This document shows, piece after piece, positions 1 through 64,000 of a DNA stretch of 64,000 bases. Each line of letters begins with the position of its first letter. Positions within the stretch are counted from its first letter, which is position 1. The stretch comes from Blastocatellia bacterium (lineage in GTDB: Bacteria; Acidobacteriota; Blastocatellia; RBC074), in NCBI GenBank assembly GCA_033763135.1, contig JANRKY010000047.1, positions 4,210-68,209 of the forward strand, read 5' to 3'. The translations under genes and the position numbers were made by a program. Under the pieces are notes generated by a model, which saw only the letters and a list, made by a program, of their open reading frames with translations, was not told where the DNA came from and ran no database searches.

Positions 1-861
1 TCCTCAGAGGGGCGACATCCTGCGGTCATCTTCATTCACGGGTCAGGAGACGATAGTCGGGAGCAATACAGGTTTTATGCGAACTTGCTAGCGAAAAAAG
101 GGATTGCTGCCTTGATCTATGACAAACGCGGGGTGGGGGCTTCAAGTGGACGCTGGAAGTTCAGTCCGTTTGGTGCGCTCGCTGATGATGCACTGGCTGG
201 GGTTCATTTTCTCAAAAGTCATCCGGCGATAGATGCCCGGCGAATTGGTGCTTGGGGCGGTAGTGAGGGAGCAATTATTGCTCCCTGGATTGCCTCACGT
301 TCATCGGATGTTGCGTTTGTGATTATGCAGTCGGCAACCGGAGTCACTTTTGCGCAACAGAATCGCTACCAAAACGAACGACAGCTTCGCGCTGCCACCA
401 ACTCCGAAGAGAACATCGCGCAAGGCCTTGCCATCATAAAATTGCAAAGTGATTACGCGCGGACGGGGACAGGATGGCAAGCATATGCAAATGCCAAGCA
501 GGCAGTACGCGAAAAGGCTTGGGCTTCATCGTTAGGAGCGACGTTGCCACCTGACCACTGGTGGTGGAATTGGTATCGCACGAAGATGGATTACGACCCA
601 ATACCGATGCTTGAAAAAGTGCGCGTTCCCGTGCTTGCGGTGTGGGGCGAAAATGACGTACTTGTACCCGTGTCGGAGAGCCGTGTTGCAATAGAAAGCG
701 CTTTCGCACGAGGCGGCAACCGAAATGTGAATTGCCAGGTGTTTGCTGGGGCCGATCATAGTATTCAAACTGGAAGCAGGTTGCGCGGCTACGGGCCGGA
801 CCCTGGCTATCTGGCTATGTTGACAGAATGGGTTCTGAAGCAAACAGCTGTTCGCAGGTAA
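1..861 (+). CDS. Alpha/beta hydrolase (peptidase S9/S15-like), 5'-truncated by window edge
   Basis: Frame open from position 1 (HPAVIFIHGSG). YDKRGVG motif, GGSEG nucleophile elbow, GEND and GADH catalytic Asp/His. Confidence 0.85.
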   Translation, partial: SSEGRHPAVIFIHGSGDDSREQYRFYANLLAKKGIAALIYDKRGVGASSGRWKFSPFGALADDALAGVHFLKSHPAIDARRIGAWGGSEGAIIAPWIASRSSDVAFVIMQSATGVTFAQQNRYQNERQLRAATNSEENIAQGLAIIKLQSDYARTGTGWQAYANAKQAVREKAWASSLGATLPPDHWWWNWYRTKMDYDPIPMLEKVRVPVLAVWGENDVLVPVSESRVAIESAFARGGNRNVNCQVFAGADHSIQTGSRLRGYGPDPGYLAMLTEWVLKQTAVRR

Positions 862-875
862 GCATCTCGAGCTAC

Positions 876-914
876 GCGTTCGACTGGAGTTTCGGTAACG
901 ACGAGTCGTCTCAA
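876..914 (+). repeat. attC-family fragment (left segment)
   Basis: GTTCGACTGGAGTTTCGGTAACGACGAGTCGTCTCAA matches copies at ~9049-9087, ~12581-12619 and ~6556-6593. Confidence 0.65.
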
Positions 915-1164
915 GTCGCGGTGAAACAGTAGGAAATGGTTCCGAAGACCGTGGCGTCAATGGTGCTTCAATCGCCCGTACCGGAGTTTGGTTCGCAGTC
1001 AGAGAGGCGATCAAGTCAGTGGTGACGAGAAGTGCAAATCAGTGCTTTCATTTGCTCGATCTCGTTTGAGAGAGTGTCGAAGTCGCACAACGTCCGGCTG
1101 CACCGCCCGAGTCGAATCCAGCAACCTCGGAGGACAGCTTCATGCCGCTAAATGGGAGGATCAA

Positions 1165-1641
1165 ATGGCCAGTGATGACCTTATCTCAGCAAGTCAGGGG
1201 CGGATCTTTCAGTGCTCAAGCTGCAAAGAGTATATCAACGACTCGATGAGCAATTGCCGATTCTGTGGCACTTCCGTCGATTTTGCCGTGGCGCAATCGG
1301 CTGCAGATATCCAAGATAAAACCAATCAGGCTTGTAACGATGGGAATTTCATTCAAACGATGGCTCGTGCCACAATCGTCATGTACTTGGTCAGTTGGGT
1401 GCCTCTGATTGGCGGGGCAGGAGGCTGGGGATTTTTAATATTAATGCTGACAATCCCTGTAATGATCGTTCGTTGGTGGTTGAAATACAGGAACATTCAA
1501 ACAGGCGATCAGGATTATCAAGTGGCAAGAGGGCGGACAGTCATCTCTCTGGCGATTTGGGGTGGCATGATAGTCGTATGGTTGATAGGCTCGATTCTCT
1601 ACGCCCTTTTATTCTCGAAGCTTTTGGCCGGGATCATTTAG
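1165..1641 (+). CDS. Hypothetical membrane protein with N-terminal CxxC..CxxC zinc ribbon
   Basis: RBS GGAGGA before ATG 1165. CSSC and CRFC motifs, about 3 hydrophobic helices. Confidence 0.75.
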   Translation: MASDDLISASQGRIFQCSSCKEYINDSMSNCRFCGTSVDFAVAQSAADIQDKTNQACNDGNFIQTMARATIVMYLVSWVPLIGGAGGWGFLILMLTIPVMIVRWWLKYRNIQTGDQDYQVARGRTVISLAIWGGMIVVWLIGSILYALLFSKLLAGII

Positions 1642-1866
1642 CATTGAATAGCGATTCAATGTAAAGACCCGGCGGGACGACTGCAAAGAGGTAAGACAGG
1701 GGGCCATGCGGTTTCTGCCAATTGGGGGGCCGAGGTTCGAGTGAGGGCGCACTTGTTTTCGATCGATGGGGTTGCTGAGGCTGCGCGAAAAAAAATAAAG
1801 TAGTCAACGCAGTAATTTCAATACCGCATGAGCATTGAGCATGTGGAAGTGAATTGGCTCAGCTTA

Positions 1867-1922
1867 TATTTTCGCGTTGCCTGAGCGCCACACGGCCACA
1901 CCCGGTGAACGCATTGTTCGGT
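1867..1922 (+). repeat. attC right half (L' GGTGAAC, R' GTTCGGT)
   Basis: GCCACACCCGGTGAAC-GCATT-GTTCGGT is near-identical to 4165-4192. R' GTTCGG is complementary to R'' CCGAAC at the end of the following cassette. Confidence 0.7.
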
Positions 1923-1999
1923 GCTGACCTTATTGCCGCGCTAACGATCTTCAGCAAGCAAAGAGAAGGTACTGGACCGCTACATCAAGAGGATGAAAA

Positions 2000-4054
2000 A
2001 TGAAACACCTATCGTCTGTCACTTGCAAATTAGCTGCGCTGCTTGGCGCTGCATTGTTGCTATTCGCTCCCACTGCTTCAGCGCAGGCATCGGCCAAACG
2101 CTTTGACTTGGAGGTTGCGGCAAAAATTGTCAGACTAAGCGATCCACAAATCGCGCCGGATGGCAAATCAATTGTCGTCGTCGTCTCGCGCGCCAATTAC
2201 GAAGAAAATCGTTGGGAAGGCGAACTGACGCTGGTGGATGTCGCCACCAGCGCACAGCGCGTTTTGACCAGCGGGCGCTTTGACGTAACGCAGCCGCGCT
2301 GGTCGCCGACCGGAGATCGGCTGGCTTTTATTTCCAACGCGCCGACGGGCAGAGAAAACAAGCCACAACTTTTTGTTCTGGCGATGAATGGCGGCGAAGC
2401 CAAACGCATTACGAACGCTCCCAACGGCGTGCAACATTACGCTTGGAAGCCCGATGGGCTGGAGATTGCATTCGTTACAGCGGATGATTCGCCGAACAAG
2501 AAAATCGGTGACCGCGAAATTTCTTTTGAAGTCGGCAACGATCATTTCCTGACTAATGCGCAAGTTACATCGTCGCATATCTGGCTGACCAGCGCGAAAG
2601 GCGGCAAGGCGACGCGGCTCACGTCTGGCGAGTGGAGCTTGCCCATTACCTTGCCGCCTGGCTCGCTCTCGTCGCCGCTTTCGTGGTCCCCAGATGGCAG
2701 GACGATAGCATTCGTCAAACGTATCAGCCCGCATTTTGGTGATGCGCGCCTCAGTTCGATTCAATTGCTTGACGTAGCGACGGGAGCAATCCGCTCGTTG
2801 ACGGGGCGCAGCGAGCGCGAAAGCCAACCTGTCTTCTCGCCTGATGGTTCGCGCATTGCCTATTGGTATCCGCGCGAAGGACTGACCTCGAATAACAACG
2901 AGATACAGGTGACAACCGCTGCGGGCGGTGAAGGAGTCAATGCGACCAGGGCATTGGATCGTAACGTGTTTCGGTCAATCTGGATGCCGGACAGTAAATC
3001 ATTTATCACGGGCGGCAACGATGGCACACGCTTTACGATGTGGCAGCAACCACTGGAAGGCGCAGCGCGACGGATTGATTTAGGCGCTATCAATCCAGGC
3101 GGAAGCTTTTGGCTCGATGCCAGCGTCAGCAACGATGGAGGTCTTGCTTTAACGGGAAGCGAACCGCATCGTCCGACAGAGCTTTATTACTTGCCTTCGC
3201 TCACGTCAAAGCCGAAACGCCTTACCGATTTCAATCAACAATTTACCTCGCTTTCCCTTGGCAAAGTCGAAAAAATCGAATGGACAAATGACGAGTTCAA
3301 AATGGACGGCGTAATCACTTATCCGCCGGACTTTGCGCCGGGGCGAACCTATCCGCTGGTTTTGTATATTCATGGCGGGCCAGCCTCCGCTTCCAAGGAA
3401 GTCTTCAGTGAACGTGCGCAGCTACTGGCGGCGCGTGGCTGGGTGATCTTCGAGCCAAACTATCGCGGCAGCGATAATCTGGGGAGCAAGTTCATGCGGA
3501 GCATTTTCAACGACGCGGGCGCAGGCCCCGGACGGGATGTGATGGCAGGGCTAGAGGTATTGAAAAAACGCGGAATCGTTGATACGACGCGAATAGCGGT
3601 TTCCGGCTGGTCTTATGGCGGTTTTATGACAACGTGGTTGATTGGGCATTATCAGGGCTGGAGAGTTGCCATCGCCGGTGCTGCTGTGACCGATAACATG
3701 GATCAATATAACTTCGGTGACGCCAATGTCAGCCGCGCAGGTCAATTTGGCGGCTCGCCGTGGACGGGAGATTTCGAGAAGGCTTACCGCGAACAGTCGC
3801 CCATCACCAATGCGCCGCAGATCAAAACGCCGACGCTGATTTTGTCAGACACGGGGGATGTCCGCGTGCCGATCACGCAATCTTATAAGCTCTATCATGC
3901 GCTGCGCGACAACAATGTGCCAGTGCAATTCATTGCTTACCCGGTAGCCGGGCATTCTCCTACCGACCCTGTACGGCAGCAAGATGTTAGCAGGCGCTGG
4001 ATCGAATGGATTGAGAGGTATTTTGCGCAAACAACTACATCTGAAAACCGATGA
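2000..4054 (+). CDS. Secreted S9 family peptidase (dipeptidyl aminopeptidase/acylaminoacyl peptidase)
   Basis: Signal peptide, repeated WSPDG beta-propeller motifs, HGGP, NYRGS, GWSYGG, DVRVP and GH motifs. Confidence 0.92.
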   Translation: MKHLSSVTCKLAALLGAALLLFAPTASAQASAKRFDLEVAAKIVRLSDPQIAPDGKSIVVVVSRANYEENRWEGELTLVDVATSAQRVLTSGRFDVTQPRWSPTGDRLAFISNAPTGRENKPQLFVLAMNGGEAKRITNAPNGVQHYAWKPDGLEIAFVTADDSPNKKIGDREISFEVGNDHFLTNAQVTSSHIWLTSAKGGKATRLTSGEWSLPITLPPGSLSSPLSWSPDGRTIAFVKRISPHFGDARLSSIQLLDVATGAIRSLTGRSERESQPVFSPDGSRIAYWYPREGLTSNNNEIQVTTAAGGEGVNATRALDRNVFRSIWMPDSKSFITGGNDGTRFTMWQQPLEGAARRIDLGAINPGGSFWLDASVSNDGGLALTGSEPHRPTELYYLPSLTSKPKRLTDFNQQFTSLSLGKVEKIEWTNDEFKMDGVITYPPDFAPGRTYPLVLYIHGGPASASKEVFSERAQLLAARGWVIFEPNYRGSDNLGSKFMRSIFNDAGAGPGRDVMAGLEVLKKRGIVDTTRIAVSGWSYGGFMTTWLIGHYQGWRVAIAGAAVTDNMDQYNFGDANVSRAGQFGGSPWTGDFEKAYREQSPITNAPQIKTPTLILSDTGDVRVPITQSYKLYHALRDNNVPVQFIAYPVAGHSPTDPVRQQDVSRRWIEWIERYFAQTTTSENR

Positions 4055-4103
4055 GGGCGAGAGGATGGGAATGGGCGATGGGATATGCCAATGGCAAACC
4101 CAC

Positions 4104-4192
4104 CCCGAACTCGCATTGCGCCGGAGCGTGGCCGTTCGAGCGGTGCGTAATTTCGCGTTACACTGCCACGCCCGGTGAACGAATTGTCATGC
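4104..4192 (+). repeat. attC site, nearly complete
   Basis: R'' CCCGAAC, then CCGGAGCGTGGC...GCCACGCCCGG stem, L' GGTGAAC, 5-nt spacer, R' GTCATGC. Confidence 0.75.
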
Positions 4193-4267
4193 AGACAGAA
4201 TGGAGGCGCGCCTCTGGATGGATTCGCGACCTTCGGTTACCATCGCCCGCGATAAAGGAGGTTTCCG

Positions 4268-4729
4268 ATGACCAAAGTAACACCGTTTCTGATGTTCAAC
4301 GATCAGCTCGAGGCTGCCATGGAGTTCTACACCGCCACCTTCCCGGACTCCGAAATCAGGAACGTCGCCCGCACCGGCGAGGACGGTCCGATCAACTCTG
4401 CCGAATTCGTCGTCGGTGGTCAAGTCTTCATGGGCTACAACGGGGGGCCGCACTTTACGTTCTCCGAAGGCCTCTCGCTCTACGTTGACTGCGAGAACCA
4501 GGCCGAAGTCGACGAGTATTGGGACAAGCTGGTCGAGGCTGGGGCGACGCCTACCGCGTGCGGCTGGATCAAGGATCCGTTCGGCCTCTCCTGGCAGATT
4601 GTTCCGCGGCGATTCATGGAGCTGATCCGCGACAAGGATGCCAGGAGAGTAAAGGCCGTGATGGAGGCCATGATGACGATGGTGAAGCTCGACGTCGCGG
4701 CCCTTGAAAAGGCCTATAATGAGGCGTAA
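4268..4729 (+). CDS. VOC family protein (PhnB / 3-demethylubiquinone-9 3-methyltransferase-like)
   Basis: KVTPFLMF, NGGPHFTFSEGLSL, CGWIKDPFGLSWQIVP motifs; RBS AAGGAGG. Confidence 0.9.
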   Translation: MTKVTPFLMFNDQLEAAMEFYTATFPDSEIRNVARTGEDGPINSAEFVVGGQVFMGYNGGPHFTFSEGLSLYVDCENQAEVDEYWDKLVEAGATPTACGWIKDPFGLSWQIVPRRFMELIRDKDARRVKAVMEAMMTMVKLDVAALEKAYNEA

Positions 4730-4794
4730 GTGCGGCGCGCCCACACCCTGGGCGTTGAACGTGCTGCTTAAACGTACTAATTCGTCCGCTTTTC

Positions 4795-4868
4795 GTTCAA
4801 CCGGGGGCGCCGCCGTCTTCCAGGTCGGTCCATTGCGGGCGGCGCCTCGGTCAGCTCGTTCGCCAGGC
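4795..4868 (+). repeat. attC-family site (R'' eroded; R' GCCAGGC)
   Basis: GTTCAACCGGGGGCGCCGCC...GGCGGCGCCTCGGTCAGC-TCGTTC-GCCAGGC hairpin. Confidence 0.65.
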
Positions 4869-4926
4869 TGTCATGAAAACAAATGGGCAAGTAGCCCCGC
4901 GGTATAAGTCATAGGTAGACGAAAAG

Positions 4927-5493
4927 ATGGCAAACACTGATTCCCTTGTAACCATCCACATGGCAGCGAGCCTCGACGGCTTCATCGCTCGAACGGATGG
5001 GAGCGTCGACTGGATGGAGACCTCAGACGAATTCGTAAGCGGGGACACAATGGATCCTGAATTCGTTCAGGAGTTCCTCAAGACGATTGACTGCTATGTG
5101 ATGGGATCGCGAACCTATGAGACCGCCTTGAATTTTGAATCCGAGGGGTTGGGTTGGGCATATGGCGACAAAACCACGTTTGTCCTCACTCGTCGCGAGC
5201 TGCCGCGGAACCGGGATACAGTCGAGTTCTACTCCGGCGATCTCGCGGAATTGGTGAATGAGCGTCTGCGGCCAATGTTCCGAAGCATCTGGTTTGTTGG
5301 AGGCGGCATAGTTTCCGGCGAATGCTTGCGTCTCGGGCTCGCCGACGAGGTTCGTTATTCGATCCTGCCGGTCTTGATCGGTGAGGGGATTTCCTTTTTC
5401 GACAAGCTGGACAGAGACATCGCCCTGCATCTGGCCGAGGTCAAAGCCTACAAGAGCGGCATGGTGGCGCTTCGTTACGAAGTGCGACAATAA
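4927..5493 (+). CDS. Dihydrofolate reductase / RibD C-terminal domain family protein
   Basis: MAASLDGFIA, VMGSRTYE, WFVGGG, PVLIGEG motifs. Confidence 0.9.
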   Translation: MANTDSLVTIHMAASLDGFIARTDGSVDWMETSDEFVSGDTMDPEFVQEFLKTIDCYVMGSRTYETALNFESEGLGWAYGDKTTFVLTRRELPRNRDTVEFYSGDLAELVNERLRPMFRSIWFVGGGIVSGECLRLGLADEVRYSILPVLIGEGISFFDKLDRDIALHLAEVKAYKSGMVALRYEVRQ

Positions 5494-5509
5494 TGCCGGC
5501 TAAATCAGA

Positions 5510-5563
5510 TTCCAGGTCGATCCTTTGCGAGCGTCGGCGCCCCGGTCAACCCGTTCGTCAGGC
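5510..5563 (+). repeat. attC-family right segment (R' GTCAGGC)
   Basis: TTCCAGGTCGATCCTTTGCGAGCGTCGGCGCCCCGGTCAAC-CCGTTC-GTCAGGC; homologous to 4818-4868 and 11122-11175. Confidence 0.65.
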
Positions 5564-5573
5564 GGAAGATTGC

Positions 5574-5969
5574 ATGGAAATACGCTACTTAAACACAGAT
5601 TTAGAGATAGAATCTGAAAATGATATTTCTCGAATCGTTGAGGAATTTGGTGACGACGTGATGTTGCTGCATCATGGAGAAATTCGAGGATATATGCATG
5701 CATCATTTGAGACCGCAGGATTCAGAATAGGCGCCGACGAGGCTATCGAGACATTTTGTTCATTGGTCGAGAATTTTCCCGAAGAGGTTCGTGAAATCTG
5801 GGATAACTGTTGTACTCGTATTTTTGATATCGGGTATGAAAGCGGGCTATCTTCCACAAGTTTTCGATCAGAGATCAGAGAGTCGACAGTTCAGCGAATG
5901 GGAAAAATCAAGGCGAGTATCCGGATTACGATATACCCCGGCAGTAAAGAGGCGGGCGCTGGCGATTGA
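5574..5969 (+). CDS. Hypothetical cassette protein
   Basis: ATG immediately after the R' box; acidic 131-aa ORF. Confidence 0.7.
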   Translation: MEIRYLNTDLEIESENDISRIVEEFGDDVMLLHHGEIRGYMHASFETAGFRIGADEAIETFCSLVENFPEEVREIWDNCCTRIFDIGYESGLSSTSFRSEIRESTVQRMGKIKASIRITIYPGSKEAGAGD

Positions 5970-6121
5970 TAAATCGGGTACGGCGTCTTGCTGGCGGCTC
6001 AGTTTCGAACAATATTTTCGCTGTCTCTATCGGCGGACTACACCCATAAATGCTCGCGAGTCGCGTTATTTGTCAGACGGCGCGGATTCTGCGCGCGGGC
6101 GACCAGGCAAAGGAACCTCAT

Positions 6122-6550
6122 ATGAACGTGCTCAAACAAATCCAAGACTATATTGCAGTTCAACCAGAACCCAAACGAAGCGACATGCAGGAGTTGCATG
6201 ACATCATTCTGAGATTGACGCCAGGATGTAAATTATGGTTTCTGGACGGCAAGGACGAGAGAGGGCAAACGGTTTCTAATCCAAACATCGGTTATGGATC
6301 CCAGGCCATAACGTATGCTGATGGAAAAACCAGAGAGTTCTATCAGGTTGGCATTAGTGGAAACACAACAGGAATCTCAGTCTATATAATGGGGATAAAA
6401 GACAAGAAGTACTTGGCTGAGACCTATGCGAAAAAAATCGGCAAGGCCAGCGTAACGGGGTATTGCATCAAGTTCAGGACTCTAAGAAATGTAAACATTG
6501 ATATTCTTGAGGCCGCAATGCGATATGGGATTGAGCAGACAAGCGCCTGA
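6122..6550 (+). CDS. DUF1801 (YdhG-like) domain protein
   Basis: SNPNIGYG and GKASVTGYCIKF motifs; RBS AAGGA; stop TGA overlaps an R''-like GCCTGAT. Confidence 0.8.
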   Translation: MNVLKQIQDYIAVQPEPKRSDMQELHDIILRLTPGCKLWFLDGKDERGQTVSNPNIGYGSQAITYADGKTREFYQVGISGNTTGISVYIMGIKDKKYLAETYAKKIGKASVTGYCIKFRTLRNVNIDILEAAMRYGIEQTSA

Positions 6551-6618
6551 TTCACGTTTTACCAGGGGTTCGTTGACGATAAGAATCGTCTCAGGCTCGG
6601 TCAACTCGTTCGTCAGGC
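6545..6618 (+). repeat. attC-family site, short form (GCCTGAT...GTCAGGC)
   Basis: R''-like box overlaps the stop codon. Internal GACGATAAGAATCGTC hairpin, then GGTCAAC-TCGTTC-GTCAGGC. Confidence 0.72.
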
Positions 6619-6678
6619 AGCCCGGAGAGAGCATCGTCATGCGAATCGACCGTTTTGCGAGACGAGGAAGACCAGAAG

Positions 6679-7485
6679 ATGGCTGCATTCGCGAGATTTG
6701 AAAAACGCATAGCTGTGCTGACTGGCGGCGCGTCCGGCATCGGTCGTGAACTATTGCTTCAGTTGGTGCAGAGAGGTACGCATGTGGCAGCTTGCGACAT
6801 TGATCGTGACAGTCTGGAGACGGCAGTTCGACGGGCCCGCGCGAGCAATCCTGACGTACGCGTCACGGCACACGTGCATGACGTATCCGATGAGAAGTCG
6901 ATCGGTCGGTTCGTGAAAGAGGTCGCCAGAGAGCATGAGAGTGACGCGATCCACCTGCTGTTCAACAATGCCGGCGTGGTGGGTGGCGGGTCGTTCGTTA
7001 CAGGGCAGCGCGACGAGTGGGAGCGGACGTTTGCGGTATGCTGGTTCGGCACGTATTACTGCACCCGGGCATTTCTCCCGATGCTCATAGCTGCCGATCA
7101 AGGCGTTATCGTCAATACTTCCTCAGTGAGCGGCATGTGGGCGAGTTTAGGGGCGGGGTCACCGCACACGGCCTATTCATCGGCGAAGTTTGCGGTCCGG
7201 GGCTTCACGGAGTCGCTTCTCGTGGACCTCCGCGCGCACGCTCCCCATGTCTCTGCAGTGCTTGTCATGCCAGGGCATGTTCGCAGCGGGATGCCGGCTC
7301 CTCCCCGATCATGGCGGCGCGCGCTAAATTCACTGTTCGCCGACTATCAACCGGTGTCAAGCAGAGATGCCGCGAAAGCGATCCTCAACGCGGTAAGCAG
7401 CGGCGACTGGCGAGTCATCATCGGGCAAGACGCCGAGGCGGTCGATGTACGTGTCCGAGCAGAGCCGGGGACGATCTACGATTGA
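6679..7485 (+). CDS. SDR family oxidoreductase
   Basis: TGGASGIG, NNAG, YSSAK motifs. Confidence 0.92.
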   Translation: MAAFARFEKRIAVLTGGASGIGRELLLQLVQRGTHVAACDIDRDSLETAVRRARASNPDVRVTAHVHDVSDEKSIGRFVKEVAREHESDAIHLLFNNAGVVGGGSFVTGQRDEWERTFAVCWFGTYYCTRAFLPMLIAADQGVIVNTSSVSGMWASLGAGSPHTAYSSAKFAVRGFTESLLVDLRAHAPHVSAVLVMPGHVRSGMPAPPRSWRRALNSLFADYQPVSSRDAAKAILNAVSSGDWRVIIGQDAEAVDVRVRAEPGTIYD

Positions 7486-7614
7486 CTGGGGGCAGGAGTG
7501 GTTCGATCCGAATTTCTGAAATGTGATTTGAAAGTCAGGTCAAGGTCGCTTGACAGGAAGAGATTGAGAATGGCCGAGCCTCTTTAGCTACAGGGGCTCT
7601 TGCGCGCAGCGCTT

Positions 7615-7694
7615 CGTTCAGCTTACGTTCAGCTTACGTTCGACCAGCGTTTCGGTTCGGAAGGGCGGCACCCCGGTCAGCTCAGTCGCAAGGC
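7615..7694 (+). repeat. Degenerate attC-family site with 11-bp tandem duplication
   Basis: CGTTCAGCTTA x2, then GTTCGACCAGCGTTTCGGT...CCCCGGTCAGC-TCAGTC-GCAAGGC. Confidence 0.55.
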
Positions 7695-7716
7695 CATATT
7701 ACGAGAATCATACATT

Positions 7717-8484
7717 ATGGAATTACTACATCCCTGCCCCTGTTGCGGTTACAACACTCTGAATGCGCCATCTCCTGGATCGTGGCTCGTTTGCCAAGTT
7801 TGCTATTGGGAGGATGATTTGGCTCAGTTTGAAGATCCCAGACTTGTCAGCAGGGCAAATTCTCATTCGCTTCGTGTCGCTCAATACAATTTTGCAACAA
7901 TCGGAGCCTCTGATAAGCAATATCTCAACCGTGTAAGGAAGGTGGTTGAGGCGGATGTCCGCAACCCGGAATGGACGCCAGTCTATGAAATTGTGAGCAG
8001 AGAGGATGAATTGATAATTGATCTCGCAGACGCCGCATTTGCAGACGTTTCGCGACCGGAGCACTTTACAAACTATACACACTGTCAGGAGTGCTTCGAG
8101 CACGACGAAACAATGCGTAATGCCAAGCGGGGGGAGCTGGTGATCAATGAAAACTGGAGCCCTATCTGCTTTTTATCGTCACAGGGATTTCAGTATTTTA
8201 TGCCCGATTTTGTCCGTCTTGCTCTTCAGTCCAGTGAGGGGAATTTTTTAAGCACATTTACCACTTTTCACCTGCGATCTACTAATCGCAAGAACGAGCT
8301 CCCGGAATGTCGTCCACGGCAGACAACGCTGTTCACGCATGAGCAAACGGAAGTCACTTTGCGATTTCTTGAATATGTCGAGCAAACGCGATGGATTGAG
8401 CTTGAATATGATATGGAAAAGCTGGAGCAGGTAATTCGCGACTGGCGTAAATCGCTTGCTTCAGCTGGTGATTCACCTGCCTGA
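7717..8484 (+). CDS. CPCC cysteine-rich domain protein with unknown C-terminal domain
   Basis: PCPCCGY...CQVCYWEDD...AN..SL..AQYNF signature; HCQEC in the second domain. Confidence 0.8.
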   Translation: MELLHPCPCCGYNTLNAPSPGSWLVCQVCYWEDDLAQFEDPRLVSRANSHSLRVAQYNFATIGASDKQYLNRVRKVVEADVRNPEWTPVYEIVSREDELIIDLADAAFADVSRPEHFTNYTHCQECFEHDETMRNAKRGELVINENWSPICFLSSQGFQYFMPDFVRLALQSSEGNFLSTFTTFHLRSTNRKNELPECRPRQTTLFTHEQTEVTLRFLEYVEQTRWIELEYDMEKLEQVIRDWRKSLASAGDSPA

Positions 8485-8512
8485 TAGTTCATGTGTCTCA
8501 AAAGGAGGTATT

Positions 8513-8878
8513 GTGGTAGAAACCTACGGCCTAACACATATCAGTCTTGCTGTTCGCGATATAGATCGGTCTTTGCAGTTTTACCAGCAAGTTTTTGGCG
8601 TCAGGGAATATTATAGAGATGAAAATTCAATACAAGTAATCAGCCCGCGGGGCCACGATGTCATCGCTTTTGAATATGACCCAGTAAATGCAGGTGAGTC
8701 TAAGGGCATAAATCACTTTGGGTTTCGGCTGATAAACAGTGCGGACATTGATAAGGCCGTTGAAGAGGTGGAACGGGCTGGTGGGACGGTAATAAAGAAA
8801 GGAGAATTCGCGCCAGGATGCCCATTTGCATATATACACGACCCGGATGGTTATATGATTGAAATCTGGTATGAGTGA
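8513..8878 (+). CDS. VOC/glyoxalase family protein
   Basis: LTHISLAV, INHFGF, DPDGYMIE motifs; RBS AAGGAGG before GTG. Confidence 0.88.
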   Translation: MVETYGLTHISLAVRDIDRSLQFYQQVFGVREYYRDENSIQVISPRGHDVIAFEYDPVNAGESKGINHFGFRLINSADIDKAVEEVERAGGTVIKKGEFAPGCPFAYIHDPDGYMIEIWYE

Positions 8879-9036
8879 ATTCTTTGACGCGCGAGCTTGG
8901 GTCGGTTCGCGGGTCTTCGCTGGCGATGGGGAGATTGAGTGTGACGCCTTGCCGATGCGCTCAGTTACGATCAATCTTTGCGCTGTGTCCATCGGAGAGC
9001 TTCACGCGTAAGCGATCGCGAGTCATGGTATTTTTC

Positions 9037-9190
9037 GCCCAACCGCTCATTTGACTGGAGTTTCGGTGACGATAAGAATCGTCTCAAACCAGGCTGGAGC
9101 AGCGCCGCTGTAAGTCCCTTTTTAAATTGGCACGGCCTGGCTCTGTTCCTTGAGAGGCGCCGCCGATTTGATCCATGTCAACTTGAGCTG
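9037..9190 (+). repeat. Longest attC-family copy (canonical R'' GCCCAAC; right end eroded)
   Basis: Contains left and middle segments of the family. TCTCAA/TTGAGA and CCAGGCTG/CGGCCTGG inner stems; TTGAC/GTCAA L boxes. Confidence 0.7.
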
Positions 9191-9213
9191 CTCACTCGAA
9201 AATGCAGTGATCT

Positions 9214-9594
9214 ATGAACGTAATTAATGTTTCAAATCTCAATGGTTCTGAGTTTGACAAGATAGAGTCAGTGATATCGAGCCATAATCAACTGCTTGAT
9301 GTTCTCAATTGCGTTGAGATAGAGAAAGAGAAGCGGCTGAGCCCAGAAATCGTGACTCAAGATGAGTATACGCACGACATTGTGGTTGAATGGAAAGAGC
9401 CCATATATCTGGTATACGATACGAATTGACTGGGAGCGATTGCGGCGGTCGCCGTCTGGGATCATAAGCCAACAGAAGAAGAGCTATTGAACGCGAGAGT
9501 GGAACGTGGATGGTTGCCGACAGAGTCACGCGTTAAAGAAGGCGAAGCCGTATTGGGCTATGCCTGCCGCATCGGCGTCAATCATCGAAAGTAA
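9214..9594 (+). CDS. Putative selenoprotein of unknown family (in-frame TGA at 9427-9429)
   Basis: Frame stays open for 54 sense codons after the TGA (YDTN-U-LGAIAAVAVWDHKP...) to TAA 9592-9594. SECIS-like stem GCGGC-GGTC-GCCGT with the loop at +18..+21. Confidence 0.65.
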
Positions 9595-9666
9595 GCATTG
9601 AGCAGGATCGACTTTCCTTCTTTTGAAGAGAGGCAGGCGAAAAAGATCGCAACGCACTGTATTTTC

Positions 9667-9720
9667 GCCTAACCGCCCGTTTGACTGAGCCCCCTTCGCT
9701 TCCAGATCGATCCTTTTGGA
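9667..9720 (+). repeat. attC-family left end (R'' GCCTAAC)
   Basis: TATTTTCGCCTAACCGCCCGTTTGACTG matches 9029-9057; followed by a TTCCAGATCGATCC piece of the right segment. Confidence 0.6.
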
Positions 9721-9804
9721 GGGGAGCGAGTTAGGGATCGAGTGCTCTAACGGTTGCACTGATTCTTGGTGAAAACACTTCAAAGAAAAGATGAGAGAGA
9801 GGCC

Positions 9805-10212
9805 ATGCTGCGAATCATCTTGGGCGTGATTGCCGGATTTTTTGGCTGGGTGATAGGTTGGTTTGGAAGCGAGAAGGCTCTTTCGGCCATTTGGCCGGAG
9901 TGGTTCGGCGTTCAACAACGCGCGTTCCAGGCGGCCATTGAGAATGACGGTCAGTTCGCGCCCGATACGAGGTTTCTTCTCACGCAGATTCTCTGCGCTG
10001 CAATCGTTTCGGTGATGTCAGGATTTCTGGCGGCGCTGGTCGCCGGCGAAGCGCAGCGCGCGCCTCTGATTCTCGGCATTCTGCTACTGGCATTGGGCTT
10101 AATGAAGGCGGTTCTGTCCTGGAGGCATGTTCCTGTTTGGTATCATATTCTCTTCACGGCGATTCTGGTTTTAATGACGATTATGGGCGGCAAATTGAAA
10201 ACGACAGCTTAG
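9805..10212 (+). CDS. Hypothetical 4-TM membrane protein
   Basis: Four hydrophobic segments and a PVWYH motif; RBS GAGG. Confidence 0.75.
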   Translation: MLRIILGVIAGFFGWVIGWFGSEKALSAIWPEWFGVQQRAFQAAIENDGQFAPDTRFLLTQILCAAIVSVMSGFLAALVAGEAQRAPLILGILLLALGLMKAVLSWRHVPVWYHILFTAILVLMTIMGGKLKTTA

Positions 10213-10304
10213 TCGGGATCGAGAGGGGATATGCTTCGGAGAATTGACTCAAAACGAACTGTCAATCGATTTTGGGATGACCAAGTTGGGAAAAAGCGAA
10301 ACAG

Positions 10305-11063
10305 ATGAAAATCGTCATAACTGCCTTATTGATAATTGCAGCCTCCATCACGAATTTAAACTGCGGTTCTCGAAAACAAGTCGCATTCGTTCCCAGGGAG
10401 GCGTACAAGACCAGCACGTTAATTGTGACCCAAATTGCCGGAAATTCCTTCAAGCATACCTCATTCAAGCAGACCAATGATTTTGGATATGTTCCATGCA
10501 ACGGGCTCATTGTGAGAAATGGCAATGAAGCAATTGTTTTCGACACGCCAACCAACGACAAGAGCTCAGGAGAATTGATCAAGTGGATAAAGGAGGAGCT
10601 CCATTGCAGGATAAATGCAGTTATTCCAACCCATTTTCACGACGATTGTCTGGGAGGGTTAACGGCGTTTGATGAGGATGGCATTCCTTCGTATGCGAAT
10701 TTCAGGACGATCGAGCTTGCGAGGGAGAACGGATTGGGCGTTCCCGGGAACAGCTTCAGGGATTCGCTTGTGCTGAAAGTGGGCGATGAGGAGGTTGTTG
10801 CGAAGTTTTTCGGAGAAGGACACACAAAGGATAATATCGTGGGATATTTCCCAAGTGAAGGCGTGATGTTCGGAGGTTGTCTGATAAAAGAGCTGAATGC
10901 AGGCAAGGGGTATTTGGGCGACGCCAATGTTGCGGATTGGTCCGCGACAGTTGAGCGAGTTAAGAAAGAGTATCCAGAGGTGGAAATTATTGTCCCAGGG
11001 CACGGAGAGCATGGGGACCAGAAGATACTTGATTATACGATTAACCTGTTCAAGGCTCAGTAG
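10305..11063 (+). CDS. bla: Subclass B1 metallo-beta-lactamase
   Basis: HFHDD (H116/H118/D120), GHTKDN (H196), GGCLIK (C221), PGHG (H263); upstream NGLIV and FDTP motifs; signal peptide ending LNC. Confidence 0.9.
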   Translation: MKIVITALLIIAASITNLNCGSRKQVAFVPREAYKTSTLIVTQIAGNSFKHTSFKQTNDFGYVPCNGLIVRNGNEAIVFDTPTNDKSSGELIKWIKEELHCRINAVIPTHFHDDCLGGLTAFDEDGIPSYANFRTIELARENGLGVPGNSFRDSLVLKVGDEEVVAKFFGEGHTKDNIVGYFPSEGVMFGGCLIKELNAGKGYLGDANVADWSATVERVKKEYPEVEIIVPGHGEHGDQKILDYTINLFKAQ

Positions 11064-11071
11064 GCGGGGAT

Positions 11072-11175
11072 CCGTTAAAGCCAGTGCGGCTCGGCGTTGT
11101 TTCTTGAGAGGCGCCGCAGTCTTCCAGGCCGATCCCATGCGGCCGGCGGCGTCCCGATGAATTCATTCGTCAGGC
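11072..11175 (+). repeat. attC-family middle and right segments (R' GTCAGGC)
   Basis: TTTCTTGAGAGGCGCCGCAGTCTTCCAGGCCGATCC...GATGAAT-TCATTC-GTCAGGC. Confidence 0.65.
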
Positions 11176-11220
11176 TCCCTTATGTTTCCGCCAATGCGGA
11201 GGCCTTCGGAGAAATGCGAT

Positions 11221-11925
11221 ATGGAGGAGATTAAACAGCGATACCTTTCGCTCCTGCCAGACCTGCCGCGATGGGTGGAGACGCGGGATCTGCTGTTGTG
11301 GGAGGGGTCCGTCGTGCTTGAGAACTCGAGTCGGAGCGGCTTCATCGTGTGGAGTGAAGAAGACGCTCTGGGGGCGGTGGTCGGCGAGCCGGATCCCGTG
11401 GTCCTTGCTCGCGCGGCGAAGGATGTATCCGAGCTGCTTGCCTTCTCCGAAAACATTATGCAGGTGAGGTCTCTTCTCCCGGGCTTCCTGGCAGAGTCTG
11501 CCACGATCTATTCCGCACCAGCGCAACTGCCGTCGTCACCAGCTCATATCTGCCGAAAGATCGGTCAACGCGAGATTTCGTCGTTGCGGCACCTGTCTGC
11601 TGATTTGTTGGAGGAGCTGTCGGACGCGGCGGAGGACGGGAGAGCGGTTGTGGCCGCCCTTGATGGGGGGCTGCCGGTATCTTTTGCCTATGTTGCGTCG
11701 GAAACGGAGACGCTGTGGGATGTATCGATCGATACGATCGAAAGCCATCGTCGCCAGGGGTACGCGGCGGCGGCCGTCCTTTATCTTATGCGTCTTATGA
11801 GAAGGAAGCGGAAAGCTGCTGTATGGGGAGCGCTGGAAAGCAATCATGCATCATCGAATCTGGCACGACGCCTGGGGTTTACCGAAAACGACAAACTATG
11901 GGTTCTGACTTCAAGCGGCGCCTGA
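11221..11925 (+). CDS. GNAT family N-acetyltransferase
   Basis: HRRQGYA acetyl-CoA motif and NHASSNLARRLGF. Start could be 11182. Confidence 0.85.
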   Translation: MEEIKQRYLSLLPDLPRWVETRDLLLWEGSVVLENSSRSGFIVWSEEDALGAVVGEPDPVVLARAAKDVSELLAFSENIMQVRSLLPGFLAESATIYSAPAQLPSSPAHICRKIGQREISSLRHLSADLLEELSDAAEDGRAVVAALDGGLPVSFAYVASETETLWDVSIDTIESHRRQGYAAAAVLYLMRLMRRKRKAAVWGALESNHASSNLARRLGFTENDKLWVLTSSGA

Positions 11926-12006
11926 CGCATGTTTTAGAGGACGCGCCGCCGTCTTCGAGGGAAACCCATTCGGGCGGCGGCGGCCTGGTCGCCTCATTCG
12001 TCAGGC
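11920..12006 (+). repeat. attC-family site with complementary non-canonical core GCCTGAC...GTCAGGC
   Basis: R'' overlaps the TGA stop; GCCGCCG...CGGCGGC stem; TCATTC-GTCAGGC. Confidence 0.72.
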
Positions 12007-12030
12007 TCAATGAAACCGCGGAGGATGAAA

Positions 12031-12546
12031 ATGATGGTGATCAATTACAGGGGCAAGAAATCCCGTCTTTATTTGAAGGGGGCATTATATTTGATGATTG
12101 CGGCGTTATGCCTTGTTTCGCTGATCAGCAGCGAGCTGAACAGCGCTTTTGCGAACGACAAATATAAATGTCCGCCTGGTCGTAGCCGGGTGAAGATGGA
12201 AGAGGAGTTGCGAGATAGCCTTCGCACGCTTCGCCGATCGATAGATTCATACAAACTTGCCTGTGAACAGGGATTGATCGGCCCGATAGATCGGAAAGTC
12301 GACGACATGTGCTATCCGCCTGATTTGCAAGTGTTGGTGACGGGGATCCAGCCACCCAACGGCAAATACCGAATCCGGTTTCTTCGGCGCATTCCTGTGG
12401 ATCCCATAACAGGGAAGCGTGAATGGGGATTACGGTCAATACAGGATGATCCCCGGGCGAGCGTCTGGGGGGGAGAAAATGTATTTGACGTGTACAGCAA
12501 GAGCAATAAACGAGGCCTTGATAAAATAGCTTATAGCGAGTGGTGA
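12031..12546 (+). CDS. Type II secretion pseudopilin (GspG-like) domain protein lacking the prepilin N-methylation motif
   Basis: ELRDSLRTLRRSIDSYK, YPPDLQVLV, FLRRIPVDP, DVYSKS motifs. Start uncertain. Confidence 0.7.
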   Translation: MMVINYRGKKSRLYLKGALYLMIAALCLVSLISSELNSAFANDKYKCPPGRSRVKMEEELRDSLRTLRRSIDSYKLACEQGLIGPIDRKVDDMCYPPDLQVLVTGIQPPNGKYRIRFLRRIPVDPITGKREWGLRSIQDDPRASVWGGENVFDVYSKSNKRGLDKIAYSEW

Positions 12547-12568
12547 GCGGGAGTCGTTATAAGCAGGG

Positions 12569-12675
12569 AGCTGACTTTGCGTTCGACCGGAGTTCAGATG
12601 ACGATAGAAATCGTCTCAAGGAGGGGGGAGAAGCGCCGTAAAGTCCGTGTGGCTCGGCGCAGTTTCTTCAGGGAG
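12569..12675 (+). repeat. attC-family left and middle segments (R'' AGCTGAC)
   Basis: AGCTGAC-TTTGC-GTTCGACCGGAGTT...GACGATAGAAATCGTCTCAA...GCGCCGTAAAGTCC...GGCTCGGCGCAGTTTCTT. Confidence 0.62.
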
Positions 12676-12687
12676 GGGAGAAGATTG

Positions 12688-13182
12688 ATGAATTCCGTTG
12701 AGTACAGCATTCGGCCGGCGGGCGAAGAAGACCAGTTGTTTCTTTGGGAGATGCTTTATCACGCGATTTACGTGCCGGATGGGCAGGCGCCGATCCCGAG
12801 AGAGATTGTGAACCAGCCGGAGATTGCAAAGTATGTCGATCGGTGGGGAAGGGGAGAGGATCATGGCGTGGTGGCGATCGAGAATCTGACTTTGGAGCCC
12901 GTAGGGGCGGCATGGCTCAGGATTTTTCCGGTGGAGAAGAAGGGATATGGTCACGTTCGCGAAGGTATTCCGGAGCTTTCGATTGCGATATTGCCTGGGT
13001 ATCGAAATCAGGGGATCGGGTCCGCATTGCTCCGGCGATTGATTGGCGATGCGAGAGGGCGATTTTCGGCGATATCATTGAGCGTCTCGCGTGAGAATCC
13101 GGCGGTTCGGCTGTATGAGCGCTTTGGATTTGAGGCGGTCGATCAGAGCGGTTCGTCGATCACGATGCTGAAGGAGCTTTGA
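12688..13182 (+). CDS. GNAT family N-acetyltransferase
   Basis: PELSIAILPGYRNQGIG and NPAVRLYERFGF motifs. Confidence 0.9.
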   Translation: MNSVEYSIRPAGEEDQLFLWEMLYHAIYVPDGQAPIPREIVNQPEIAKYVDRWGRGEDHGVVAIENLTLEPVGAAWLRIFPVEKKGYGHVREGIPELSIAILPGYRNQGIGSALLRRLIGDARGRFSAISLSVSRENPAVRLYERFGFEAVDQSGSSITMLKEL

Positions 13183-13207
13183 AAACAGGATCGTTTTGCA
13201 GGTTGCC

Positions 13208-13819
13208 ATGACGAGTAAGGAAAAAGAGCGAATGAGGGATGGGGCAGTGATGAGCGTCGAGTTTCGCCGAACGGGGGAGCGCCGTTACGCGGTCTCGATT
13301 GTTCGAGCGAATCATTCGCCGCTGGAGATGAATCCGGCGCCGGGGTACGATCCGATCATGCCTCATGATCTATTGCATTTTGTGGTGGAGAGCGAACTGG
13401 GGTTGAAGCGAGGGGTCTTCGGACAAATTGCGGATGGCGGAACTGCGGGAACCTTTCGCCCGATTTCGATCATGGGCAGGAATGATCGGGAAATCGCGCG
13501 TCATCGAAGGCGGGTTGCGGCGCGTGGAGAGAAGCTGTTTGAAGAAGGAGGCAAAGAAGCGGCGTGGGCAGAAGAGGCGACCACGATCTGCCTTTCCGAA
13601 TGGTTGACGCGTTCATCGGTTCCGGAGCGACGGAAGATGGCTGCGCAACGGGTTCCCGAAATGAAACAGGGGGGAGCTTCTGGAGCGGCATCGGGTCGGA
13701 AGCCGTTGAGCAATGAGCTTCTGGCTCGGATCTGCGCCCGGCTGGACGAGTTGAGCGAGCGATGGATGAATTTGGAAGTCGGAGAGTCTTTTACGGTGAC
13801 GTGGCAGGGGAAGCGTTGA
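13208..13819 (+). CDS. Hypothetical protein (PHDLxHxxxE metal-binding-like motif)
   Basis: MPHDLLHFVVESELGL..GVFG motif; start uncertain. Confidence 0.7.
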   Translation: MTSKEKERMRDGAVMSVEFRRTGERRYAVSIVRANHSPLEMNPAPGYDPIMPHDLLHFVVESELGLKRGVFGQIADGGTAGTFRPISIMGRNDREIARHRRRVAARGEKLFEEGGKEAAWAEEATTICLSEWLTRSSVPERRKMAAQRVPEMKQGGASGAASGRKPLSNELLARICARLDELSERWMNLEVGESFTVTWQGKR

Positions 13820-14000
13820 AGCAGCTGCCTGCAATGCGGTGTTGGTCAGAAGGAAAGGGCGAAGGAGAGGCATTCTCGAATCCGGAGGAGCCGTAGTTTG
13901 TGGGAAGAGAGTTCTTGCGGCAGCTGGGGTGAGGTTCGAAAAGGAGCGAATGGGAGAGCAGGCGTTGGGATCGAATCTGGTTATTGAATCTGGAGGTCAT

Positions 14001-14540
14001 ATGTATCGAATTGTCGGAGCATTTTCTCTTGCGTTCGTCGCACTTTGTTTGTCGGTGACGTTGGCGTCTTGCCGAGGCAAAGGCAGCGACTCGGAAAGCG
14101 GCACGGTGCAATCGAGCGGTTCCGGGCCTGAGACCAGTTCACCGCAGAGCGCGCAGGCGGGGGCAAAGGCGGATTCAAAGGAATCGCTCAGCCCGGATGA
14201 GGTACAGGCGGTGACGGGAGTCGCGTACGAGGCGGCAAACCAACTGGCGAACTTTCCGAATATCAAGCACTGGGAGTATCAGGCCGGAGCCCATCTTGTC
14301 AGTCTGTTGATCGCCACCGGGGAGACCGGCGGCGAACGGATGAAGCAAGGCAAGCTCAGCAAACATCGCGTCATCACAGATTTTGAGGAGGAGGCGATTT
14401 GGGAGTCGATTCAGGGGAAGCTTACGGCGCGCGCTGGAGAACGCTGTGTTGAAGTGCGCATTTCGAAGTCACACGGCGACGAGGCTCAGCGTCTTGATCA
14501 CGCCAAGGCTCTCGCCAAGCTTATGTTCGAGCGCCTCTGA
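14001..14540 (+). CDS. Hypothetical lipoprotein
   Basis: RBS GGAGG; lipobox LASC; Ser-rich linker. Confidence 0.7.
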   Translation: MYRIVGAFSLAFVALCLSVTLASCRGKGSDSESGTVQSSGSGPETSSPQSAQAGAKADSKESLSPDEVQAVTGVAYEAANQLANFPNIKHWEYQAGAHLVSLLIATGETGGERMKQGKLSKHRVITDFEEEAIWESIQGKLTARAGERCVEVRISKSHGDEAQRLDHAKALAKLMFERL

Positions 14541-14587
14541 GCCGCATTCGGGCCTTGATCATCGCTTCGGCCAGTGCGCCTTGAAGA

Positions 14588-14679
14588 ATCGACAGGATGG
14601 ACAGGATTTTTCAGGACGAACAGGATTCTCTGTTCACAATCATCCTGTAAATCCTGAAAATCCTGTTCATCCTGTCGAT
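14588..14679. repeat. CAGGAT-based tandem-repeat palindrome
   Basis: GACAGGATGGACAGGATTTTTCAGGAC...ATCCTGAAAATCCTGTTCATCCTGTC; second copy at 61104-61191. Confidence 0.8.
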
Positions 14680-14808
14680 ACCCGTCACTCAGGATCGGCT
14701 GGTTCCGAAGCAGCGAGCGACCGTGGCCGAAACGACGCTCAAGGCCGCGGGCGTGTCGCTGGCTTCGGCCAATGCCGACCGTATTTTTAACGATCGGATA
14801 TCCTTTTT

Positions 14809-15534
14809 ATGGCGGCAGATAGCAGCGCGGAGCGGTTTGTTGAAGCGTTGAAATCATATGTTTCAGCAGCTGAGCTTGAGAAGAATCAGCGATATTTTAA
14901 AACTGGCAAGGGCGAATATGGCGAAGGCGATATTTTTATCGGGGTGCGCATGGGGCAGGTATTCTCGCTAGCCAAGCAGTTTATTGAAATGCCGCCGGAG
15001 GAGATTGAGAAATTGCTTGAAAGCCCGATCCATGAAATAAGAGTTGGCGCGGTCAGCGTCATGGATTGGCAGGCGCGCGGCAAGAAGACGCCGGAGAGCC
15101 GAAGAAAAGAGCTTTACAACCTTTATATCAGGCGTCACGATCGAATCAATAGCTGGGACCTGGTCGATCGGAGCGCTCCCTACGTCGTTGGCGGATATTT
15201 GTCCGACAAGCCGCGCGATATGCTGTATGCGCTGGCGCGATCGAAGGATATTTGGAGACGCCGCACCGCGATCGTCAGCACGTACTATTTCATCCGGCAG
15301 GGCGAGGTTGAGGATACGTTCAGCATTGCTGAGATTCTGATCAATGATGACCAGGATTTGATCAATAAAGCGGTTGGCGGCTGGGTGCGTGAAGCGGGCA
15401 AAAAGGATCGTCAAAAACTGCTGGATTTTTTAGACAGGCATGCCGCAACCATGCCTCGTGTGGCGTTGCGTTACGCGATTGAGCATCTGGATAAAAAGCG
15501 GCGTGATCATTATCTTCACCTGAAAAAATGCTGA
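14809..15534 (+). CDS. DNA alkylation repair protein (AlkD-like HEAT-repeat glycosylase family)
   Basis: YFKTGKGEYGEGD.FIGV, NSWDLVD, WRRRTAIV, DLINKAVGGWVRE, MPRVALRYAIE motifs. Confidence 0.88.
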   Translation: MAADSSAERFVEALKSYVSAAELEKNQRYFKTGKGEYGEGDIFIGVRMGQVFSLAKQFIEMPPEEIEKLLESPIHEIRVGAVSVMDWQARGKKTPESRRKELYNLYIRRHDRINSWDLVDRSAPYVVGGYLSDKPRDMLYALARSKDIWRRRTAIVSTYYFIRQGEVEDTFSIAEILINDDQDLINKAVGGWVREAGKKDRQKLLDFLDRHAATMPRVALRYAIEHLDKKRRDHYLHLKKC

Positions 15535-15738
15535 TGCTGACGGGGATTGTGGCGTGGCGCGCGGGGAAGGCCTGGCCGCGGAGCCTGTCGGCATCGGAAC
15601 AGGCGGGGGCGGGGCGACAAGACGTACGTTCCATGAGTTCCGTTTACTCCGGTTTTCCTCTTCATCTCGATGACGAACCTGGTCGCGTGGATTTGAAGAC
15701 GGTTGTATGCCGGCGGCGGACGTGAAGGAGGGGAGAGG

Positions 15739-16125
15739 ATGGCGACGAGGCGGATGGCGCTTGTCGTGCTTTCAATGGTTGTCATCGCGGTTGGGGCGGG
15801 ATCGCGCTGGTTGGAGTTTGAAAGCTCATTGTTGAACAAGTACCTTGGCGATGCGCTGTATGCGGTGATGTTCTATCTGTTTCTCAGCCTCATGTGGGAG
15901 AGTGGAAGGCCGGTGGCAAAGGCGGGGCTGGTTGGGTTGCTGATGGTATCGATCGAGTTGTTTCAATTGACGGGAATTCCGCTGACGTTGAGTCGGAGCG
16001 ACAGCGTTGTGCTGCGGTATGTCGCCGTATTGCTTGGGACGGCGTTCAGCTGGCGGGATATTCTGGCGTATGGTGTGGGGATCATTGCGATCGTGAGTTA
16101 TGAGAAGGCGCGATATGGGAGCTGA
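15739..16125 (+). CDS. DUF2809 family membrane protein
   Basis: YLGDALYA, IELFQL, LGTAFSWRDILAY motifs. Confidence 0.8.
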   Translation: MATRRMALVVLSMVVIAVGAGSRWLEFESSLLNKYLGDALYAVMFYLFLSLMWESGRPVAKAGLVGLLMVSIELFQLTGIPLTLSRSDSVVLRYVAVLLGTAFSWRDILAYGVGIIAIVSYEKARYGS

Positions 16126-16188
16126 TCCGTGAGCGAGTCTCGCGGGGATGGGCGGGGGCGCGGTGAGCGCAGGTTGAGGAAGCGGAAC

Positions 16189-16223
16189 GAAGGCCCGGGC
16201 GGAAGTTGCCGTCCGGGCCTTCG
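16189..16223. terminator. Hairpin between convergent genes
   Basis: GAAGGCCCGGGCGG-AAGTTG-CCGTCCGGGCCTTC. Confidence 0.6.
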
Positions 16224-16241
16224 CTGTTGTTTGGAGCCGGG

Positions 16242-18620
16242 TTATTTTCCTCCGCCGATGCGGACGCGGAGTCCCGCAGAGAAGTTCAGCCGATAGGCCG
16301 GAAAGCCGAGCACCTCTTCGTAGTTCTGATTGAGAAGATTTTCGATGCGGGCGAAGAGGCTGAGATGGGAGTTGAAGCGCCAGGCGCCGGCGATGTCGAT
16401 TTTCGCGAAGCGGCGGTTATAGATGGGGTTTCCCTGAGAGTCGAAACGGGAGAAGAGGACGGGGTCGATATCGCGACGTCTTCCGAGGAAGACGCCGTCG
16501 AGACTGAGATCGAGTTTATCGCCGATCCAGGCGGCGTTGAACGAGCCGGAGTGGCGCGGGCGTCGAAGCAGGGGAAGGCCGACGTCGCGGTTGGGGACGA
16601 GAGTGAGCGTATTGAAATCGATGACGTCGGCGGCGGCTTCGAGATTGGTTCGGAGCAGCGTATAGGCGCCGCCGAACTGGAGGAAGCGTTTGGGGTGCCA
16701 GTTGGCGGTCACTTCCACGCCGGTGGCGCGTGCGCGATCGTTGTTGACGTAGTGGGTCAATCGTCCGTCGGCGAGCTTGATGGGGCCGCCGAAGGTGGAC
16801 GGATTGCCGACGAAGGCGATCTGGTCCCGGAAGCGATTATCGAAATAGACCGCCTCGATGCGGATGCGATCCTTGAGGAAGAACTGTTCGAGGCCGATGT
16901 CGGCGTTGCGCGAGCGTTCGGGGTTGAGCGCGGGATTTCCGAGAAAGAAGGGGCTTGGGCTGAAGGCTTCGATGAGGGTGGGGGCCTTGATGCCTTCGCC
17001 GTAATTGAACTTGAGTCGCGTCGGGCCGCGCCGGCTCTGGATGCCGCTTGGGCGGAGGATATAGGTGATGGCGATTTTGGGGGTGACGACGTTGCCGAAT
17101 CCGACGGCGCCGTCATAGGGGGGCGAGTTCAGATCGCCGAGGACTTTCGCGAAGTTCGCGGGGAGAGTGGAGCGGTTGTTTTCGATGCGAATGCCGGCGG
17201 TGACGAAGATCCGCGGGCCGTAGGAGAATTGATCCTGGATGAAGGCGCCGAGGTTGCGGCGATCGGTGGGGACGCGGTTGCGTCCGGCGAAGCCGCTGTC
17301 GAAGACGGCTCGTTCCTGATCGTAGTCGATGCCGGCGGAGATGAAGTGGGCGTTGGGAAGGACGAAGTCGCTCTGGTAGCGAAGGCCGCGGCGGCGTTGA
17401 TTGTTGCTGAAGAGAGAGGCGAAGTCGTTGAATGCGATGCCGGGGTCCGCGGGCGTATTGGGCTTTGTCAGATCCTGGGCGGCGGGGTCGAAACTGAGAT
17501 AGTTGTTTCCCGAATAGACGAAGGTGAGCGTCTGGCGCCAGTAGTTCGTCGTCTGGTCTTCGAGGCGCAGGGCGGTGGCGATGCGGCGTCGTTCCGCGCG
17601 TTCGTCGGGATCGGCGAAGAGGCGGGCGGTTGCGCCGGGGGCGCCGAGGCCGGAGTTGTCGCTGCGAACGGTGGCGCGGAACTGGGTGCGGGCGGTGAAG
17701 CGATAGCCGAGATTGGCGGTGGCGACGCGGTTCTGATAGTCGTCGTTTCGGAATCGGCCGTTGGTCGCCAGGTGGGTGAAGCTGGCGGAGTAGTCGAGGT
17801 CGCCGAGGAGTCCCGAGAATCGCGCGGACTGCCGATGGAAGGCGAAGCTGCCGCCCTCGGCGGAGATTACCAGTTCCGGGGTGGTGGTGGCGCCGCGATG
17901 AGTGAAGATCTGGAGGACGCCGCTCATGGCATCGGAGCCGTAGAGGGCGCTTTGCGCGCCGCGAACGAGTTCGACGCGGGCGATGTTGTCGGTGGTCAGA
18001 TCGCCGAAGTCGAATTGGCCGCCGGCGTCATTGGCGGGGACGCCGTCGATGAGAACTTTGGTGTAATCGGATTCGCCGCCGCGGACGAAGAGGGAGGCGA
18101 TTCCGCCGCGCCGGCCGGTCTGCAGGGCGATGACGCCGGGGGAGGAGCGCAGTGCGTCGAAGAGGTTGATCCGCTGGTTGCGCAGCAGGTCCGCGCCCTG
18201 GGCGACGAAGGCGCTGGCGCCGGTTTCGTTGAGGCGGGAGTCGGTGCGCGTGGCGGTCACGATGACGGCGTCTTCGATGGCGGCGACGGTCATGGCGATG
18301 ACGATCTGAAATTCCTGGCCGGAGACGATACGGACCGGTTGCGGGCCGCCGCTCTGGGTGAGGGCGTCGACGTCGACGGAGAGGGAATAGGCGCCGGGTT
18401 TCAATCTTCCGAAGAAGAATTCGCCTTGTTCTCCGGACGTGGTTTCGCGGACAGCGATCTTGTTGGCGTAGAGCAGGACGATGCGGGCGTTGCGCACGGC
18501 GTTTCCGCGCGAATCGGTGACGACGCCGCGGAGCGAGCCGCGGCCGGATTGCGCGAAGGCGGCGGCGGCGAGCAGTCCGAGGAGCAGGGCGATTGCGAGA
18601 TGGTGAAAAACGGTTCTCAT
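16242..18620 (-). CDS. btuB: TonB-dependent receptor, BtuB-like, with N-terminal carboxypeptidase-regulatory-like domain
   Basis: VTATR, VLIDGV, RVELVRGAQSALYGSDAMSGV plug motifs, GNPALNPE, IENLLNQNYE; last gene of the B12-riboswitch operon. Confidence 0.85.
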   Translation of the reverse strand: MRTVFHHLAIALLLGLLAAAAFAQSGRGSLRGVVTDSRGNAVRNARIVLLYANKIAVRETTSGEQGEFFFGRLKPGAYSLSVDVDALTQSGGPQPVRIVSGQEFQIVIAMTVAAIEDAVIVTATRTDSRLNETGASAFVAQGADLLRNQRINLFDALRSSPGVIALQTGRRGGIASLFVRGGESDYTKVLIDGVPANDAGGQFDFGDLTTDNIARVELVRGAQSALYGSDAMSGVLQIFTHRGATTTPELVISAEGGSFAFHRQSARFSGLLGDLDYSASFTHLATNGRFRNDDYQNRVATANLGYRFTARTQFRATVRSDNSGLGAPGATARLFADPDERAERRRIATALRLEDQTTNYWRQTLTFVYSGNNYLSFDPAAQDLTKPNTPADPGIAFNDFASLFSNNQRRRGLRYQSDFVLPNAHFISAGIDYDQERAVFDSGFAGRNRVPTDRRNLGAFIQDQFSYGPRIFVTAGIRIENNRSTLPANFAKVLGDLNSPPYDGAVGFGNVVTPKIAITYILRPSGIQSRRGPTRLKFNYGEGIKAPTLIEAFSPSPFFLGNPALNPERSRNADIGLEQFFLKDRIRIEAVYFDNRFRDQIAFVGNPSTFGGPIKLADGRLTHYVNNDRARATGVEVTANWHPKRFLQFGGAYTLLRTNLEAAADVIDFNTLTLVPNRDVGLPLLRRPRHSGSFNAAWIGDKLDLSLDGVFLGRRRDIDPVLFSRFDSQGNPIYNRRFAKIDIAGAWRFNSHLSLFARIENLLNQNYEEVLGFPAYRLNFSAGLRVRIGGGK

Positions 18621-18726
18621 ATTGGATTCCTTGGATCAATCGATGGAAAACGAATCTCCGCGGCAGGATCGCGGCCCGGGTTCCTCCAATTTCCGGAGGA
18701 AAAGGCAGGCGCGATTGTGTTGCCGG

Positions 18727-19500
18727 TTACGTCGGGGGCGCCCACGAGATGCGGGGATTGCCGGTTTGCGGATGGGCGTCCACAAGCAGCGGCAGGTTGA
18801 AGATCTCACCGAGAAGGGGGGCGGTCAGGACGTGGCGCGGAGGGCCGCACGCGATCAGGGCGCCGTCCTGGAGCAGGGCGACGCGATCGGCGAATTCGGA
18901 TGCGAGATTGATTTCGTGTGTGACGACGAGGCATCCGAACTCTTTTTCGCGGGTCAGGCGCCGAACGAATGCGAGCAGCGAGATCTGGTGCGCGATGTCC
19001 GCGTTGGCGGTCGGCTCATCGAGCAGGAGAAGGGGAGCTTCCTGCGCGAGGGCGCGCGCGAGAACGACGCGCTGGCGTTCGCCGCTCGAAAGTTGGTTGA
19101 AGGGGCGTCGGGCGAATTGGGCGGCGTCGGTTTTGACGAGGGCCTGATGCGCGATGTCGACATCGTGGGGGGAATCGAAGCCGAAGGCGCTGCCGTGGGC
19201 GAATCTGCCGGCGAGGACATATTCGAGCGCGGTCAGGGGAAAGCGAAGTTCGCCGGATTGGGCGACGAGTGCGACGCGGTGGGCGATCTCGCGTCGGGAG
19301 AAGTGGCGAAGGGGGCGGCCGTCGAGAAGGACCTCGCCGTGGGAGGGGCGAAGGAGTCCCTGGGCGAGGCCGAGAAGCGTCGATTTTCCAGCGCCGTTCG
19401 GTCCGAGCAGGGCGAGGACTTCGCCGGGGCGCAGGTCGAGGGTGATGCCATGGAGCACTTCCTGTTCATAGCCGAAATGGACATCGCGGAGTTCAAGCAT
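18727..19500 (-). CDS. btuD: Cobalamin/iron-chelate ABC transporter ATP-binding protein
   Basis: GPNGAGKS, LSSGERQR, LLLDEP motifs. Confidence 0.85.
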   Translation of the reverse strand: MLELRDVHFGYEQEVLHGITLDLRPGEVLALLGPNGAGKSTLLGLAQGLLRPSHGEVLLDGRPLRHFSRREIAHRVALVAQSGELRFPLTALEYVLAGRFAHGSAFGFDSPHDVDIAHQALVKTDAAQFARRPFNQLSSGERQRVVLARALAQEAPLLLLDEPTANADIAHQISLLAFVRRLTREKEFGCLVVTHEINLASEFADRVALLQDGALIACGPPRHVLTAPLLGEIFNLPLLVDAHPQTGNPRISWAPPT

Positions 19501-20554
19501 GGCGCGTTCGCATGAGCAGATAGATCAGAACGGGGGCGCCGATGAGGGCGGTGATTGCGCCGGTCGGCAGTTCGCGGGGGGCGAGGGCGGTCCGGGCGAT
19601 TGTATCAGAAAGCAGGACCAGGAGCGCGCCGGAGGCGGCGGACGCGGGAATGACCAGGCGATTGTCGGCGCCGCCGGCGAGCCGGACGAGATGGGGGACG
19701 ACGAGGCCGACATAGCCGATGGCGCCGCCCGCGGTGACGGCCGCGCCGGTCAGAAGCGATGCGGTCAGATAGACGATCAGGCGAACGCGCGCGATTTCGA
19801 TGCCCATCGAGAAGGCTTCGCGTTCGCCGATCATCAGGAGATTGAGGGCCCGGGATTGCGTTACGAGCAGACAGGCGCCTCCGATGGCGGAGGCGATGAC
19901 GAAGATCGTGGCCTCGGTCGTTCCGCTGGAGAGGTCGCCGAGCAGCCAGAGCGTGATGTTTCGAAGGCGAATATTGTCCGCCAGCGCGGTCAGCAGCACG
20001 ATGACCGAGGAAAGAAAGGTCGAGATGACGACGCCGGCCAGGATCAGGTGGGCGGGGGCGTCTCTTCGGCGGCCGATTTGATAGACGACGAAGGTGGACG
20101 CGCAGGCGCCGGCGAATCCGAAGAGCGGGCGGCTCATCGTGTACTGGCTGGCCAGCATGATGGCCAGAATCGATCCGAGGGCGGCGCCGCCGGAGACGCC
20201 GAGCACATAGGGGTCGGCCAGCGGATTTCGCAGCAGGGCCTGAAATGCGGCGCCCGCGACGCCGAGAGCCGCGCCGACGCCGAGGGCCATGGCGATGCGC
20301 GGCAGGCGGAGACTGAAGAGAATGACCTCCTGTTCGCGAGAGAGGGGCGGCGTCTGTCCCAGGAGTTTTGCGGGGAGGATCATCATCAATTGTCCGAGCG
20401 GGATGGACTCGCTGCCGATCGCCATCGAGAGCAGGGTGGCCAGAAGCAGGGCCAGGCAGAGCGCGCAGACGACAATCGTCGCGCGGCGTCGGGTCAGATA
20501 CCCGTTTCCGGCAAAGGCGAGCGTCTCGTTGAGCAGCGTTTCGGTTTTCATCAT
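19493..20554 (-). CDS. btuC: FecCD/BtuC family ABC permease
   Basis: LRLPR, RNPLADPYVLGVSGGA, IGYVGLVVPH motifs. Confidence 0.88.
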   Translation of the reverse strand: MMKTETLLNETLAFAGNGYLTRRRATIVVCALCLALLLATLLSMAIGSESIPLGQLMMILPAKLLGQTPPLSREQEVILFSLRLPRIAMALGVGAALGVAGAAFQALLRNPLADPYVLGVSGGAALGSILAIMLASQYTMSRPLFGFAGACASTFVVYQIGRRRDAPAHLILAGVVISTFLSSVIVLLTALADNIRLRNITLWLLGDLSSGTTEATIFVIASAIGGACLLVTQSRALNLLMIGEREAFSMGIEIARVRLIVYLTASLLTGAAVTAGGAIGYVGLVVPHLVRLAGGADNRLVIPASAASGALLVLLSDTIARTALAPRELPTGAITALIGAPVLIYLLMRTRHA

Positions 20555-21468
20555 GGGCTTCCCGGGTGGAGTCCCTGCGCGAGTTGTTCGAGGCCCTCGA
20601 CGATGCGGGGGCCGGGACGATCGACCCAGTCCGGGTTGACCCGGACGATGCGATTTGCGCGGATGGCGGGCGTCGTGGCGAAATCCTTTCGCAGATCCTC
20701 TTCGCGGACGGTTTCGGTCCCGTGGCTGCCGGGCGCGACGATCACGTCCGGGGCGCGCGCGATGACGGTTTCACGGGAGAATTGCGGGTAGTCGGCCTTT
20801 TCATCCTCGGAGATCGAGGTTCCGCCGGCCAGGCGAATCAGGTCGGTGATGAAGGTATTTCGGCCCGCCGTAATGAGCGGCGAGGCTTGAAGGACATAGA
20901 GGGTTCGCGGGCGCGGCAGGGAGCCGACGCGTCGCCGGACATCCGCGATGCGGCGCTCCATTTCGCGCGCGATCTCGTCGGCGCGGGGCGCGGCGCCGGT
21001 CGCTTCGCCGATTGCCCGGATCGAGGCGACGATCTCCTGAATGTCCCGCGGATTGCTGACATAGACGGGGACGCCCAGCTGATCCATTCGGCGAGTCAGG
21101 GTTTCGAGCTGGCTGGAGGTCGTGATGAGCACGAGATCGGGTTTGAGGGCGATGATCCGCTCCAGGTCCGGGCGGAGCGTGTCTCCGACCTTCGGCTTCG
21201 TTGTTGTGGATTCGGGATAGTCGCAATAGGAGGTCACGGCGACGACGCGATCTTCCAGGCCCAGGGCGAAAAGGATCTCGGTGATGTTGGGGGCCAGAGA
21301 GACGATGCGCTGCGGGCGTGCGACGATCTGGACGCTTCGCCCCAGACCGTCGGTCATGGAGCGCGTCGCCGGGGGAGTCGCTTCCAGGGCGGGGCGCGAG
21401 CAGGCGGCCAGGAGCAGCAACAGGCCGGCGGCCGAGAGCGTGATGAGAGAGTTTCTGAATCTGGTCAT
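20551..21468 (-). CDS. btuF: Cobalamin-binding lipoprotein
   Basis: Lipobox LAAC, PQRIVSLAPNITEILFALG, RPGPR motifs. Confidence 0.88.
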   Translation of the reverse strand: MTRFRNSLITLSAAGLLLLLAACSRPALEATPPATRSMTDGLGRSVQIVARPQRIVSLAPNITEILFALGLEDRVVAVTSYCDYPESTTTKPKVGDTLRPDLERIIALKPDLVLITTSSQLETLTRRMDQLGVPVYVSNPRDIQEIVASIRAIGEATGAAPRADEIAREMERRIADVRRRVGSLPRPRTLYVLQASPLITAGRNTFITDLIRLAGGTSISEDEKADYPQFSRETVIARAPDVIVAPGSHGTETVREEDLRKDFATTPAIRANRIVRVNPDWVDRPGPRIVEGLEQLAQGLHPGSP

Positions 21469-21650
21469 CGAAAATCAGGGCGGGGGGCGATTCTGTCGCC
21501 CAACCCATTGAAAACACAAAAGCCTCAGGCGCATTGGGTGAAATTGCGCGTCTGAGGCTCAGAGTTGTCCCTGATTCGTCAAGGCGGAGTTCGACCGCCA
21601 TTGAAGACCACGCCGCGCTCTTTCATCCGAAGAGGGGTCGAAATTTTTCT

Positions 21651-21850
21651 TCAGGCAGGTCTCCTGACTCGGCATTCAATCAACGCGGCCTTCTCGCTCC
21701 GGAGGTCGGCGCAATGGCGCAGAGGTGCGTTGATCTTCGTTCCGGCGGACTGGCCGGACGTCATTGCCTTACAGTGGCGGTGACCGTGCGGGATTTACAC
21801 CCGCTTCCCTATTCTCCCGGCGCGTGTTGGCGACCGGGCACCCGAAGATT
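21651..21850 (-). promoter_or_regulatory. Cobalamin riboswitch
   Basis: Minus strand reads GGTGC...AATAGGGAAGCGGGTGTAAATCCCGCACGGTCACCGCCACTGT...GAGTCAGGAGACCTGCC (B12 box), directly upstream of btuF. Confidence 0.93.
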
Positions 21851-22184
21851 ATGAAAAGAACATTCTTGCTTGCCTACTTGCTTGCCTTCTTGCTTGATCG
21901 ACATCGAAAGCGGAACGTATCACGCCTTTCCGCGGGGCGTCAATGCTGAATGAAATGGGGGTGGAATGAAATATAACTTGAGCCGGCGACCGGAAACGGT
22001 GTAAACATGAGCCGTCCCGGAAGGCGCCCTTACTCCGCCGCCGCCAATCGGTCCCCAAAAAAATGTGTAATATGCGAGGGCGATATCTCACTAAAGGATT
22101 GAACATCGAGAGGACTCCCTCCAGGAAAATCGATCGCGAAAATAGATTGCACTGATTCAATATCAAGAATAGGAAAAAAAATCT

Positions 22185-23513
22185 GTGGCAGATACGAAGA
22201 AACAGTTGTTGGAGAAGATTGCCTCGCGTTCCGCAAGAGTCGGCGTGATAGGACTTGGCTATGTGGGATTGCCGTTGGTGGTGGAATTTGGGCATAGCGG
22301 ATTTCATTCGACGGGATTCGAGGTGGATGCGAGGAAGTCGGATGCGGTGAATCGGGGAGAGTCGTATATTCCGGACGTGCCGACGGAGCAGGTGGCGGAG
22401 CTGGTGGCGGCGAAGCGGCTGGATGCGACGACCGATTTCGCGAAGCTGGCGGAGATGGACATCATCATCATCTGTGTGCCGACGCCGCTGCGCAAGACGA
22501 AGGATCCGGATGTGTCCTACATTCTGGCGGCCTCCGAGAAGATTCAGGCGGCGATGCGGCCGGGGCAGTTGATCATTCTGGAATCGACGACCTATCCGGG
22601 GACGACGGACGAGGTGTTGAAGCCGATGTTCGACGCGACGGGGCTGACGCTGGATGAGGACTATTTCCTGGCCTTTTCGCCGGAGCGGGTGGATCCGGGG
22701 AACGAGAAGTTCAACACCAAGAACATCACGAAGGTGGTGGGCGGGGTGTCGGCGGTGAGCGCGGAGGTGGCGGCGGCGGCCTATGCCGCGATCGTGAACA
22801 AGGTGCATCCGGTCAGTTCGGCGCGTGTGGCGGAGGCGTGCAAGCTGCTCGAGAACACGTTCCGGGCGGTCAATATCGGGTTGGTGAACGAGCTGGCGCT
22901 GTTGTGCGACACGCTGGGGATCGATAGTTGGGAAGTGATCAACGCGGCGGCGACGAAGCCGTTCGGGTTCATGGCGTTCTATCCGGGGCCGGGGATCGGC
23001 GGGCACTGCATCCCGCTGGATCCGCATTATCTGTCGTGGAAGGCGCGGATGCATGGCTTCGAGGCGCGGTTCATTTCACTGGCGGAAGAGGTCAATTCGA
23101 GCATGCCCGATCACGTCGTCGAGCTGGTGACGCGCGGGTTGAACAAGCACCGCAAGTCGGTCAACGGGTCGAACATTTTGATCATGGGCGTGGCCTACAA
23201 GCGGGATATCGACGATATGCGCGAGAGTCCGGCGCTGGGGATCGTCGAGAAGCTGCAGGAGCTCGGGGCGGAGGTGCGATTTCATGACCCGCATGTGGCG
23301 GAGATTCATCTGGAAGGGAACGGGCAGGTGATGCAGGGAACGCCGCTGACGAGCGAACTGGTGACGGATGCCGATTGCGTGGTGATCGTGACGGATCATC
23401 GTTCGATCGATTATGGCTGGATCTGCGAGCGGTCCAAGCTGGTGGTGGATACGCGCAACGCCACCCGCGGTCTGGGCAGCGAAGAGGCGCAGGCAAAGGT
23501 GATTCGGTTGTAG
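22185..23513 (+). CDS. Nucleotide-sugar dehydrogenase (UDP-N-acetyl-hexosamine dehydrogenase, WbpA/WecC-like)
   Basis: GLGYVGLP, CVPTP, ESTTYPGTT, SPER, GGHCIP, DDMRESP motifs. Confidence 0.92.
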   Translation: MADTKKQLLEKIASRSARVGVIGLGYVGLPLVVEFGHSGFHSTGFEVDARKSDAVNRGESYIPDVPTEQVAELVAAKRLDATTDFAKLAEMDIIIICVPTPLRKTKDPDVSYILAASEKIQAAMRPGQLIILESTTYPGTTDEVLKPMFDATGLTLDEDYFLAFSPERVDPGNEKFNTKNITKVVGGVSAVSAEVAAAAYAAIVNKVHPVSSARVAEACKLLENTFRAVNIGLVNELALLCDTLGIDSWEVINAAATKPFGFMAFYPGPGIGGHCIPLDPHYLSWKARMHGFEARFISLAEEVNSSMPDHVVELVTRGLNKHRKSVNGSNILIMGVAYKRDIDDMRESPALGIVEKLQELGAEVRFHDPHVAEIHLEGNGQVMQGTPLTSELVTDADCVVIVTDHRSIDYGWICERSKLVVDTRNATRGLGSEEAQAKVIRL

Positions 23514-23644
23514 GAGCGACGCGGGGACGCGGCGAAGTTGTGGCGGAAGGGGCGAGATCGCAGCTTCCGCGGCGGGAGTGTTTCCTGTTCGAAGAAGAAG
23601 GCGGGGCGGGCGGCATGAATGGGAAGCCGTCGGTTCCGCCTTTT

Positions 23645-26161
23645 TTATTTGACGATGAGGACCTTGTGGGCGCCCGGGGGGACGCGGAAGCTGGCGGCGG
23701 CGCCGGGGGAGGTGCTTCCGAGGACCTTGTCGTCGACGGAGACGGTGATCTTCTTGCCTTCGGCGCCGGGGACGAGGAGGCGGACCTGTTCGCGGGTCTC
23801 GATGGCGAAGCCGATGGCGCGATCATTGACGCGATAGGCGCGCAGGCGGACGGGGCCTTCGCATTCGACGTCGATTTTGCCGTCGCGTCGGATGACAGTC
23901 CGTTTGGGACCGGCGATGACGTCGAACGAGGCGCCCGAGAAGCGGAGGCGTTCGATGCGGGACTCTTCGGCGGCGACGACGCTGCCCATGGCGAGTCCTC
24001 CCCAGGGATCGGAGTTGATGAGTTCCTCAATGGCGGGCCAGAGCGCGAGGCCGGCGAAGTCGGAGACCGGGGGGCGCGCGGTTTCGGCGTCGTCTTCGGT
24101 GGCGCGGGACTCGGCGCTGGGAAAGAGATCAGGCAGGCGGCGCGTCTTTTCCAGCGAGGTCCGGGCGGCGAGGCTGCATCTGGCGGCGACCTGGGCGGCC
24201 TCGTCGTGAAAGCCGTAGCGCTTGAGGCCGAGATAGAGCAGATAGTTGGCCGGCGCCCAGGAGCCGCCGCGGCCGGCGGTCGTGCCGTCGAAGGCCGGAT
24301 CGTTGCGGGCGATGAAGGGGAGAGGCTGTTCGAACCCGAATCGTCTGGTCTCCCGCAGGGCTTCCAGCAGGATCTTGGCGCGTTCTTCGGAGGCGAGGCC
24401 GGCGATGAGGGGATAGAAGTTCTCCAGGCTCAGCCGGCGGGAGTAGCGTCCATCCCAGTATCGGTTGAGATAGAGGCCGTCTTCTTCACTCCAGAGTTTT
24501 TTATTGATGCCGTCGCGGATTCTTTCGTACCGGGTCTGGAGCTGTTGGGCTTCGGCGGAGAGGCCGAGTTCGCGCGCCATCATCGCCAGCGTCTCGGTGT
24601 CGAGGGCATAGAGCGAATTGAGGCCGACGGGAGAGAATTCGACGGTGTGAGTTCGCTCGTTGTATTTCAGCTCGTCGTTTGGGGGCGGGTGTCCTCCTGA
24701 AGGAGAGGCGGAAGCGGAAGCCGCGCCCGAGGCTTCGGCGCGAAGCTCGTGGGGCCATTGCGGGCGGTCTTCGAGGCCGGTTTCGGAGAAGCTGAGCCGG
24801 AGCCGGGCGGCGGCGTTGAGAGATTTGGAGCCGACGGCGCCCATTTCGGCTTCGGCGTCGATGCCGAATTCGAGAAGGCCGTCACCGTTGCCGTCGCGCC
24901 AGGCGAGGCCGTCGCCGCGATCGGCCGTCCACCAGTCGTTCCATTGCTTCAAGCGGGGATAGGCCCAGGCGAGGAGCTCCAGGTCGTGGGTGGCGAGATA
25001 GACGCGCCAGACGCAGAAGGTGCCGACGGGAGGCATCGAGCGGCCCGCGGTGACGATCGACTCCTGCTGGGAGGCCTGCGCCTGTCCCGGAAGATGGCGT
25101 CGCAGGGGAAGGCGGCCATCGACCGTCTGCCCTTCGAGCAGCGCGTGCATGGTGGAAGCGGCGATCCCGCCGTCGAGCATCGCGGCCATCGCGCCGGCGA
25201 AGAAGGAGTCCCAACTGAAGACGGCTCCCTGGGAGAGAAGGCCCTGTCGCCGCGTGGGGGCGATGAATTCGAGCTGTCGTTCGGCCCAGTAATAGCGATT
25301 CCAGTTCAGCCAGCGGGTGACGGATTCGAGGCTCTCGCCGATGGCGCCGCTGCTGATTGGGCGCGCGCCGTCATAGATTCTGTCGGCGTTATCGAGGATC
25401 TCGTCCAGGGGTTTTTGCAGGGCCTTGGCGGCTTCGCGTCCCATGGCGTCGAAATCGTCCCCGACGACGGCGACGAAGCCCACGGATTGGTTCTGCGAAA
25501 GATCGAAGCTGAGCGCGGCCAGGCGGCTGACGGCATAGTCCGTGGGGGAGGCGATCTGTTGCGGGTGGCCGTCGCGGACGAGCATGGCGCGCATCGCGGC
25601 GAGATCGTTGTAATTGGCGGCGCCGATGCCGGTCCGATCGAAGCGGAGCAGCAGCCGTCGGAGGGGCGCCGGCGATTTCTGATTATGAACGTGCTCGCCG
25701 AGGATCGCCTGTCGATCGGGCTGAACGGAGAAGGCGGGCCACGAGGTTTCGCCGGAGGTCTGGCCCCAGGGGCGATAGGTCTCGACGGCGACTCGGACGG
25801 AGGCCGGAGCCGTCAGGCGGCCGACCACGATATTCTTGGCGACGCGGCTCCAGCGGAGGAGCACAGGCGTTTTTTCGTCGAACTGGGTGCGCCACTGAAT
25901 CCGGGCGGCCGAGCCATCGACGGCGGCCCGGCCGAAGTCGAACTGGCGGGGCGATTCCTCGACCGACGCGCCCTGGCGATAGACGAGAAAGCGCACGCCG
26001 AAGATATTCTGGTGATTGGTGATCAGGACGATTCCGTTGGCGTGCGCGGCATCGAAGGCGCCGGCCATCACGCGGTCCTGTGCCCGGGCGCCGGGGGCGG
26101 CGACGAGGACGAGCAACGAGAGAAGACGCACAACCTTTCGAAATTCGTTCATACTGCTCAC
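23645..26161 (-). CDS. Secreted six-hairpin glycoside hydrolase (GH63/MGH1/trehalase-like)
   Basis: Signal peptide; FSWDSFF, RSMPPVG, DGNGDGLLE, ETGLED, VGLNSLY, WAPANYLLYLGL motifs. Confidence 0.78.
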   Translation of the reverse strand: MSSMNEFRKVVRLLSLLVLVAAPGARAQDRVMAGAFDAAHANGIVLITNHQNIFGVRFLVYRQGASVEESPRQFDFGRAAVDGSAARIQWRTQFDEKTPVLLRWSRVAKNIVVGRLTAPASVRVAVETYRPWGQTSGETSWPAFSVQPDRQAILGEHVHNQKSPAPLRRLLLRFDRTGIGAANYNDLAAMRAMLVRDGHPQQIASPTDYAVSRLAALSFDLSQNQSVGFVAVVGDDFDAMGREAAKALQKPLDEILDNADRIYDGARPISSGAIGESLESVTRWLNWNRYYWAERQLEFIAPTRRQGLLSQGAVFSWDSFFAGAMAAMLDGGIAASTMHALLEGQTVDGRLPLRRHLPGQAQASQQESIVTAGRSMPPVGTFCVWRVYLATHDLELLAWAYPRLKQWNDWWTADRGDGLAWRDGNGDGLLEFGIDAEAEMGAVGSKSLNAAARLRLSFSETGLEDRPQWPHELRAEASGAASASASPSGGHPPPNDELKYNERTHTVEFSPVGLNSLYALDTETLAMMARELGLSAEAQQLQTRYERIRDGINKKLWSEEDGLYLNRYWDGRYSRRLSLENFYPLIAGLASEERAKILLEALRETRRFGFEQPLPFIARNDPAFDGTTAGRGGSWAPANYLLYLGLKRYGFHDEAAQVAARCSLAARTSLEKTRRLPDLFPSAESRATEDDAETARPPVSDFAGLALWPAIEELINSDPWGGLAMGSVVAAEESRIERLRFSGASFDVIAGPKRTVIRRDGKIDVECEGPVRLRAYRVNDRAIGFAIETREQVRLLVPGAEGKKITVSVDDKVLGSTSPGAAASFRVPPGAHKVLIVK

Positions 26162-26295
26162 TGTTCACGTTCGGCGTGGAGGGATGTTCCGCAGACCCGC
26201 CTATTTTGGTTTCGATGCGGGCATGCTTGCAAGCCGCCGCGCATCACGTACAATCACGATCTCGATTTTGCGGCGTCTTTTTTCTTTAATCACTT

Positions 26296-27036
26296 ATGGC
26301 CACTTACGATGAAATGAGCCTGACGCACAGGCTTTTTATGAAGGGATATTCCTTTTCGCGGTATGCCGTCGATCCGGCGGGAGGCGCGAAATTGTCGATG
26401 CCGCTGGCGCAGGCGCGGGTTGCGCTGGTGACGACGGCGGGGTTGCGGGAGCCCTCGCAGGCCGATTTCGATCATTCGAAGAAGCAGGGAGACACGTCCT
26501 TTCGCGAGATTTCGAATGGGGTCGAGACGCAGCGTCTGATCGAGTCGCATCGCAGCAGCGCGTTCGATCATACGGGGATTGCGGCGGATCGCAACCTGGC
26601 GTTTCCGCTCGATCGGTTTCGCGAGCTGGCGGCGCGCGGCGTGGTGGGGGAGTTGAATGAGCGCCATTTCAGTTTCATGGGATCGATCGTCAAGCCGCGT
26701 CCGTTGATCGAGGAGACGGCGCCGGAGGTGGCGCGAATGCTCCGGGAAGACGGCGTGACGGCCGTTTTTCTCACGCCCGTCTGACCGATGTGCAATCAGA
26801 CGGTCGGTCTGATACAAGCGGCGATCGAGCGCGAAGGGATCGCTGCGGTCTCCATCACCCTGCTGCGCGAAGTGACCCGGGTGATCCGGCCTTCGCGAGC
26901 GCTCTTCGCGCCCTATCCGATGGGGTTTCCCCTGGGACGGGCGAATGACGCGGAGTTGCAGCATCGGATTATCGCGGAGGCGCTCCGGTTGCTGGAGCGC
27001 GAAGATTTCCCAATTCTGGAAGAGTTCAATCCATGA
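26296..27036 (+). CDS. Glycine/sarcosine/betaine reductase selenoprotein B-like protein (Sec at TGA 26782-26784)
   Basis: ALVTTAG, DRNLAFP, FSFMG motifs and LTPV-U-PMC (UxxC). The two ORF-track ORFs are in frame. SECIS hairpin ATCAGAC-GGTCG-GTCTGAT. Confidence 0.88.
26795..26813 (+). promoter_or_regulatory. Bacterial SECIS element
   Basis: Perfect 7-bp stem spanning +11..+29 after UGA, with a GGUCG loop. Confidence 0.8.
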
Positions 27037-27485
27037 CAACGACATATCGCAAGGCCGTCCCCGCGGATGCGCCGTTCATTCTCGACTTTCAGGTGGCGAT
27101 GGCGCGCGAGACGGAGGACCTGGAACTGGACCGGGAGGTCTGCGCCGCGGGCGTTCGCGCGGTCTTCGAGGATCCCGCGCGCGGAGAATATTTTGTGGGC
27201 GAGGCCGACGGGCGCGTCATCTGTTCGCTGCTCATCACGTACGAGTGGAGCGACTGGCGGAACGGCGTCGTCTGGTGGATTCAGAGCCTTTATGTCGTGC
27301 CGGAAGCGCGCGGCGGAGGCGTGTACAAGGGGCTGTATCAGCATATTCGGGAGGTTGTGGCCGGGGATGATCGCGTTCGCGGAATCCGCCTCTATGTCGA
27401 TCGGCGCAACACGGGCGCCCAGGCGGTCTATGTCCGGCTCGGCATGGACGGGGAGCATTATCAGGTCTTTGAATGGATGAAATGA
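27033..27485 (+). CDS. GNAT family N-acetyltransferase
   Basis: EWSDWRNG..WWIQSLYV.PEARGGGV and GIRLYVD..N..AQ.VY..LGM motifs; ATGA overlap with the upstream gene. Confidence 0.9.
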   Translation: MTTTYRKAVPADAPFILDFQVAMARETEDLELDREVCAAGVRAVFEDPARGEYFVGEADGRVICSLLITYEWSDWRNGVVWWIQSLYVVPEARGGGVYKGLYQHIREVVAGDDRVRGIRLYVDRRNTGAQAVYVRLGMDGEHYQVFEWMK

Positions 27486-27509
27486 GCCGGTGGAACCTGA
27501 GAGGGAACG

Positions 27510-28826
27510 ATGACGACATCCAGCGCGATTCTCGAGCGCACGTTCAAATTATCGGCAAACGGCACGACGATTCGGACGGAAGTTGCCGCGGGAGCGACGA
27601 CCTTTCTGACGATGGCCTATATCATCTTCGTCAATCCGACGATCTTGAGCGAGGCGGGGGTTCCGTTTACGGGGGCGCTGTTTGCGACGTGCATCGCGTC
27701 GGCGATCGGATCGATTCTGATGGGGTTGCTGGCGAACTATCCGTTTGCGCTGGCGCCCGGGATGGGGTTGAACGCGTACTTCACGTATTCGGTGGTCAAG
27801 GGGCTGGGGTATGACTGGCGGGTGGCGATGGGGGCGGTCTTCATTTCGGGGATTGCGTTTCTGATTCTGACGCTGGTGCGGGTGCGGGCGATGATCGTGG
27901 ACGCGATTCCGATGACGATGAAGACCGCGGTGGCGGCGGGGATCGGGCTGTTCATCGCGTTCATCGGTCTGAAGAATGCGGGGGTGATTGCGGCTTCGCC
28001 GGCGACCTTTGTGACGCTGGGGCATGTGGTTTCGAAGCCGGTGCTGCTTTCGCTGGGAGGCTTGTTGATCACGGCGGCGCTGATGGCGCGCGGGTACAGA
28101 AGCGCGATCATCATCGGGATTCTGGCGGTGACGGCGGCGGCGATCGGGCTGCGATTATCGGGGCTTCCCGATGGACTGGTGCGGATGCCGGATGTGGAGT
28201 CGACGTTCATGCAGCTCGATGTGCGGGGCGCGCTGCGGCTGGGCGTTCTGGATGTGATCTTCGTCTTTCTGTTCGTGGATCTGTTCGACACGATCGGTTC
28301 GCTGATGGGGCTCGGCCGGCAGGCGGGCTATCTGACGCCGGACGGGAAGATGCCGCGGGTCAATTTCGCGCTGCTGGCCGATGCGATTGCGACGATCGTC
28401 GGGGCGATTTTCGGGACGTCGACGGTGGTGACATATATCGAGAGCGCGACGGGCGTGAGCGAGGGCGGGCGCACGGGATTGACGTCGGTGGTGGTGGGCG
28501 GGCTGTTTCTGCTGGCGGCGTTCTTTTCGCCGCTGGCGGGGGCGATTCCGCCGATCGCCACGGCGCCTGCGCTGATCATTGTCGGGGCGTTGATGATCTC
28601 CGCCGTGAAATCGATCCCGTGGGACGACATGACCGAGTCGATTCCGGCCTTCATCACGATGCTGGCCATGCCATTGACCTTTTCGATCGCGAATGGGCTG
28701 GCGCTCGGATTCATTCTCTATCCGTTGTTGAAATTGTTGAGCGGGCGCCGGCGCGAAGTCAGCCCGCTGGTCTATGTGCTGGCGGCGCTCTTCATTTTCC
28801 GGTATGCCTATCTGGGGGCGGAGTGA
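27510..28826 (+). CDS. NCS2 family permease (AzgA/PbuG-like purine transporter)
   Basis: AGATTFLTMAYIIFVNP, APGMGLNAYF, DLFDTIG, YIESATGV.EGGRTG motifs. Confidence 0.93.
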   Translation: MTTSSAILERTFKLSANGTTIRTEVAAGATTFLTMAYIIFVNPTILSEAGVPFTGALFATCIASAIGSILMGLLANYPFALAPGMGLNAYFTYSVVKGLGYDWRVAMGAVFISGIAFLILTLVRVRAMIVDAIPMTMKTAVAAGIGLFIAFIGLKNAGVIAASPATFVTLGHVVSKPVLLSLGGLLITAALMARGYRSAIIIGILAVTAAAIGLRLSGLPDGLVRMPDVESTFMQLDVRGALRLGVLDVIFVFLFVDLFDTIGSLMGLGRQAGYLTPDGKMPRVNFALLADAIATIVGAIFGTSTVVTYIESATGVSEGGRTGLTSVVVGGLFLLAAFFSPLAGAIPPIATAPALIIVGALMISAVKSIPWDDMTESIPAFITMLAMPLTFSIANGLALGFILYPLLKLLSGRRREVSPLVYVLAALFIFRYAYLGAE

Positions 28827-30177
28827 GCCGACAGAGAAGGAGGCCGAGTCCGATCAGGCCCGCGGCCGGGAGCAGGCTCAGCATGCCGACGGCGAAGGAG
28901 ATTCGCAGGCCCGCGGCCACGGTGGAGTCCGCGACGGCGAACGTCTGCTGAAGTCCGAGAATCGCGGCGAAGGGCAGGGAGACGATCGTGAAGAGGATGA
29001 TCGCGATCATCGTCGCCTTGCGCGGAAAGCCCCGCTGCCGCAAATGCCCGAAGGTCATCCCGAGCGGCAGAATCGTCAGTGGGATGTGATAGGTCCACGA
29101 GACGGGGTTGAGCAGCAGGGTCAGATAGATCAGCAGGCCGAAGGCCTCGTCGCGTTCTTTGCGTCGAAAGGCTGCACGCAGGCCGATCGCGGCGGCGGCC
29201 AGACAGATCGCGATCGAGGCGGGGCGGGCCAGCGCCGGCAGCGACGCGAGCGCGGGCGCGGAAAAGCCGAAGGGCGCATGGCGCAGGCTTCCCTCGAACA
29301 GCCGCCAGCCCGTCGTCCACAGCGAATAGTTGTGGCCCGCCATCCGGTAATACCGGGTGACGTAGGCGCCGATGTGCAGATAGTAGTTCAGCAGCGGCGG
29401 CCAGCCGATCACGAGTCCGGCGAGCAGGTTTCCGCCGAGCGCCGTGAGGAGGGCCGTTGTCGCCGCGCGCCATTGCCGCCGCAGCAGCAGGAAGAGCAGA
29501 ATCGGCGCGCCGCTCAGCTTGATCGCCAGGGCCAGCCCCAGCGTGATGCCGCCGAGCCGCTCTCGTCCCGCTCTCAAAAAGAGCCAGACCGCCAGCAGAA
29601 GCAACAGCAGAAGCATCGTCCACTGCCCGTTCCCGAGTTCGTCCTTCACCGGTCCCCACGCGAAGAAGAGAAGCGTCGTCAGCAGCGCGCCCGGCATCGC
29701 CGCCCAGCCTTGTCGCCCCAGATAGAGTCGCCGAAAGAGGATCGCGCCGCCCAGGATCATCCCGATTTCGAGCAGGCACCAGGCGATCGCCGCTTTCGAG
29801 TACGAAAGCAGGGCCGCAAGCGGAACGACCAGCGAGATCGACAGCGGCGTATGCGACGAGGGATGATCCGGCGTGTCGATCGGCGATTCCGCCAGATGGC
29901 GCCGGGTCAGGGTCTGCGCGTCCGCATACGGGTCTTCTCCGGCAAGCACGGCTCGCGCGGAGATGTAGTCGTACGAGAAGTCCTTGTAGTAGGTGTATGG
30001 GGCCTGGAGGCTCTCTCCGATCAGCCGCAGGTTTGCGGCTGCAAGAAGCAGGCCGAAAAGGAGACCGATCCAGCGGAGGGAAGAACGACGCGGCGAGGGG
30101 GGGAGACGGCGAGGGGGCGACGCGGCGACGCGGCGACGCGGCGAAAACAGACTTGAAATGAAATCCATGATCCGCAC
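28792..30177 (-). CDS. GT87/DUF2029 family membrane glycosyltransferase
   Basis: KDFSYDY, DPY, GQW, AIKL, NYSL, PVSWTYH motifs; multi-TM. Start uncertain because the 5' end overlaps a repeat. Confidence 0.75.
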   Translation of the reverse strand: MRIMDFISSLFSPRRRVAASPPRRLPPSPRRSSLRWIGLLFGLLLAAANLRLIGESLQAPYTYYKDFSYDYISARAVLAGEDPYADAQTLTRRHLAESPIDTPDHPSSHTPLSISLVVPLAALLSYSKAAIAWCLLEIGMILGGAILFRRLYLGRQGWAAMPGALLTTLLFFAWGPVKDELGNGQWTMLLLLLLLAVWLFLRAGRERLGGITLGLALAIKLSGAPILLFLLLRRQWRAATTALLTALGGNLLAGLVIGWPPLLNYYLHIGAYVTRYYRMAGHNYSLWTTGWRLFEGSLRHAPFGFSAPALASLPALARPASIAICLAAAAIGLRAAFRRKERDEAFGLLIYLTLLLNPVSWTYHIPLTILPLGMTFGHLRQRGFPRKATMIAIILFTIVSLPFAAILGLQQTFAVADSTVAAGLRISFAVGMLSLLPAAGLIGLGLLLCRLTPPPDRHTGK

Positions 30178-30206
30178 ACTATCCTCGCCGTGTCGCCGTG
30201 TCGCGT
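30081..30206. repeat. GACGCGGC octamer tandem-repeat palindrome
   Basis: GACGCGGC-type runs followed by inverted TCGCCGTG runs; related copies at 40461-40575, 59715-59802 and 23517-23535. Confidence 0.75.
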
Positions 30207-30953
30207 TTATGTGACGCTGCCGCCGTCGACGGTGACGACTTCGCCGACCATATAGGTGTTTCGGTCGGAGACCATGAAGGCGGCGAACTCGGCCAGTTCA
30301 TCGGGGGTGCCGCGGCGTCCGCGGGCGGCCCAGAACTGGTGAAGTTCGAGCAGGCGATCGGGGAGGGCCTCGCCGAGGTCGGTATCGAAGATGCCGGCGG
30401 CGATGGCGTTGACGGTGATGCCGAAGGGGGCGGCTTCGCGCGAGAGGCATTTGGTGAAGCCGATGACGGCGGCCTTGGAGGTCGCATAGTGGACCGCGGT
30501 CGGCAGCGCGCGAATGGCGCCGATGCTGCTGATGTTCAGGATATGGCCGTCGCGCTGTCGGAGCATGTGCTTGAAGACCGGCTTGGTGACGTTGAACAGG
30601 CTGTGGACATTGGTGTCGATCACCTCGTGCCAGGCGTGTTCGGTCATGGTCGCGAAGTTGTGGCCGCGATTGATCGCCGCATTGTTGACGAGGATGTCGA
30701 TGCGGCCGAATTCATGGTGAATCTCCCGGACCATCTTGTTGATCGCGGGGCGATCCGTGACGGAGATCTTGTAGCCGAGCGCGCGCCGGCCATAGGAGCG
30801 GATCTTTTCCATCACCTCCTCGGCGAGATCGTCGCGGGAGTGATAATTGAAGGCGATGTCCGCCCCTTCGCGGGCGAAGACTTCACACATCGCACGTCCA
30901 ATGCCGCGCGATCCTCCGGTGATGATCGCTTTCTTTCCTTCGAGTAAACCCAT
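30207..30953 (-). CDS. SDR oxidoreductase, FabG-like
   Basis: TGGSRGIG, NNAA, YATSK, VDGG motifs. Confidence 0.9.
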   Translation of the reverse strand: MGLLEGKKAIITGGSRGIGRAMCEVFAREGADIAFNYHSRDDLAEEVMEKIRSYGRRALGYKISVTDRPAINKMVREIHHEFGRIDILVNNAAINRGHNFATMTEHAWHEVIDTNVHSLFNVTKPVFKHMLRQRDGHILNISSIGAIRALPTAVHYATSKAAVIGFTKCLSREAAPFGITVNAIAAGIFDTDLGEALPDRLLELHQFWAARGRRGTPDELAEFAAFMVSDRNTYMVGEVVTVDGGSVT

Positions 30954-31140
30954 AATTGCCAGTACTTGCTTGATCTGTTTGCCGTGACGAGGTCGATAGA
31001 GCGAATCGAGAGGGTAGTGCAAGAGCGCCGGCTTTGTCGAGAGGGCTTTTCGGCGGCCCGCTCGACCGGGATTCGGCCGGGGCTTCGCGGCGGAGGGAGG
31101 GGAAGAGCCCGTCCGACAAGCGGGACGGGCTCGTTCGCTT

Positions 31141-32355
31141 TCAACCCGCGATCGGAAATTCGGGCGATTTTGCCGGCCGGGGGTCGCCCGGGAGCTGTTC
31201 TTCCAGTTTTCGCATCAACTCATCGACGATTCGTTTGGTCGCGTCGGGGATGGCGATGCGGGAGGCCGCCAGGCGCATTGCCGCGTGTTCGGCCGGATTG
31301 TGGGCCAGCCGCCGGATGATCGGCACGATGTCGCCGGCCCGATCGAGCAGCACGCCCGCATTGTGGCGCGAGAGGAGCTTGCCGGTCTGCGATTCCTGTG
31401 GCATCGGCGGCGTCGTGATGTCGGCGATGATCGGCAGGCGCGAAGCCAGCGCCTCGAAGGTGGTCAGCCCGCCGAGCTTCGAGACCATCACATCGGCGGC
31501 GGACATCAGTCTCTCCATTCTGTTTGTATAGCCGATGACCCGGGTCGGAAAGGCGGCCCGGCCGGCCAGCGATTGAATTCGTTCCTGCAGCGTCTGGTTT
31601 CGGCCGGCCAGAAAGATGGCCTGCGTATTCGGAATCTGGGCGCTCTGCTCGACGAGGTGCTCGAAGATACGCGGAATATTTCCGCCGCCCACCCAGCCCG
31701 CGTTGATGAACATTGTGAACTTTTCGGGATCGAGCCCCAGCTCGGCGCGCGCCGCGAGTTTGTCGTCTTCGTGTTGAAACTGAAATTTGGGATGAATCGG
31801 GATTCCGCAGATCCGGATCTTGTCCGCGGGAATGCCGTAATCGATCAGCTGCCGCTGCGCGTCCTCGGTGGCGACCAGATAGAGGCTGACGTCCTCGCAG
31901 GCCCATCCGCGCCAGAATCCGTAACAGGGATCGGTCACGACCGTGACGAGCGGGATGCGGTCCTGCAGACCGAGGTCGCGAATCATCCGCGCCATGAAAT
32001 GCTGCGTCATCGGATGGACCGAGATGACCACCTGCGGGCAGTATTTCTCGAAGAGCTGGCGCAGATAACGCGACGTCATTCTGTACAGGAAGTGCGACTC
32101 ATTGGGGCGAAACCGCTCGATCGCCCAATAGTAGTACTTCATCATGTGCTGGTGATGGCGCAGCAGATGATTGTAGAAATCGGCCAGCTTCTGCGCGAGG
32201 ACATGGGATTCCTCGATTGCGCGCGCGATGTTGACCAGACAGCCCGGAGCGGCGAACCGCTTGAGTCCGTCCGCGATGGCGGCCGCCGCGCTGGTGTGGC
32301 CGCCGCCGGTTTCGGACGTGATGATCAGGAACTTTTTCGATGTATCGTCAGACAT
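31141..32355 (-). CDS. MGDG synthase / UgtP-like diacylglycerol glycosyltransferase (GT28)
   Basis: TGGGH, SVHP, VTVVTD, GIPI, SKLGGLTTFEAL, QE motifs. Confidence 0.85.
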   Translation of the reverse strand: MSDDTSKKFLIITSETGGGHTSAAAAIADGLKRFAAPGCLVNIARAIEESHVLAQKLADFYNHLLRHHQHMMKYYYWAIERFRPNESHFLYRMTSRYLRQLFEKYCPQVVISVHPMTQHFMARMIRDLGLQDRIPLVTVVTDPCYGFWRGWACEDVSLYLVATEDAQRQLIDYGIPADKIRICGIPIHPKFQFQHEDDKLAARAELGLDPEKFTMFINAGWVGGGNIPRIFEHLVEQSAQIPNTQAIFLAGRNQTLQERIQSLAGRAAFPTRVIGYTNRMERLMSAADVMVSKLGGLTTFEALASRLPIIADITTPPMPQESQTGKLLSRHNAGVLLDRAGDIVPIIRRLAHNPAEHAAMRLAASRIAIPDATKRIVDELMRKLEEQLPGDPRPAKSPEFPIAG

Positions 32356-32387
32356 GAGTCGGCGTCGTCAGCAGTTTGCCAGGGGAG

Positions 32388-33536
<1,149 letters not shown>

Positions 33537-33669
33537 ATAATCCTCTCGAAGAAACCTCTCGATGTGGAGGGTCGACGTGGAGAGTCGACATGGAGATATC
33601 GGATAATTTTATCAGGGAAATATCGATTCGCTATTTAGCGTTGTTTATCGCGTAAAGTCAAATCCCGCT

Positions 33670-34593
33670 ATGCTCAATCACCCGCTCGCGCGGCTCGACC
33701 GCGATGATGCTCTGCGGCAGCGGCTGCTGCCCCATTGTCGGCTTGCGCCCGGCGAGATCTGGCGCGATCGCCGCCGGGGCCATCGCGTCGGCTGTCTGGA
33801 TGCCGCGTCGCGCGAGGATGTCCGGAAACTGTGCGGAAAGGAGCGCGCGCGGCTGGCGATTCACGATCTGCCGTATAACTTCATCGCCTTCGATGAGCGG
33901 AGCACGGACGAGTATGTGGCCTGGTGCCGCCGCGTGGTCGAAGAGACGGCCGAGGTGCTCGCTTCCGACAGCGCCCTGTATCTGTGGGTGGGCGCGGATC
34001 AGCGCGCGGGGTTCGCGCCGCTGCCGGAGCTGATGATGATGATGCGCGGGACGCCGTTCGCTTCGCGGAGCTTTCTCACGGTGCGGAACCAGCGCGGATA
34101 CGGCACCCAGCGGAACTGGATGAGCGTTCGCCAGGAGCTGCTCTATTACACGAAGGGGAAGCCGGGCTTCATCCCCCAGTACACCGACATCCCCAAGGCC
34201 GTTCGAGGATATTACAAGGACGTCAGCGGCCGGCGGACCGAGAATACGGAACGGGGGCGGGGCGAGACGATCCGGGCGGGCAACGTCTGGATCGACATTC
34301 AGCAGGTCTTTTATCGCATGGAGGAGAACGTCAACGGATGTTATGCGCAGAAGCCCCTCAAGGCGATCTCCCGTCTGCTGGACGCCAGTTCCATGCCGGG
34401 CGACCTCGTGCTCGACTTTTTCGCCCACTCGGGGACGACCCTGCTGGCCGCGGAAATCGCCGGACGCACTTGCAAGACGATGGACATTGATCCGATATTC
34501 TGCGAGGTCACAATTCGCAGATTGGAACATTTCAGGCGGACGGGGCGAACCGGATGGCAGAACAGCAATCCGTTCGCGGACGAACTCGTGTAG
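33670..34593 (+). CDS. Site-specific DNA methyltransferase (N6/N4, beta-class order) with variant motifs
   Basis: HDLPYN (motif IV variant), QKP, LVLDFFAHSGTT (motif I variant), DIDP. Confidence 0.82.
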   Translation: MLNHPLARLDRDDALRQRLLPHCRLAPGEIWRDRRRGHRVGCLDAASREDVRKLCGKERARLAIHDLPYNFIAFDERSTDEYVAWCRRVVEETAEVLASDSALYLWVGADQRAGFAPLPELMMMMRGTPFASRSFLTVRNQRGYGTQRNWMSVRQELLYYTKGKPGFIPQYTDIPKAVRGYYKDVSGRRTENTERGRGETIRAGNVWIDIQQVFYRMEENVNGCYAQKPLKAISRLLDASSMPGDLVLDFFAHSGTTLLAAEIAGRTCKTMDIDPIFCEVTIRRLEHFRRTGRTGWQNSNPFADELV

Positions 34594-34609
34594 ACAGGAG
34601 AGCCCCTTT

Positions 34610-35257
34610 ATGACGGATGGATTCTGGAAAGTGGTCACGGTCGTATGTCTTGGCGCGTTGTTGTTCGTCATCTATTCGATCTCGACGGGAAAGAATTTTC
34701 TCGAAACGGTCATTCCCGGCGGCGGCGTGGTCGAGACGGCGGGCCTGACGATTCAAAAGCTCGAACGGGAGAGCCAGCTCGCGACGACCCGGGCCTATGT
34801 GCAGGCCGTCGTTCGTCAAAAGGATGAACAGGTCTACGGCAATGCCGAAGTCGTGCGAATCGTGCCCGCGACGATTCACTATGCGGTCAATCTGGCCGAG
34901 ATCGATCGCGCGAAGATGGAATATGACGAGATGACGCAAACGCTCTGGGTCCCGCTGCCGGACGTCCGGATTCTCTCGATCGATCCCGATCTGGAAAAGG
35001 CGGAGCTGATCAAGTCCCTCGACATTCTTCGAACGGAGTCGGGCATCGGCAATCAGCTCGAACAGGCGACGGAGAAGATGGTTCGGCCCACGCTGGAGCG
35101 GATGGGAAAGACGCCCGAGATCGTCAAGGTGGCCAAGGACCAGGCGGTCGCCTCGGTCCGGCAACTGCTCGAATCCTCGCTGGAGGCGACGGGCAAGCGG
35201 GTTCACGTCAAGCCGTATTTCAAGACGGAAGGGAAGAAGGGGCCGGCGGACGAGTAG
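34610..35257 (+). CDS. DUF4230-like membrane-anchored protein
   Basis: N-terminal TM; ATIHYAVNLAEID and VPLPDVRIL motifs; RBS AGGAG. Confidence 0.7.
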   Translation: MTDGFWKVVTVVCLGALLFVIYSISTGKNFLETVIPGGGVVETAGLTIQKLERESQLATTRAYVQAVVRQKDEQVYGNAEVVRIVPATIHYAVNLAEIDRAKMEYDEMTQTLWVPLPDVRILSIDPDLEKAELIKSLDILRTESGIGNQLEQATEKMVRPTLERMGKTPEIVKVAKDQAVASVRQLLESSLEATGKRVHVKPYFKTEGKKGPADE

Positions 35258-35387
35258 GCGTTCGCGCGGGCGGCGGGCCCATTTTCGGCTTGCCAAGCCC
35301 GTCGGCCTTGTTTATCTTGAAATTTGTCGCTCGACCGGCTCCGCCCATTCCCGATCTCCCGGTAGGTTTTTCGTTCGACGGTTTTTC

Positions 35388-36368
35388 ATGGATTTAAAAC
35401 AGACACCACCCGCCCGTCTCTTCGGCATCGGTCTTTCGGATCTTGCGTTGATCTCGCTGGCGCTCATGTGGGGAACCTCGCACGTCATCACGAAGAGAAT
35501 CCTCGCGACGCATTCGCCGGCCTTTTATACCTCGATGCGATTTGGGCTGGCCTCCGTCTGTTTCGCTCTGATGTTCTCGAAGCATCTGCGGCGGAGCGAG
35601 CCGGCCGAGGTGATTCGCGGGGCGCTTCTCGGGATCTGCAGTTTTGCGGGCATCGCGTTTTATGTGGCGGGCTTGAGCTTTACGCAGGCCTCGAAGGCGG
35701 GTTTCATCACGGGACTCTATCTGGTCTTCACGCCGGTGATCGCGTTTCTGCTTTTCAAGGCGCGTCCGTCGCGAAACCATCTGGTGGGGCTGGCGATCGC
35801 GGTCGGAGGATTTGTTCTGCTCAGTTTTCCGGTCCGGGGCGAGGCGATCAACTGGGGAGATCTGCTGGTGCTGCTGGCCGCCGTCGCCTGGGCGACCCAC
35901 ATCGCGGCGACCAGCGCGTTCGCGCGGGGGAGCGATGTTCGCACGCTCGCCGCCGTTCAGGTCATGACGGTTGCGCTGCTGGCCTATCTGGGCTTCTTTC
36001 TGCTGCGGGGGCTTGGTCTGGAGACGAGCGAAAACCTCATGGATTGGAAATTCGCCGCGCAGATCGGCTATATGGCCGTGATGGTGACCTTTGTCGCGGC
36101 CCTCGTGCAGACCTGGGCCCAGGGAAAGGTCTCTTCCACGCACGCCGCCATTCTCTATGCGCTCGAACCGGTGACGGCGGCGGTCTTCGCCTATCTGGCC
36201 CTCGGCGAGCGCCTGGGGCCGCGTCGCTGGATCGGCGCGGCGCTCATCGTCGCCGGCGTCCTCGCCTCGAAGATGGAGCTTGCCGCCCAGTTTCTCGGAA
36301 AACCCGGCCGATCCGGCGTGCCGAACGAGCCCGAAGGCGAGGAACGCCCTCTCAAGGTCAATTCCTGA
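35388..36368 (+). CDS. DMT/EamA family transporter
   Basis: WG, GFITGLYLVFTP, GDLL, ALEPV, LGE motifs; about 10 TM. Confidence 0.9.
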   Translation: MDLKQTPPARLFGIGLSDLALISLALMWGTSHVITKRILATHSPAFYTSMRFGLASVCFALMFSKHLRRSEPAEVIRGALLGICSFAGIAFYVAGLSFTQASKAGFITGLYLVFTPVIAFLLFKARPSRNHLVGLAIAVGGFVLLSFPVRGEAINWGDLLVLLAAVAWATHIAATSAFARGSDVRTLAAVQVMTVALLAYLGFFLLRGLGLETSENLMDWKFAAQIGYMAVMVTFVAALVQTWAQGKVSSTHAAILYALEPVTAAVFAYLALGERLGPRRWIGAALIVAGVLASKMELAAQFLGKPGRSGVPNEPEGEERPLKVNS

Positions 36369-36812
36369 TCCCTGCCGGGAAAAAATCTAATTTCATCTTT
36401 TGTCCCACAAAGTTGTCTGCGGCTGTACATATTTTCCGGATTTTGGGTATAATCCGCGCGCCGAACCCCCGAACGGCATCTCGCCGTGTACACACATCGC
36501 TAAGCTTAGAAGCGCGGATATGCATCAGTTGCCCCGGATCATCGCGATTCTTCACGCTTGTCTGGCGAGTCTCCATTGGGTACGCCAACCCCGATGTTTC
36601 TTGCTCCGACAGTTCCGGCGCCACGCGGCCCACGCCCCCGAGAGAAGTAGTATGCACGGGATCGTGCGGCCCCCCCGATGCGCAAAATCCGACCTTTTCC
36701 CCAAAGCGATTTGACAACTCTGTCCGAGGGACGCGTGTCTTCCGGATCTCAAGTTCGTGTCCGAGTTGACCGGCTCCGAAATCAAGAGCGAGAGCCAGCT
36801 TCGAGGTGTCGA

Positions 36813-37172
36813 TTGACGAAGGTATTAATCGTAGATGACGTAGAGGGTGTGCGGCGCATGCTGATCTACGCGCTGGAGGATGATTACAACGTGACCCAGG
36901 CTTCCAATGGCCTGGAGGCGGTAGCTCTTGCTGAAACGGAGCATCCCGACGTCATTGTCATGGATCTGGACATGCCCGTGATGGACGGGGTTGAGGCCAC
37001 GCGCCGGATCAAGGCCAATCCGCTGCTCTCCAGCATCAAGGTGCTGGCCGTCTCCGGGCAGAACAACAGCGAAAAGTCCCGTCTGATCAAGGACTCCTGC
37101 GATGCGTTCATCGAAAAGCCCTTCCAGGTCTCCGAACTCGTTGAGACCGTTCGTCGGTTGATCGTGAAATAG
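36813..37172 (+). CDS. Single-domain response regulator
   Basis: VLIVDD, MDLDMPVMDG, KPF motifs; TTG start after GAGG. Confidence 0.85.
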   Translation: MTKVLIVDDVEGVRRMLIYALEDDYNVTQASNGLEAVALAETEHPDVIVMDLDMPVMDGVEATRRIKANPLLSSIKVLAVSGQNNSEKSRLIKDSCDAFIEKPFQVSELVETVRRLIVK

Positions 37173-37176
37173 AAGT

Positions 37177-37252
37177 CGGGAAAGGAATCTCAAAAAGCGA
37201 AAGGGATGGAACTTCGGTTCCATCCCTTTCGCTTTTTGAGATTCCTTTCCCG
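37177..37252. repeat. Perfect 36-bp inverted repeat with C(TTCG)G loop between convergent genes
   Basis: CGGGAAAGGAATCTCAAAAAGCGAAAGGGATGGAAC-TTCG-exact reverse complement. Confidence 0.92.
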
Positions 37253-37255
37253 GGG

Positions 37256-38023
37256 TCATTTCAAGGCCGAGAGATCGGCGTCGAAGACCTTGGTCAGGCG
37301 GATGCCGCGTTTGTCTTCGTCGAAGAGGGCGGTGATGACGCTGCTCCAGGGTTTGAGTTCCCGGTTTTTGCCGCCGTTGAGGACGGCGAGGTTGGGTTCG
37401 GTCTGGACGTGGGTCTTGCCGACCTTCTCTTCGCGGATCTTCCATTCCGCCTGGAGGGCGCGCCGGAGGGTTTCGCCATAATAGGCGGTCAGCTCCTGGA
37501 AGAGGCGGGGATCGGTCTGGGCGGTCGTGTGGGTGCTATGGAATCCGGCGACGAGGCCATCGAGGCGGCGCAGGCTCTCCCGCGAATAGTCGAGCCGGCC
37601 GAGCCGTTTTTCGAGGCGGGCGACGAGTTGGGGGATGCTGGCCACGAAGCTGCGTCCGTCGGGGATCAGCTCTTCGAGCATATGGTGGGGGCGGGTGAGT
37701 TCGTGGAACGCGGCTTCGGACTCATAGAGAATCCCGTAGCCCGGCGCAGCTGCCCGGCCGGAGCGGCGGGCCGAGGCCGGAACGGAGATCGGGTAGAAGA
37801 GTTCGAGGACGCGGCCGTCGCCGAGAACGCTCCGGGTGAAGCGTCCCGGCTGGTTCGTTTCGTTTCCTTCGGTCTGGCCGCTGAGCAGTTTTTTTCCCTC
37901 GGCGAAGCTGATTCGGCGCGTGGCCGGCGGCTTTCCTTTTGGAGGCGGGCTTTGCGCGAGACCGGCGGACGAGGCCGAAAGAAGCAGCAGAATCCCGAGA
38001 AGGGCGCGCCCGATGCCCGGCAT
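37256..38023 (-). CDS. Hypothetical secreted protein
   Basis: Signal peptide; LDYSRESLRRLD and AYYGETLR (DUF3806/DUF6278-like motif). Confidence 0.7.
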   Translation of the reverse strand: MPGIGRALLGILLLLSASSAGLAQSPPPKGKPPATRRISFAEGKKLLSGQTEGNETNQPGRFTRSVLGDGRVLELFYPISVPASARRSGRAAAPGYGILYESEAAFHELTRPHHMLEELIPDGRSFVASIPQLVARLEKRLGRLDYSRESLRRLDGLVAGFHSTHTTAQTDPRLFQELTAYYGETLRRALQAEWKIREEKVGKTHVQTEPNLAVLNGGKNRELKPWSSVITALFDEDKRGIRLTKVFDADLSALK

Positions 38024-38147
38024 GCACGGATGTCGTCGATTGTGTGAATCCAAACAGATACCTCGCGAAATTGATTGAATCAGGATGGGGGCTGAGAGCG
38101 GCGCCGACAGGATCGGCGCCGGCATGAAATCGGCGTTCAACAGGAAC

Positions 38148-38180
38148 GGGGCAGGGCGACTGCGGAGGAGGCCCTGCCCC
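38148..38180 (-). terminator. Hairpin after the 38186-39061 gene
   Basis: GGGGCAGGGC...GCCCTGCCCC. Confidence 0.5.
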
Positions 38181-38185
38181 GATTC

Positions 38186-39061
38186 TTATGGTTTATCGAC
38201 TGCGTCGGCCGGTTTGTTGACGTTCTCGGCCTTGAAGGCCTTCTCTTCGAGTTGGACGTTGAAGACCGACTCGACGACCTTTCGCTCCTCGACGATCTTG
38301 TCGTCCTGATAGACCACGGTCTCGTAGGGGACCAGCGTATTCTGGATCCAGCGGAAATTCTTGAAATAGAGCCGGTATTTGACGGGCGCGGCGTCCGGGG
38401 TCGGCTTCTCCTCATAGCTGAGATAGATGACGTGGCCCGATTTTCTGCTGACCTCGTACCGGGTGCGGACGCCATCAGGGCTGATCAGGTCGATGAGATC
38501 GAGTTCGAGGGTGGCCAGTTTGTAGGAGCCCGCGTATTCGAGCCTGGCGTTGTTCTCCTTGTAACGAAGGAGGGCTTCATAGCTGTGTTCGTGGGCGGCG
38601 CGGAACCCGCGAACGGCGTCGGCGCTCGGCTCCTGAATCTCGCCGTCGTGGATCGCCCAGGTCTGTTTGCCGTCGAACCCGATGGTGTATTTGGTGCCGG
38701 GCAGTTCGAGTTCGATCATCAGCAGATCTTCCTTGAGGGTCGTCTTGCGGATGAATCGGGTGACGGACTTGCCTTCGCGGGCGCCATCGGGGCCGATGAA
38801 CTTCACCAGCGCGCGGAGGGTCCCGTTGCGCTGCACGCCGTATACGGCCAGCCGGGAGCCGTACGCCAGGAGGGCGCGCTCCACGAGGTCTTCCGGTTTC
38901 GGGGGCGGCGTTTTCTGGGCGTTGGAGGCTTTTCCATCCTGTGCAAAGACCGGCTGCCATGCCGCTGCCGACAAGCAGCAGCAAAAGGCGAGAACGAGGA
39001 GAACCGTATTGGGACGCTGAGCGCGCAGCGTCGACTTCTTTACCAGCATTTGATTTGACAC
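38186..39061 (-). CDS. Hypothetical secreted protein, LolA/lipoprotein-sorting-like fold
   Basis: Signal peptide; GFDGKQTW, F.NFR...LVPYE, FNVQLEEKAF motifs. Confidence 0.7.
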   Translation of the reverse strand: MSNQMLVKKSTLRAQRPNTVLLVLAFCCCLSAAAWQPVFAQDGKASNAQKTPPPKPEDLVERALLAYGSRLAVYGVQRNGTLRALVKFIGPDGAREGKSVTRFIRKTTLKEDLLMIELELPGTKYTIGFDGKQTWAIHDGEIQEPSADAVRGFRAAHEHSYEALLRYKENNARLEYAGSYKLATLELDLIDLISPDGVRTRYEVSRKSGHVIYLSYEEKPTPDAAPVKYRLYFKNFRWIQNTLVPYETVVYQDDKIVEERKVVESVFNVQLEEKAFKAENVNKPADAVDKP

Positions 39062-39348
39062 CTTCCCACGTGAATCCTACACTTCACAGTTTAATTTTCG
39101 GGAATCATAACTCACAGGGCGCGACAGTTGCCAGCGACGCATGACGAGCGGGGGATTTTCGTCCCTCGATTCCCAGGGAGCCGGCCCGCGAGTGTATCGC
39201 GCCGGAAGGAACGGCGCCAGGGGCACTTTCTTGCAGTGCGACGCGGGGCGTCCGCGTCGCGGTTCATAATCGTCCTCATCTTTGATTTTAAACGAATGAT
39301 TCAACACGGGCGTGGAGCCCGCGGTGCACAGACAGAAGGAGTCAAGAA

Positions 39349-40460
<1,112 letters not shown>

Positions 40461-40461
<1 letters not shown>

Positions 40462-40575
40462 GAACGACGCGGCGAGGGGGCGACGCGGCGACGCGGCGAG
40501 GGAGTTCCGATGATTCGGATGACGACTCTTTCGCCGTGGCGCCGCGTCGCCGCGTCGCTCCTTTGCCGTGTCGCT
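40461..40575. repeat. GACGCGGC octamer tandem-repeat palindrome
   Basis: AAGAACGACGCGGCGAGGGGG is shared with the copy at 30081; inverted arm TCGCCGTGGCGCCGCGTCGCCGCGTCGC. Confidence 0.78.
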
Positions 40576-40771
40576 CCTTCGCCACGGTTCCCGCAAGCCA
40601 TTCGGGAGATTGAGTTTCCACTTGCCAGCGTCCGGCAAAAGCCTTACCATCTGCGGGCCTTCAACTGCGAGCGCAGTCTCCCGAACGCTGCGCCGGCTCA
40701 AAGTTTCAGACACATCGGCTTTGAGCGACAATCTTGAGATCCAAAAGCATTCCAACCTCCTGGAGAGGCAT

Positions 40772-41881
<1,110 letters not shown>

Positions 41882-41883
41882 TC

Positions 41884-42024
41884 GGTAGTCGGTAGCCGGT
41901 AGCCGGTTGTCGGGCAACGGCTCCCCTGAAGAACACGAGAACCGCGACGTTAAATGTGAGATTGAACCGGCTACCGACTACTGGCAACTGACAACCGGCA
42001 ACCGACAACCGGCTACCGGCTACT
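41884..42024. repeat. GGTAGCC / CAACCGG heptamer tandem-repeat palindrome
   Basis: GGTAGTCGGTAGCCGGTAGCCGGTTGTCGG ... CCGACAACCGGCTACCGGCTAC. Confidence 0.78.
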
Positions 42025-42170
42025 GATCGATATTTGCCTGCTGAATAAGCCATCCCGCGAGCCCCACACGAAGCTCGACTTCCTCGACGGCTGCCCCGAA
42101 AGCTCGTTACCCCCTGGAAGCCCGATTCAATCCGAAAATGATAAGTGGATCCCTGTAAGTAGGTGCTGTT

Positions 42171-45100
42171 ATGAAAAAGTGGACAACGATTATCTTTGCC
42201 TGGGTGGCAGTGATTGCGCTGTTGCTGATAGTTGCGCGTTTTATGTTGCCGATGATGGGGCTGGCGGGCGTGGAGGGAGAATATGTCCAGCCGCTGGTGC
42301 GATTGATGCCGGCGTCGATTACGATGCTGGTGGGGTCGATTGCGATGATCGTGTTCGATCTGCGCCGGCAGGCGAAGTTTGTGGACGTCAGGCCGAAGCG
42401 GTTGGTGGATGAGGCAGAGGGGTGGAGCAGCGATTTTGTGGTGGGAGAGGGAGATATGAGCCGCCGGGTCAACTGGCAGCCGCTGGCGAGCATGGAGCCG
42501 GAAGGGCGTCGGAAGAACGGGAACGGAAATGGGGCGGGGGCGAAGGCGGGGAGGTCGGCGCGGGTGATTCCGGAGAGAAAGGGCGTTGTGGAGGAGGTTC
42601 GCGCGGAGTCGGTTTCGGCGGGCGCAGCGGGGCGGGGCGGCGAGCAGGTCGTCGAGGTCGTGTACGCGGAGCCGGTGGAGGAGTCGTTCGAGATGCCGGA
42701 GCGGGCGGCGGAGGCGGAGGTCGTAGATTGCGTGGTCGTGGCGAGGAGCGAGGATCAGATGGAGTTCTCGCCGGCGGAGGAGCAGGGCGAGGGCGTCGAT
42801 GTGGTCGAGTTGGAGGCGATGCCGGTCGTGGAGCGGCGGCCGTTGCGCGTGACGGTGGATCTGCCGGAAGAGCCGGCGATTCCCGAGGAGGTTTCGGCGG
42901 CGGGCGCGCCGGGCGTCGAAGCGGAACAAGAGGCGGATCAAGCGGAGAGGGCCGTTGTGAGCCAGGAGGTGGTGGCGCGCTACCGGCATCTGGTTGATGC
43001 GGCGCAGTCGTCCGCGACCTCGCTCAATCAGCTTCCGCCGCCGTTGCCGGAGTTCACGGGGCGCGAGTTCGAGCTGGAAGAGTTCGTGGCGGAACACAAT
43101 CGGTTTCAGACGCGGTTGCTGGGAATGCAGGGACTGGGCGGCGTCGGAAAGACGACGCTGGCGCTGAAACTGGCCGACCAGTTGAAGGAGCAGTATCCGG
43201 ATGCGCAGTTCTATCTCGACCTGAAGGGGGCGAGTCCGCTGCCGTTGCCGGTTGCGGAGGCGCAGGCGCACATCATTCGCGCGTACCTGCCCACGGTTCG
43301 CCTGCCGGAGAGCGAAGCGGAATTGAATCATCTGTACCGGTCGCTGCTGCTGGACAAGCGGGTGCTGCTGCTGCTGGATAATGCAGTCAACACGCAGCAG
43401 GTGCAGGGACTGGTCGCGCCGGGCGAATGCCTGACGATCATCACCTCGCGGCAGCCGGTGCTTCTGCCCGGCATGTTCTCGCGCCAGTTGGAGGGGCTGC
43501 CGGCTCCGGAGGCGCGGGAGATTCTCCAGCGGCTGGCGCCGCGAGTGGGGGCGCTGGCGGATCGGGTTGCGGAATTGTGCGGGTATCTGCCGCTTGCGCT
43601 GCGTCTGGCGGCGAGCACGCTGGCCTTTGAGCCGTCGTTGCGGGTGGAGGAGTATGTCGACCGGCTCGGAGAACTCAAGCAGACGGAGCGGCTCCGCCAT
43701 CCGGTCGATGCCGTGGTCACCCTGGCGTACGACCTGCTGGCGCCGTCGCTGCAGAAGCTCTGGCGGTTGCTGGCCGTCTTCTCCGACACCTTCGATGGAA
43801 GCGCGGCGGCCTCGATCTGGACGCTCAATCCGGCGCACGCGGAGACGGCGCTCGATCGGCTTCTGGCCGGAAGCCTGATTGAACGAAATCGCGCCTCGGG
43901 GCGATATCGTCTGCACGACCTGATGTCGGCTTTCGCCGAGACCCGGCTGACGGAGGAGGAGCGGGCCCTCGCCTGCCAGCGCCATTCCGCCCATTACCAG
44001 AGCGTGCTGCACGAGGCCGATGCGCTCTACGAACAGGGCGGCGACCTGTTCAAGCTCGGTCTGGATCTGGTCGATATGGAATGGATGAATATTCAATCCG
44101 GGCAGGTCTGGGCGGCGTCGAATATGACCCGGGACCGCGCGGCCTGCGAACTCTGCAACTCCTATCCCGATGCCGGCAAATTTGTGCTCGACCTCCGGCA
44201 GCATCCGCGCGAGCGCATCCGCTGGAGCGAGGCGGCCCTGGAGGCCGCGCAGCGGATGAATCGGAGCAAGTCGAGCGCGCGTCATCTGATCGGGCTGGGA
44301 GATTCCTATATCGCACTCAGCGAAGTTCACCATGCCATCGAGTTTTACGAGCGGGGATTGAAGCTCGCGAGCGGCGCGAAGGACCGGCGCGCCGAAGCCG
44401 AGAGTTTGAGCGGCCTCGGGAATGCCTATTATCTGGGCGGGGGGCTCGGGCGGGCCCGGGAGGTTCACGAGAAGGCGATGGAGCTGTTCGCGGCGCTCGG
44501 GGACCGGCGCGGCGTCGCCGATTCGCTCGGAAATCTGGGCATGGCCCACTACGCGATGGGGGAAGTCCGCAAGGCCGCCGATCTCTTTGCGCGGCAATTG
44601 AAGGCGGCGCGGGAGAGCGGCGACCGGCGCAACGAGTCGATCGCGCTCGGCGGACTAGGGCTGACGCAATATGTGATGGGAGATTCCCGGCGGGCTGCGG
44701 AGCTGTTCAATCAGCAGCTTGCGATCACGCGGGAGATCGGCGATCGGCGCGGCGAGGCCGTGGCGCTGAGCAATCTCGGAAACGCCTGCGCGACGCTCGA
44801 ATACACGCAGCAGGCCATTGCCTATCACGAGCAGGCGCTGACGATCGCCCGCGAGATGAGCGATCGCCGCGCCGAAGCGACCGCGCTCGGGGGACTGGGC
44901 GTGGCGGAGTATCTGGCGAAGAACGTGGCCCGCTCCGTCGAACTGCTCGAATCGCAGTTGAAGCTCACGCGCGAGATCGGCGACCGGCGGGGCGAAGCGA
45001 TCGCGCTCGGCAACCTTGGCGAAGCGCGCATCGCCTCGGGCGATGCGGCCGCCGCGATCGAGCCGCTCAAGCAGGCCTTTCAGGTCGCCAGCCAGATCGG

Positions 45101-45272
45101 GGACGTTCAGGCGCAGGGCAACGCGCTCTTCCATCTGGCGATTGCGCTCGACGACCTCGGCGAGCGCAAACAGGCGATCCGGCAGGCCGAGTCCGCGCTC
45201 GAACTCTTCCGCGTCGAGGGCCATCCCAGTGCCGACCTCGTGAAGAGACAGCTCGACTCCTGGCGGGGATGA
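42171..45272 (+). CDS. Membrane-anchored NB-ARC (STAND) NTPase with C-terminal TPR array
   Basis: Two N-terminal TM helices, Glu/Val-rich linker, FTGRE, GLGGVGKT, LLLLDN, ITSR, CGYLPLAL, LHDL motifs, and about 7 GDRRGEA-type TPRs. Confidence 0.88.
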   Translation: MKKWTTIIFAWVAVIALLLIVARFMLPMMGLAGVEGEYVQPLVRLMPASITMLVGSIAMIVFDLRRQAKFVDVRPKRLVDEAEGWSSDFVVGEGDMSRRVNWQPLASMEPEGRRKNGNGNGAGAKAGRSARVIPERKGVVEEVRAESVSAGAAGRGGEQVVEVVYAEPVEESFEMPERAAEAEVVDCVVVARSEDQMEFSPAEEQGEGVDVVELEAMPVVERRPLRVTVDLPEEPAIPEEVSAAGAPGVEAEQEADQAERAVVSQEVVARYRHLVDAAQSSATSLNQLPPPLPEFTGREFELEEFVAEHNRFQTRLLGMQGLGGVGKTTLALKLADQLKEQYPDAQFYLDLKGASPLPLPVAEAQAHIIRAYLPTVRLPESEAELNHLYRSLLLDKRVLLLLDNAVNTQQVQGLVAPGECLTIITSRQPVLLPGMFSRQLEGLPAPEAREILQRLAPRVGALADRVAELCGYLPLALRLAASTLAFEPSLRVEEYVDRLGELKQTERLRHPVDAVVTLAYDLLAPSLQKLWRLLAVFSDTFDGSAAASIWTLNPAHAETALDRLLAGSLIERNRASGRYRLHDLMSAFAETRLTEEERALACQRHSAHYQSVLHEADALYEQGGDLFKLGLDLVDMEWMNIQSGQVWAASNMTRDRAACELCNSYPDAGKFVLDLRQHPRERIRWSEAALEAAQRMNRSKSSARHLIGLGDSYIALSEVHHAIEFYERGLKLASGAKDRRAEAESLSGLGNAYYLGGGLGRAREVHEKAMELFAALGDRRGVADSLGNLGMAHYAMGEVRKAADLFARQLKAARESGDRRNESIALGGLGLTQYVMGDSRRAAELFNQQLAITREIGDRRGEAVALSNLGNACATLEYTQQAIAYHEQALTIAREMSDRRAEATALGGLGVAEYLAKNVARSVELLESQLKLTREIGDRRGEAIALGNLGEARIASGDAAAAIEPLKQAFQVASQIGDVQAQGNALFHLAIALDDLGERKQAIRQAESALELFRVEGHPSADLVKRQLDSWRG

Positions 45273-45312
45273 GGCGACGCATTCGCCAAGCGTCCGCCGA
45301 TACAATTGTTCG

Positions 45313-45662
45313 GGATGGGGAGCGAAAAAGAAGGGGTGTGCAAGGGCAACCGCTTGGCCGTAAACGGGGCTTCATTTGAACCTGTCTGTAACAGGTGGGT
45401 GACCTTGAAAAGCCCTGCGGCGTAAGAGATTCGCGCGTTGGCGATCGTGCTTGCCGACAGGAAGCATCGGCCTCCCGATCAAACGAATTGGCTCAAATAG
45501 AAGTGCCGCCGCCTACTAACGTCGCAGTCGCCCTGCAACGATCGGTATGCTAGCCGAGGGGGTAGACCCGGTCAATACCCTTAATCAAAATCTTTTCCGC
45601 GCGTCGGAAGAGGCGACCGCTTGACCGGCTCTGGTGGGTTGGTTATCCTTTCTTCTTTTTCG
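45313..45662 (+). ncRNA. Candidate structured non-coding RNA, family not recognised
   Basis: TACAAT -10 box at 45301; 11-bp terminal helix 45323-45333/45652-45662; nested helices and a possible pseudoknot; no ORF. Confidence 0.55.
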
Positions 45663-45825
45663 ATATGAGAAAGTTTCCGCTGGCGTCAGCCGGAGGGCGT
45701 GCGTTGGTCAGCGGCAAGCGAGAGAGAGAATGAAAGGGGCCGGGGTTCTGCCTGCGGGCGGAATTCCGAACGATTTCGAGGCGTAGTTCAGGTCGGATTG
45801 CGACGCCCGGAAAGAATGAAAATCT

Positions 45826-45899
45826 CATCCACGAAGACACACGAAGAAACACGAAGACGATGCTTCCCTTCGTGTTTCTTCGTGTAACTTCGTGGATGA
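45826..45899. repeat. CACGAAG tandem-repeat palindrome
   Basis: CATCCACGAAGACACACGAAGAAACACGAAG...CTTCGTGTTTCTTCGTGTAACTTCGTGGATG. Confidence 0.8.
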
Positions 45900-45922
45900 T
45901 TTCCTGAGGAGAGTTTTTCAGC

Positions 45923-46486
45923 ATGGCCATCAAGGCGAATCAAATTCGGAAGGGCATGATCCTGATTCATAATGGGGTGCCGCATAGAGTCATCGAGTTT
46001 CATCATCACACGCCGGGGAATCTGCGAGCGATGGTGCAGACGCGGATGCGGAATCTGAAGAGCGGCAGCACGCTGGAGCACCGGTTCAGCTCGACCGAGG
46101 CGGTGGACCGGGCGGTTCTCGATGAGCAGGAGATGACCTATCTCTATCCCGAGGGCGACACCTATTATTTCATGAACACCGAGACGTATGAGCAGATTGG
46201 ATTGAGCGCGGAGGAGCTGGGAGACAGCATCGGCTATCTGCTTGCGGACACGGTGATCAAGGTGGAGTTTTACGAGGGAGCGCCGATCGGCATCGAGATT
46301 CCGCTGGTGGTGGAACTGGTGGTGGTGGAGACGGAGCCCGAGATCAAGGGGGCGACGGTGAGCAACGTCGGCAAGCAGGCGAAGCTCGAAACGGGGATCA
46401 CGATTCAGGTGCCCGCCTTCATCAAGGAGGGGGAGAAGATCCGGGTGGATACGACCGAGGGACGGTACATCGAGCGCGCGAAATAG
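45923..46486 (+). CDS. efp: Elongation factor P
   Basis: IRKGM, PG loop, [39 protein letters not shown]. Confidence 0.95.
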
Positions 46487-46510
46487 TCGCTCGCGGATCG
46501 ATCATGGAAG

Positions 46511-46563
46511 AGCCCGTGGACGGCGCGCGTTGAGCGCGCTGTCCACGGGCTTTTGTCTTTTTT
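46511..46563 (+). terminator. Rho-independent terminator after efp
   Basis: AGCCCGTGGACGGCGCGC-GTTGA-GCGCGCTGTCCACGGGCT followed by a T-tract. Confidence 0.8.
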
Positions 46564-46663
46564 GCGAATCTTCATTCGATTTCCGGCGGAGCTTGGATAC
46601 AATGCCGACGCTCCGCCTGTGGGGGATGGATTGAGTGCGGGGGTCGAAACGGTAGCTTCCACC

Positions 46664-48346
46664 ATGAACAAAATCGTCGAATGCATTCCGAATTTCAGTG
46701 AGGGGCGGGATGAGGCCAAGCTGGGGCTGATTGCGCGGGCGATCGCCTCGATCCCGAATGTGGCGGTGCTGGATCTGCACATGGACGGCGATCACAATCG
46801 ATCGGTGATTACGTTTGCGGGCGATCCGGAGGGGGTGGTGGAGGCGGCGGTGCGTGCGGCGGAGACGGCGGTGGAGCTGATCGATCTGAACCAGCATCTC
46901 GGGGAGCATCCGCGAATCGGCGCGCTGGACGTGTTGCCGTTTGTGCCGATCCGGGGGGTGACGATGACGGATTGCGTCGCGCTGGCGCGGCGGGCGGGAG
47001 AGCGGATTGCGCGGACGCTGCGGATTCCCGTCTATCTGTATGAGGCGGCGGCGATGCGGCCGGATCGGGAGGATCTGGCCAACATTCGGCGGGGCGAGTT
47101 CGAGTCGCTGCGGCGGGAGATCGAGGAGTTGCCCGATCGCGCGCCCGATTTTGGCGAGCGGCGCGTTCATCCGACGGCAGGCGCGATGGCGATCGGGGCG
47201 CGGCCGCCGCTGATTGCGTACAACATCAATCTCGCAACCGAGGATCTGTCCGTCGCGAAGCGGATCGCGCGGGCGGTTCGCGGGAGCAGCGGCGGGCTGC
47301 AGTATGTCAAGGCGCTGGCGATGGACCTGAAGAACCGGCGCCAGGTGCAGGTCTCGATGAACCTGACCGATTATGAGTTGACGCCGCTCTTTCGGGTCTT
47401 TGAGATGGTTCGGCGGGAGGCCGACCGCTATGGGGTGAGGGTCGCGGGGAGCGAACTGGTCGGGTTGATTCCGCAGGCGGCGCTCAATGCGTGCACCGAC
47501 TTCTATCTGCGATTCGAGAACTTCAGCGAGGATTCGGTTCTGGAGAACCGGCTGCAGGCGGAGCTGGATGCGTTCCGCGCGGCGCCGTTTTCCGGGCGGC
47601 CGGCGCTGGAAGAGCGCCGGCCGATGGCCCGGCCGCTGCCACTGACGGAGCCGGTCGGCGTCGTGGAAGAGGAAGAGGCGCCGGAAGAGATGGCGGAAGG
47701 GGAAGAGGAGGCAGGTTCCGTCGCGATGGACGGGACGCCGATTGCGACCTATGCCGATGTCATCGCATCGGGGGCGCAGACGCCCGATGGGGTGTCGATC
47801 GCCGCGTACGCCGGCGCGTTGGCGGCGTCGCTTGGGGGGATGCTCTGCAATCTGACGATCGGCCAGCGGCCCGCGGCTGAGAAGGAGGCGAGCGCCATGC
47901 TCGACCAGCTCGATGAGCTGCGAACCGATCTGTACCGTGCCATTAACGAAGACGCCGAGACGCGCGAACTCGTACTTGATGCGATCTCGCTCTCGCAGGA
48001 GTCGGAGGGAGAGATTCTCGCCCGGACCTTTGCGATCGAGCAGGCGACGAAGAATGCCGTCGCGATTCCGCTGCGCGTCGCCGAGAACGCCGTCGAGGTG
48101 TTGGAGCTGCTGAAAGAACTGACGGAGATCTGCAATCCCAGCGGGCTGGCGGATCTGGCGACCGGGGCCCAGTTGGCGATGGCGGCGATTCGCGGCGCGG
48201 TCTATAACACCTTCGCCAATTTGAGCGCCATACAGGACGAGGATTTCAATCAGGATCGGCGCGGACAGGCGGCGGAGCTCTATACCCGCGGCCGTGCGGT
48301 CACGGACGAGATCGAGGCGTTGTTTTTCCGGGCATTTCCCCGATGA
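46664..48346 (+). CDS. ftcD: Glutamate formimidoyltransferase / cyclodeaminase fusion
   Basis: ECIPNFSEGR, DHNRSV, HPRIGALDV, QVSMNL, SELVGLIP motifs, then a divergent cyclodeaminase domain. Confidence 0.9.
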   Translation: MNKIVECIPNFSEGRDEAKLGLIARAIASIPNVAVLDLHMDGDHNRSVITFAGDPEGVVEAAVRAAETAVELIDLNQHLGEHPRIGALDVLPFVPIRGVTMTDCVALARRAGERIARTLRIPVYLYEAAAMRPDREDLANIRRGEFESLRREIEELPDRAPDFGERRVHPTAGAMAIGARPPLIAYNINLATEDLSVAKRIARAVRGSSGGLQYVKALAMDLKNRRQVQVSMNLTDYELTPLFRVFEMVRREADRYGVRVAGSELVGLIPQAALNACTDFYLRFENFSEDSVLENRLQAELDAFRAAPFSGRPALEERRPMARPLPLTEPVGVVEEEEAPEEMAEGEEEAGSVAMDGTPIATYADVIASGAQTPDGVSIAAYAGALAASLGGMLCNLTIGQRPAAEKEASAMLDQLDELRTDLYRAINEDAETRELVLDAISLSQESEGEILARTFAIEQATKNAVAIPLRVAENAVEVLELLKELTEICNPSGLADLATGAQLAMAAIRGAVYNTFANLSAIQDEDFNQDRRGQAAELYTRGRAVTDEIEALFFRAFPR

Positions 48347-48363
48347 TCTTTTGGGAGGAGACA

Positions 48364-50112
48364 ATGAAGAAGATGAGACGATATCTGTCTGCATTGATTT
48401 GCGTCGTCGTGCTGTGGTCGGCGGTGGTGATTCCGGTGCAGGTGGCGCCGGTTCCTTCGTCGCTGGCGGCGTCCCGTCCGCCGGCGCGCGGAAAGAACGG
48501 GATGGTCGCCTCGGTCAGCGAGATCGCATCGCGCGTGGGAGTGGACGTTCTCAAGCGCGGCGGGAATGCGATCGATGCGGCGGTGGCGGTGGGGCTCGCC
48601 CTGGCAGTGGTCTGGCCGTCGGCGGGCAATCTGGGCGGGGGCGGGTTCATGGTGATCCGACTTGCCGATGGGCGCGCGACGGCGATCGATTATCGCGAGA
48701 TGGGGCCGGCGGCCGCGCACCGCAATGTCTATCTCGACGCCAGGGGCGAATATATCAAGGAGTCCTCGACGTACGGCCATCGGGCCGCGGGGGTTCCGGG
48801 GACGGTGGCGGGGCTCGCGTACGCGCTCGAAAAGTACGGCACGATGAAGTGGGCCGCCGTGGCGGAGCCTTCGCGCCGGCTGGCGGCCAATGGGTTTCCG
48901 GTCTGGTATCAGCTCGAACGCAGTCTGAAGGGAGGCAAGGACGGGCTGTCTCGTTATCCGGAGACCCGGCGCATTTTTCTGCGAAACGGCAATTTCTATG
49001 AGGCGGGCGAGATCTTTCGGCAGCCCGAGCTGGCGGCGGTCTTCGCGCGGATGATCCGGCAGGGGCCGCGCGAATTTTACGAAGGCCGCACGGCGCGTCT
49101 GATCGAGGCGAGCATGCGCAAGGCCGCGCGGGGCGGGCAGCCGTGGATGACGGTCGAGGATCTGAAGAATTACAAGCCGGTCGAGCGCGAGCCGCTGCGC
49201 GCGAGCTATCGGGGGCACGAGATCATCACGATGCCGCCGCCCTCGTCGGGGGGCGTGGCGATGATCGAGATGCTCAACATTCTCGAACGATACGATATGA
49301 AATCGATGGGACCGGCCTCTTCGCAGCATACGCATCTGCTGGTCGAGGCGATGCGGCGGGCGTTCGCTGATCGCGCCGAGTATCTGGGCGATCCCGACTT
49401 CGTCAAGGTGCCGGTTCCGGGGCTGACTTCGCGCAAATACGCCGACGCGCTCGCCGCGACGATCGATCCGCAGCGAGCCTCGACCTCGCAGGCCGTCACG
49501 CACGGCGATCCGCTTCCCTATGAGTCCGAAGAGACGACCCATTTCACCGTGGTCGACAAGTTCGGCAACGTCGTCACGAATACCTACACATTGAACGACA
49601 GCTACGGGAACAAGATCACGGTCGAGGGCGCGGGGTTCCTGCTCAACAACGAGATGGACGATTTTGCGCCGAAGCCGGGATCGCCCAACTTCTATGGACT
49701 GATTCAGGGCGAAGCCAATGCCGTCGCCGCGCGCAAGCGGCCGCTCTCGTCGATGACGCCGACGATTGTTCTCAAGGACGGGAAGCTCTGGTTCGCCGTC
49801 GGCAGTCCGGGCGGTCCGACCATCATCAACACCGTGACGCAGATCATCCTCAACATCGTCGATCACGGAATGAATATTCAGCAGGCCATCGAATGGCCCC
49901 GCGTCCATCATCAGTGGATGCCTGACGCCATCACGTACGAGCCCTATGGACTCTCTTCCGATGTCATGAAGCGCCTTTCCGAGATGGGACACAAGCTGAC
50001 CGATCGCCCGCGATATATGGGCGATGCCGAAGGCATCATGATCGAAGAAAAGACGGGCATCCGTCTGGGCGGAAGCGATCCCCGCCTGGACGGCAAGTCG
50101 GTCGGGTACTGA
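48364..50112 (+). CDS. ggt: Gamma-glutamyltransferase
   Basis: GGNAIDAAVA, IDYRE, PPPSSGG, ETTHF, LNNEMDDF, RPLSSMTP, GSPGG, SDPR motifs. Confidence 0.95.
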   Translation: MKKMRRYLSALICVVVLWSAVVIPVQVAPVPSSLAASRPPARGKNGMVASVSEIASRVGVDVLKRGGNAIDAAVAVGLALAVVWPSAGNLGGGGFMVIRLADGRATAIDYREMGPAAAHRNVYLDARGEYIKESSTYGHRAAGVPGTVAGLAYALEKYGTMKWAAVAEPSRRLAANGFPVWYQLERSLKGGKDGLSRYPETRRIFLRNGNFYEAGEIFRQPELAAVFARMIRQGPREFYEGRTARLIEASMRKAARGGQPWMTVEDLKNYKPVEREPLRASYRGHEIITMPPPSSGGVAMIEMLNILERYDMKSMGPASSQHTHLLVEAMRRAFADRAEYLGDPDFVKVPVPGLTSRKYADALAATIDPQRASTSQAVTHGDPLPYESEETTHFTVVDKFGNVVTNTYTLNDSYGNKITVEGAGFLLNNEMDDFAPKPGSPNFYGLIQGEANAVAARKRPLSSMTPTIVLKDGKLWFAVGSPGGPTIINTVTQIILNIVDHGMNIQQAIEWPRVHHQWMPDAITYEPYGLSSDVMKRLSEMGHKLTDRPRYMGDAEGIMIEEKTGIRLGGSDPRLDGKSVGY

Positions 50113-50124
50113 AAGGAAGCGAGG

Positions 50125-50164
50125 GCGCGAGGCGGCGTTTCGCTGCCTCGCGCCATTTTTCTTA
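50125..50164 (+). terminator. Rho-independent terminator after ggt
   Basis: GGCGCGAGGCGGCG-TTT-CGCTGCCTCGCGCC-ATTTTT. Confidence 0.75.
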
Positions 50165-50443
50165 AGACTGTGTAAAGTTAGAACACTTTGTTCCAATGTC
50201 TGCACGAAAAAGTTACACACCGAAATCCTTCCCCGGAGCGTACGATTTAAATTCACAGCTGGGTTAAGTCGAGCGCTGTCAGCACAGATTAGAGCAGAAA
50301 GAGATCTCCCGAAGAACTGGCACGACCCTTGCGGTAAGGGGTGGAATCCTTACGCGGTCGTCAGCCTTACCAGAGTCCCCCAAGGCGAAATCGGCTTGAG
50401 GGGGCGCTGTCCCGAATGATCGAAATGGGAGGAGATCATCGAA

Positions 50444-50845
50444 ATGTCGAACCGAAGATTCAAGATACTTGTCGTCGAAGACGATCAAATAATGCGGATC
50501 ACGCTCACGGAGCTGTTGCGGTTGGAGGGCTTTGCGGTGGTGACGGCGCGGGACGGGGATGAGGGATATCTGCAGGCGATGGCGCACCAGCCGGATCTGG
50601 TGATCACGGATTTGAGCATGCCGATCCTGGATGGGATCGAGATGGCGCAATTGCTGCGGAAGCAGCGGGGCAAGATTGCGGGCGTGCCCATCATTGCCCT
50701 GAGCGCGAACATCAAGGACCACTATACGGGGGAGCCGACCCGGACGGGGATCGATGAGTTCATCGATAAATCCTCGAATGATCGCCAGAATCTGATGTTG
50801 ACGGTGCGAACGCTGCTCGGCGTCACGAAGGCGATTGTGGTGTAG
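50444..50845 (+). CDS. Single-domain response regulator
   Basis: ILVVEDD, TDLSMPILDG, PIIALSA motifs; RBS GGAGGAG. Confidence 0.88.
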   Translation: MSNRRFKILVVEDDQIMRITLTELLRLEGFAVVTARDGDEGYLQAMAHQPDLVITDLSMPILDGIEMAQLLRKQRGKIAGVPIIALSANIKDHYTGEPTRTGIDEFIDKSSNDRQNLMLTVRTLLGVTKAIVV

Positions 50846-51063
50846 CCGAAAAACGTCACGACTTCTGTTGTATGCCAGCGATCGAAGTCGTGACGGGAAT
50901 TTGATTCTCCCGCTGGACGATCCCTCCGCGCCTTACTACAATCTCGCCTCGAAACAATTCCTTTAGAAAACAAGCCTGGATCGGCTCGCGTTTGCTGCGA
51001 GCGGAAATCGCCAGAGGATCGTTCGCGCGGATGCGGGCGTCGCCTCATCAGGAAGAGGGTGCG

Positions 51064-53985
51064 GTGTCGACGACGAGTGACAATCGGAGCGGGTGGGGCT
51101 CGCGCGTTGGTGCGGGGGTGGGGTTGCTGTCGATTCCGATCCTCTATTTTTATCCGGCGGTGCGAGGAGCGGTGATGCTGGCGCCGGGCGATGGGTGGAC
51201 GCAGATCATCGGCATTCGGGTGTTGATCGGGCAGATGTTGCGGGAAGGGCAGTTGCCGTTGTGGAATCCGTATATTTTCAGCGGGATGCCGTTGCTGGCG
51301 AGCATTCAGCCGGGAGCGCTCTATCCGCCGACGTGGCTCTTTGCGGTGTTGTCGCCGCAGCCGGCGATGAACTGGATGGTGATCACGACGTTCCATCTGG
51401 CGCTGTTCGGGACGTATCTGTACGCGCGGCGGATCGGCGCCGACCGGGTGGGCGCGCTGGCGGGGGGGATTGCGTTCGCGTTTGGCGGTTACATGGTCGC
51501 GCACGTGGGGCATACGAACCGGATTGCGGCGGCGGCGTGGTTGCCCTGGATTCTGCTGGCGATCGAGGCGCTGTCGCAGCGGCTGCGGTGGCGGTGGGTT
51601 GCGCTGGGCGCGGGCTTCATCGCGATGCAGCTGCTGGCGGGCGAGCCGCAGATGAGCCTCTACACGGGGATGGTGGCCGGGGCCTATGCCGTCTTCTCGC
51701 TGACGCTGCGGGAGGAGGGCGAAAGATTTCGCAGGCAGCTCTTCGGTTTTGGGGCGATGGCCGTTTGCGGCGCGCTGCTTTCGGCGGCGCAGCTGCTGCC
51801 CGATCGGGAGCTGCTGCGGCGCGGAGAGCGCGAAGCCATCAGTTATGACTATTTCTCGCTCTTCTCGTTTCCGCCGCGCCAGTTGCCGCAGTTGATCTTT
51901 CCCTATTTTTTCGGCGGGGCAGCGAAGGCGCCCTACGAGGTGACCTATTGGGGGCAGTGGAATCCGACGGAGACGGCGGGATATGTCGGCATGGCGGCGA
52001 TGATGCTCGGGCTGGTTGCGGTCTTCGCGCAGGTTGCGAGGGGGAAGCGAGATCGCCGGGTCTGGTTCTGGGCGGGGTGCGCGCTGGTCTCGCTGCTGCT
52101 GGCGTTTGGATCGAACCTGCCGTTCGGGATTCATCGGGCGTTGCATGGGGTTCCGGTCTACAAGCTGTTTCGGGCATCGGGGCGGCATCTGTTCGAGTTC
52201 GATTTTGCGCTGGCGGTCCTGGCGGCGATAGGAGCGACGATTCTTGCGCAGCAGGGGGAGCGGGCGAGCCGGGCGATTCGGGCGAGCGCATTGGCGATGA
52301 CGGGGATCGTTGTCGGGACGGCGATTCTCTATCGGTATTTTCCGGAGCGGTTGGCGATGGACCTGCCGGTGACGCCGGGGGCGGCTTCGTTCGCGAACTG
52401 GGAGGTTCGTCTGCCGGTCCTCTTTTTCGTGCTCAGTCTGGGCGCGGTGGGGTTGTATTGGCGCAGTCGAATGGGAAGCGGATGGTTGCGGGGCGGCGCG
52501 TCGGCGCTGTTGATTCTGATCTCGCTGGCGGATCTGGGGGCATTCGGGTTTTTCTATGAATGGAACAATGTGCCCGGCGATCTGGCGGCGCGGATGGGCG
52601 ATCCGCCGACGGTGCGCTGGATCAAGGAGCGCGAGCCCGATCTGAACGCGTTTCGAATCGTCAGCCATTCGCCGGAGCCGATGGGAAGCAATTACGAAGC
52701 GCTCGATTTTCCGAATGTGTCGATTGCGCGGGGGCTGCAGAGCGTCAATGGGTATGATCCGCTGGTGCTCGGTCGATATGCGGCCTTTGCGGGAAACATG
52801 AATCTCGATGGAATCATTCGAGACGGGGGCGCTTTCGACGCGCTGGATCAGTCGTTCAATCTGTTGAATGCGAAATATCTGCTGCGGGAGCGCGCGGAGC
52901 GGAGCGGGCCGCGGGAACTGGTCGAGCGGGAGGGGATTCGCTTTGGGGCGATTCCGATGAATCTGGTGCTGTCGAAGGGGAAGTCGGCGAGTCTTCGGGG
53001 GCGAGGGATGGCGACCGAACTGGGGGTGATTTCGTCGTTGGAGCGATCGCCGGCGGTTCCGAATGGGGCGGTGGTGGCGGATCTGGTGATCCGGACCGTC
53101 GATGGGCGCCTGATCGAGCGGCAGATCGTCGCGGGGCGCGATGCGTCCGAGTGGGCGTATGATCGGCCGGATGTGCGCGCGGCGATTCGGCACGACCGGG
53201 CGCGCGTGATCGAGAGCTTTGCCGATGCGGGATTCCAGGGGCATCGGTATCTTGCGCGTTTTCCCTTCGAGCGGGCCGAGATCGCGGCGGTCGAGATTCG
53301 GTATCGGCACAGCGAGGCGTCGATCAGTCTGGCCGCGGTATCGCTCTACGATGGCGTGACGGCGCAATCGCAGCCGTTGACGGAGGTCGAACTGGCGCCG
53401 AGCCGCTGGCGGATGGTCGCGACGCTGGGCGAGGTGGAGATTTACGAGAATCTCAAGCGGATGCCGCGCGCCTGGTTCGTTCGCCGCGCCGCCGTCATGC
53501 CGGGACTGGAGGTGCTGGAGACGGTTCGAAACGGCCGGCTGCCGGATGGCGCGGCCTTCGATCCGGCGGAGACGGTGCTGTTCGAGAAGGAGGATTTCGG
53601 CCGCCGGGAGGTCGTGCTTCCGCCGATCGCGGAGCCCGCCAACGCCGAGGTGAAGGTTGCGCGCTATCAGCCGCAGCGCATCGAGATCGAGACGCGCAAT
53701 GAACAGCCCGGATTTCTGGTGCTCAGCGAGATCTATTATCGCGGCTGGGATGCCTGGATCGACGGCCGGCGCGTTCCCGTCGAGAAGGTGAACTATGTGC
53801 TGCGCGGCGTCGCGGTTCCGGCCGGCGCGCATCGCATCGAGTTTGTCTTTCGTTCGCCGAGCTTCCGCAACGGCGCCGCCTATTCCGTCCTCGGCCTCGC
53901 GCTGCTGCTCGTTGGCGGCCTGTTGAGAAAGATGAGAAAGTCGAGAAAGAGGATCAACCCGAATTCGAAACCCGACGCCAGATGA
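51064..53985 (+). CDS. YfhO-family (GT-C) membrane protein
   Basis: PLWNPYIFSGMPLLA, multi-TM region, SVNGYD, LVLSEIYYRGW.AWIDG, V.VPAG.HRIEF motifs. Start uncertain. Confidence 0.85.
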   Translation: MSTTSDNRSGWGSRVGAGVGLLSIPILYFYPAVRGAVMLAPGDGWTQIIGIRVLIGQMLREGQLPLWNPYIFSGMPLLASIQPGALYPPTWLFAVLSPQPAMNWMVITTFHLALFGTYLYARRIGADRVGALAGGIAFAFGGYMVAHVGHTNRIAAAAWLPWILLAIEALSQRLRWRWVALGAGFIAMQLLAGEPQMSLYTGMVAGAYAVFSLTLREEGERFRRQLFGFGAMAVCGALLSAAQLLPDRELLRRGEREAISYDYFSLFSFPPRQLPQLIFPYFFGGAAKAPYEVTYWGQWNPTETAGYVGMAAMMLGLVAVFAQVARGKRDRRVWFWAGCALVSLLLAFGSNLPFGIHRALHGVPVYKLFRASGRHLFEFDFALAVLAAIGATILAQQGERASRAIRASALAMTGIVVGTAILYRYFPERLAMDLPVTPGAASFANWEVRLPVLFFVLSLGAVGLYWRSRMGSGWLRGGASALLILISLADLGAFGFFYEWNNVPGDLAARMGDPPTVRWIKEREPDLNAFRIVSHSPEPMGSNYEALDFPNVSIARGLQSVNGYDPLVLGRYAAFAGNMNLDGIIRDGGAFDALDQSFNLLNAKYLLRERAERSGPRELVEREGIRFGAIPMNLVLSKGKSASLRGRGMATELGVISSLERSPAVPNGAVVADLVIRTVDGRLIERQIVAGRDASEWAYDRPDVRAAIRHDRARVIESFADAGFQGHRYLARFPFERAEIAAVEIRYRHSEASISLAAVSLYDGVTAQSQPLTEVELAPSRWRMVATLGEVEIYENLKRMPRAWFVRRAAVMPGLEVLETVRNGRLPDGAAFDPAETVLFEKEDFGRREVVLPPIAEPANAEVKVARYQPQRIEIETRNEQPGFLVLSEIYYRGWDAWIDGRRVPVEKVNYVLRGVAVPAGAHRIEFVFRSPSFRNGAAYSVLGLALLLVGGLLRKMRKSRKRINPNSKPDAR

Positions 53986-56906
53986 CTTTGAAACCGAGCC
54001 CCGAGATGAATTCATTCAATGAACCGAGATTCGGCGAGGATCGCGCTTCGCGCATCGTCGTATGGGCGGCCCTGCTGCTGCTGCCGCTGCTCTATTTTCT
54101 GCCGGCGGTGCTGGGAAAGATCACGCTCGCGCCGGGCGATGGTCTGACGCAGAACATGGGCGTTCGGATTCTGATCGGGCAGATGATCGCCAACGGGCAG
54201 ATCCCGTTGTGGAATCCGTACATCTTCTCGGGGATGCCGCTGCTGGCGAGCATCTATCCGGGAGGGCTCTATCCGCCGAACTGGCTGTTTGCGATCCTCA
54301 CGCCGACGGCGGCGATGAATGCGGTGGTGATCACGACCTATCATCTGACGATGATCGGCGCGTATCTCTATGCGAGGCGCGTCGGGATCACGCGGCTGGG
54401 CGCGCTGGTGGCGGCGACGGCGTTCAGTCTGGGCGGCTATATGATCGCGCACATGGGCCACACGTCGCGGATTGCGGCGGCGGCCTGGCTGCCGTGGGTG
54501 CTGCTGGCGATCGAGCATCTTTATCACCGGCTGACGTGGCGCTGGGTGGCGCTGGGAGCGGCGGCGATCGCGCTGCAGTTGTTTGCGGGCGAGCCGCAGA
54601 TGAACTTTTATACGGTGCTGGTCTGCGGCGCGTACGGCCTCTATTCGATCACGCTGCGCGAAGCGGGCGGGCGGCGGCTGCGCTTTCTCTTCGGCGTGGG
54701 AGCGATGTCGGTGTGCGGCGTGCTGCTCTCGATGATTCAACTGCTGCCGGAGCGGGAACTGCTCAAGCTCGGCGAGCGCGCGGGCATCCCGTACGAATAT
54801 TTCGCGGGGTATTCGTTTCCGGTGGGGCACGTCTTCACGTTTCTCTTTCCGTTCTTCTTCGGCGGGGCGATGGCAAAGCCGTACCGGGTGGAGTATTGGG
54901 GGATCGAGACGATCGATGAGACGTGCGGCTATTTCGGGCTGGCGACGCTGCTGCTGGCGCTGGTCGCGATCGTCGGGGCGAACCGGCGATCGATGGCGCG
55001 TTTCTGGGGCTGCATTGCGCTCGGGTCGCTGGCGCTGGCCTTTGGGCACTATCTGCCGTTCGAGTTGAATCATGTGCTGCATCGCACGCCGGTGTACAAC
55101 CTGTTCCGCGCGTCGGGGCGCCATATGTACGAGTTCACGTTCAGCATGGCGATGCTGGCCGGGTGGGGCGTCCAGGCGTTGACGCAGACCGATCGCGCGG
55201 CGGCCCGGCGGGCGCTGCGAATCGGGAGCGCGATCTTCGCGGGGCTGGTGGTCGTGACGGCGATCGCCTATCGCTTTCTGGGGCCGGCGCTTGCGGGCGC
55301 GCCGCCGCGCGCGGCGGACGCCGGGTCGCTCGCCAATCCCGAAGCCTGGGGCGCGATTCTTTTTGCGGTCGTCAGTCTTTGCGCGGTCCACGGGTTCGCG
55401 CGGTGGCGCGGCGCGGTCTCGTCCGCGGCGCTGGTCGGGGTGCTGTTCCTCGATCTGCTGGTCTTCGGAATGGCCTTCAACTGGGGGTGGCGTCAGTTCG
55501 TTTCGAATGTCGGCCCGAAGCTGCAGGACCCGCCCGCCGTGCAGTTCATCAAGTCGCGCGAGACGGACCTCAATTCGTTTCGCATCGTCAGTTATGCCCG
55601 CCGGCCGTACGAGATCTTCGAGAAGATCAATTTTCCGAATGTCTCGATTGCGCGCGGGCTGCAGAGCGTGAACGGGTACGATGCGCTGCGGTTGCTGCGG
55701 CACGCGTCGATCTCGGGGGAGATGGGGTCGGACGGCCTGATCAGCGACGGATCGGTGTTCGGAGATCAGCATCAGGGCTTCAATCTGCAGAACGTCAAGT
55801 ACATGCTGCGGGAGCGTCCCGGCCGACCGGACAGATCGTGGACGGAGCTTCGCGATGAGACGATCGAGATCGACGGCATCCGGTTCAACAAGGAGATGCT
55901 CTATTTCAATCTCAAGCGGGGAGACCGCGTGGCGGGCGTCTTCCCGCCGATGGCGGCCGACGAGATCGCGGTCGTTACGACGATGGGAGACGCGCTGCTG
56001 GTTGCGGACGAGACGCCGGTGGCGCGCGTTCGCCTGCACACCGTGGATGGGCGCGTGATCGAGCGCGAGATTCGCGCGGGGCGCGATACGGCCGAATGGG
56101 CTTATGACCGCGCCGATTCGCGGGCGATCGTCAAGCATCGCCGGGCGCCGCTGGCGGAGTCGTGGCCCGCGGAAGGCTTCGAGGCGCATCGGTATCTCGC
56201 GCGGATGCGTTTCGACCGCGCGGAGATCGCGCGGGTCGAATTCGAGTATCTGCTGGAATCGGCGGGGCTGTCGCTTTTGCGCGCGTCGTTTCTCGACAGC
56301 GCGACGCAGCGGGCGACGCCGCTCGAACTGTTCAACTTTCAGGCGAGTCGCTGGCGCCATCTGGGGAGCTTTGGCGAGGTCGATGTTTTCGAGAACCTGC
56401 GCGCGCTGCCGCGGGCATGGTTCGTGCGCCGCGCGGTGGCGCAGTCGGCGAGCGAGGTGCTGGCGACGATTCAGTCCGGGCAATTGAAGGACGGAACGCC
56501 GTTCAATCCGGCAGAGACGGTCTTGTTCGAGAAGGAGGACTTCGGCGGGCGCGAGATCGCCTTCCCGCCGATCGGCGATCCGACGGGGGCCGAAGTGAAG
56601 ATCGAGCGGTACGAGCCGAATCGGATCGAATTGCGGACGCGCCATGGTCAGGCCGGATTTCTGGTCGTCAGCGAAGTCTATTTTCGCGGCTGGGAGGCCT
56701 GGATCGACGGCAAGCGCGTCCCGGTGGAGAAGGTCGATTATCTCTTTCGCGGCCTGGCCGTGCCGGCCGGCGAGCATCGCATCGAATTCGTCTTCCGCTC
56801 GGCGAGCTTTCGCAACGGCGCGTCCTATTCGCTGGCGGGCGTGTTGCTGCTGCTTGTCGGCGCAGGCGTCGGCCGGCGCTTGCGCCGCGCACCGGCGGCG
56901 GGATGA
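53982..56906 (+). CDS. YfhO-family membrane protein, tandem paralog
   Basis: Same motifs; collinear with the upstream gene; ATGA overlap. Confidence 0.87.
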   Translation: MTLKPSPEMNSFNEPRFGEDRASRIVVWAALLLLPLLYFLPAVLGKITLAPGDGLTQNMGVRILIGQMIANGQIPLWNPYIFSGMPLLASIYPGGLYPPNWLFAILTPTAAMNAVVITTYHLTMIGAYLYARRVGITRLGALVAATAFSLGGYMIAHMGHTSRIAAAAWLPWVLLAIEHLYHRLTWRWVALGAAAIALQLFAGEPQMNFYTVLVCGAYGLYSITLREAGGRRLRFLFGVGAMSVCGVLLSMIQLLPERELLKLGERAGIPYEYFAGYSFPVGHVFTFLFPFFFGGAMAKPYRVEYWGIETIDETCGYFGLATLLLALVAIVGANRRSMARFWGCIALGSLALAFGHYLPFELNHVLHRTPVYNLFRASGRHMYEFTFSMAMLAGWGVQALTQTDRAAARRALRIGSAIFAGLVVVTAIAYRFLGPALAGAPPRAADAGSLANPEAWGAILFAVVSLCAVHGFARWRGAVSSAALVGVLFLDLLVFGMAFNWGWRQFVSNVGPKLQDPPAVQFIKSRETDLNSFRIVSYARRPYEIFEKINFPNVSIARGLQSVNGYDALRLLRHASISGEMGSDGLISDGSVFGDQHQGFNLQNVKYMLRERPGRPDRSWTELRDETIEIDGIRFNKEMLYFNLKRGDRVAGVFPPMAADEIAVVTTMGDALLVADETPVARVRLHTVDGRVIEREIRAGRDTAEWAYDRADSRAIVKHRRAPLAESWPAEGFEAHRYLARMRFDRAEIARVEFEYLLESAGLSLLRASFLDSATQRATPLELFNFQASRWRHLGSFGEVDVFENLRALPRAWFVRRAVAQSASEVLATIQSGQLKDGTPFNPAETVLFEKEDFGGREIAFPPIGDPTGAEVKIERYEPNRIELRTRHGQAGFLVVSEVYFRGWEAWIDGKRVPVEKVDYLFRGLAVPAGEHRIEFVFRSASFRNGASYSLAGVLLLLVGAGVGRRLRRAPAAG

Positions 56907-56952
56907 AGACGTCGCGGTCGCCATCATGGCGGGTTGCTTTGCGGTCCTCTCT

Positions 56953-57996
56953 TCACCGCCAGACGCGGCGGAAAAAGTTGATGATGTGGAACGCGTCCAT
57001 GTATTTGAACGGCGTTCGTCCGATCGTGTAGTGGCCGCAGGGGAGAAAGACCTTCTCCGCGGGCACGCCGTGCCGGTCGCAGTCGTCGTGAAAAATCTCG
57101 GCGAGATCGGGCAGAAACGACAGATCGTAGCGGGCCGAGATGCAGAGCGCGGGGCGCCGCACATCGGGAAGCCGATGCGTATGCGCCGACGGGCTGATGG
57201 CGCGCCAGACCTCGCGAAGCTCTTCCAGCGACAGCTCGGGCTCCAGATTGCGCCGGATATGCGTGGTCGTCAGCGCGCGCCAGACGACGTCGCCGAACCA
57301 GCTGGAGACCATGTTGAAGACGCCCGCCTCCAATCGCGGGTCGTGAATGAACGAGAGCCACGAGACGCACGACCCGATGCTGGTTCCGACCACGCCGACG
57401 CGCCGATACCCGCGCAGAAGCAGCCAGTCGGCGGCCCGGCGGATGTCGTGCACCGATTGACGCACTGCCTGAATCGTCCGCCCGATGTTCGGACTGACCA
57501 TGAAGTCCGCCCGCGTGAAGCCATCGAGCATCCGCTCATCGTGATACGGCAGGCTCATGCGCAGCGTCGAGACGCCCGCGTAGCGGGTCAGCGCCGCGCA
57601 CAATCCGACATGGGAATCGGGCTGGGCGTTCCATTGCGGCGAGACGATCACGGCGCTGTCCGCCGCCGGCGCCGGATAATATCGCGCGTGGACCCGGTTG
57701 TTCTTCGCGTACGGCGTCGTGACGCCGCTCGGAAATCGCAGGTGATGTCCGTCGAAATCGAAGAGCGACGGATCGCTCGGCGCCGGCGTGAAGAATCTTT
57801 CGCTGTCGGCGATCGCCTCCGCGTTGAATGCCCGCAGGGCTTCGCGCGGATCGCGGCCGGCCGGCGTCTCCGCCAGAAACTCCAGCCCCCACTCGAAGGG
57901 ATGCGAGGTGCGAACATCCATATCCCGGGCGTGCAGACGCCGTTCCAAATGATGCATTAATGGACGAATCATAAGTTTTTTGTAAAAAGGACTCAT
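56953..57996 (-). CDS. Alpha/beta hydrolase (ABHD18/DUF2048-like)
   Basis: LPYHDER, GTSIG nucleophile, ARYD, PCGHY motifs. Confidence 0.8.
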   Translation of the reverse strand: MSPFYKKLMIRPLMHHLERRLHARDMDVRTSHPFEWGLEFLAETPAGRDPREALRAFNAEAIADSERFFTPAPSDPSLFDFDGHHLRFPSGVTTPYAKNNRVHARYYPAPAADSAVIVSPQWNAQPDSHVGLCAALTRYAGVSTLRMSLPYHDERMLDGFTRADFMVSPNIGRTIQAVRQSVHDIRRAADWLLLRGYRRVGVVGTSIGSCVSWLSFIHDPRLEAGVFNMVSSWFGDVVWRALTTTHIRRNLEPELSLEELREVWRAISPSAHTHRLPDVRRPALCISARYDLSFLPDLAEIFHDDCDRHGVPAEKVFLPCGHYTIGRTPFKYMDAFHIINFFRRVWR

Positions 57997-58157
57997 ATCC
58001 TACGTGCAGCGCCGCTCGGGAGCAACCCCGGAAAATTCATGCATCCTGGGGCGCCGCGGTTTCGTACCGTGGAATGAGCCCGGGCCGCTGGGCTTCAGCA
58101 CCCCCCATTCGATACAATCCGGTCGGAATTCACACGCAACGCCAGTACGAGGTCGTT

Positions 58158-59687
58158 ATGGGAAGAAAGATTCAATGGCGGAAGAGCGCGAAGCGGCGGG
58201 CGCTTCAGCGCCCGGGCGCCGTATTGCTGCTGCTCGCGCTGCTGTCGGGGCCGTTGGCGGCGCAATCGGCCGGCACGCGTTTGCAGGACGGTCATCTGCT
58301 GCGGCGCATCGGATTCGGTCCGACGCCGGCGGAACTGGAACTGCTCGGACGCATCGGCAGCTATCGCTATCTGGCGCAGCAGCTCGCTCCCGAGACGGTG
58401 GACGATTCGGCGGTGACCGCGCGGCTTGCCGCCATGCGGCCGGCGGCGGGAGACGAGATGGGCTATGTCTTCTTTCCGCAGCGCTGGTACGTGCGAATGA
58501 TCTACAGCAAGCGGCAGTTGCTGGAGAAGATGACGCTGACCTGGCACGAGCATTTCGCGACCTCCGTCGCCAAGGCGGGGATGACGCCGCTGATGATGGC
58601 CGTGCAGGAAGAGACCATGCGCCGGAACGCGCTGGGCAGCTTTCGACAGATGCTCATGGCGATCACGGTCGATCCGGCCATGCTCATCTGGCTGGACAAC
58701 AACGAGAACAATGGGCGGGGCGCGAAGGCCCCGAACGAGAACTACGCGCGCGAGCTGCTGCAGCTCTTCACGCTGGGCGTGAACGAATTGAATCCCGATG
58801 GGACGATTCGCCGCGACGCGCAGGGGCGGCCGATGCCGGCTTATGCCGAACGCGACATCAAGGAGGTGGCGCGCGCGCTGACGGGCTGGTACGTGAAATA
58901 CGACGAGACGACGAAGCTCTTTGTGCCGGCCTTCAATCCCGACTGGCACGACGGAGGGGCGAAGACCATTCTCGGGCGGCGGATTTCAGGGCGGCTCGGG
59001 GCCGACGGGGCGCGCGAAGTGGAGGAGGTCGTCGAGATTCTGATGGCGCAGCCGACGATGGCGCCCTTCATCGCCAGGATGCTGATTCAGAAATTCGCCA
59101 CCCAGACGCCCACGCCGCGGTATGTCGAGCGGGTGGCGCGGACCTTTGCGGCCACGGGCGGCGATCTGCGGGCGACGATGTTCACGCTGCTGGTAGACCG
59201 CGAATTCTGGCGGCCCGAGACGATGCGCAGCCAGCCCAAGTCGCCGATCGAGCATCTGGCCGGCATTCTGCGGGGCTTCGAGGCCGAGTCGCAGGGGCGG
59301 CTGATGGTCGAGTTCGGCTTCGCGACCCGGCATCTGGTCTATTATCCGCCCTCGGTCTTCAGCTTCTATCCGCCGGGCGAGAAGGAGGCGCTGCTCGCGA
59401 CCGACCTCGTGCTGATGCGGGATAACGCGGCGCTCGTGCTGCTCTTCACCGATCCCGGGAACGACAGCTGGGTCAATCTCAATTCCTATTTCAACCGGCA
59501 CAAGATCCGCGCCACGCCCGAGGGAATGATCGACGATATGAGCGAGCTGCTGATGCAGGCCCCGCTCGAACCCCAGGCCCGCGCGCGCATTCTCAAACTC
59601 ATCAACGATTACGGCGAGATGTCCCCGGACGTGATCAAGATCGCGCTCTGGCTGCTGATCAGCACGCCCGATTATCAGCGGAATTGA
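58158..59687 (+). CDS. DUF1800 family protein
   Basis: HLLRRIGFGP, LEKMTL.WHEHFATS, DPAMLIWLDN, NENYARELLQLFTLG, ARALTGW, KSP motifs. Confidence 0.9.
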   Translation: MGRKIQWRKSAKRRALQRPGAVLLLLALLSGPLAAQSAGTRLQDGHLLRRIGFGPTPAELELLGRIGSYRYLAQQLAPETVDDSAVTARLAAMRPAAGDEMGYVFFPQRWYVRMIYSKRQLLEKMTLTWHEHFATSVAKAGMTPLMMAVQEETMRRNALGSFRQMLMAITVDPAMLIWLDNNENNGRGAKAPNENYARELLQLFTLGVNELNPDGTIRRDAQGRPMPAYAERDIKEVARALTGWYVKYDETTKLFVPAFNPDWHDGGAKTILGRRISGRLGADGAREVEEVVEILMAQPTMAPFIARMLIQKFATQTPTPRYVERVARTFAATGGDLRATMFTLLVDREFWRPETMRSQPKSPIEHLAGILRGFEAESQGRLMVEFGFATRHLVYYPPSVFSFYPPGEKEALLATDLVLMRDNAALVLLFTDPGNDSWVNLNSYFNRHKIRATPEGMIDDMSELLMQAPLEPQARARILKLINDYGEMSPDVIKIALWLLISTPDYQRN

Positions 59688-59714
59688 GGGGAAGAGCGAC
59701 AGGCGCGACAGGAG

Positions 59715-59802
59715 CGACGCGGCGAGTAGAGGTCTGATGATGACGACGCCCAACGACAAGCAGAAATTTCGCCGCGTCGCCGCGTCGCCGCTTCGCCGTG
59801 TC
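59715..59802. repeat. GACGCGGC octamer palindrome (shorter copy)
   Basis: CGACGCGGCGA ... TCGCCGCGTCGCCGCGTCGCCGC. Confidence 0.65.
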
Positions 59803-59825
59803 GGATTTATAGACGGAGGCACTCG

Positions 59826-61055
59826 ATGAATTTCAATCGTCGCGAATTTCTGAGATCGGCGGGGGCGGCGGCGATCGCGCCCTGGCGGATGTGGAGCGGC
59901 GCGGGGAGCGCGGACGCGGTTCTGGTGGTCGTCAATCTGTATGGCGGAAATGACGGACTGAATACGGTCGTGCCGATCGGAGACGCGCAATATGCGCTCT
60001 ACGAGCGGCTGCGTCCCACATTGAAGATTCCGCGGGAACATGTGTTGCGGCTTTCGGGGCAGGATCAGCCCAACGGGCCGTACGGCTTGAATCCGGTGAT
60101 GATCGGGCTGCGCGATTTGTACGAGGCGGGGCACGCCGCGATTGTCGCGGGCGTCGGCGTTCCGCGGGATGCGGAGTCGATGTTCGATCATGCGGCGGGC
60201 GTCTATGATTTCGTCTCGGCCGATCCGTATCACCTGCATTTTCATTCGGCGCGGCCGACGGGATGGCTGGGCCGCGCGATCGACGACGCGCCCGCTGCGA
60301 GCATTCCCGTGGGGCTCGATTTCGGCGGCGGCAGCCTGCTGCTGACGGGCGCCGCGAGGCGTCCGCTTTCGCTGGGCGCGCTGTCCGAGTTTCAGCTCTA
60401 TGCGGGGGACGAGGCGCTTCGCGCCTATCGCGACATCATGGAGATTCCGCGTCCGGACGCGCCGATCGCCGAACTGAATCGGTCGCTGCGAAAGGGCGCC
60501 ATCGACAACGGCAATGTGCTGCGGGAGCGGACGCGCGGCTATCGTCCGCTGGTCGAATATCCTCGCGACAATCCGCTCGGAGACAGCCTTCGCGACATCG
60601 CCGCGGTCATCTGGGCGCGGCTCGGCGCCCGTGGATTTTCGGTCGCCCTCGGCGGATTCGACACTCACAAGAATCAGGGCGTGACCTATTTTCATCACAG
60701 CCTGCTCAAGACCTTCAGCGATGCCGTCGCGGCTTTTTACAACGATCTGCGCGCACAGGGGCTCTCGCGCAACGTCGTCATCCTGACCGTCAGCGATTTC
60801 GGACGCCGTCCCGAAGAGAATGTCGATCGCGGCACCGACCACGGCTACGCCAACTGCTGTTTTGTCATCGGAGATGCGGTGAAGAAGGGAATCTGGGGAA
60901 TCTATCCGAGCCTCGAAAGCAGCAAGCTCGTCTTCGATCAGAATCTCGATATGACGGTCGACTATCGCGCGGTCTACGCCACCATCCTCGCACGCCACTT
61001 CGACCTCGATCCACAGCCGCTGGTCGGCGTCGGGCAGACGCTCGGGTTTATGTGA
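59826..61055 (+). CDS. DUF1501 family protein, Tat-exported
   Basis: NRREFL, GGNDGLN, GGFDTH, SDFGR, GTDHG, DYRAVY motifs. Confidence 0.9.
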   Translation: MNFNRREFLRSAGAAAIAPWRMWSGAGSADAVLVVVNLYGGNDGLNTVVPIGDAQYALYERLRPTLKIPREHVLRLSGQDQPNGPYGLNPVMIGLRDLYEAGHAAIVAGVGVPRDAESMFDHAAGVYDFVSADPYHLHFHSARPTGWLGRAIDDAPAASIPVGLDFGGGSLLLTGAARRPLSLGALSEFQLYAGDEALRAYRDIMEIPRPDAPIAELNRSLRKGAIDNGNVLRERTRGYRPLVEYPRDNPLGDSLRDIAAVIWARLGARGFSVALGGFDTHKNQGVTYFHHSLLKTFSDAVAAFYNDLRAQGLSRNVVILTVSDFGRRPEENVDRGTDHGYANCCFVIGDAVKKGIWGIYPSLESSKLVFDQNLDMTVDYRAVYATILARHFDLDPQPLVGVGQTLGFM

Positions 61056-61103
61056 ATGGGGGGAGAAAAACGGAACAGAAAAGATTCGGACACAAGAGGA
61101 ATG

Positions 61104-61191
61104 GACAGGATTGACAGGATTTTTCAGGATTCACAGGATTCCGCATTGGCGAGCCATCCTGTCCATCCTGAAAAATCCTGTACACCCTGTC
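61104..61191. repeat. CAGGAT-based tandem-repeat palindrome
   Basis: GACAGGATTGACAGGATTTTTCAGGATTCACAGGAT...ATCCTGTCCATCCTGAAAAATCCTGT. Confidence 0.8.
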
Positions 61192-61230
61192 TATTCTTCG
61201 TCGTCCGAATGTTCCCGGGGCTGACTTTGT

Positions 61231-62373
61231 TTAGAGTCTTCCCGCCGTGGCGAGGCTCTTTGCCGTGTATTCGCGCAGCGGATGATAGAGGGTGTCGCGT
61301 TCGATGGGCTGGAAGCCGGCTTCGAGGACGAGGCGGATGATCTCGTCCTTGGAGGCTTCATTCTCGCTCTTGCCTTCGACGAGATAGGATTCCATCAGTT
61401 CGCCGCCGCCGGTGATGGTGCCGTCCAGATCGTTTGCGCCGAAGTGGAGGGCCGTCTGCGAGAGGCGTTTGCCGAGCATGACCCAATAGGCCTTGATGTG
61501 ATCGACGTTGTCGAGCATCAGGCGCGAGACGGCGATGACCTTGAGGCTGTCGATGCCGGAAGGGCCCGGCAGGTGGCTCAGCTGCGTTCCGGGCGGAAAG
61601 AAGGCGAGCGGAATGAAGCACTGGAAGCCGCCCGTCCGGTCCTGCTGTTCCCGCAGGCGGACGAAATGATCGACCCGGTCCTCGGTCGTCTCGACGTGCC
61701 CGTAGAGGATGGTCGCATTGGTCTTCAGGCCAAGCTTGTGGACCTTGCCGGCCATCTCCAGCCAGCGGCCGCCATCCGTCTTGTGCGTGCAGACCTTCGC
61801 GCGCGTCTCTTCGGCGAAGACCTCCGCGCCGCCGCCGGGGCATGAGTCCATGCCCGCCTTGTGCAGCTTCTCGATCACCTCTTCGTCCGTCATCTTGTAG
61901 AACTTGGCGAAGAAGTCCAGTTCGACCATCGTGAACGCCTTGAGGTGGAGCTGCGGGAATTCCCGTTTGAGCGCCGCCAGCAGATCGGTGTAATACGAGA
62001 AGGGAAGCCGCGTGTTGAGCCCGCCCACGATGTGGAGCTCGGTGGCGCCCTGCGCGCAGGCCTCGCGGGCGACCTTCAGGCTCTCTTCGAGGCTGTGCGT
62101 GTATCCGCCTTCCTGGTTGTGCTTGACGAAGAATCCGCAGAATTTGCAGTCGGCGTAGCAGTAGTTGGTCGGATTGAGATGGCGGTTGACGTTGAAATAG
62201 GTCGCGCGTCCGTGCTTCCGTCGCCGGACGATGTCCGCGAGGCGTCCCACGCCGTGCAGGTCGTTCGATTGGAAGAGGGCCATCCCGTCCTCAAAGCTCA
62301 GGCGCTCGCCGGCCACGACCTTTTCGGCGATCGAGCCGAGCGCACGGTCAAACAGATATTCGTTCATCATCAT
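61231..62373 (-). CDS. mqnE: Aminofutalosine synthase (radical SAM, CofH/MqnE family)
   Basis: [52 protein letters not shown] motifs; two genes from the prenyltransferase. Confidence 0.85.
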
Positions 62374-62458
62374 TTTCACTCCTTGAAAACCGGTTGGCGC
62401 TCTGCCTTCAGGCGGCCTGAGAGGGCCGCTTTGCCGGAAGGCCGGTCCTGGAACGGGT

Positions 62459-63067
62459 TCAGTTCTTTTTGATCATCTGCTGGATCAGGTCCTCAACTTC
62501 CGTCCGGATCATTTCGCCGGGCGCGGCGCGAACCCGGGTGGCCGCCACGTCGCCTTCGCGCCGCAATTCCTCGGTGAGAAAAACATTCAGCGGCGTTCCC
62601 CAGAGGCGCTGATCGTCGATCTGCCTGCGATACGCATAATGCGTGGTGCCGGTCCGATCCTTCTTCTTGTCGTCGCCCTCGATGCAGATCGGATAGTCGG
62701 GCTTGTGCCGGGCGATGAATTCCCGCAGCTCCTCGTTCTTCGAGTATTCGCAGACCCCGATGACGAGCAGCCCCTGATCGCGATAGCGATTGTAGAGCTG
62801 ATTCACCGTCGTGACATCGAAGTTGCTGTTGTGGCACCACGCGGCGAAATAGTGCACGAGGACGAGCCGCTTGCCCTTTGCGGCTTCGCGCAGGTTGAGG
62901 GTTCCGCCATCCAGCGTGCGGAAGGTGAAGTCCTTGAACTCCATCTCGACGTCGCGCAGCGGCACATAATGATGGCCGTGATCGTCGTCGGTCTTTCGCT
63001 GCGCGCGCGCGGGGACCGCCAGCGACAGCAGCAGAAACAGGAGAAGAACGTGCAGCGTGTATTTCAT
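62459..63067 (-). CDS. Exported TlpA/redoxin-like thioredoxin-fold protein (CxxS)
   Basis: Signal peptide; [21 protein letters not shown] motifs. True start 63067; the ORF-track extension overlaps the next gene. Confidence 0.8.
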
Positions 63068-63936
63068 TTGCCCCGCCAGTTCGTAACGAAGATGTCGGCC
63101 GCGATGCTCACGAAGAGGATGACGCTCACGTAGGCATTGGTGTTGAAGAACGCAACGTTCAGCCGCGAGAGATCGTCGGCGCGAATGAGGCGATGCTGAT
63201 GAATCAGCAGCGCCGCCGTTGCGATGATGCCGAGCAATCCGATCCAATGCAAGCCGGTGATCCAATAGATCCAGACGAGCGCCAGAAACATGGCGGCGTG
63301 CAGCGCCCGCGAGATGCGCAGCGCCCGCGCCACGCCGTATCGCTGCGGGATGGAGTTGAGCCCGGCGCCCGCGTCGAACTCCTGATCCTGACAGGCATAG
63401 ATGATGTCGAAGCCCGCCGTCCAGAGCATCACCGCCAGCGACAGCAGCAGCGGCGTCGGCGAATCGATCGATCCACGGACCGCGATCCATGCGCCCGTCG
63501 GCGCGATCGAGAGACACCAGCCCAGCACCAGATGCGAGAGCGAGGTGAACCGCTTCGTGTACGAATAGAAGAGAATCGATCCCAGCGCCACCGGCGACAA
63601 CCGGAACGCCAGCGGATTGAGGCGCCAGGCCGCCAGAAAGAAGAGCCCCGCAGAGACGACCGTAAAGACCGCGACGAACTGCACGCTCAACAGCCCGGCC
63701 GGAATCGCCCGCGTCCGCGTCCGCGGATTCTCCGCGTCGAACTTTCGATCCACCAGCCGATTGAAGGCCATCGCCGCCGATCGCGCCCCCACCATCGCAA
63801 CCACGATCCAGAAGATCGTCCGCCCCGACGGCATCCCCTCCGCCGCCATCACCGCCCCCAGAAAGGCGAACGGCAGCGCGAAGAGCGTATGCTCGATCTT
63901 GATCATCTCCAGCGTGAGTTTGAGGCTTCGCAACAT
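63064..63936 (-). CDS. ubiA: UbiA-family polyprenyltransferase (MqnP-like)
   Basis: [49 protein letters not shown] motifs. Confidence 0.88.
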
Positions 63937-63944
63937 ATATTTGG

Positions 63945-64000
<56 letters not shown>

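What the first reader, a model, noticed from the sequence alone, without database searches (positions are those of the whole stretch)
4104..12575. Cassette array whose attC-like sites repeatedly use a GTC/GAC core instead of the canonical GTT/AAC
Seen: right ends read L'-spacer-GTCAGGC at 5557, 6612, 11169 and 12000, GTCATGC at 4186, GCCAGGC at 4862, and possibly GTCAGAC at 6072. Left ends read GCCTGAC (11920), AGCTGAC (12569) and GCCTGAT (6545, 8479), often with a TGA rather than TAA stop inside R''. The GNAT cassette is bounded by G|TCAGGC and GCCTGAC, a perfectly complementary compensated R box. Established: attC recombination by IntI depends on the AAC/GTT triplet of the R box. Inference: either an integron whose integrase tolerates or prefers a GTC crossover, or systematic inactivation that locks cassettes in place. 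Canonical copies also exist (1916, 4104, 9037, 9667), so GC-biased decay is not excluded.
Basis: partly seen in the sequence, partly recalled or inferred. Interest (0 to 1): 0.8.

Follow-up and report, generated by a model that had tools for sequence, protein, structure and literature searches.

The report
Eroded distal integron array, GTC-rich sites
This is the old, decaying far end of a chromosomal integron's gene-cassette array, where most recombination sites carry one recurrent base change (GTT to GTC) that probably helps freeze the cassettes in place and does not reflect a new integrase specificity.

Summary
Every motif sits at the stated coordinate, and GTC in place of GTT is far too frequent for chance: 8 of 13 recognisable right-end boxes outside the integrase contig, against 4 of 230 attC matches in relatives (Fisher p=2e-9).

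The reading "integrase prefers GTC" is not supported. The genome's only integron integrase lies on another contig (C90). Its presumed attI and three cassettes are fully canonical (GTT/AAC), and the active-site lysine that reads this base pair is conserved.

The window's array (contig C47) is cut off from C90 by an insertion sequence. It runs from canonical sites into GTC/GCC/GCA sites and ends in a half site near 12680. Most GTC sites are structurally broken. Only 11920-12006 folds as a proper, compensated attC.

An orthologous cassette in a relative still has TTAGGC/GCCTAAC where this genome has TCATGC/GCTTAAA.

Published IntI1 data show GTC x GTC recombination falls 150-fold, while one GTC partner is tolerated.

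Best reading: relaxed constraint, plus survival of poorly excisable cassettes. Rare intact, compensated GAC/GTC sites in relatives show the variant can also be a tolerated allele.

The parts
1840..1922 (+). attC of a second subtype (L' GGTGAAC, 5-nt spacer). R' is GTTCGGT at 1916-1922. The left arm is poorly paired.
   Evidence: Sequence; coordinates; bottom-strand DNA fold z +0.21.
1917..4186 (+). Cassette with an S9 peptidase ORF (2000-4054). Its start TTCGGT matches its own R'' CCCGAAC at 5 of 6 positions, a canonical AA/TT pairing.
   Evidence: Pfam Peptidase_S9 5.4e-44; sequence.
4104..4192 (+). attC with R'' CCCGAAC and R' GTCATGC at 4186. The L stem is kept; the R box is unpaired in situ.
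   Evidence: fold z -0.34; model score 14.3 bits.
4187..4862 (+). Cassette with a VOC/PhnB-like ORF (4268-4729). Its start is TCATGC and its own R'' remnant is GCTTAAA at 4766-4772. The orthologue in G012 has TTAGGC and GCCTAAC.
   Evidence: Pfam PF06983 4.2e-40; pairwise alignment at about 92% identity.
4783..4868 (+). Chimeric attC body without a proper R''. R' is GCCAGGC at 4862. A contig of run X3 carries a canonical R'' plus spacer in front of the same body.
   Evidence: 69.6 bits, but this site was one of the model's seeds; fold of 4756-4868 z -1.88; loose end at 4794.
4863..5557 (+). Cassette with a RibD_C-like ORF (4927-5493). Its start is CCAGGC.
   Evidence: Pfam RibD_C 3.1e-14. In 9 relatives the homology stops at the ORF ends.
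5515..5563 (+). Right half of an attC whose left arm is deleted. R' is GTCAGGC at 5557.
   Evidence: 15.9 bits; fold z +1.29.
5558..6078 (+). Cassette-like unit: an ORF (5574-5969) with no family match, ending in an R'-like GTCAGAC at 6072 with no recognisable attC.
   Evidence: No Pfam or NCBIfam match; fold z +0.66; no model match.
6073..6612 (+). DUF1801-like cassette (ORF 6122-6550). Its TGA stop lies inside R'' GCCTGAT.
   Evidence: Pfam DUF1801 6.2e-05, below the Pfam cut-off. Orthologous cassettes carry R'' GAC in 3 relatives and AAC in 2.
6545..6618 (+). Short attC with R'' GCCTGAT and R' GTCAGGC. The R box pairs in situ; the L pairing is weak.
   Evidence: 29.6 bits; fold z -2.24.
6613..7688 (+). 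SDR cassette (ORF 6655-7485). Its start is TCAGGC and its own R'' is AGCTTAC, which does not match.
   Evidence: Pfam adh_short 2.3e-40; alignment to G003.
7627..7694 (+). attC with a deleted left stem and an 11-nt tandem duplication. R' is GCAAGGC at 7688.
   Evidence: 19.9 bits; fold z +0.86.
7695..8485 (+). CPCC/DUF6714 cassette (ORF 7717-8484). An R''-like GCCTGAT at 8479 is followed by no attC.
   Evidence: Pfam; sequence.
9037..9200 (+). attC left end (R'' GCCCAAC) carrying the roughly 100-nt inserted module. The right stem and R' are missing.
   Evidence: nhmmer match at C47:13250-13385; sequence.
9667..9736 (+). attC left half (R'' GCCTAAC). The right half and the first ~45 nt of the next cassette are deleted.
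   Evidence: 12 bits; comparison with relatives' membrane-protein cassettes.
10305..11063 (+). Subclass B1 metallo-beta-lactamase-like ORF just upstream of the attC at 11089.
   Evidence: NF033088 266.6 bits, cut-off 200.
11089..11175 (+). attC with a degenerate R''/L''. R' is GTCAGGC at 11169.
   Evidence: 43.3 bits; fold z +0.27.
11170..12000 (+). GNAT cassette (ORF 11182-11925). Its start TCAGGC pairs perfectly with its own R'' GCCTGAC, and its TGA stop lies in R''. The stretch 11077-11996 is absent from one contig of run X2.
   Evidence: Pfam GNAT families; joint 11076>11997.
11920..12006 (+). The one structurally intact GAC/GTC attC in the window.
   Evidence: 67 bits, but a seed of the model; canonical fold at -25.3 kcal/mol, z -3.88.
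12001..12680 (+). Last cassette (ORF 12010-12546). Its start is TCAGGC. It ends in a half attC (R'' AGCTGAC at 12569, L'' and the module, but no L'-R'). This is the end of the array.
   Evidence: Sequence; nhmmer match at C47:16786-16880; no model match beyond this point.

Best explanation
The window holds the distal, old part of a chromosomal integron cassette array. Its integrase and presumed attI lie on another contig (C90), and an insertion sequence sits between the two contigs. In this part the attC sites are no longer kept intact. They have lost arms, been fused or collapsed, and their R boxes have drifted.

One change dominates: the third base pair of the conserved triplet (R' GTT to GTC, R'' AAC to GAC). 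I infer three reasons.
- It is a transition that keeps the hairpin paired, through a G.T intermediate or full compensation.
- It keeps a stop codon (TAA to TGA) where the ORF ends inside R''.
- By analogy with IntI1, a cassette flanked by two GTC sites is excised far less often. Such cassettes therefore outlast their neighbours and accumulate (survivorship or locking).

Shown here: the gradient along the array, the erosion, the position-specific enrichment, canonical proximal sites, and a conserved integrase. Inferred: that GTC lowers excision by this particular integrase, and that this is what causes the enrichment.
For: Integrase and proximal sites:
- One integron integrase in the genome, at C90:36586-37527 (TIGR02249 467.6 bits, cut-off 265).
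- Three cassettes to its right have R'' (A/G)CCTAAC and R' GTTAGG(C/T). Each cassette's start is exactly complementary to its own R''.

State of the sites:
- Model scores are 96-102 bits for the C90 sites, against 12-69.6 bits for the window sites.
- Bottom-strand fold z-scores are -5.3, -7.5 and -6.1 for C90. Only 11920-12006 (z -3.9) is comparable. Five of the seven GTC-bearing stretches in the window have z above -0.4.
- Along the array the order is six GTT sites and one collapsed GCC site, then GTC/GCC/GCA (Mann-Whitney p=8e-4 for 15 sites; p=0.018 within C47 alone).
- R' base 3 is changed in 7 of 9 sites against a mean of 0.135 for other columns.

Comparison with relatives:
- Relatives have GTT in 206 of 216 matches and AAC in 206 of 216.
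- The orthologous VOC cassette is TTAGGC/GCCTAAC in G012 and TTGGGC/GCCCAAC in G006, but TCATGC/GCTTAAA here.
- In G028 contig C290, three canonical sites are followed by four sites with GTC, GAC or other defects.

Other support:
- Strain variants in public runs arise by attC-internal deletion or rearrangement. None of the joints listed lies at G|TC.
- An IS end at C47:1-~119 is repeated at 100% identity on C96.
- IntI1 data: GTC x GTC recombination is down 150-fold and there is no in vitro cleavage of T3>C3 (PMC2811028, sections 15 and 18 read).
Against: - With IntI1, a single GTC site recombines at wild-type level with a GTT partner, so GTC alone does not lock a cassette (PMC2811028).
- The site at 11920-12006 is intact and perfectly compensated. 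Relatives also hold intact compensated sites: G032 L126:768-858 (ACCTGAC/GTCAGGT, 58.6 bits), the G032 VOC cassette, and G028 L053:4380-4466. This looks like maintained structure, not decay.
- Start-to-own-R'' compensation is too sparse to test. Among C-start cassettes, 3 are matched and 2 unmatched (hand table).
- G006 has 60 sites and no integrase was found in it (16000 bases withheld), yet it stays 95% canonical. Absence of a nearby integrase does not by itself produce GTC.
- Physical linkage of C47 to C90 rests on a synteny hint only.
- The behaviour of this integrase on GTC sites is untested.
Confidence: 0.6

Rival explanations
1. GTC/GAC is a tolerated, still active attC allele. These cassettes remain mobilisable by the resident integrase whenever the partner site is GTT. 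On this reading the run of GTC sites here is history (drift or hitch-hiking), not a locking effect.
For: - IntI1 recombines attC-GTC with wild-type attI at wild-type level (PMC2811028, section 15).
- Compensated, well-folding GAC/GTC sites exist here (11920-12006) and in G032 and G028.
- The DUF1801 cassette family carries R'' GAC in 4 of 6 cassette copies from four genomes, in different contexts.
- In G032 the VOC cassette has TCAGGC at its start, GCCTGAC as its R'' and GTCAGGC after it. The near-identical attC in G101 is GCCTAAC/GTTAGGC.
Against: - Most GTC sites in the window lack a foldable attC.
- The variant stays at about 2% in 230 sites of relatives, so it is not neutral in active arrays.
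- No joint at G|TC appears among the joints listed for 4 laid runs.
- The G000 VOC cassette is uncompensated and derived.
Confidence: 0.25
2. Pure neutral, GC-biased mutational decay of an inactive array, with no selection or survivorship acting on the triplet.
For: The array is clearly decaying: deletions, chimeras and collapsed sites. T>C and A>G are AT-to-GC transitions.
Against: - R' base 2 is an equally placed T, yet it changed in 2 of 9 sites against 7 of 9 for base 3.
- The other 19 columns change at a mean rate of 0.135 (p=2e-5).
Confidence: 0.1
3. The integron's integrase, or a lost second one, has an altered specificity and prefers a GTC crossover.
For: The high share of GTC in this array (8 of 13). 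Two further lone sites on C93 and C386 are also GAC/GTC.
Against: - The presumed attI and the 3 of 3 proximal cassettes are GTT.
- The genome holds only one integron integrase. It has the conserved QGKG lysine and the catalytic R, HxxR, H and Y residues aligned to VchIntIA.
- attC bodies on C47 belong to the same family as those on C90.
- Orthologous cassettes elsewhere are GTT.
- None of the 16 metagenome matches or the 2 genome-collection GTC matches to the GTC right-end pattern is an attC.
Confidence: 0.04

Closest known systems
Sedentary chromosomal integrons and CALIN elements (clusters of attC sites lacking a nearby integrase), as defined in Cury et al. 2016 (PMC4889954; passages read with 'find')
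   Same: An array of same-strand, mostly single-ORF cassettes separated by attC sites of one sequence family. The array is separated from intI, here by an IS and a contig break. That paper names genome rearrangement and IS elements as routes to CALIN, and names 'genetic degradation of integron cassettes'.
   Different: Here the degradation has a strong position-specific signature (T3>C in R', A>G in R''). I did not find that signature described. In the passages I read, the paper says only that the conserved triplet is the most conserved part of attC.
Engineered attC/attI1 triplet mutants tested with IntI1 (Frumerie et al. 2010, PMC2811028; abstract and sections 15 and 18 read)
   Same: Exactly the same change, G1T2T3 to GTC. 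It is tolerated in one partner, falls 150-fold when both partners carry it, and gives no detectable in vitro cleavage.
   Different: Those are laboratory mutants of class 1 and Vibrio sites. [quoted passage not shown] Here the change is natural, recurrent, sometimes compensated in R'', and found in a distant phylum's integron.
Degenerate chromosomal integrons such as those of Xanthomonas (Gillings et al. 2005). Seen only as an entry in the reference list of PMC4889954; its content is recalled, not read.
   Same: A chromosomal array that has become largely static.
   Different: As recalled, in Xanthomonas the integrase itself is often inactivated. Here the integrase ORF is intact and the proximal cassettes look active.

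Membership tests
Integron (intI + attI + cassette array) | An integron-type tyrosine recombinase with the IntI-specific insertion and catalytic residues | tested here: met
   C90:36586-37527, 325 aa. TIGR02249 scores 468 bits against a cut-off of 265. Full-length alignment to VchIntIA 2a3v at E 1.2e-85, with R, K (QGKG), HxxR, H and Y conserved. The gene is not on the window's contig.
Integron (intI + attI + cassette array) | An attI next to intI with a G|TT crossover | tested here: inconclusive
   By sequence only. G|TTAGGT lies near C90:38200, and the first cassette's own R'' ACCTAAC is complementary to it. There is no functional test. A 134-aa ORF lies between intI and this point.
Integron (intI + attI + cassette array) | attC sites: R''-L''...L'-R' imperfect palindromes whose bottom strand folds with extrahelical bases | tested here: met
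   Met for the 3 C90 sites and for window 11920-12006 (folds; structure used for model R1). Not met for most other window sites (z above -2.3).
Integron (intI + attI + cassette array) | The conserved triplet AAC in R'' and GTT in R' | tested here: not met
   Met in 3 of 3 C90 sites. Outside C90, R' is GTT in only 3 of 13 sites: 8 are GTC, 1 is GCC and 1 is GCA.
Integron (intI + attI + cassette array) | The array is physically contiguous with intI/attI | tested here: inconclusive
   The two lie on different contigs. C47 begins with an IS end repeated on C96. In G003 contig C219, homologues of C90:18.7-19.9 kb and of C47:20.5 kb lie about 5 kb apart. Cassettes are on the + strand of both contigs.
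CALIN (cluster of attC sites lacking integrase) | Two or more attC sites close together with no intI nearby on the same sequence | tested here: met
   No IntI match on C47 among 13 matches in the genome. Model or nhmmer matches number 8-10 on C47. This holds only operationally, because the contig breaks at an IS.
Recombination-competent attC (for the GTC sites) | Recombined by the cognate integrase | not testable with these tools
   Only indirect evidence: published IntI1 data (PMC2811028), and no G|TC joint among the joints listed for 4 laid runs.

The most novel reading that the evidence does not exclude
GTT>GTC (with AAC>GAC) is a naturally selected 'low-excision allele' of attC. On this reading it is a one-base switch, kept paired by compensation. 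It lets a chromosomal integron convert mobile cassettes into fixed genes while leaving them capturable by a GTT partner. Its accumulation toward the distal end would then be the visible trace of that process, the first natural counterpart of the laboratory GTC mutants.
Probability: 0.25. Interest if true: 0.6.

Novelty: new member of a known kind. Interest (0 to 1): 0.33.

Why it matters
How chromosomal integrons balance cassette shuffling against keeping useful cassettes is an open question. This array is a natural case in which the triplet change shown in the laboratory to cripple recombination between two mutant sites is the commonest change in an old array.

That pattern suggests a simple route to cassette fixation. 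It also gives concrete sites for testing: GTT and GTC versions of the same attC family, beside an intact cognate integrase.

There is a practical caution too. attC finders and primers that insist on GTT/AAC will miss such sites. One of the frozen cassettes encodes a subclass B1 metallo-beta-lactamase-like protein.

Tried and rejected
Steps that led nowhere:
- Loose regex scans for the L'/spacer motif over the genome were too noisy: 105200 hits and 2147 hits. I replaced them with nhmmer and a covariance model.
- Rfam holds nothing for these sites. The only two matches in the window are a cobalamin riboswitch and 6S RNA.
- An exact-pattern scan of genome contigs gave 4 loci: 2 GTT attCs and 2 GTC matches inside coding sequence.
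- A scan of metagenome contigs with the GTC right-end pattern gave 16 loci. Only 2 of the 16 had any model match (29 and 28 bits), and on reading the flanks I judged all 16 to be coding sequence.
- Family-wide pattern counts were dominated by chance and coding matches: 58 GTC hits and 29 GTT hits in 87 genomes. Of 28 relatives' loci checked, 1 held attCs. The other 25 relatives' matches were not checked.
- The RibD-like gene's homologues in 9 relatives share only the ORF, so they say nothing about cassette boundaries.
- The 24-aa ORF fragment at the start of C47 has no Pfam match. That it is a transposase start is recalled resemblance only. The repeat on C96 and C29 is the tool evidence for an IS.
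- Compensation between a cassette's start and its own R'' could not be tested statistically. For T-start cassettes, 3 of 3 have A. For C-start cassettes, 3 have G, 1 has A and 1 has T.
- Parts of the array without contig cover in the laid runs are not interpreted.
- Supplements of papers were not consulted. Supplementary tables of PMC4889954 and PMC2811028 may list natural triplet variants that I could not see.
- Only unrelated papers turned up for 'attC + GTTRRRY + GTC'. This does not show that natural GTC sites are unpublished.

Unpublished genome: G005 enters only the tally of integrase-bearing relatives.

Full report
OBSERVATION. The motifs occupy the R' and R'' positions of attC-like sites. 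These sites are built as L' (GGTCAAC-like), a 6-nt spacer, then R'. That is the same build as three textbook sites elsewhere in the genome. The ORF at 11182-11922 is a GNAT. Its cassette starts with TCAGGC after the G at 11169, and it carries its own R'' GCCTGAC with the TGA stop inside it.

THE LOCUS. The window is C47:4210-68209 of a 7.99-Mb, 393-contig genome. The genome has one integron integrase, at C90:36586-37527 on the minus strand (TIGR02249 467.6 bits, cut-off 265). To its right lie a 134-aa ORF, a presumed attI ending G|TTAGGT, and three cassettes. Their attC sites read (A/G)CCTAAC ... GGTCAAC tcgttc GTTAGG(C/T). C90 then ends. In each of these three cassettes, the six bases after G| are the exact complement of the cassette's own R'', including the variable outer base. 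That is the signature of real G|TT crossovers.

C47 begins with about 119 nt that recur at 100% identity at the start of C96 and at 83% in C29. This is an insertion-sequence end sitting inside an attC. From C47:120 to window ~12680, same-strand cassettes follow. The last site is a half attC (R''-L'' but no L'-R'), and no model match lies beyond it.

Synteny with same-genus genomes starts only at window ~16.2 kb. In G003, homologues of C90:18.7-19.9 kb and C47:20.5 kb lie about 5 kb apart on one contig. C90 and C47 are therefore probably neighbours, and the window would hold the distal part of the same integron. This linkage is inferred, not shown.

A record titled as a Blastocatellia bacterium holds a near-identical canonical attC. 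That suggests an acidobacterial host.

STATE OF THE SITES. I built a covariance model (R1) from three C90 sites, the C386 site and two window sites. It finds matches in this genome only on C90, C47, C93 and C386 (13 matches, one of them a reverse-strand duplicate). nhmmer agrees.

Scores are as follows:
- C90 sites: 96.6-102.4 bits.
- Window 4783-4868: 69.6 bits (a seed of the model; R' is GCC).
- Window 11920-12006: 67 bits (a seed).
- Other window sites: 43.3, 29.6, 19.9, 15.9, 14.3 and 12 bits.

Folded as bottom-strand DNA, the C90 sites give the canonical R/L hairpin with bulged bases (z -5.3, -7.5, -6.1). In the window, only 11920-12006 does the same (z -3.9). Site 6545-6618 is marginal (z -2.2). 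Sites 4104-4192, 5490-5563, 5985-6078, 7631-7694 and 11089-11175 are no better than shuffles.

Comparison with relatives and reading of the sequence shows how the sites broke:
- Left arms are deleted at 5515-5563 and 7627-7694.
- A right half plus ~45 nt of the next cassette is deleted at 9667-9736.
- The body at 4783-4868 is a chimera. The true R'' remnant of the VOC cassette is GCTTAAA at 4766-4772.
- A collapsed site consisting of R'', 5 nt and R' lies at C47:772-793.

ENRICHMENT. Outside C90, 13 R' boxes are recognisable (11 on C47, plus C93 and C386). Of these, 8 are GTC, 1 is GCC, 1 is GCA and 3 are GTT.

In relatives I examined 216 non-overlapping model matches (E up to 0.01) in 10 genomes. 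GTT occurred in 206, and GTC in 3, one of which is a misaligned truncated match. AAC occurred in 206 and GAC in 3. Fourteen more matches in further loci added GTC twice and GAC twice.

Statistics (all):
- Fisher's exact test, 8 of 13 against 4 of 230: p=2e-9.
- Within nine ungapped right halves, R' base 3 is changed in 7 of 9, base 2 in 2 of 9, and the other columns at a mean rate of 0.135: binomial p=2e-5.
- Along the array, GTT sites come first: Mann-Whitney p=8e-4 over 15 sites, and p=0.018 within C47.

Caveats. Relatives are kin, and G057 alone gives 95 of the 216 sites. Loci were chosen either by model matches or by homology to this array's cassettes. The model's seeds contain both GTT and GTC.

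ORTHOLOGOUS CASSETTES. The VOC cassette (window 4187-4862) is about 92% identical to one in G012. There it starts TTAGGC and ends with R'' GCCTAAC. In G006 the pair is TTGGGC/GCCCAAC, a clean compensated pair. Here it is TCATGC/GCTTAAA, which is derived and uncompensated.

The DUF1801-like cassette has its stop codon inside R''. Its copies read GCCTGAT (here), GCCTGAC (G098), ACCTGAC (G105, with start TTAGGT, a G.T state), ATCTGAC (G003), ACCTAAC (G104) and GCCTAAC (G017). The AAC/GAC difference is thus also a TAA/TGA stop difference, and it recurs.

In G032 the VOC cassette has G|TCAGGC at its start, GCCTGAC as its R'' and GTCAGGC after it. The near-identical attC in G101 is GCCTAAC/GTTAGGC. 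G032 also has an intact site reading ACCTGAC ... GTCAGGT (58.6 bits). In G028 contig C290, three canonical sites are followed by GCCTAAA/GTCAGGC, GCCTGAC/GTCAGGT, ACCTAAC/GTTAGGC and GCCTGAC/ATTAGGC. That gives one matched, one A.C and one G.T cassette.

So the variant exists at low frequency in the family, sometimes compensated and intact.

OTHER STRAINS. Twenty public runs from 13 studies hold 10-30% of the sampled words of window 4100-12700. Contigs of four of these runs were laid. Pieces with 0-2 differences span the sites at 5557, 6072 and 11169, so these states are shared across samples.

- One contig of run X2 joins 11076 to 11997 with two extra letters. It lacks the attC at 11089, the GNAT cassette and most of the attC at 11920. 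This is not the product expected of a G|TC crossover.
- One contig of run X4 joins 9685 to 7656 through 31 letters that complete a canonical attC. The cassette order therefore differs, with the shared segment starting inside the attC and not at the R' box.
- A loose end in run X3 at 4794 supplies a canonical R'' and spacer in front of the 4783-4868 body.
- None of the joints listed lies at G|TC. Contigs drop rare variants, so this is weak evidence.

THE INTEGRASE AND THE LITERATURE. The integrase aligns over its full length with VchIntIA (2a3v, E 1.2e-85). The QGKG lysine and the catalytic R, HxxR, H and Y residues are conserved.

Frumerie et al. 2010 (PMC2811028; abstract and sections 15 and 18 read) report the following for IntI1:
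- attC-GTC x attI1-wt recombines at wild-type level.
- GTC x GTC falls 150-fold.
- T3>C3 gives no detectable in vitro cleavage.
- K171 (K160 in VchIntIA) contacts T3 and A2'.

That paper also states that all integrons characterised then shared the triplet. Cury et al. 2016 (PMC4889954; passages read) describe CALIN elements, IS-mediated splitting and cassette degradation.

INTERPRETATION. The reading 'prefers GTC' fails on the canonical presumed attI and proximal cassettes, on the conserved integrase, and on the ~95% GTT in relatives. Plain GC-biased decay fails on position specificity.

The best fit is relaxed constraint in an old distal array, combined with survivorship. Cassettes flanked by two poorly cleaved GTC sites are the ones that stay. 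The transition is favoured because it passes through G.T, can be compensated, and keeps a stop codon.

The intact compensated sites here, in G032 and in G028 keep open a second reading: that GTC/GAC is a tolerated, still-capturable allele. The two readings overlap.

Confidence: 0.6 for erosion plus locking, 0.25 for the tolerated active allele, 0.1 for neutral decay, 0.04 for altered specificity.

LIMITS.
- No functional test was possible.
- The C90-C47 linkage is inferred.
- The hand-curated site table rests on my reading of eroded sequence.
- The count of 13 excludes the collapsed site at C47:787. Including it gives 8 of 14.

Noticed in passing
window 10305-11063 (+): This cassette ORF meets NCBIfam's subclass B1 metallo-beta-lactamase equivalog (NF033088, 266.6 bits, cut-off 200). 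It is closest to the CHM family (418.8 bits, below that family's 475 cut-off). It shares about 73% nucleotide identity with G017:C6. It sits in the eroded part of the array with no attC between it and the upstream membrane-protein ORF.
   Followed up: partly
L009:1715-2116 (= C90:37714-38115), between intI and the presumed attI: A 134-aa ORF runs divergent from intI. It has no Pfam or NCBIfam match. tblastx matches (50-68% identity over 46-119 aa) lie beside intI in many relatives' loci. This looks like a conserved integron-platform gene in this lineage. Its 3' end overlaps short direct repeats upstream of G|TTAGGT (seen by eye).
   Followed up: partly
window 9041-9176 and 12577-12671; L010:3860-4041 and L010:123-279: A roughly 100-nt module sits inside the L'' arm of some attC sites. 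It has its own small hairpins. There are four to five copies on C47 and only partial matches in G006 and G003. It could be a branched variable region or a small inserted element; this is undecided.
   Followed up: partly
L010:1-119 (C47 start, left of the window): The contig starts with an element end that is 100% identical to the start of C96 and 83% identical to C29. The two contigs diverge right after it, inside an attC. A 24-aa minus-strand ORF start there has no Pfam match.
   Followed up: partly
L010:772-793 (C47, left of the window): A collapsed attC: a canonical R'' that matches its cassette's start, then 5 nt, then GCCAGGC. The whole L''-L' hairpin is missing.
   Followed up: no
window 14545-14747: A ~200-nt repeat made of short direct and inverted sub-repeats. 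It has more than 40 matches at 78-92% identity in same-genus genome G002 and none reported in G001 or G003.
   Followed up: no
window 11076/11997 and 9685/7656: Strain variants appear in public runs. A contig of X2 lacks 11077-11996, with 2 extra letters at the join. A contig of X4 joins 9685 back to 7656 through 31 letters that complete a canonical attC, so the cassette order differs.
   Followed up: partly
G000 C386:19832-19924 (-) and C93:41397-41476 (-): Two lone attC sites lie far from any array. Both have R'' GCCCGAC and R' GTCAGGC or GTCAGCC. The C386 site follows a low-GC gene. The C93 site has lost its L' box.
   Followed up: partly
window 21637-21860 (-) and 45343-45533 (-): A cobalamin riboswitch (101 bits) and 6S RNA (46.8 bits, just over the gathering score). 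Neither is related to the finding.
   Followed up: no

Follow-up and report, generated by a model that had tools for sequence, protein, structure and literature searches.

The window analyzed here is a 64,000-nucleotide stretch of contig JANRKY010000047.1 from the genome of a Blastocatellia bacterium. It contains an open reading frame that conventional translation ends at a TGA codon after 71 amino acids. The frame stays open past this TGA, the only one within it, for 54 sense codons devoid of ATG up to a TAA, giving a total of 126 aa. Both the short ORF and its open extension had been described in an earlier note based on the letters of the window alone, which proposed an unrecognized selenoprotein carried as a gene cassette, and we found both as described. 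The residue encoded by the TGA stands in the context Y-D-T-N/T-U-L-G, and the three residues on either side of it include no Cys. The gene is followed by an attC-like element and preceded by the left half of another; the coordinates are collected in Table 1.

Table 1. Features of the predicted selenoprotein gene and its surroundings (positions in the window).
Feature	Position	Strand	Details	Basis
Predicted selenoprotein gene	9214–9594	+	126 codons: ATG 9214, Sec codon 72, TAA 9592–9594	Translation; full-length homologs conserved on both sides of the TGA
UGA predicted to be read as selenocysteine, U72	9427–9429	+		TGA column shared across homologs
Putative SECIS hairpin	9442–9455	+	Stem 9442–9446/9451–9455, apical loop GGUC 9447–9450	Pairs and loop kept across 80 Sec-form sequences
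Upstream attC-like element, left half	9032–9055	+	GCCCAAC 9037–9043; remainder to about 9200 long, degenerate	
attC-like site closing the putative cassette	9667–9736	+	R'' GCCTAAC 9667–9673, R' GTTAGGG 9730–9736	Outer arms pair

Species-representative genomes yielded 441 homologous loci encoding relatives. In the best 80 of these, the codon at the Sec column was TGA in 79 and TGC in one, and the taxon labels were of Acidobacteriota, Gemmatimonadota, Myxococcota, and Planctomycetota types. The earlier note had expected the part downstream of the TGA to be under conservation, and this was borne out: frame 0 showed a mean pairwise identity of 0.569 and no stops, versus an identity of 0.26 and 69 stops in frame 1 and an identity of 0.25 and 75 stops in frame 2. 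The entropies at the three codon positions 3' of the TGA were 0.92, 0.69, and 1.65 bits. A phylum sample of 401 genomes, which counts the window's own genome (G000), contained 16 real family members, with TGA in the column in 13 and TGC/TGT in 3. The column thus holds the Sec/Cys pair by which a bacterial selenoprotein gene is recognized. We discarded two candidate members, L032 (E = 0.0012) and L033 (E = 0.0048), as spurious, the family motif being absent in every frame. These counts point to a large, predominantly Sec-form family, which appears to be spread in soil and sludge bacteria. The strong excess of Sec forms over Cys forms suggests a chemistry in which selenium matters.

The stem-loop predicted after the UGA was present, with arms GCGGC and GCCGT enclosing a GGTC loop 18–21 nt past the A of the TGA. 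Folded alone, the window's hairpin was no better than chance (50-nt fold z = 0.00; 94 of 200 shuffles folded equally well or better), and its claim to exceed chance comes from the comparison over 80 homologs. Among these 80 Sec-form sequences, the stem pairs 16–29, 17–28, 18–27, 19–26, and 20–25 were kept in 77, 76, 78, 80, and 79, respectively. Pair 15–30, which joins two third-codon positions, was kept in 64 (among the types listed, GC 43, CG 13, AT 4, and GT 3). The apical loop was GGTC in 58 sequences, AGTT in 20, and CGTC in 2; its central G-U was invariant (80/80), and the flanking loop positions 21 and 24 covaried, as G..C in 58 and A..U in 20. The third-codon-position entropy was 0.17–0.97 bit over the hairpin versus 1.4–1.9 bits elsewhere, with values of 0.27, 0.97, 0.81, and 0.17 bit at codons +5 to +8. 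The peptide after Sec is T-A-V-A-V in most members and A-A-V-A-V in the window, and only the third positions count as independent evidence, because T-A-V-A-V itself dictates most of the stem bases. In a shuffle control on a 13-sequence alignment, the observed values were matched by 15–16 of 500 shuffles, which is moderate. The Cys form L017 is still able to form the stem, and the Sec forms L022 and L027 have no in-register stem.

The bSECIS model, as given in the legend of Fig. 2 of PMC13188914, has a 3–9 nt apical loop, a 4–16 bp stem, a G in the first two loop positions, a UGA-to-loop distance of 16–37 nt, and an MFE of ≤ −7.5 kcal/mol. The window's hairpin agrees with all of these values (4-nt loop, 5-bp stem, loop G, 17-nt spacing), its MFE of −7.5 kcal/mol over 26 nt lying right at the limit. 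Rfam matches in the window comprised only a cobalamin riboswitch and a 6S RNA. A GrdB/PrdB-like gene (26296–27033) carries a TGA at 26782–26784 followed by the hairpin ATCAGAC-GGTC-GGTCTGAT. Its loop and offset (nt 21–24 from the T of the TGA) had been likened to those at our locus, and the likeness holds. Since both genes place a GGUC loop equally far from the UGA, one SelB presumably serves both. The GrdB/PrdB-like protein is otherwise unrelated, having a UxxC motif (VUPMC), a length of 246 aa, and no cassette setting; its best NCBIfam match was PrdB (TIGR04483, 126.8 bits), below the cut-off.

In the mechanism that we propose, UGA codon 72 would be decoded as selenocysteine in translation. 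The mRNA 3' of the UGA would fold into a 5–6 bp stem with an apical N-G-U-N' loop, 17 nt from the UGA, and SelB with Sec-tRNA(Sec) would be expected to bind this hairpin. The stretch coding for T-A-V-A-V or A-A-V-A-V would double as the stem, its synonymous positions being fixed to preserve it. Such a clean natural overlap of SECIS and coding sequence, with frozen synonymous sites and a covarying loop, could refine bSECIS models.

Hosts of the gene had been expected to possess the Sec machinery, and the window's own genome encodes SelA (444.8 bits), SelB (357.5 bits; cut-off 242.25), and SelD (357.4 bits), all above their cut-offs, together with a tRNA-SeC(tca) on contig C154 (3967–4065). Its selD carries a TGA of its own. 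SelA was present in 15 of 15 family-bearing genomes of the phylum sample, a weak test given the SelA background of 299/401 in that sample. The sample includes three unpublished genomes (G049, G152, and G024), none of which bears the family, so that they affect only the count of 299/401 and the denominator of 401. The conserved TGA, the in-frame downstream conservation, the covarying SECIS, and the host machinery all agree with the 126-aa Sec protein put forward in the earlier note. Considering Sec decoding, family, and cassette jointly, we judge it very likely that 9214–9594 is an intact gene for a predicted 126-residue selenoprotein.

An AF2 model of the protein (pLDDT 83.3) placed Sec72 in the turn between β4 and β5, where, by strand register, it would adjoin the invariant motif Asp50-Glu51-x-x-His54-Asp55. 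His54 was invariant in our 17-row alignment A1, including all 13 Sec forms (the window and 12 phylum-sample genomes). It was retained by 8 of 12 Cys forms and by 5 of the 14 forms whose Sec column held some other residue; its conservation in the 80 loci is circular, because these were found with a peptide pattern containing His54. At least 90% of the 17 A1 rows contain the C-terminal Cys118. Six Sec forms do not have it (L022, L045, L076, L093, L102, and L107), and in most members it could serve as the resolving partner of Sec72. On this model, Sec72 and His54 may work together, the former as a catalytic or redox selenolate, an assignment that we regard as possible and still somewhat doubtful.

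The surroundings of the family gave weak hints as to function. AhpC/TSA or redoxin genes lay within a few kb in two neighbor clusters (13 and 9 of the 80 loci), as judged from a Pfam scan of one member per cluster plus L081, most of the AhpC/TSA loci being from Pyrinomonadaceae. The neighbors were lineage-specific, namely a HEAT-cyclophilin protein, DUF4112, and AhpC/TSA in Pyrinomonadaceae and an ATP-grasp/CoA-ligase in Gemmatimonadota, and we found no gene neighbor or operon partner conserved across phyla. The protein itself gave no Trx, Redoxin, or AhpC Pfam match and has no CxxU/UxxC motif. A thioredoxin-fold redox selenoprotein, also considered, was rejected on these grounds.

Structure comparison gave no clear match, which, with all fold scores under the meaningful level, does not amount to a new fold. 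Foldseek against the PDB returned nothing at E ≤ 0.001 (best E-value 0.045). VIA-align against 48,161 chains ranked OsmE first (4dm5_A; Z 5.2, rmsd 3.0, 81 aligned), and several RelE/HigB/YafQ chains scored Z 3.1–3.9, against the tool's meaningful level of Z 8. The protein resembles OsmE/BamE- and RelE/HigB-like folds in its secondary-structure order (beta-alpha-alpha-beta4-alpha) but shares no sequence relation with them.

A true selenoprotein might instead use Sec72 as a metal or metalloid ligand with His54, Asp, Glu, and Cys118, e.g., in soft-metal sequestration or trafficking. The conserved Asp50, Glu51, His54, Asp55, Sec72, and Cys118 would make a plausible ligand set, the missing CxxU/UxxC motif suits a role other than redox exchange, and the neighboring cassettes are of adaptive type. 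However, no metal-resistance or transport gene is conserved nearby, several Sec forms lack Cys118, and no metal-binding family was matched, so we consider this role rather unlikely.

A near-cognate tRNA could also decode the UGA and insert one of the standard residues Trp, Cys, Gly, or Arg, the hairpin being a mere stimulator of read-through. The database proteins that span the Sec column bear on this reading. Trp, Ser, Arg, Gly, or Pro occupied the column in 13 of 29 such proteins (Trp 4, Arg 3, Gly 1; the Trp may stand for TGG or for TGA under another code), which implies that some lineages can do without Sec or Cys here. Cys was nevertheless the commonest replacement (12/29), and together with the TGA of the 79 loci this leaves the column mainly Sec/Cys, as had been predicted, with Arg, Trp, Ser, and Gly in the minority. 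The hairpin, moreover, fits the Sec-specific bSECIS model of PMC13188914 in loop, spacing, and G-U and matches the SECIS of the GrdB/PrdB-like gene of the same genome, and the host has a complete Sec machinery. Read-through to a standard residue is therefore very unlikely.

Gene callers usually break members of the family at the TGA and record two halves, and their annotation might be taken at face value: the TGA would be an ordinary stop, the real product would be 71 aa long, and the conserved downstream stretch would be a separate small gene or regulatory region. A profile search returned 805 cluster representatives (50% identity) at E ≤ 0.001. Among the best 150 of these, 67 were N-halves, all ending at profile position 70/71, 55 were C-halves with starts at 72–81, and 28 spanned the Sec column. 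Eighteen of 19 fetched database proteins end at the residue preceding the TGA, and in the window a mechanical ORF with a TTG start covers 9487–9594. Yet the two halves are adjacent, in the same frame, and gapless in 79 of 80 loci. The 54 downstream codons offer no ATG, the scatter of the C-half starts is that expected of arbitrary start picks, the Cys forms are single uninterrupted proteins, and the synonymous sites of the hairpin are frozen. These observations make an ordinary stop extremely unlikely. The chance that the window's copy is a pseudogene decaying after a nonsense mutation is negligible: defunct genes do gather in cassette arrays, and the attC upstream is degenerate, but TGA is the majority state across phyla (79/80), the window's 54 codons 3' of the TGA retain every family-invariant residue of A1, and independent contigs from three metagenome runs, X1 (9192–9596), X3 (9356–9576), and X5 (9412–9686), carry the identical ORF with 0 differences each, X1 possibly being the source sample of the window.

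As the earlier note had supposed, the family was not recognizable in the libraries searched. Pfam, NCBIfam, and PDB-sequence searches of 17 members gave no match; NCBIfam release 20.0 held no model matching the family, a PDB sequence profile search gave 0 matches at E ≤ 10, and the Cys-form homolog P0063 found no usable match in the ESM Atlas. We found no description of the family in the literature, where the supplementary lists of BSepDB (PMC13326102) and deep-Sep (PMC12013277) may hold it as a "hypothetical protein." Table 1 of PMC13188914, a 2026 review, contained no fitting family or Sec motif among its 119 entries.

Compared with the 119 families or subfamilies of that table, the present family is alike in having a UGA aligned with Cys, conservation on both flanks, a bSECIS directly downstream inside the ORF, and hosts with selABCD. 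It differs in that each tabulated family has an InterPro-type domain identifier, whereas our 17 members hit no Pfam or NCBIfam model; in its T-T-U-L-G context, which is not among the tabulated Sec motifs, and its want of CxxU/UxxC; and in the large excess of Sec over Cys forms. Unlike the thioredoxin-like majority of known families, it would, by the model, hold Sec in a beta-turn beside D-E-x-x-H-D. Its truncated database entries recall the families of Haft (bioRxiv 10.1101/2022.07.06.499078), which likewise end at the Sec site and become recognizable when the frame is extended through the UGA. This truncated-entry strategy for finding selenoprotein families is also described in PMC13188914; the families so found have NCBIfam (NF) accessions in its Table 1, none of which is matched by the window's family.

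We tentatively regard the gene, at a little under an even chance, as the founding example of a widespread, Sec-dominated family, missing from all libraries and papers that we checked, whose predicted fold has no clear solved relative, with Sec beside Asp-Glu-x-x-His-Asp as a new type of selenoenzyme active site, and as the first selenoprotein to be observed on an integron cassette. Because annotation splits it into two fragments devoid of meaning, the family is missing as a real protein from the proteomes of common soil and sludge Acidobacteriota, Gemmatimonadota, and Myxococcota.

An integron gene cassette consists of a promoterless ORF plus an attC. The window's gene would be a single-ORF cassette in an integron-type attC array, and this part of the earlier proposal stood in part. 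The left end of the next attC was located where it had been placed, and the element after the ORF resembles those of integron cassettes in being an imperfect hairpin with the inverse core sites GCCTAAC ... GTTAGGG. Its fold energy is not exceptional (z = −0.84), and it is homologous along its length to a hairpin element on contig C90 (39290–39385; −47.8 kcal/mol) that lies 1.8 kb from an IntI integrase gene (36586–37527; TIGR02249, 467.6 bits), itself 2.8 kb short of the contig end. The gene is also one of a series of short ORFs, all on one strand and from unrelated families, the neighboring cassettes carrying adaptive-type genes (glyoxalase-type, metallo-beta-lactamase, and GNAT). Less typical of integrons are the heterogeneity of the attC sites and the placement of the integrase on another contig; no IntI was found on the window's own contig, C47, in an assembly of 393 contigs. 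The upstream attC-like element is degenerate, and folding revealed no clean closing stem. Its left-half motif nevertheless recurs in the attC beside IntI on C90, and a 24-nt pattern matches the window at exactly two places, this half being one of them, where 0 are expected by chance.

Since a bacterial SECIS lies inside the ORF, such a cassette would carry what a Sec-competent host needs for decoding, and Sec genes, if this holds, could be moved as self-contained cassettes. The position of the gene in an attC array suggests that integrons can hold selenoprotein genes, which would be functional only in Sec-competent hosts. The family as a whole is not generally integron-borne and looks chromosomal in most genomes, because tblastn of the genome's IntI against 95 homolog loci gave no match.

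Two metagenome contigs showed altered joints around the gene. A contig of run X2 skips 621 nt between the two attC left halves (9075 to 9697), one flank of the joint being just 21 nt long, and a contig of run X3 joins 9045 to 9856 in inverted orientation; in such short, low-depth contigs, these joints may be assembly artefacts at repeats. The attC sites of the array, some with GCCTGAC/GTCAGGC cores, were recognized by comparison only: a strict RYYYAAC...GTTRRRY hairpin scan found none in the array, its sole match (38135–38257) being unrelated, and an inverted-repeat scan picked out one clear attC-type pair at 11920–12006.

The ORF starting at 9214 encodes a genuine selenoprotein through a canonical mechanism; its family is large and appears to be unrecognised, its Sec context is unusual, and here it lies on an integron-type cassette, which is relevant to selenium biology and genome annotation. 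Translation confirmed what the earlier note had read from the sequence: 71 codons lead from the ATG to a TGA (9427-9429), and the same frame continues through 54 sense codons, containing no ATG, to give 126 residues. A word-indexed protein search returned 61 matches at E <= 1, from which 19 proteins were fetched. Eighteen of them (70-101 aa) stop with the residue immediately before the window's TGA (...LVYDT[TN]). The nineteenth, P0004, is uninterrupted, with Arg at the Sec column and a remainder clearly homologous to the read-through part; Sec form L091 is almost identical to it. Where the truncated halves carry a name, it is 'hypothetical protein'.

Features of the selenoprotein locus and related elements (window coordinates unless a contig is named)
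Feature	Position	Strand	Details
Selenoprotein ORF	9214-9594	+	ATG 9214, TAA 9592-9594, 126 residues
SECIS hairpin	9442-9455	+	GCGGC 9442-9446, loop GGTC 9447-9450, GCCGT 9451-9455, directly behind TGA
GrdB/PrdB-like selenoprotein gene	26296-27033	+	U163 in U-P-M-C motif; TGA 26782-26784
attC-like element behind ORF	9662-9736		outer arms GCCTAAC (left core, 9667-9673) and GTTAGGG pair
Strong attC	C90:39290-39385		at least one after integrase, before contig end at 40284

When 401 genomes of the phylum were searched with read-through of stop codons (E <= 0.01), 18 matched, of which 16, including the source genome, were genuine; the two spurious matches, L032 and L033, were rejected as family members. 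Thirteen of the 16 members had exactly one TGA, always in the same alignment column, and the remaining three, from one genus, had TGC or TGT there. Across GTDB, with one genome per species, 441 loci encoded a relative. The best 80 of these carried TGA (79) or TGC (1) at the Sec column, with conserved flanks on both sides; their records were labelled Acidobacteriota type (30), Gemmatimonadota (22), Myxococcota (21, including isolates labelled Nannocystis radixulma and Paraliomyxa miuraensis), Planctomycetota (3) and other (4). Downstream of the TGA, variation among 80 sequences fell mostly on third codon positions (entropy 0.92, 0.69 and 1.65 bits at positions 1, 2 and 3). Frame 0 had 0 stops and a mean pairwise identity of 0.569; the other two frames had 69 and 75 stops and identities of 0.26 and 0.25. 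The conserved part after the TGA is therefore translated in the same frame as the part before it.

Searching 1.84 billion cluster representatives exhaustively with a family profile yielded 805 proteins at E <= 0.001. The best 150 comprised 67 N-terminal halves, every one ending at profile position 70 or 71, 55 C-terminal halves with starts scattered over 72-81, and 28 column-spanning proteins, a split that matches the pattern of a selenoprotein family cut at UGA by gene callers. The aligned Cys sought at the TGA column was found in 12 of the 29 spanning proteins, the others having Trp (4), Ser (4), Arg (3), Gly (1), Pro (1), Val (1) or a gap (3). Cys, Trp, Ser, Arg and Gly are each encodable by a codon one base from TGA, so these replacements fit TGA as the ancestral state. 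The Trp forms may be true TGG codons or TGA called under another genetic code. Most of the 12 spanning homologs with Trp, Ser, Arg or Gly (P0065, P0067, P0070, P0071, P0073, P0075, P0076, P0081, P0083, P0084, P0111 and P0004) also lack His54.

The stem and GGTC loop described in the earlier note are present behind the TGA. The window hairpin by itself is unremarkable against shuffles (z = 0.00), and the selenoprotein case therefore rests on the comparison of homologs. Among 80 distinct Sec-form sequences (column 1 being the T of TGA), pairs 16-29, 17-28, 18-27, 19-26 and 20-25 were kept in 77, 76, 78, 80 and 79 sequences, respectively. Pair 15-30, which couples two third-codon positions, was kept in 64 (among the types listed, GC 43, CG 13, AT 4, GT 3). 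The apical loop was GGTC (58), AGTT (20) or CGTC (2), with invariant G-U at columns 22-23 and covarying columns 21 and 24. The E. coli fdhF SECIS likewise exposes G-U in a GGUC loop. The first and second codon positions of the stem are fixed by the protein, since it encodes T-A-V-A-V in most members and A-A-V-A-V in the window. The four-fold degenerate third positions of codons +5 to +8 nevertheless showed entropies of only 0.27, 0.97, 0.81 and 0.17 bit, versus 1.4-1.9 bits at most other codons; such frozen positions reflect constraint at the RNA level.

The consensus bSECIS model quoted in the Fig. 2 legend of a 2026 review of prokaryotic selenoproteins (PMC13188914) specifies loop size, stem length, loop G, UGA-loop spacing and MFE. 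By the values in that legend, the hairpin agrees on all four structural criteria (4-nt loop, 5-bp stem, G within the first two loop positions, 17-nt spacing), and its MFE of -7.5 kcal/mol is exactly at the limit. A shuffle control on the first 13 sequences gave a moderate result only, and in the Sec forms L022 and L027 the stem is not paired in register. Two of three Cys forms have lost the stem; the third (L017) can still form it.

The loop sequence and offset were correctly said to equal those of the GrdB-like gene. Its product reads ...VFLTPV-U-PMCNQ..., and its best NCBIfam matches are PrdB and GrdB-type selenoprotein B families, all under their cut-offs (top match PrdB TIGR04483, 126.8 bits). 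Behind its TGA lies ATCAGAC-GGTC-GGTCTGAT, in which GGTC occupies nt 21-24 (T of TGA = 1), precisely the placement seen in the present ORF. The machinery sought in the source genome (7.99 Mb, 393 contigs) was complete for SelA (444.8 bits), SelB (357.5 bits; cut-off 242.25), SelD (357.4 bits; its gene itself has an in-frame TGA) and tRNA-SeC(tca). SelA was also found in each of the 15 remaining phylum-sample genomes that carry the family; its absence could have refuted the reading, and its presence scarcely adds support given a background of 299/401 phylum genomes, a tally that takes in three unpublished genomes (G049, G152 and G024). Together, the sequence evidence strongly supports a mechanism in which SelB would decode UGA72 via the in-ORF hairpin, producing the 126-aa selenoprotein.

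Sec72 would work together with His54, which is invariant in the 17-row protein alignment A1, including all 13 Sec forms from protein-based searches, and is flanked by Asp50, Glu51 and Asp55. His54 is kept in 8/12 Cys forms versus only 5/14 forms with another residue at the Sec column, indicating that loss of the selenol or thiol accompanies loss of the His. The AF2 model (pLDDT 83.3, pTM 0.79; beta1-alpha1-alpha2-beta2-beta3-beta4-beta5-alpha3-alpha4) places Sec72 in the beta4/beta5 turn, and its strand register suggests that His54 should adjoin it. Cys118 occurs in at least 90% of A1 rows and is absent from several Sec forms, so a Sec-Cys selenenylsulfide is possible, not universal. Peroxiredoxin-type neighbours in some lineages give a faint hint of a redox role. 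We tentatively favour a catalytic or redox selenolate role for Sec72, at somewhat less than even odds; that it instead serves as a metal or metalloid ligand seems rather unlikely.

In Pyrinomonadaceae-type genomes (L057, L066, L067, L074, L078, L080, L088, L100, L109, L111 and others), a HEAT-repeat/cyclophilin gene (~750 aa) lies directly upstream on the same strand, abutting or overlapping the family gene by 1-4 nt, and a DUF4112 gene and then two divergent AhpC/TSA genes follow.

That the family was unrecognised was borne out within the sources searched. None of 17 members had a meaningful Pfam-A or NCBIfam 20.0 match, and the family profile matched no PDB sequence. No trustworthy structural relative was found with Foldseek (best E 0.045) or VIA-align (best Z 5.2, OsmE). 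The 119 prokaryotic selenoprotein families and subfamilies in Table 1 of PMC13188914 all carry a domain id, and none matched TUL, ULG or TTU-type motifs; a further compilation, BSepDB, covers 111 previously reported families. Judged on these libraries and main-text tables, the family is probably undescribed.

The proposal that the gene is carried as a cassette was supported. Short same-strand ORFs of unrelated families surround it (RibD_C, DUF1801, SDR, CPCC/DUF6714, glyoxalase, membrane protein, metallo-beta-lactamase, GNAT), separated by repeated elements that cluster on this contig. The first 24 nt of the element behind the ORF recur ahead of the ORF at 9032-9055 (2 matches, 0 expected). 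The integron integrase gene (TIGR02249, 467.6 bits) lies elsewhere in the assembly, on contig C90 and 2.8 kb from its end; the array around the ORF may be the continuation of that integron or a separate attC cluster. The attC upstream of the ORF is degenerate. About 1.8 kb from the integrase is a strong hairpin (TTTTCGCCTAACCG...GTTAGGT, -47.8 kcal/mol), homologous over its full length to the element behind the ORF, which identifies that element as an attC of the genome's own integron type. IntI was found in 0/95 homolog loci of other genomes, and synteny around the family gene is stable within Pyrinomonadaceae; cassette capture thus appears particular to this genome, not family-wide. On C90, selA (18984-20069) and the integrase gene (36586-37527) are ~17 kb apart.

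Two metagenome contigs showed weak joints: one from sludge (X2) runs from 9075 straight to 9697 and so lacks 621 nt between the two attC left halves, and in one from soil (X3) 9045 is connected to 9856 with inversion. Loss or rearrangement of a cassette may explain them, as may misassembly at the repeats. The attC-like sites 11918-12008 and 6545-6615 have the core pair GCCTGAC/GTCAGGC, not the usual RYYYAAC/GTTRRRY; in the former (fold z = -3.12) the first core overlaps the GNAT gene's stop codon. Dense inverted repeats of CAGGAT-type units (14585-14679; arms up to 25 nt, 76-96% complementary), unlike the attC-type elements, fill a gap between two array ORFs. The cassette two ORFs downstream (10305-11063, +) encodes a subclass B1 metallo-beta-lactamase (NF033088, 266.6 bits, cut-off 200; nearest named family CHM, 418.8 bits, under its cut-off of 475) with an N-terminal signal-like segment, an environmental carbapenemase-type gene within the attC array. 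Rfam matches in the window were a cobalamin riboswitch (21637-21860, -; 101 bits) and a 6S RNA (45343-45533, -; 46.8 bits, barely above the gathering score of 46.4).

What the first reader, a model, noticed from the sequence alone, without database searches (positions are those of the whole stretch)
45301..45662. Candidate novel ~340-nt structured ncRNA upstream of efp
Seen: TACAAT at 45301. Closing helix CGAAAAAGAAG (45323) / CTTCTTTTTCG (45652). Long-range helix GCTTCATTTGA (45369) / TCAAAT-A-GAAGT (45493) enclosing ACCTGT/ACAGGT, GATCG/CGATC and TGCTT/AAGCA stems. Further hairpins TCGGT/GCCGA, GGGTA/TACCC and CTTTTCCG/CGGAAGAG. Loop CCGGTCAA (45568) is complementary to TTGACCGG (45621), a possible pseudoknot. 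A 14/16 internal direct repeat GGCRACCGCTTGRCCG occurs at 45345 and 45612. I found no hallmarks of tmRNA, RNase P, SRP, tRNA or group II intron domain V. Inference: an independently transcribed large structured RNA (ribozyme-like or scaffold).
Basis: partly seen in the sequence, partly recalled or inferred. Interest (0 to 1): 0.75.

Follow-up and report, generated by a model that had tools for sequence, protein, structure and literature searches.

The report
Ordinary 6S RNA gene beside efp
The flagged stretch holds an ordinary 6S RNA gene, the small RNA that mimics an open promoter and holds back RNA polymerase, lying on the opposite strand and flanked by two back-to-back promoters, not a new 340-base RNA.

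Summary
They do not add up to a 340-nt plus-strand RNA: that span folds no better than shuffles (z -0.61).

The core, window 45343-45533 on the MINUS strand, is a full-length match to Rfam 6S/SsrS RNA (RF00013). It scores 46.8 bits against a cut-off of 46.4 and is the only 6S match in the genome. Orthologues in relatives score up to 71.4 bits.

A MAFFT alignment of 49 distinct sequences gives a rod-shaped fold with 20 of 38 pairs changed on both sides and 96.7% of cells paired. None of 500 shuffles reached this. Read as the other strand, only 86.6% pair.

A TTGACC-17-TAGCAT promoter sits 13 nt upstream, and 48 of 49 loci have the same layout. Short contigs from RNA libraries of three studies lie wholly inside 45320-45527.

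The rest of the flagged span is the divergent promoter region shared with efp. Its "closing helix" joins the tail just past the 6S 3' end to the efp start region, and it is not conserved.

Verdict: a known family, of low interest.

The parts
45343..45533 (-). 6S (SsrS) RNA gene, core as delimited by the Rfam model (191 nt)
   Evidence: RF00013, 46.8 bits against a gathering score of 46.4, model positions 1-187 of 187. It is the only 6S match in the genome. Orthologues score up to 71.4 bits. Covariation is shown.
45320..45540 (-). Probable transcript (about 220 nt): start inferred from the promoter, 3' end inferred from RNA-library contigs
   Evidence: The -10 box ends at 45547, so a start near 45540 is an inference. 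Whole contigs from RNA libraries cover 45320-45527 (X15), 45322-45524 (X16) and 45340-45510 (X19) with 0 differences. Contigs show neither strand nor exact ends.
45547..45575 (-). 6S promoter: -35 TTGACC (45575..45570), 17-nt spacer, -10 TAGCAT (45552..45547)
   Evidence: One of only 2 promoter-like sites in 45200-45960 (shuffle mean 0.2). 48 of 49 distinct 6S loci have TTGACN-N16-18-TANNNT ending 12-14 nt before the model start (alignment by eye).
45505..45533 (-). Closing stem, 5' strand (RNA positions 1-29)
   Evidence: Helices 1-4, with both-side changes at 9 of 15 pairs. For example, column pair 4/219 is GC in 24 sequences and AU in 18.
45343..45369 (-).
   Evidence: D2.
45490..45503 (-).
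   Evidence: Paired in the Rfam consensus. A duplex is predicted in all 30 sequence combinations tested. No covariation was seen on alignment A2.
45370..45382 (-). It also supplies the 3' strand of the alternative helix (45371-45379)
45477..45489 (-). 5' side of the central bubble. Positions 45479-45487 can instead pair with 45371-45379 as a helix like the 'central bubble collapse helix'
   Evidence: Unpaired in the Rfam consensus. The alternative helix has both-side changes at 6 of 9 pairs, 91.9% of cells paired, and no shuffle of 500 reaches its covariation score.
45380..45396 (-).
   Evidence: Helix 8: 7 pairs, 97.4% of cells paired.
45397..45476 (-). Internal/terminal stem-loop domain (RNA positions 58-137)
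   Evidence: Helices 5-7, with both-side changes at 10 of 16 pairs. For example, column pair 94/146 is CG in 23 sequences and UA in 20.
45621..45649 (+). Divergent promoter-like site pointing to efp: TTGACC, 17 nt, TATCCT
   Evidence: The motif (read on the 6S strand as ATAGCCAAC-N-GTCAAG) recurs in 17 of 49 loci (seen by eye).
45923..46486 (+). efp (elongation factor P) gene, divergent neighbour of the 6S gene
   Evidence: ORF. tblastn found efp in 15 of 25 relatives' loci, on the strand opposite 6S. A 6S gene lies upstream of efp on the opposite strand in 35 of 73 efp-anchored loci.
45323..45333 (.). On the minus strand it reads CUUCUUUUUCG, the pyrimidine-rich tail just past the 6S 3' closing strand
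   Evidence: RNA-library contigs end at 45320 and 45322.
45652..45662 (.). It lies at the expected efp transcription start, upstream of the 6S promoter, so it is outside the 6S transcript
   Evidence: The arms are degraded in same-genus L003 and absent in L004.

Best explanation
Window 45343-45533 on the minus strand encodes the genome's single 6S (SsrS) RNA.

The RNA is transcribed from its own sigma-70-type promoter (TTGACC-17-TAGCAT, 45575..45547). It ends near 45320, giving roughly 200-220 nt.

It folds into the rod typical of the family: a closing stem, a central bubble and a terminal stem.

By analogy with E. coli 6S and B. subtilis 6S-1 RNA, the expected mechanism is inferred and was not tested here:
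- The RNA binds the housekeeping RNA polymerase holoenzyme as a mimic of an open promoter.
- It is released when the polymerase copies a short product RNA from the 5' side of the bubble into helix P2.

The centre of the RNA can adopt two mutually exclusive, nearly equal-energy folds:
- helix P2 plus an open bubble;
- a 3'-bubble hairpin plus a helix between the far part of the 5' bubble and the 3' strand of P2, which resembles the 'central bubble collapse helix' described for B. subtilis and A. aeolicus.

The remaining flagged sequence (45534-45662) is the divergent promoter region shared with efp.
For: Shown:
- Full-length RF00013 hit on the minus strand, above the gathering score. It is the only 6S hit at E <= 1 in the 8-Mb genome.
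- The same DNA is found in 25 of 41 genomes searched, including 22 of 24 from the same family.
- 17 of 20 of those loci hit RF00013 at E <= 0.01, and 11 reach the cut-off; the best scores 71.4 bits.
- A model built from 18 sequences found 59 sense-strand matches at 69-213 bits in 97 sources.
- On a MAFFT alignment of the 49 distinct sequences, RNAalifold predicts closing stem, bubble and terminal stem. 20 of 38 pairs change on both sides (157 cells) and 96.7% of cells pair. None of 500 shuffles reaches any of the five measures, and the slid controls pair in 33-46% of cells.
- Strand: U-G pairs are invariant in 49 of 49 sequences at two positions. 96.7% of cells pair on the sense strand against 86.6% on the antisense.
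- Promoter: (48 of 49 loci).
- RNA libraries of three studies each hold a short contig (171-208 nt) lying wholly within 45320-45527, identical to the window.
- Two alternative central folds. Median energy difference is -1.1 kcal/mol; 38 of 48 sequences favour P2 and 10 favour the hairpin form.

From the literature:
- The P2 / collapse-helix / 3'-bubble-hairpin scheme comes from PMC8876501 (passages read).
Against: - The window's own Rfam score is only 0.4 bits over the cut-off. 6 of the 17 orthologue hits fall below it, and 3 of 20 loci gave no hit at E <= 0.01; one of those three has withheld bases.
- Helix P2, which the family model requires, shows no covariation here (3 pairs with both-side changes, matched by 310 of 500 shuffles; 78.8% of cells paired). 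The 5' strand is visibly misaligned in about 15 rows of that alignment.
- The single-sequence minimum-energy fold of the window RNA is the collapsed form, not the open bubble.
- Contigs give neither strand nor true ends, and RNA libraries can contain DNA.
- Binding to RNA polymerase and product-RNA synthesis were not tested.
Confidence: 0.93

Rival explanations
1. One reading: a novel RNA of about 340 nt on the plus strand (45301-45662), closed by the 11-bp helix 45323/45652 and started from TACAAT at 45301.
For: - The 11-nt inverted repeat is perfect, and the word occurs only at these two places in 64 kb.
- In same-genus L003 the two changed positions of the arms would still pair as G-U if read on the plus strand. 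I derived this by eye from the strings printed.
Against: - The plus-strand fold is no better than shuffles (z -0.61).
- Conservation beyond the genus stops at about 45585, and the arms are absent in same-genus L004.
- The covarying pairs include 211 G-U cells that become mismatches on the plus strand.
- The promoter scan found no plus-strand site at 45301. Its only plus-strand site (45621-45649) would start transcription at about 45656, downstream of nearly the whole proposed RNA.
- The core is a known family on the other strand.
Confidence: 0.02
2. A longer minus-strand 6S precursor starts upstream of 45662. The outer helix (45662..45652 with 45333..45323) brings its ends together for processing, as with long 6S precursors in E. 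coli (that comparison is recalled, not checked here).
For: - The minus-strand 362-nt fold uses this helix and has z -2.43.
- The perfect 11-bp repeat exists.
- RNA-library contigs reach 45320, so the 3' arm is in RNA.
Against: - The promoter scan of 45200-45960 found only one minus-strand site, and it lies below 45662.
- The helix is not conserved: it is degraded in L003 and absent in L004 and more distant relatives.
- Most of the z-score is explained by the 6S core alone (z -3.65).
- The 5' arm coincides with the conserved purine-rich stretch next to the efp -10 box, which explains its presence.
Confidence: 0.04
3. A decayed or non-functional 6S relic that merely keeps similarity to the family.
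For: The Rfam score is borderline for the window (46.8 against 46.4).
Against: - It is the only copy in the genome.
- Compensatory changes are maintained across 49 sequences.
- The promoter is conserved in 48 of 49 loci.
- It is present in RNA libraries of three studies.
Confidence: 0.01

Closest known systems
6S / SsrS RNA, Rfam RF00013 (type member: E. coli ssrS)
   Same: - Full-length model match above the gathering score.
- About 190 nt core, with a closing stem, central bubble and terminal stem.
- Own sigma-70-type promoter and a single copy in the genome.
   Different: - Gene context: here it is divergent from efp. The E. coli zapA-ssrS-ygfA locus is recalled, not checked here.
- Earlier scan notes e1-724208 and e1-1395449 place 6S between zapA and rny in other Acidobacteriota (unchecked).
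- According to PMC8876501, gamma-proteobacterial 6S forms a 9-bp 3'-bubble hairpin only after product-RNA synthesis. In this RNA a 7-bp hairpin is predicted already in the free form.
[quoted passage not shown]
   Same: - A small hairpin on the 3' side of the bubble in the free RNA.
- A conserved alternative helix between the far part of the 5' bubble and the 3' strand of P2, matching the definition in PMC8876501 (passages read).
   Different: - Only structural analogy was tested; sequence relatedness to those RNAs was not compared.
- Here the alternative helix is long (9 bp) and about as stable as the P2 form.
- B. subtilis has two 6S paralogues (from the abstract of PMC10578484 in the listing). 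This genome shows one.

Membership tests
6S / SsrS RNA (RF00013) | Score at or above the Rfam gathering score, over the full model | tested here: met
   46.8 bits against 46.4, model positions 1-187 of 187, minus strand. Of 20 orthologous loci, 11 are at or above the cut-off, 6 are below it and 3 gave no hit at E <= 0.01.
6S / SsrS RNA (RF00013) | Rod-like fold of closing stem, large central bubble and terminal stem, supported by covariation | tested here: met
   RNAalifold on an unfitted MAFFT alignment of 49 sequences: 38 pairs, 20 of them with both-side changes, 96.7% of cells paired, 0 of 500 shuffles as high.
6S / SsrS RNA (RF00013) | Helix P2 (downstream helix) bordering the bubble | tested here: inconclusive
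   It can form in all 30 sequence combinations tested and is in the Rfam consensus. It shows no covariation on A2 and only 78.8% of cells paired, but those columns are partly misaligned.
6S / SsrS RNA (RF00013) | Expressed as a discrete small RNA of about 180-200 nt | tested here: inconclusive
   Whole contigs of 171-208 nt from RNA libraries of three studies lie within 45320-45527 with 0 differences. Contigs show no strand, ends or level, and such libraries can carry DNA.
6S / SsrS RNA (RF00013) | Binds the housekeeping sigma holoenzyme and templates a short product RNA | not testable with these tools
   This needs a gel shift and in vitro transcription with purified RNA polymerase.
B. subtilis-type 6S (collapse-helix type) | Alternative helix between the far 5' bubble and the 3' strand of P2, plus a 3'-bubble hairpin in the free RNA | tested here: met
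   Alternative helix: 6 of 9 pairs with both-side changes, 91.9% of cells paired, no shuffle of 500 reaching the covariation score (that alignment was fitted to a model holding 7 of these pairs). Hairpin: 97.4% of cells paired on the unfitted alignment. The definition comes from PMC8876501.

The most novel reading that the evidence does not exclude
In this Blastocatellia lineage, the central fold that covaries is the 'collapsed bubble' form (3'-bubble hairpin plus collapse helix). The canonical helix P2 shows no covariation. The two forms are within about 1 kcal/mol of each other.

The 6S RNA could therefore be a naturally bistable variant that rests closed and is opened by RNA polymerase.

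Its gene is also locked in a conserved back-to-back promoter pair with efp, with the two -35 boxes 45 nt apart. That might couple polymerase sequestration to expression of elongation factor P.
Probability: 0.2. Interest if true: 0.3.

Novelty: already known. Interest (0 to 1): 0.12.

Why it matters
It matters little beyond correct annotation.

- The gap between the TPR-repeat gene and efp should be annotated as ssrS (6S RNA) on the minus strand, with its promoter.
- The finding removes a false 'novel ribozyme-like RNA' lead.
- Two small points may interest 6S specialists. The divergent ssrS-efp pairing is conserved in Blastocatellia-like genomes, unlike the zapA-linked loci noted elsewhere in the phylum. 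There is also clear covariation for the collapse helix, which has so far been argued mainly from B. subtilis and A. aeolicus.

Tried and rejected
- **RNA cover of the outer half.** No contig of the four RNA-library runs laid covers 45538-45778.
- **X18 contigs.** One spans 45250-45433 at depth 2.7, which could be read-through, antisense or DNA. Another lies on the palindrome at 45779-45902 with 11 differences and loose ends, so it is another copy or another organism. Neither was used.
- **Duplex search for the outer arms.** RNAduplex output with long internal loops could not be interpreted. I used only the printed flank strings.
- **Formal covariation test of helix P2.** It gave nothing above shuffles. 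The 5' strand columns of A2 are misaligned for about 15 rows, so the test is inconclusive rather than negative.
- **Sub-threshold Rfam 'microRNA' hits at 45815-45908.** Rejected: they only reflect a long palindromic repeat.
- **Terminator scan.** It found no terminator-like site for the 6S gene. The single hit (plus strand, 45622-45645) overlaps the efp promoter and is no more than shuffles give (mean 1.0).
- **Earlier scan notes.** Look-ups by place and by sequence returned nothing.
- **Literature.** The search for '6S RNA' with 'Acidobacteria' found 5 papers, 4 of them listed, none with either term in title or abstract (listing only). A follow-up read of PMC2864571 failed on a search term that was too short and was not repeated.
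- **Supplementary files.** None were consulted.

Full report
**Observation**

- The repeat finder reports the perfect 11-nt inverted repeat 45323-45333 / 45652-45662.
- It also reports the 12-nt, 92% inverted repeat 45564-45575 / 45621-45632.
- It also reports the 16-nt, 88% direct repeat 45345 / 45612.
- The 11-mer occurs without mismatch only at those two places in the 64-kb window.

As one molecule, the 362-nt plus strand folds no better than shuffled sequence (z -0.61; 25 of 100 shuffles fold as well). The minus strand of the same span gives z -2.43. The 191-nt core on the minus strand gives z -3.65 (0 of 200).

**What it is**

A scan of the whole window against Rfam gave two matches above threshold.
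- One is a cobalamin riboswitch elsewhere in the window.
- The other is 6S/SsrS RNA (RF00013) at 45343-45533 on the minus strand. It scores 46.8 bits against a gathering score of 46.4 and covers model positions 1-187 of 187.

This is the only 6S match at E <= 1 in the 7.99-Mb, 96.5%-complete genome.

The score is borderline, so I tested it with relatives.
- The 362-nt stretch has DNA matches in 25 of 41 genomes searched, including 22 of 24 of the same family.
- Beyond the genus, the matches cover only query positions of about 78-320, which is window 45343-45585.
- Of 20 of these loci scanned against Rfam, 17 hit RF00013 at E <= 0.01. Eleven were at or above the cut-off (best 71.4 bits), six were below it, and three gave no hit.
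- A covariance model built from 18 sequences found 59 sense-strand matches (69-213 bits) in 97 sources. It also found three weak antisense matches.
- Ten of the sense matches were duplicates, leaving 49 distinct sequences.

Record titles of the efp-anchored relatives are Blastocatellia and Acidobacteriota metagenome-assembled genomes.

**Structure and strand**

I used a MAFFT alignment of the 49 distinct sequences, which is not fitted to any structure. On it, RNAalifold predicts a closing stem, a central unpaired region, a long internal/terminal stem and a small hairpin on the 3' side of the bubble.
- 20 of 38 pairs have changes on both sides (157 cells).
- 96.7% of 1860 cells are standard pairs.
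- None of 500 column shuffles reaches any of the five measures.
- Sliding the 3' partners by 1-3 columns drops pairing to 33-46%.

Two U-G pairs are invariant in 49 of 49 sequences, and the structure holds 211 G-U cells. Read as the opposite strand, only 86.6% of cells pair. So the RNA is on the minus strand.

**Promoter and ends**

The promoter scan of 45200-45960 found just two sites, against a shuffle mean of 0.2.
- Minus strand: TTGACC-17-TAGCAT at 45575..45547.
- Plus strand: TTGACC-17-TATCCT at 45621-45649.

The minus-strand site is conserved. 48 of 49 loci have TTGACN-N16-18-TANNNT ending 12-14 nt before the model start (visible). That places the start near 45540, which is an inference.

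Six RNA libraries were listed as holding 0.21-0.27 of the sampled words of a 701-nt query, and the 191-nt core is 0.27 of that query. When four of them were laid:
- X15 gave one whole contig at 45320-45527;
- X16 gave one at 45322-45524;
- X19 gave one at 45340-45510.

All three had 0 differences and came from three different studies. Contigs show presence only, not strand or true ends. They fit an RNA of about 200-220 nt that runs some 20 nt past the Rfam 3' end, through the pyrimidine-rich tail.

**What the rest of the flagged span is**

The span 45534-45662 is the divergent promoter region between the 6S gene and efp (45923-46486, plus strand).
- efp lies on the opposite strand next to 6S in 15 of 25 relatives' loci.
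- Conversely, 35 of 73 efp-anchored loci carry a 6S match upstream on the strand opposite efp.
- Most of the 38 loci without a match have efp at 61% identity or less and titles from other classes. Five have efp at 79-84% identity.

- **The 'pseudoknot'** (CCGGTCAA / TTGACCGG) is the two -35 boxes facing away from each other.
- **The TCGGT/GCCGA and GGGTA/TACCC hairpins** lie over the 6S -10 and -35 boxes.
- **The direct repeat** joins the 3' closing strand of 6S to the sequence around the efp -35 box. Only the GGTCAAG part recurs in relatives.
- **The 'closing helix'** joins the tail just after the 6S 3' end to the efp start region.
  - The latter lies upstream of the 6S promoter and so outside the 6S transcript.
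  - The arms are degraded in same-genus L003 and absent in same-genus L004 and in more distant relatives.
- **The TACAAT at 45301** was not reported as a promoter by the scan.

**Mechanism**

By membership in the family, the RNA should bind the housekeeping holoenzyme as an open-promoter mimic. It should be released after synthesis of a short product RNA. This is inferred and not tested here.

One detail is visible in the sequences. The 3' strand of helix P2 (45370-45382) can pair in two ways:
- with the P2 5' strand (45490-45503), as in the Rfam consensus;
- with the far part of the 5' bubble (45479-45487), while its first bases close the 3'-bubble hairpin.

Both duplexes are predicted in essentially all sequence variants. 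P2 is predicted in 30 of 30 combinations. The alternative helix has 7 bp or more in 29 of 30.

The two helices differ in covariation.
- The alternative helix covaries: 6 of 9 pairs have both-side changes (22 cells), and no shuffle of 500 reaches its covariation score. The caveat is that this alignment was fitted to a model holding 7 of these pairs and includes three antisense rows.
- P2 does not covary on the same alignment. There the caveat is misaligned columns.

Forced-fold energies are close. The median difference is -1.1 kcal/mol. 38 of 48 sequences favour P2 and 10 favour the hairpin form. For the window the values are -79.2 against -79.6.

This matches the scheme in PMC8876501 (passages read). 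There, product-RNA synthesis unwinds P2. In B. subtilis 6S-1 and A. aeolicus 6S, a 'central bubble collapse helix' then forms between the 3' strand of P2 and the far 5' bubble, next to a small 3'-bubble hairpin.

**Comparison and novelty**

This is a member of a known, curated family and would be found by any Rfam-based annotation. Two earlier scan notes (e1-724208 and e1-1395449, not checked here) describe ordinary 6S genes between zapA and rny in other Acidobacteriota. The efp-linked position here is therefore a lineage-specific context, not a new kind of element.

One row of the alignments (L007, from genome G005) comes from an unpublished genome. Its 6S sequence is identical to that of the public locus L049, and no claim depends on it.

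**Verdict**

It is an ordinary 6S RNA on the other strand. Interest is low.

Noticed in passing
window 45815-45908: A 94-nt near-perfect palindrome (32-nt arms, 94% complementary, built of CACGAAGA-type 10-mers) lies in the efp leader. It is a dispersed repeat. The search of the window's own genome listed 100 matches, about half of them the same places read on the other strand, at 88-99% identity. Some copies stand in tandem at 128-nt spacing (for example C342:1018/1146/1274 and C257:42494/42622/42750). It produces spurious sub-threshold 'microRNA' hits in Rfam.
   Followed up: partly
L005 2642-2735; L009 433-544 and 2434-2533: Relatives carry long hairpins near their 6S/efp loci that also give sub-threshold microRNA-family hits. 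They may belong to related palindromic repeat families.
   Followed up: no
window 21637-21860 (-): Cobalamin riboswitch, RF00174, 101 bits against a gathering score of 31.5.
   Followed up: no
window 45621-45922 (+): If the conserved TTGACC-17-TATCCT site is the efp promoter, the efp leader here is about 265 nt. In relatives such as L007 the whole 6S-efp gap is only about 207 nt. The extra length includes the inserted palindromic repeat.
   Followed up: partly
window 42171-45272 (+): A 1033-aa ORF with TPR-like repeats converges on the 6S gene. tblastn found this neighbour only in the two same-genus loci, L003 and L004. The TPR label is my reading of the repetitive sequence and comes from no family search.
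   Followed up: no
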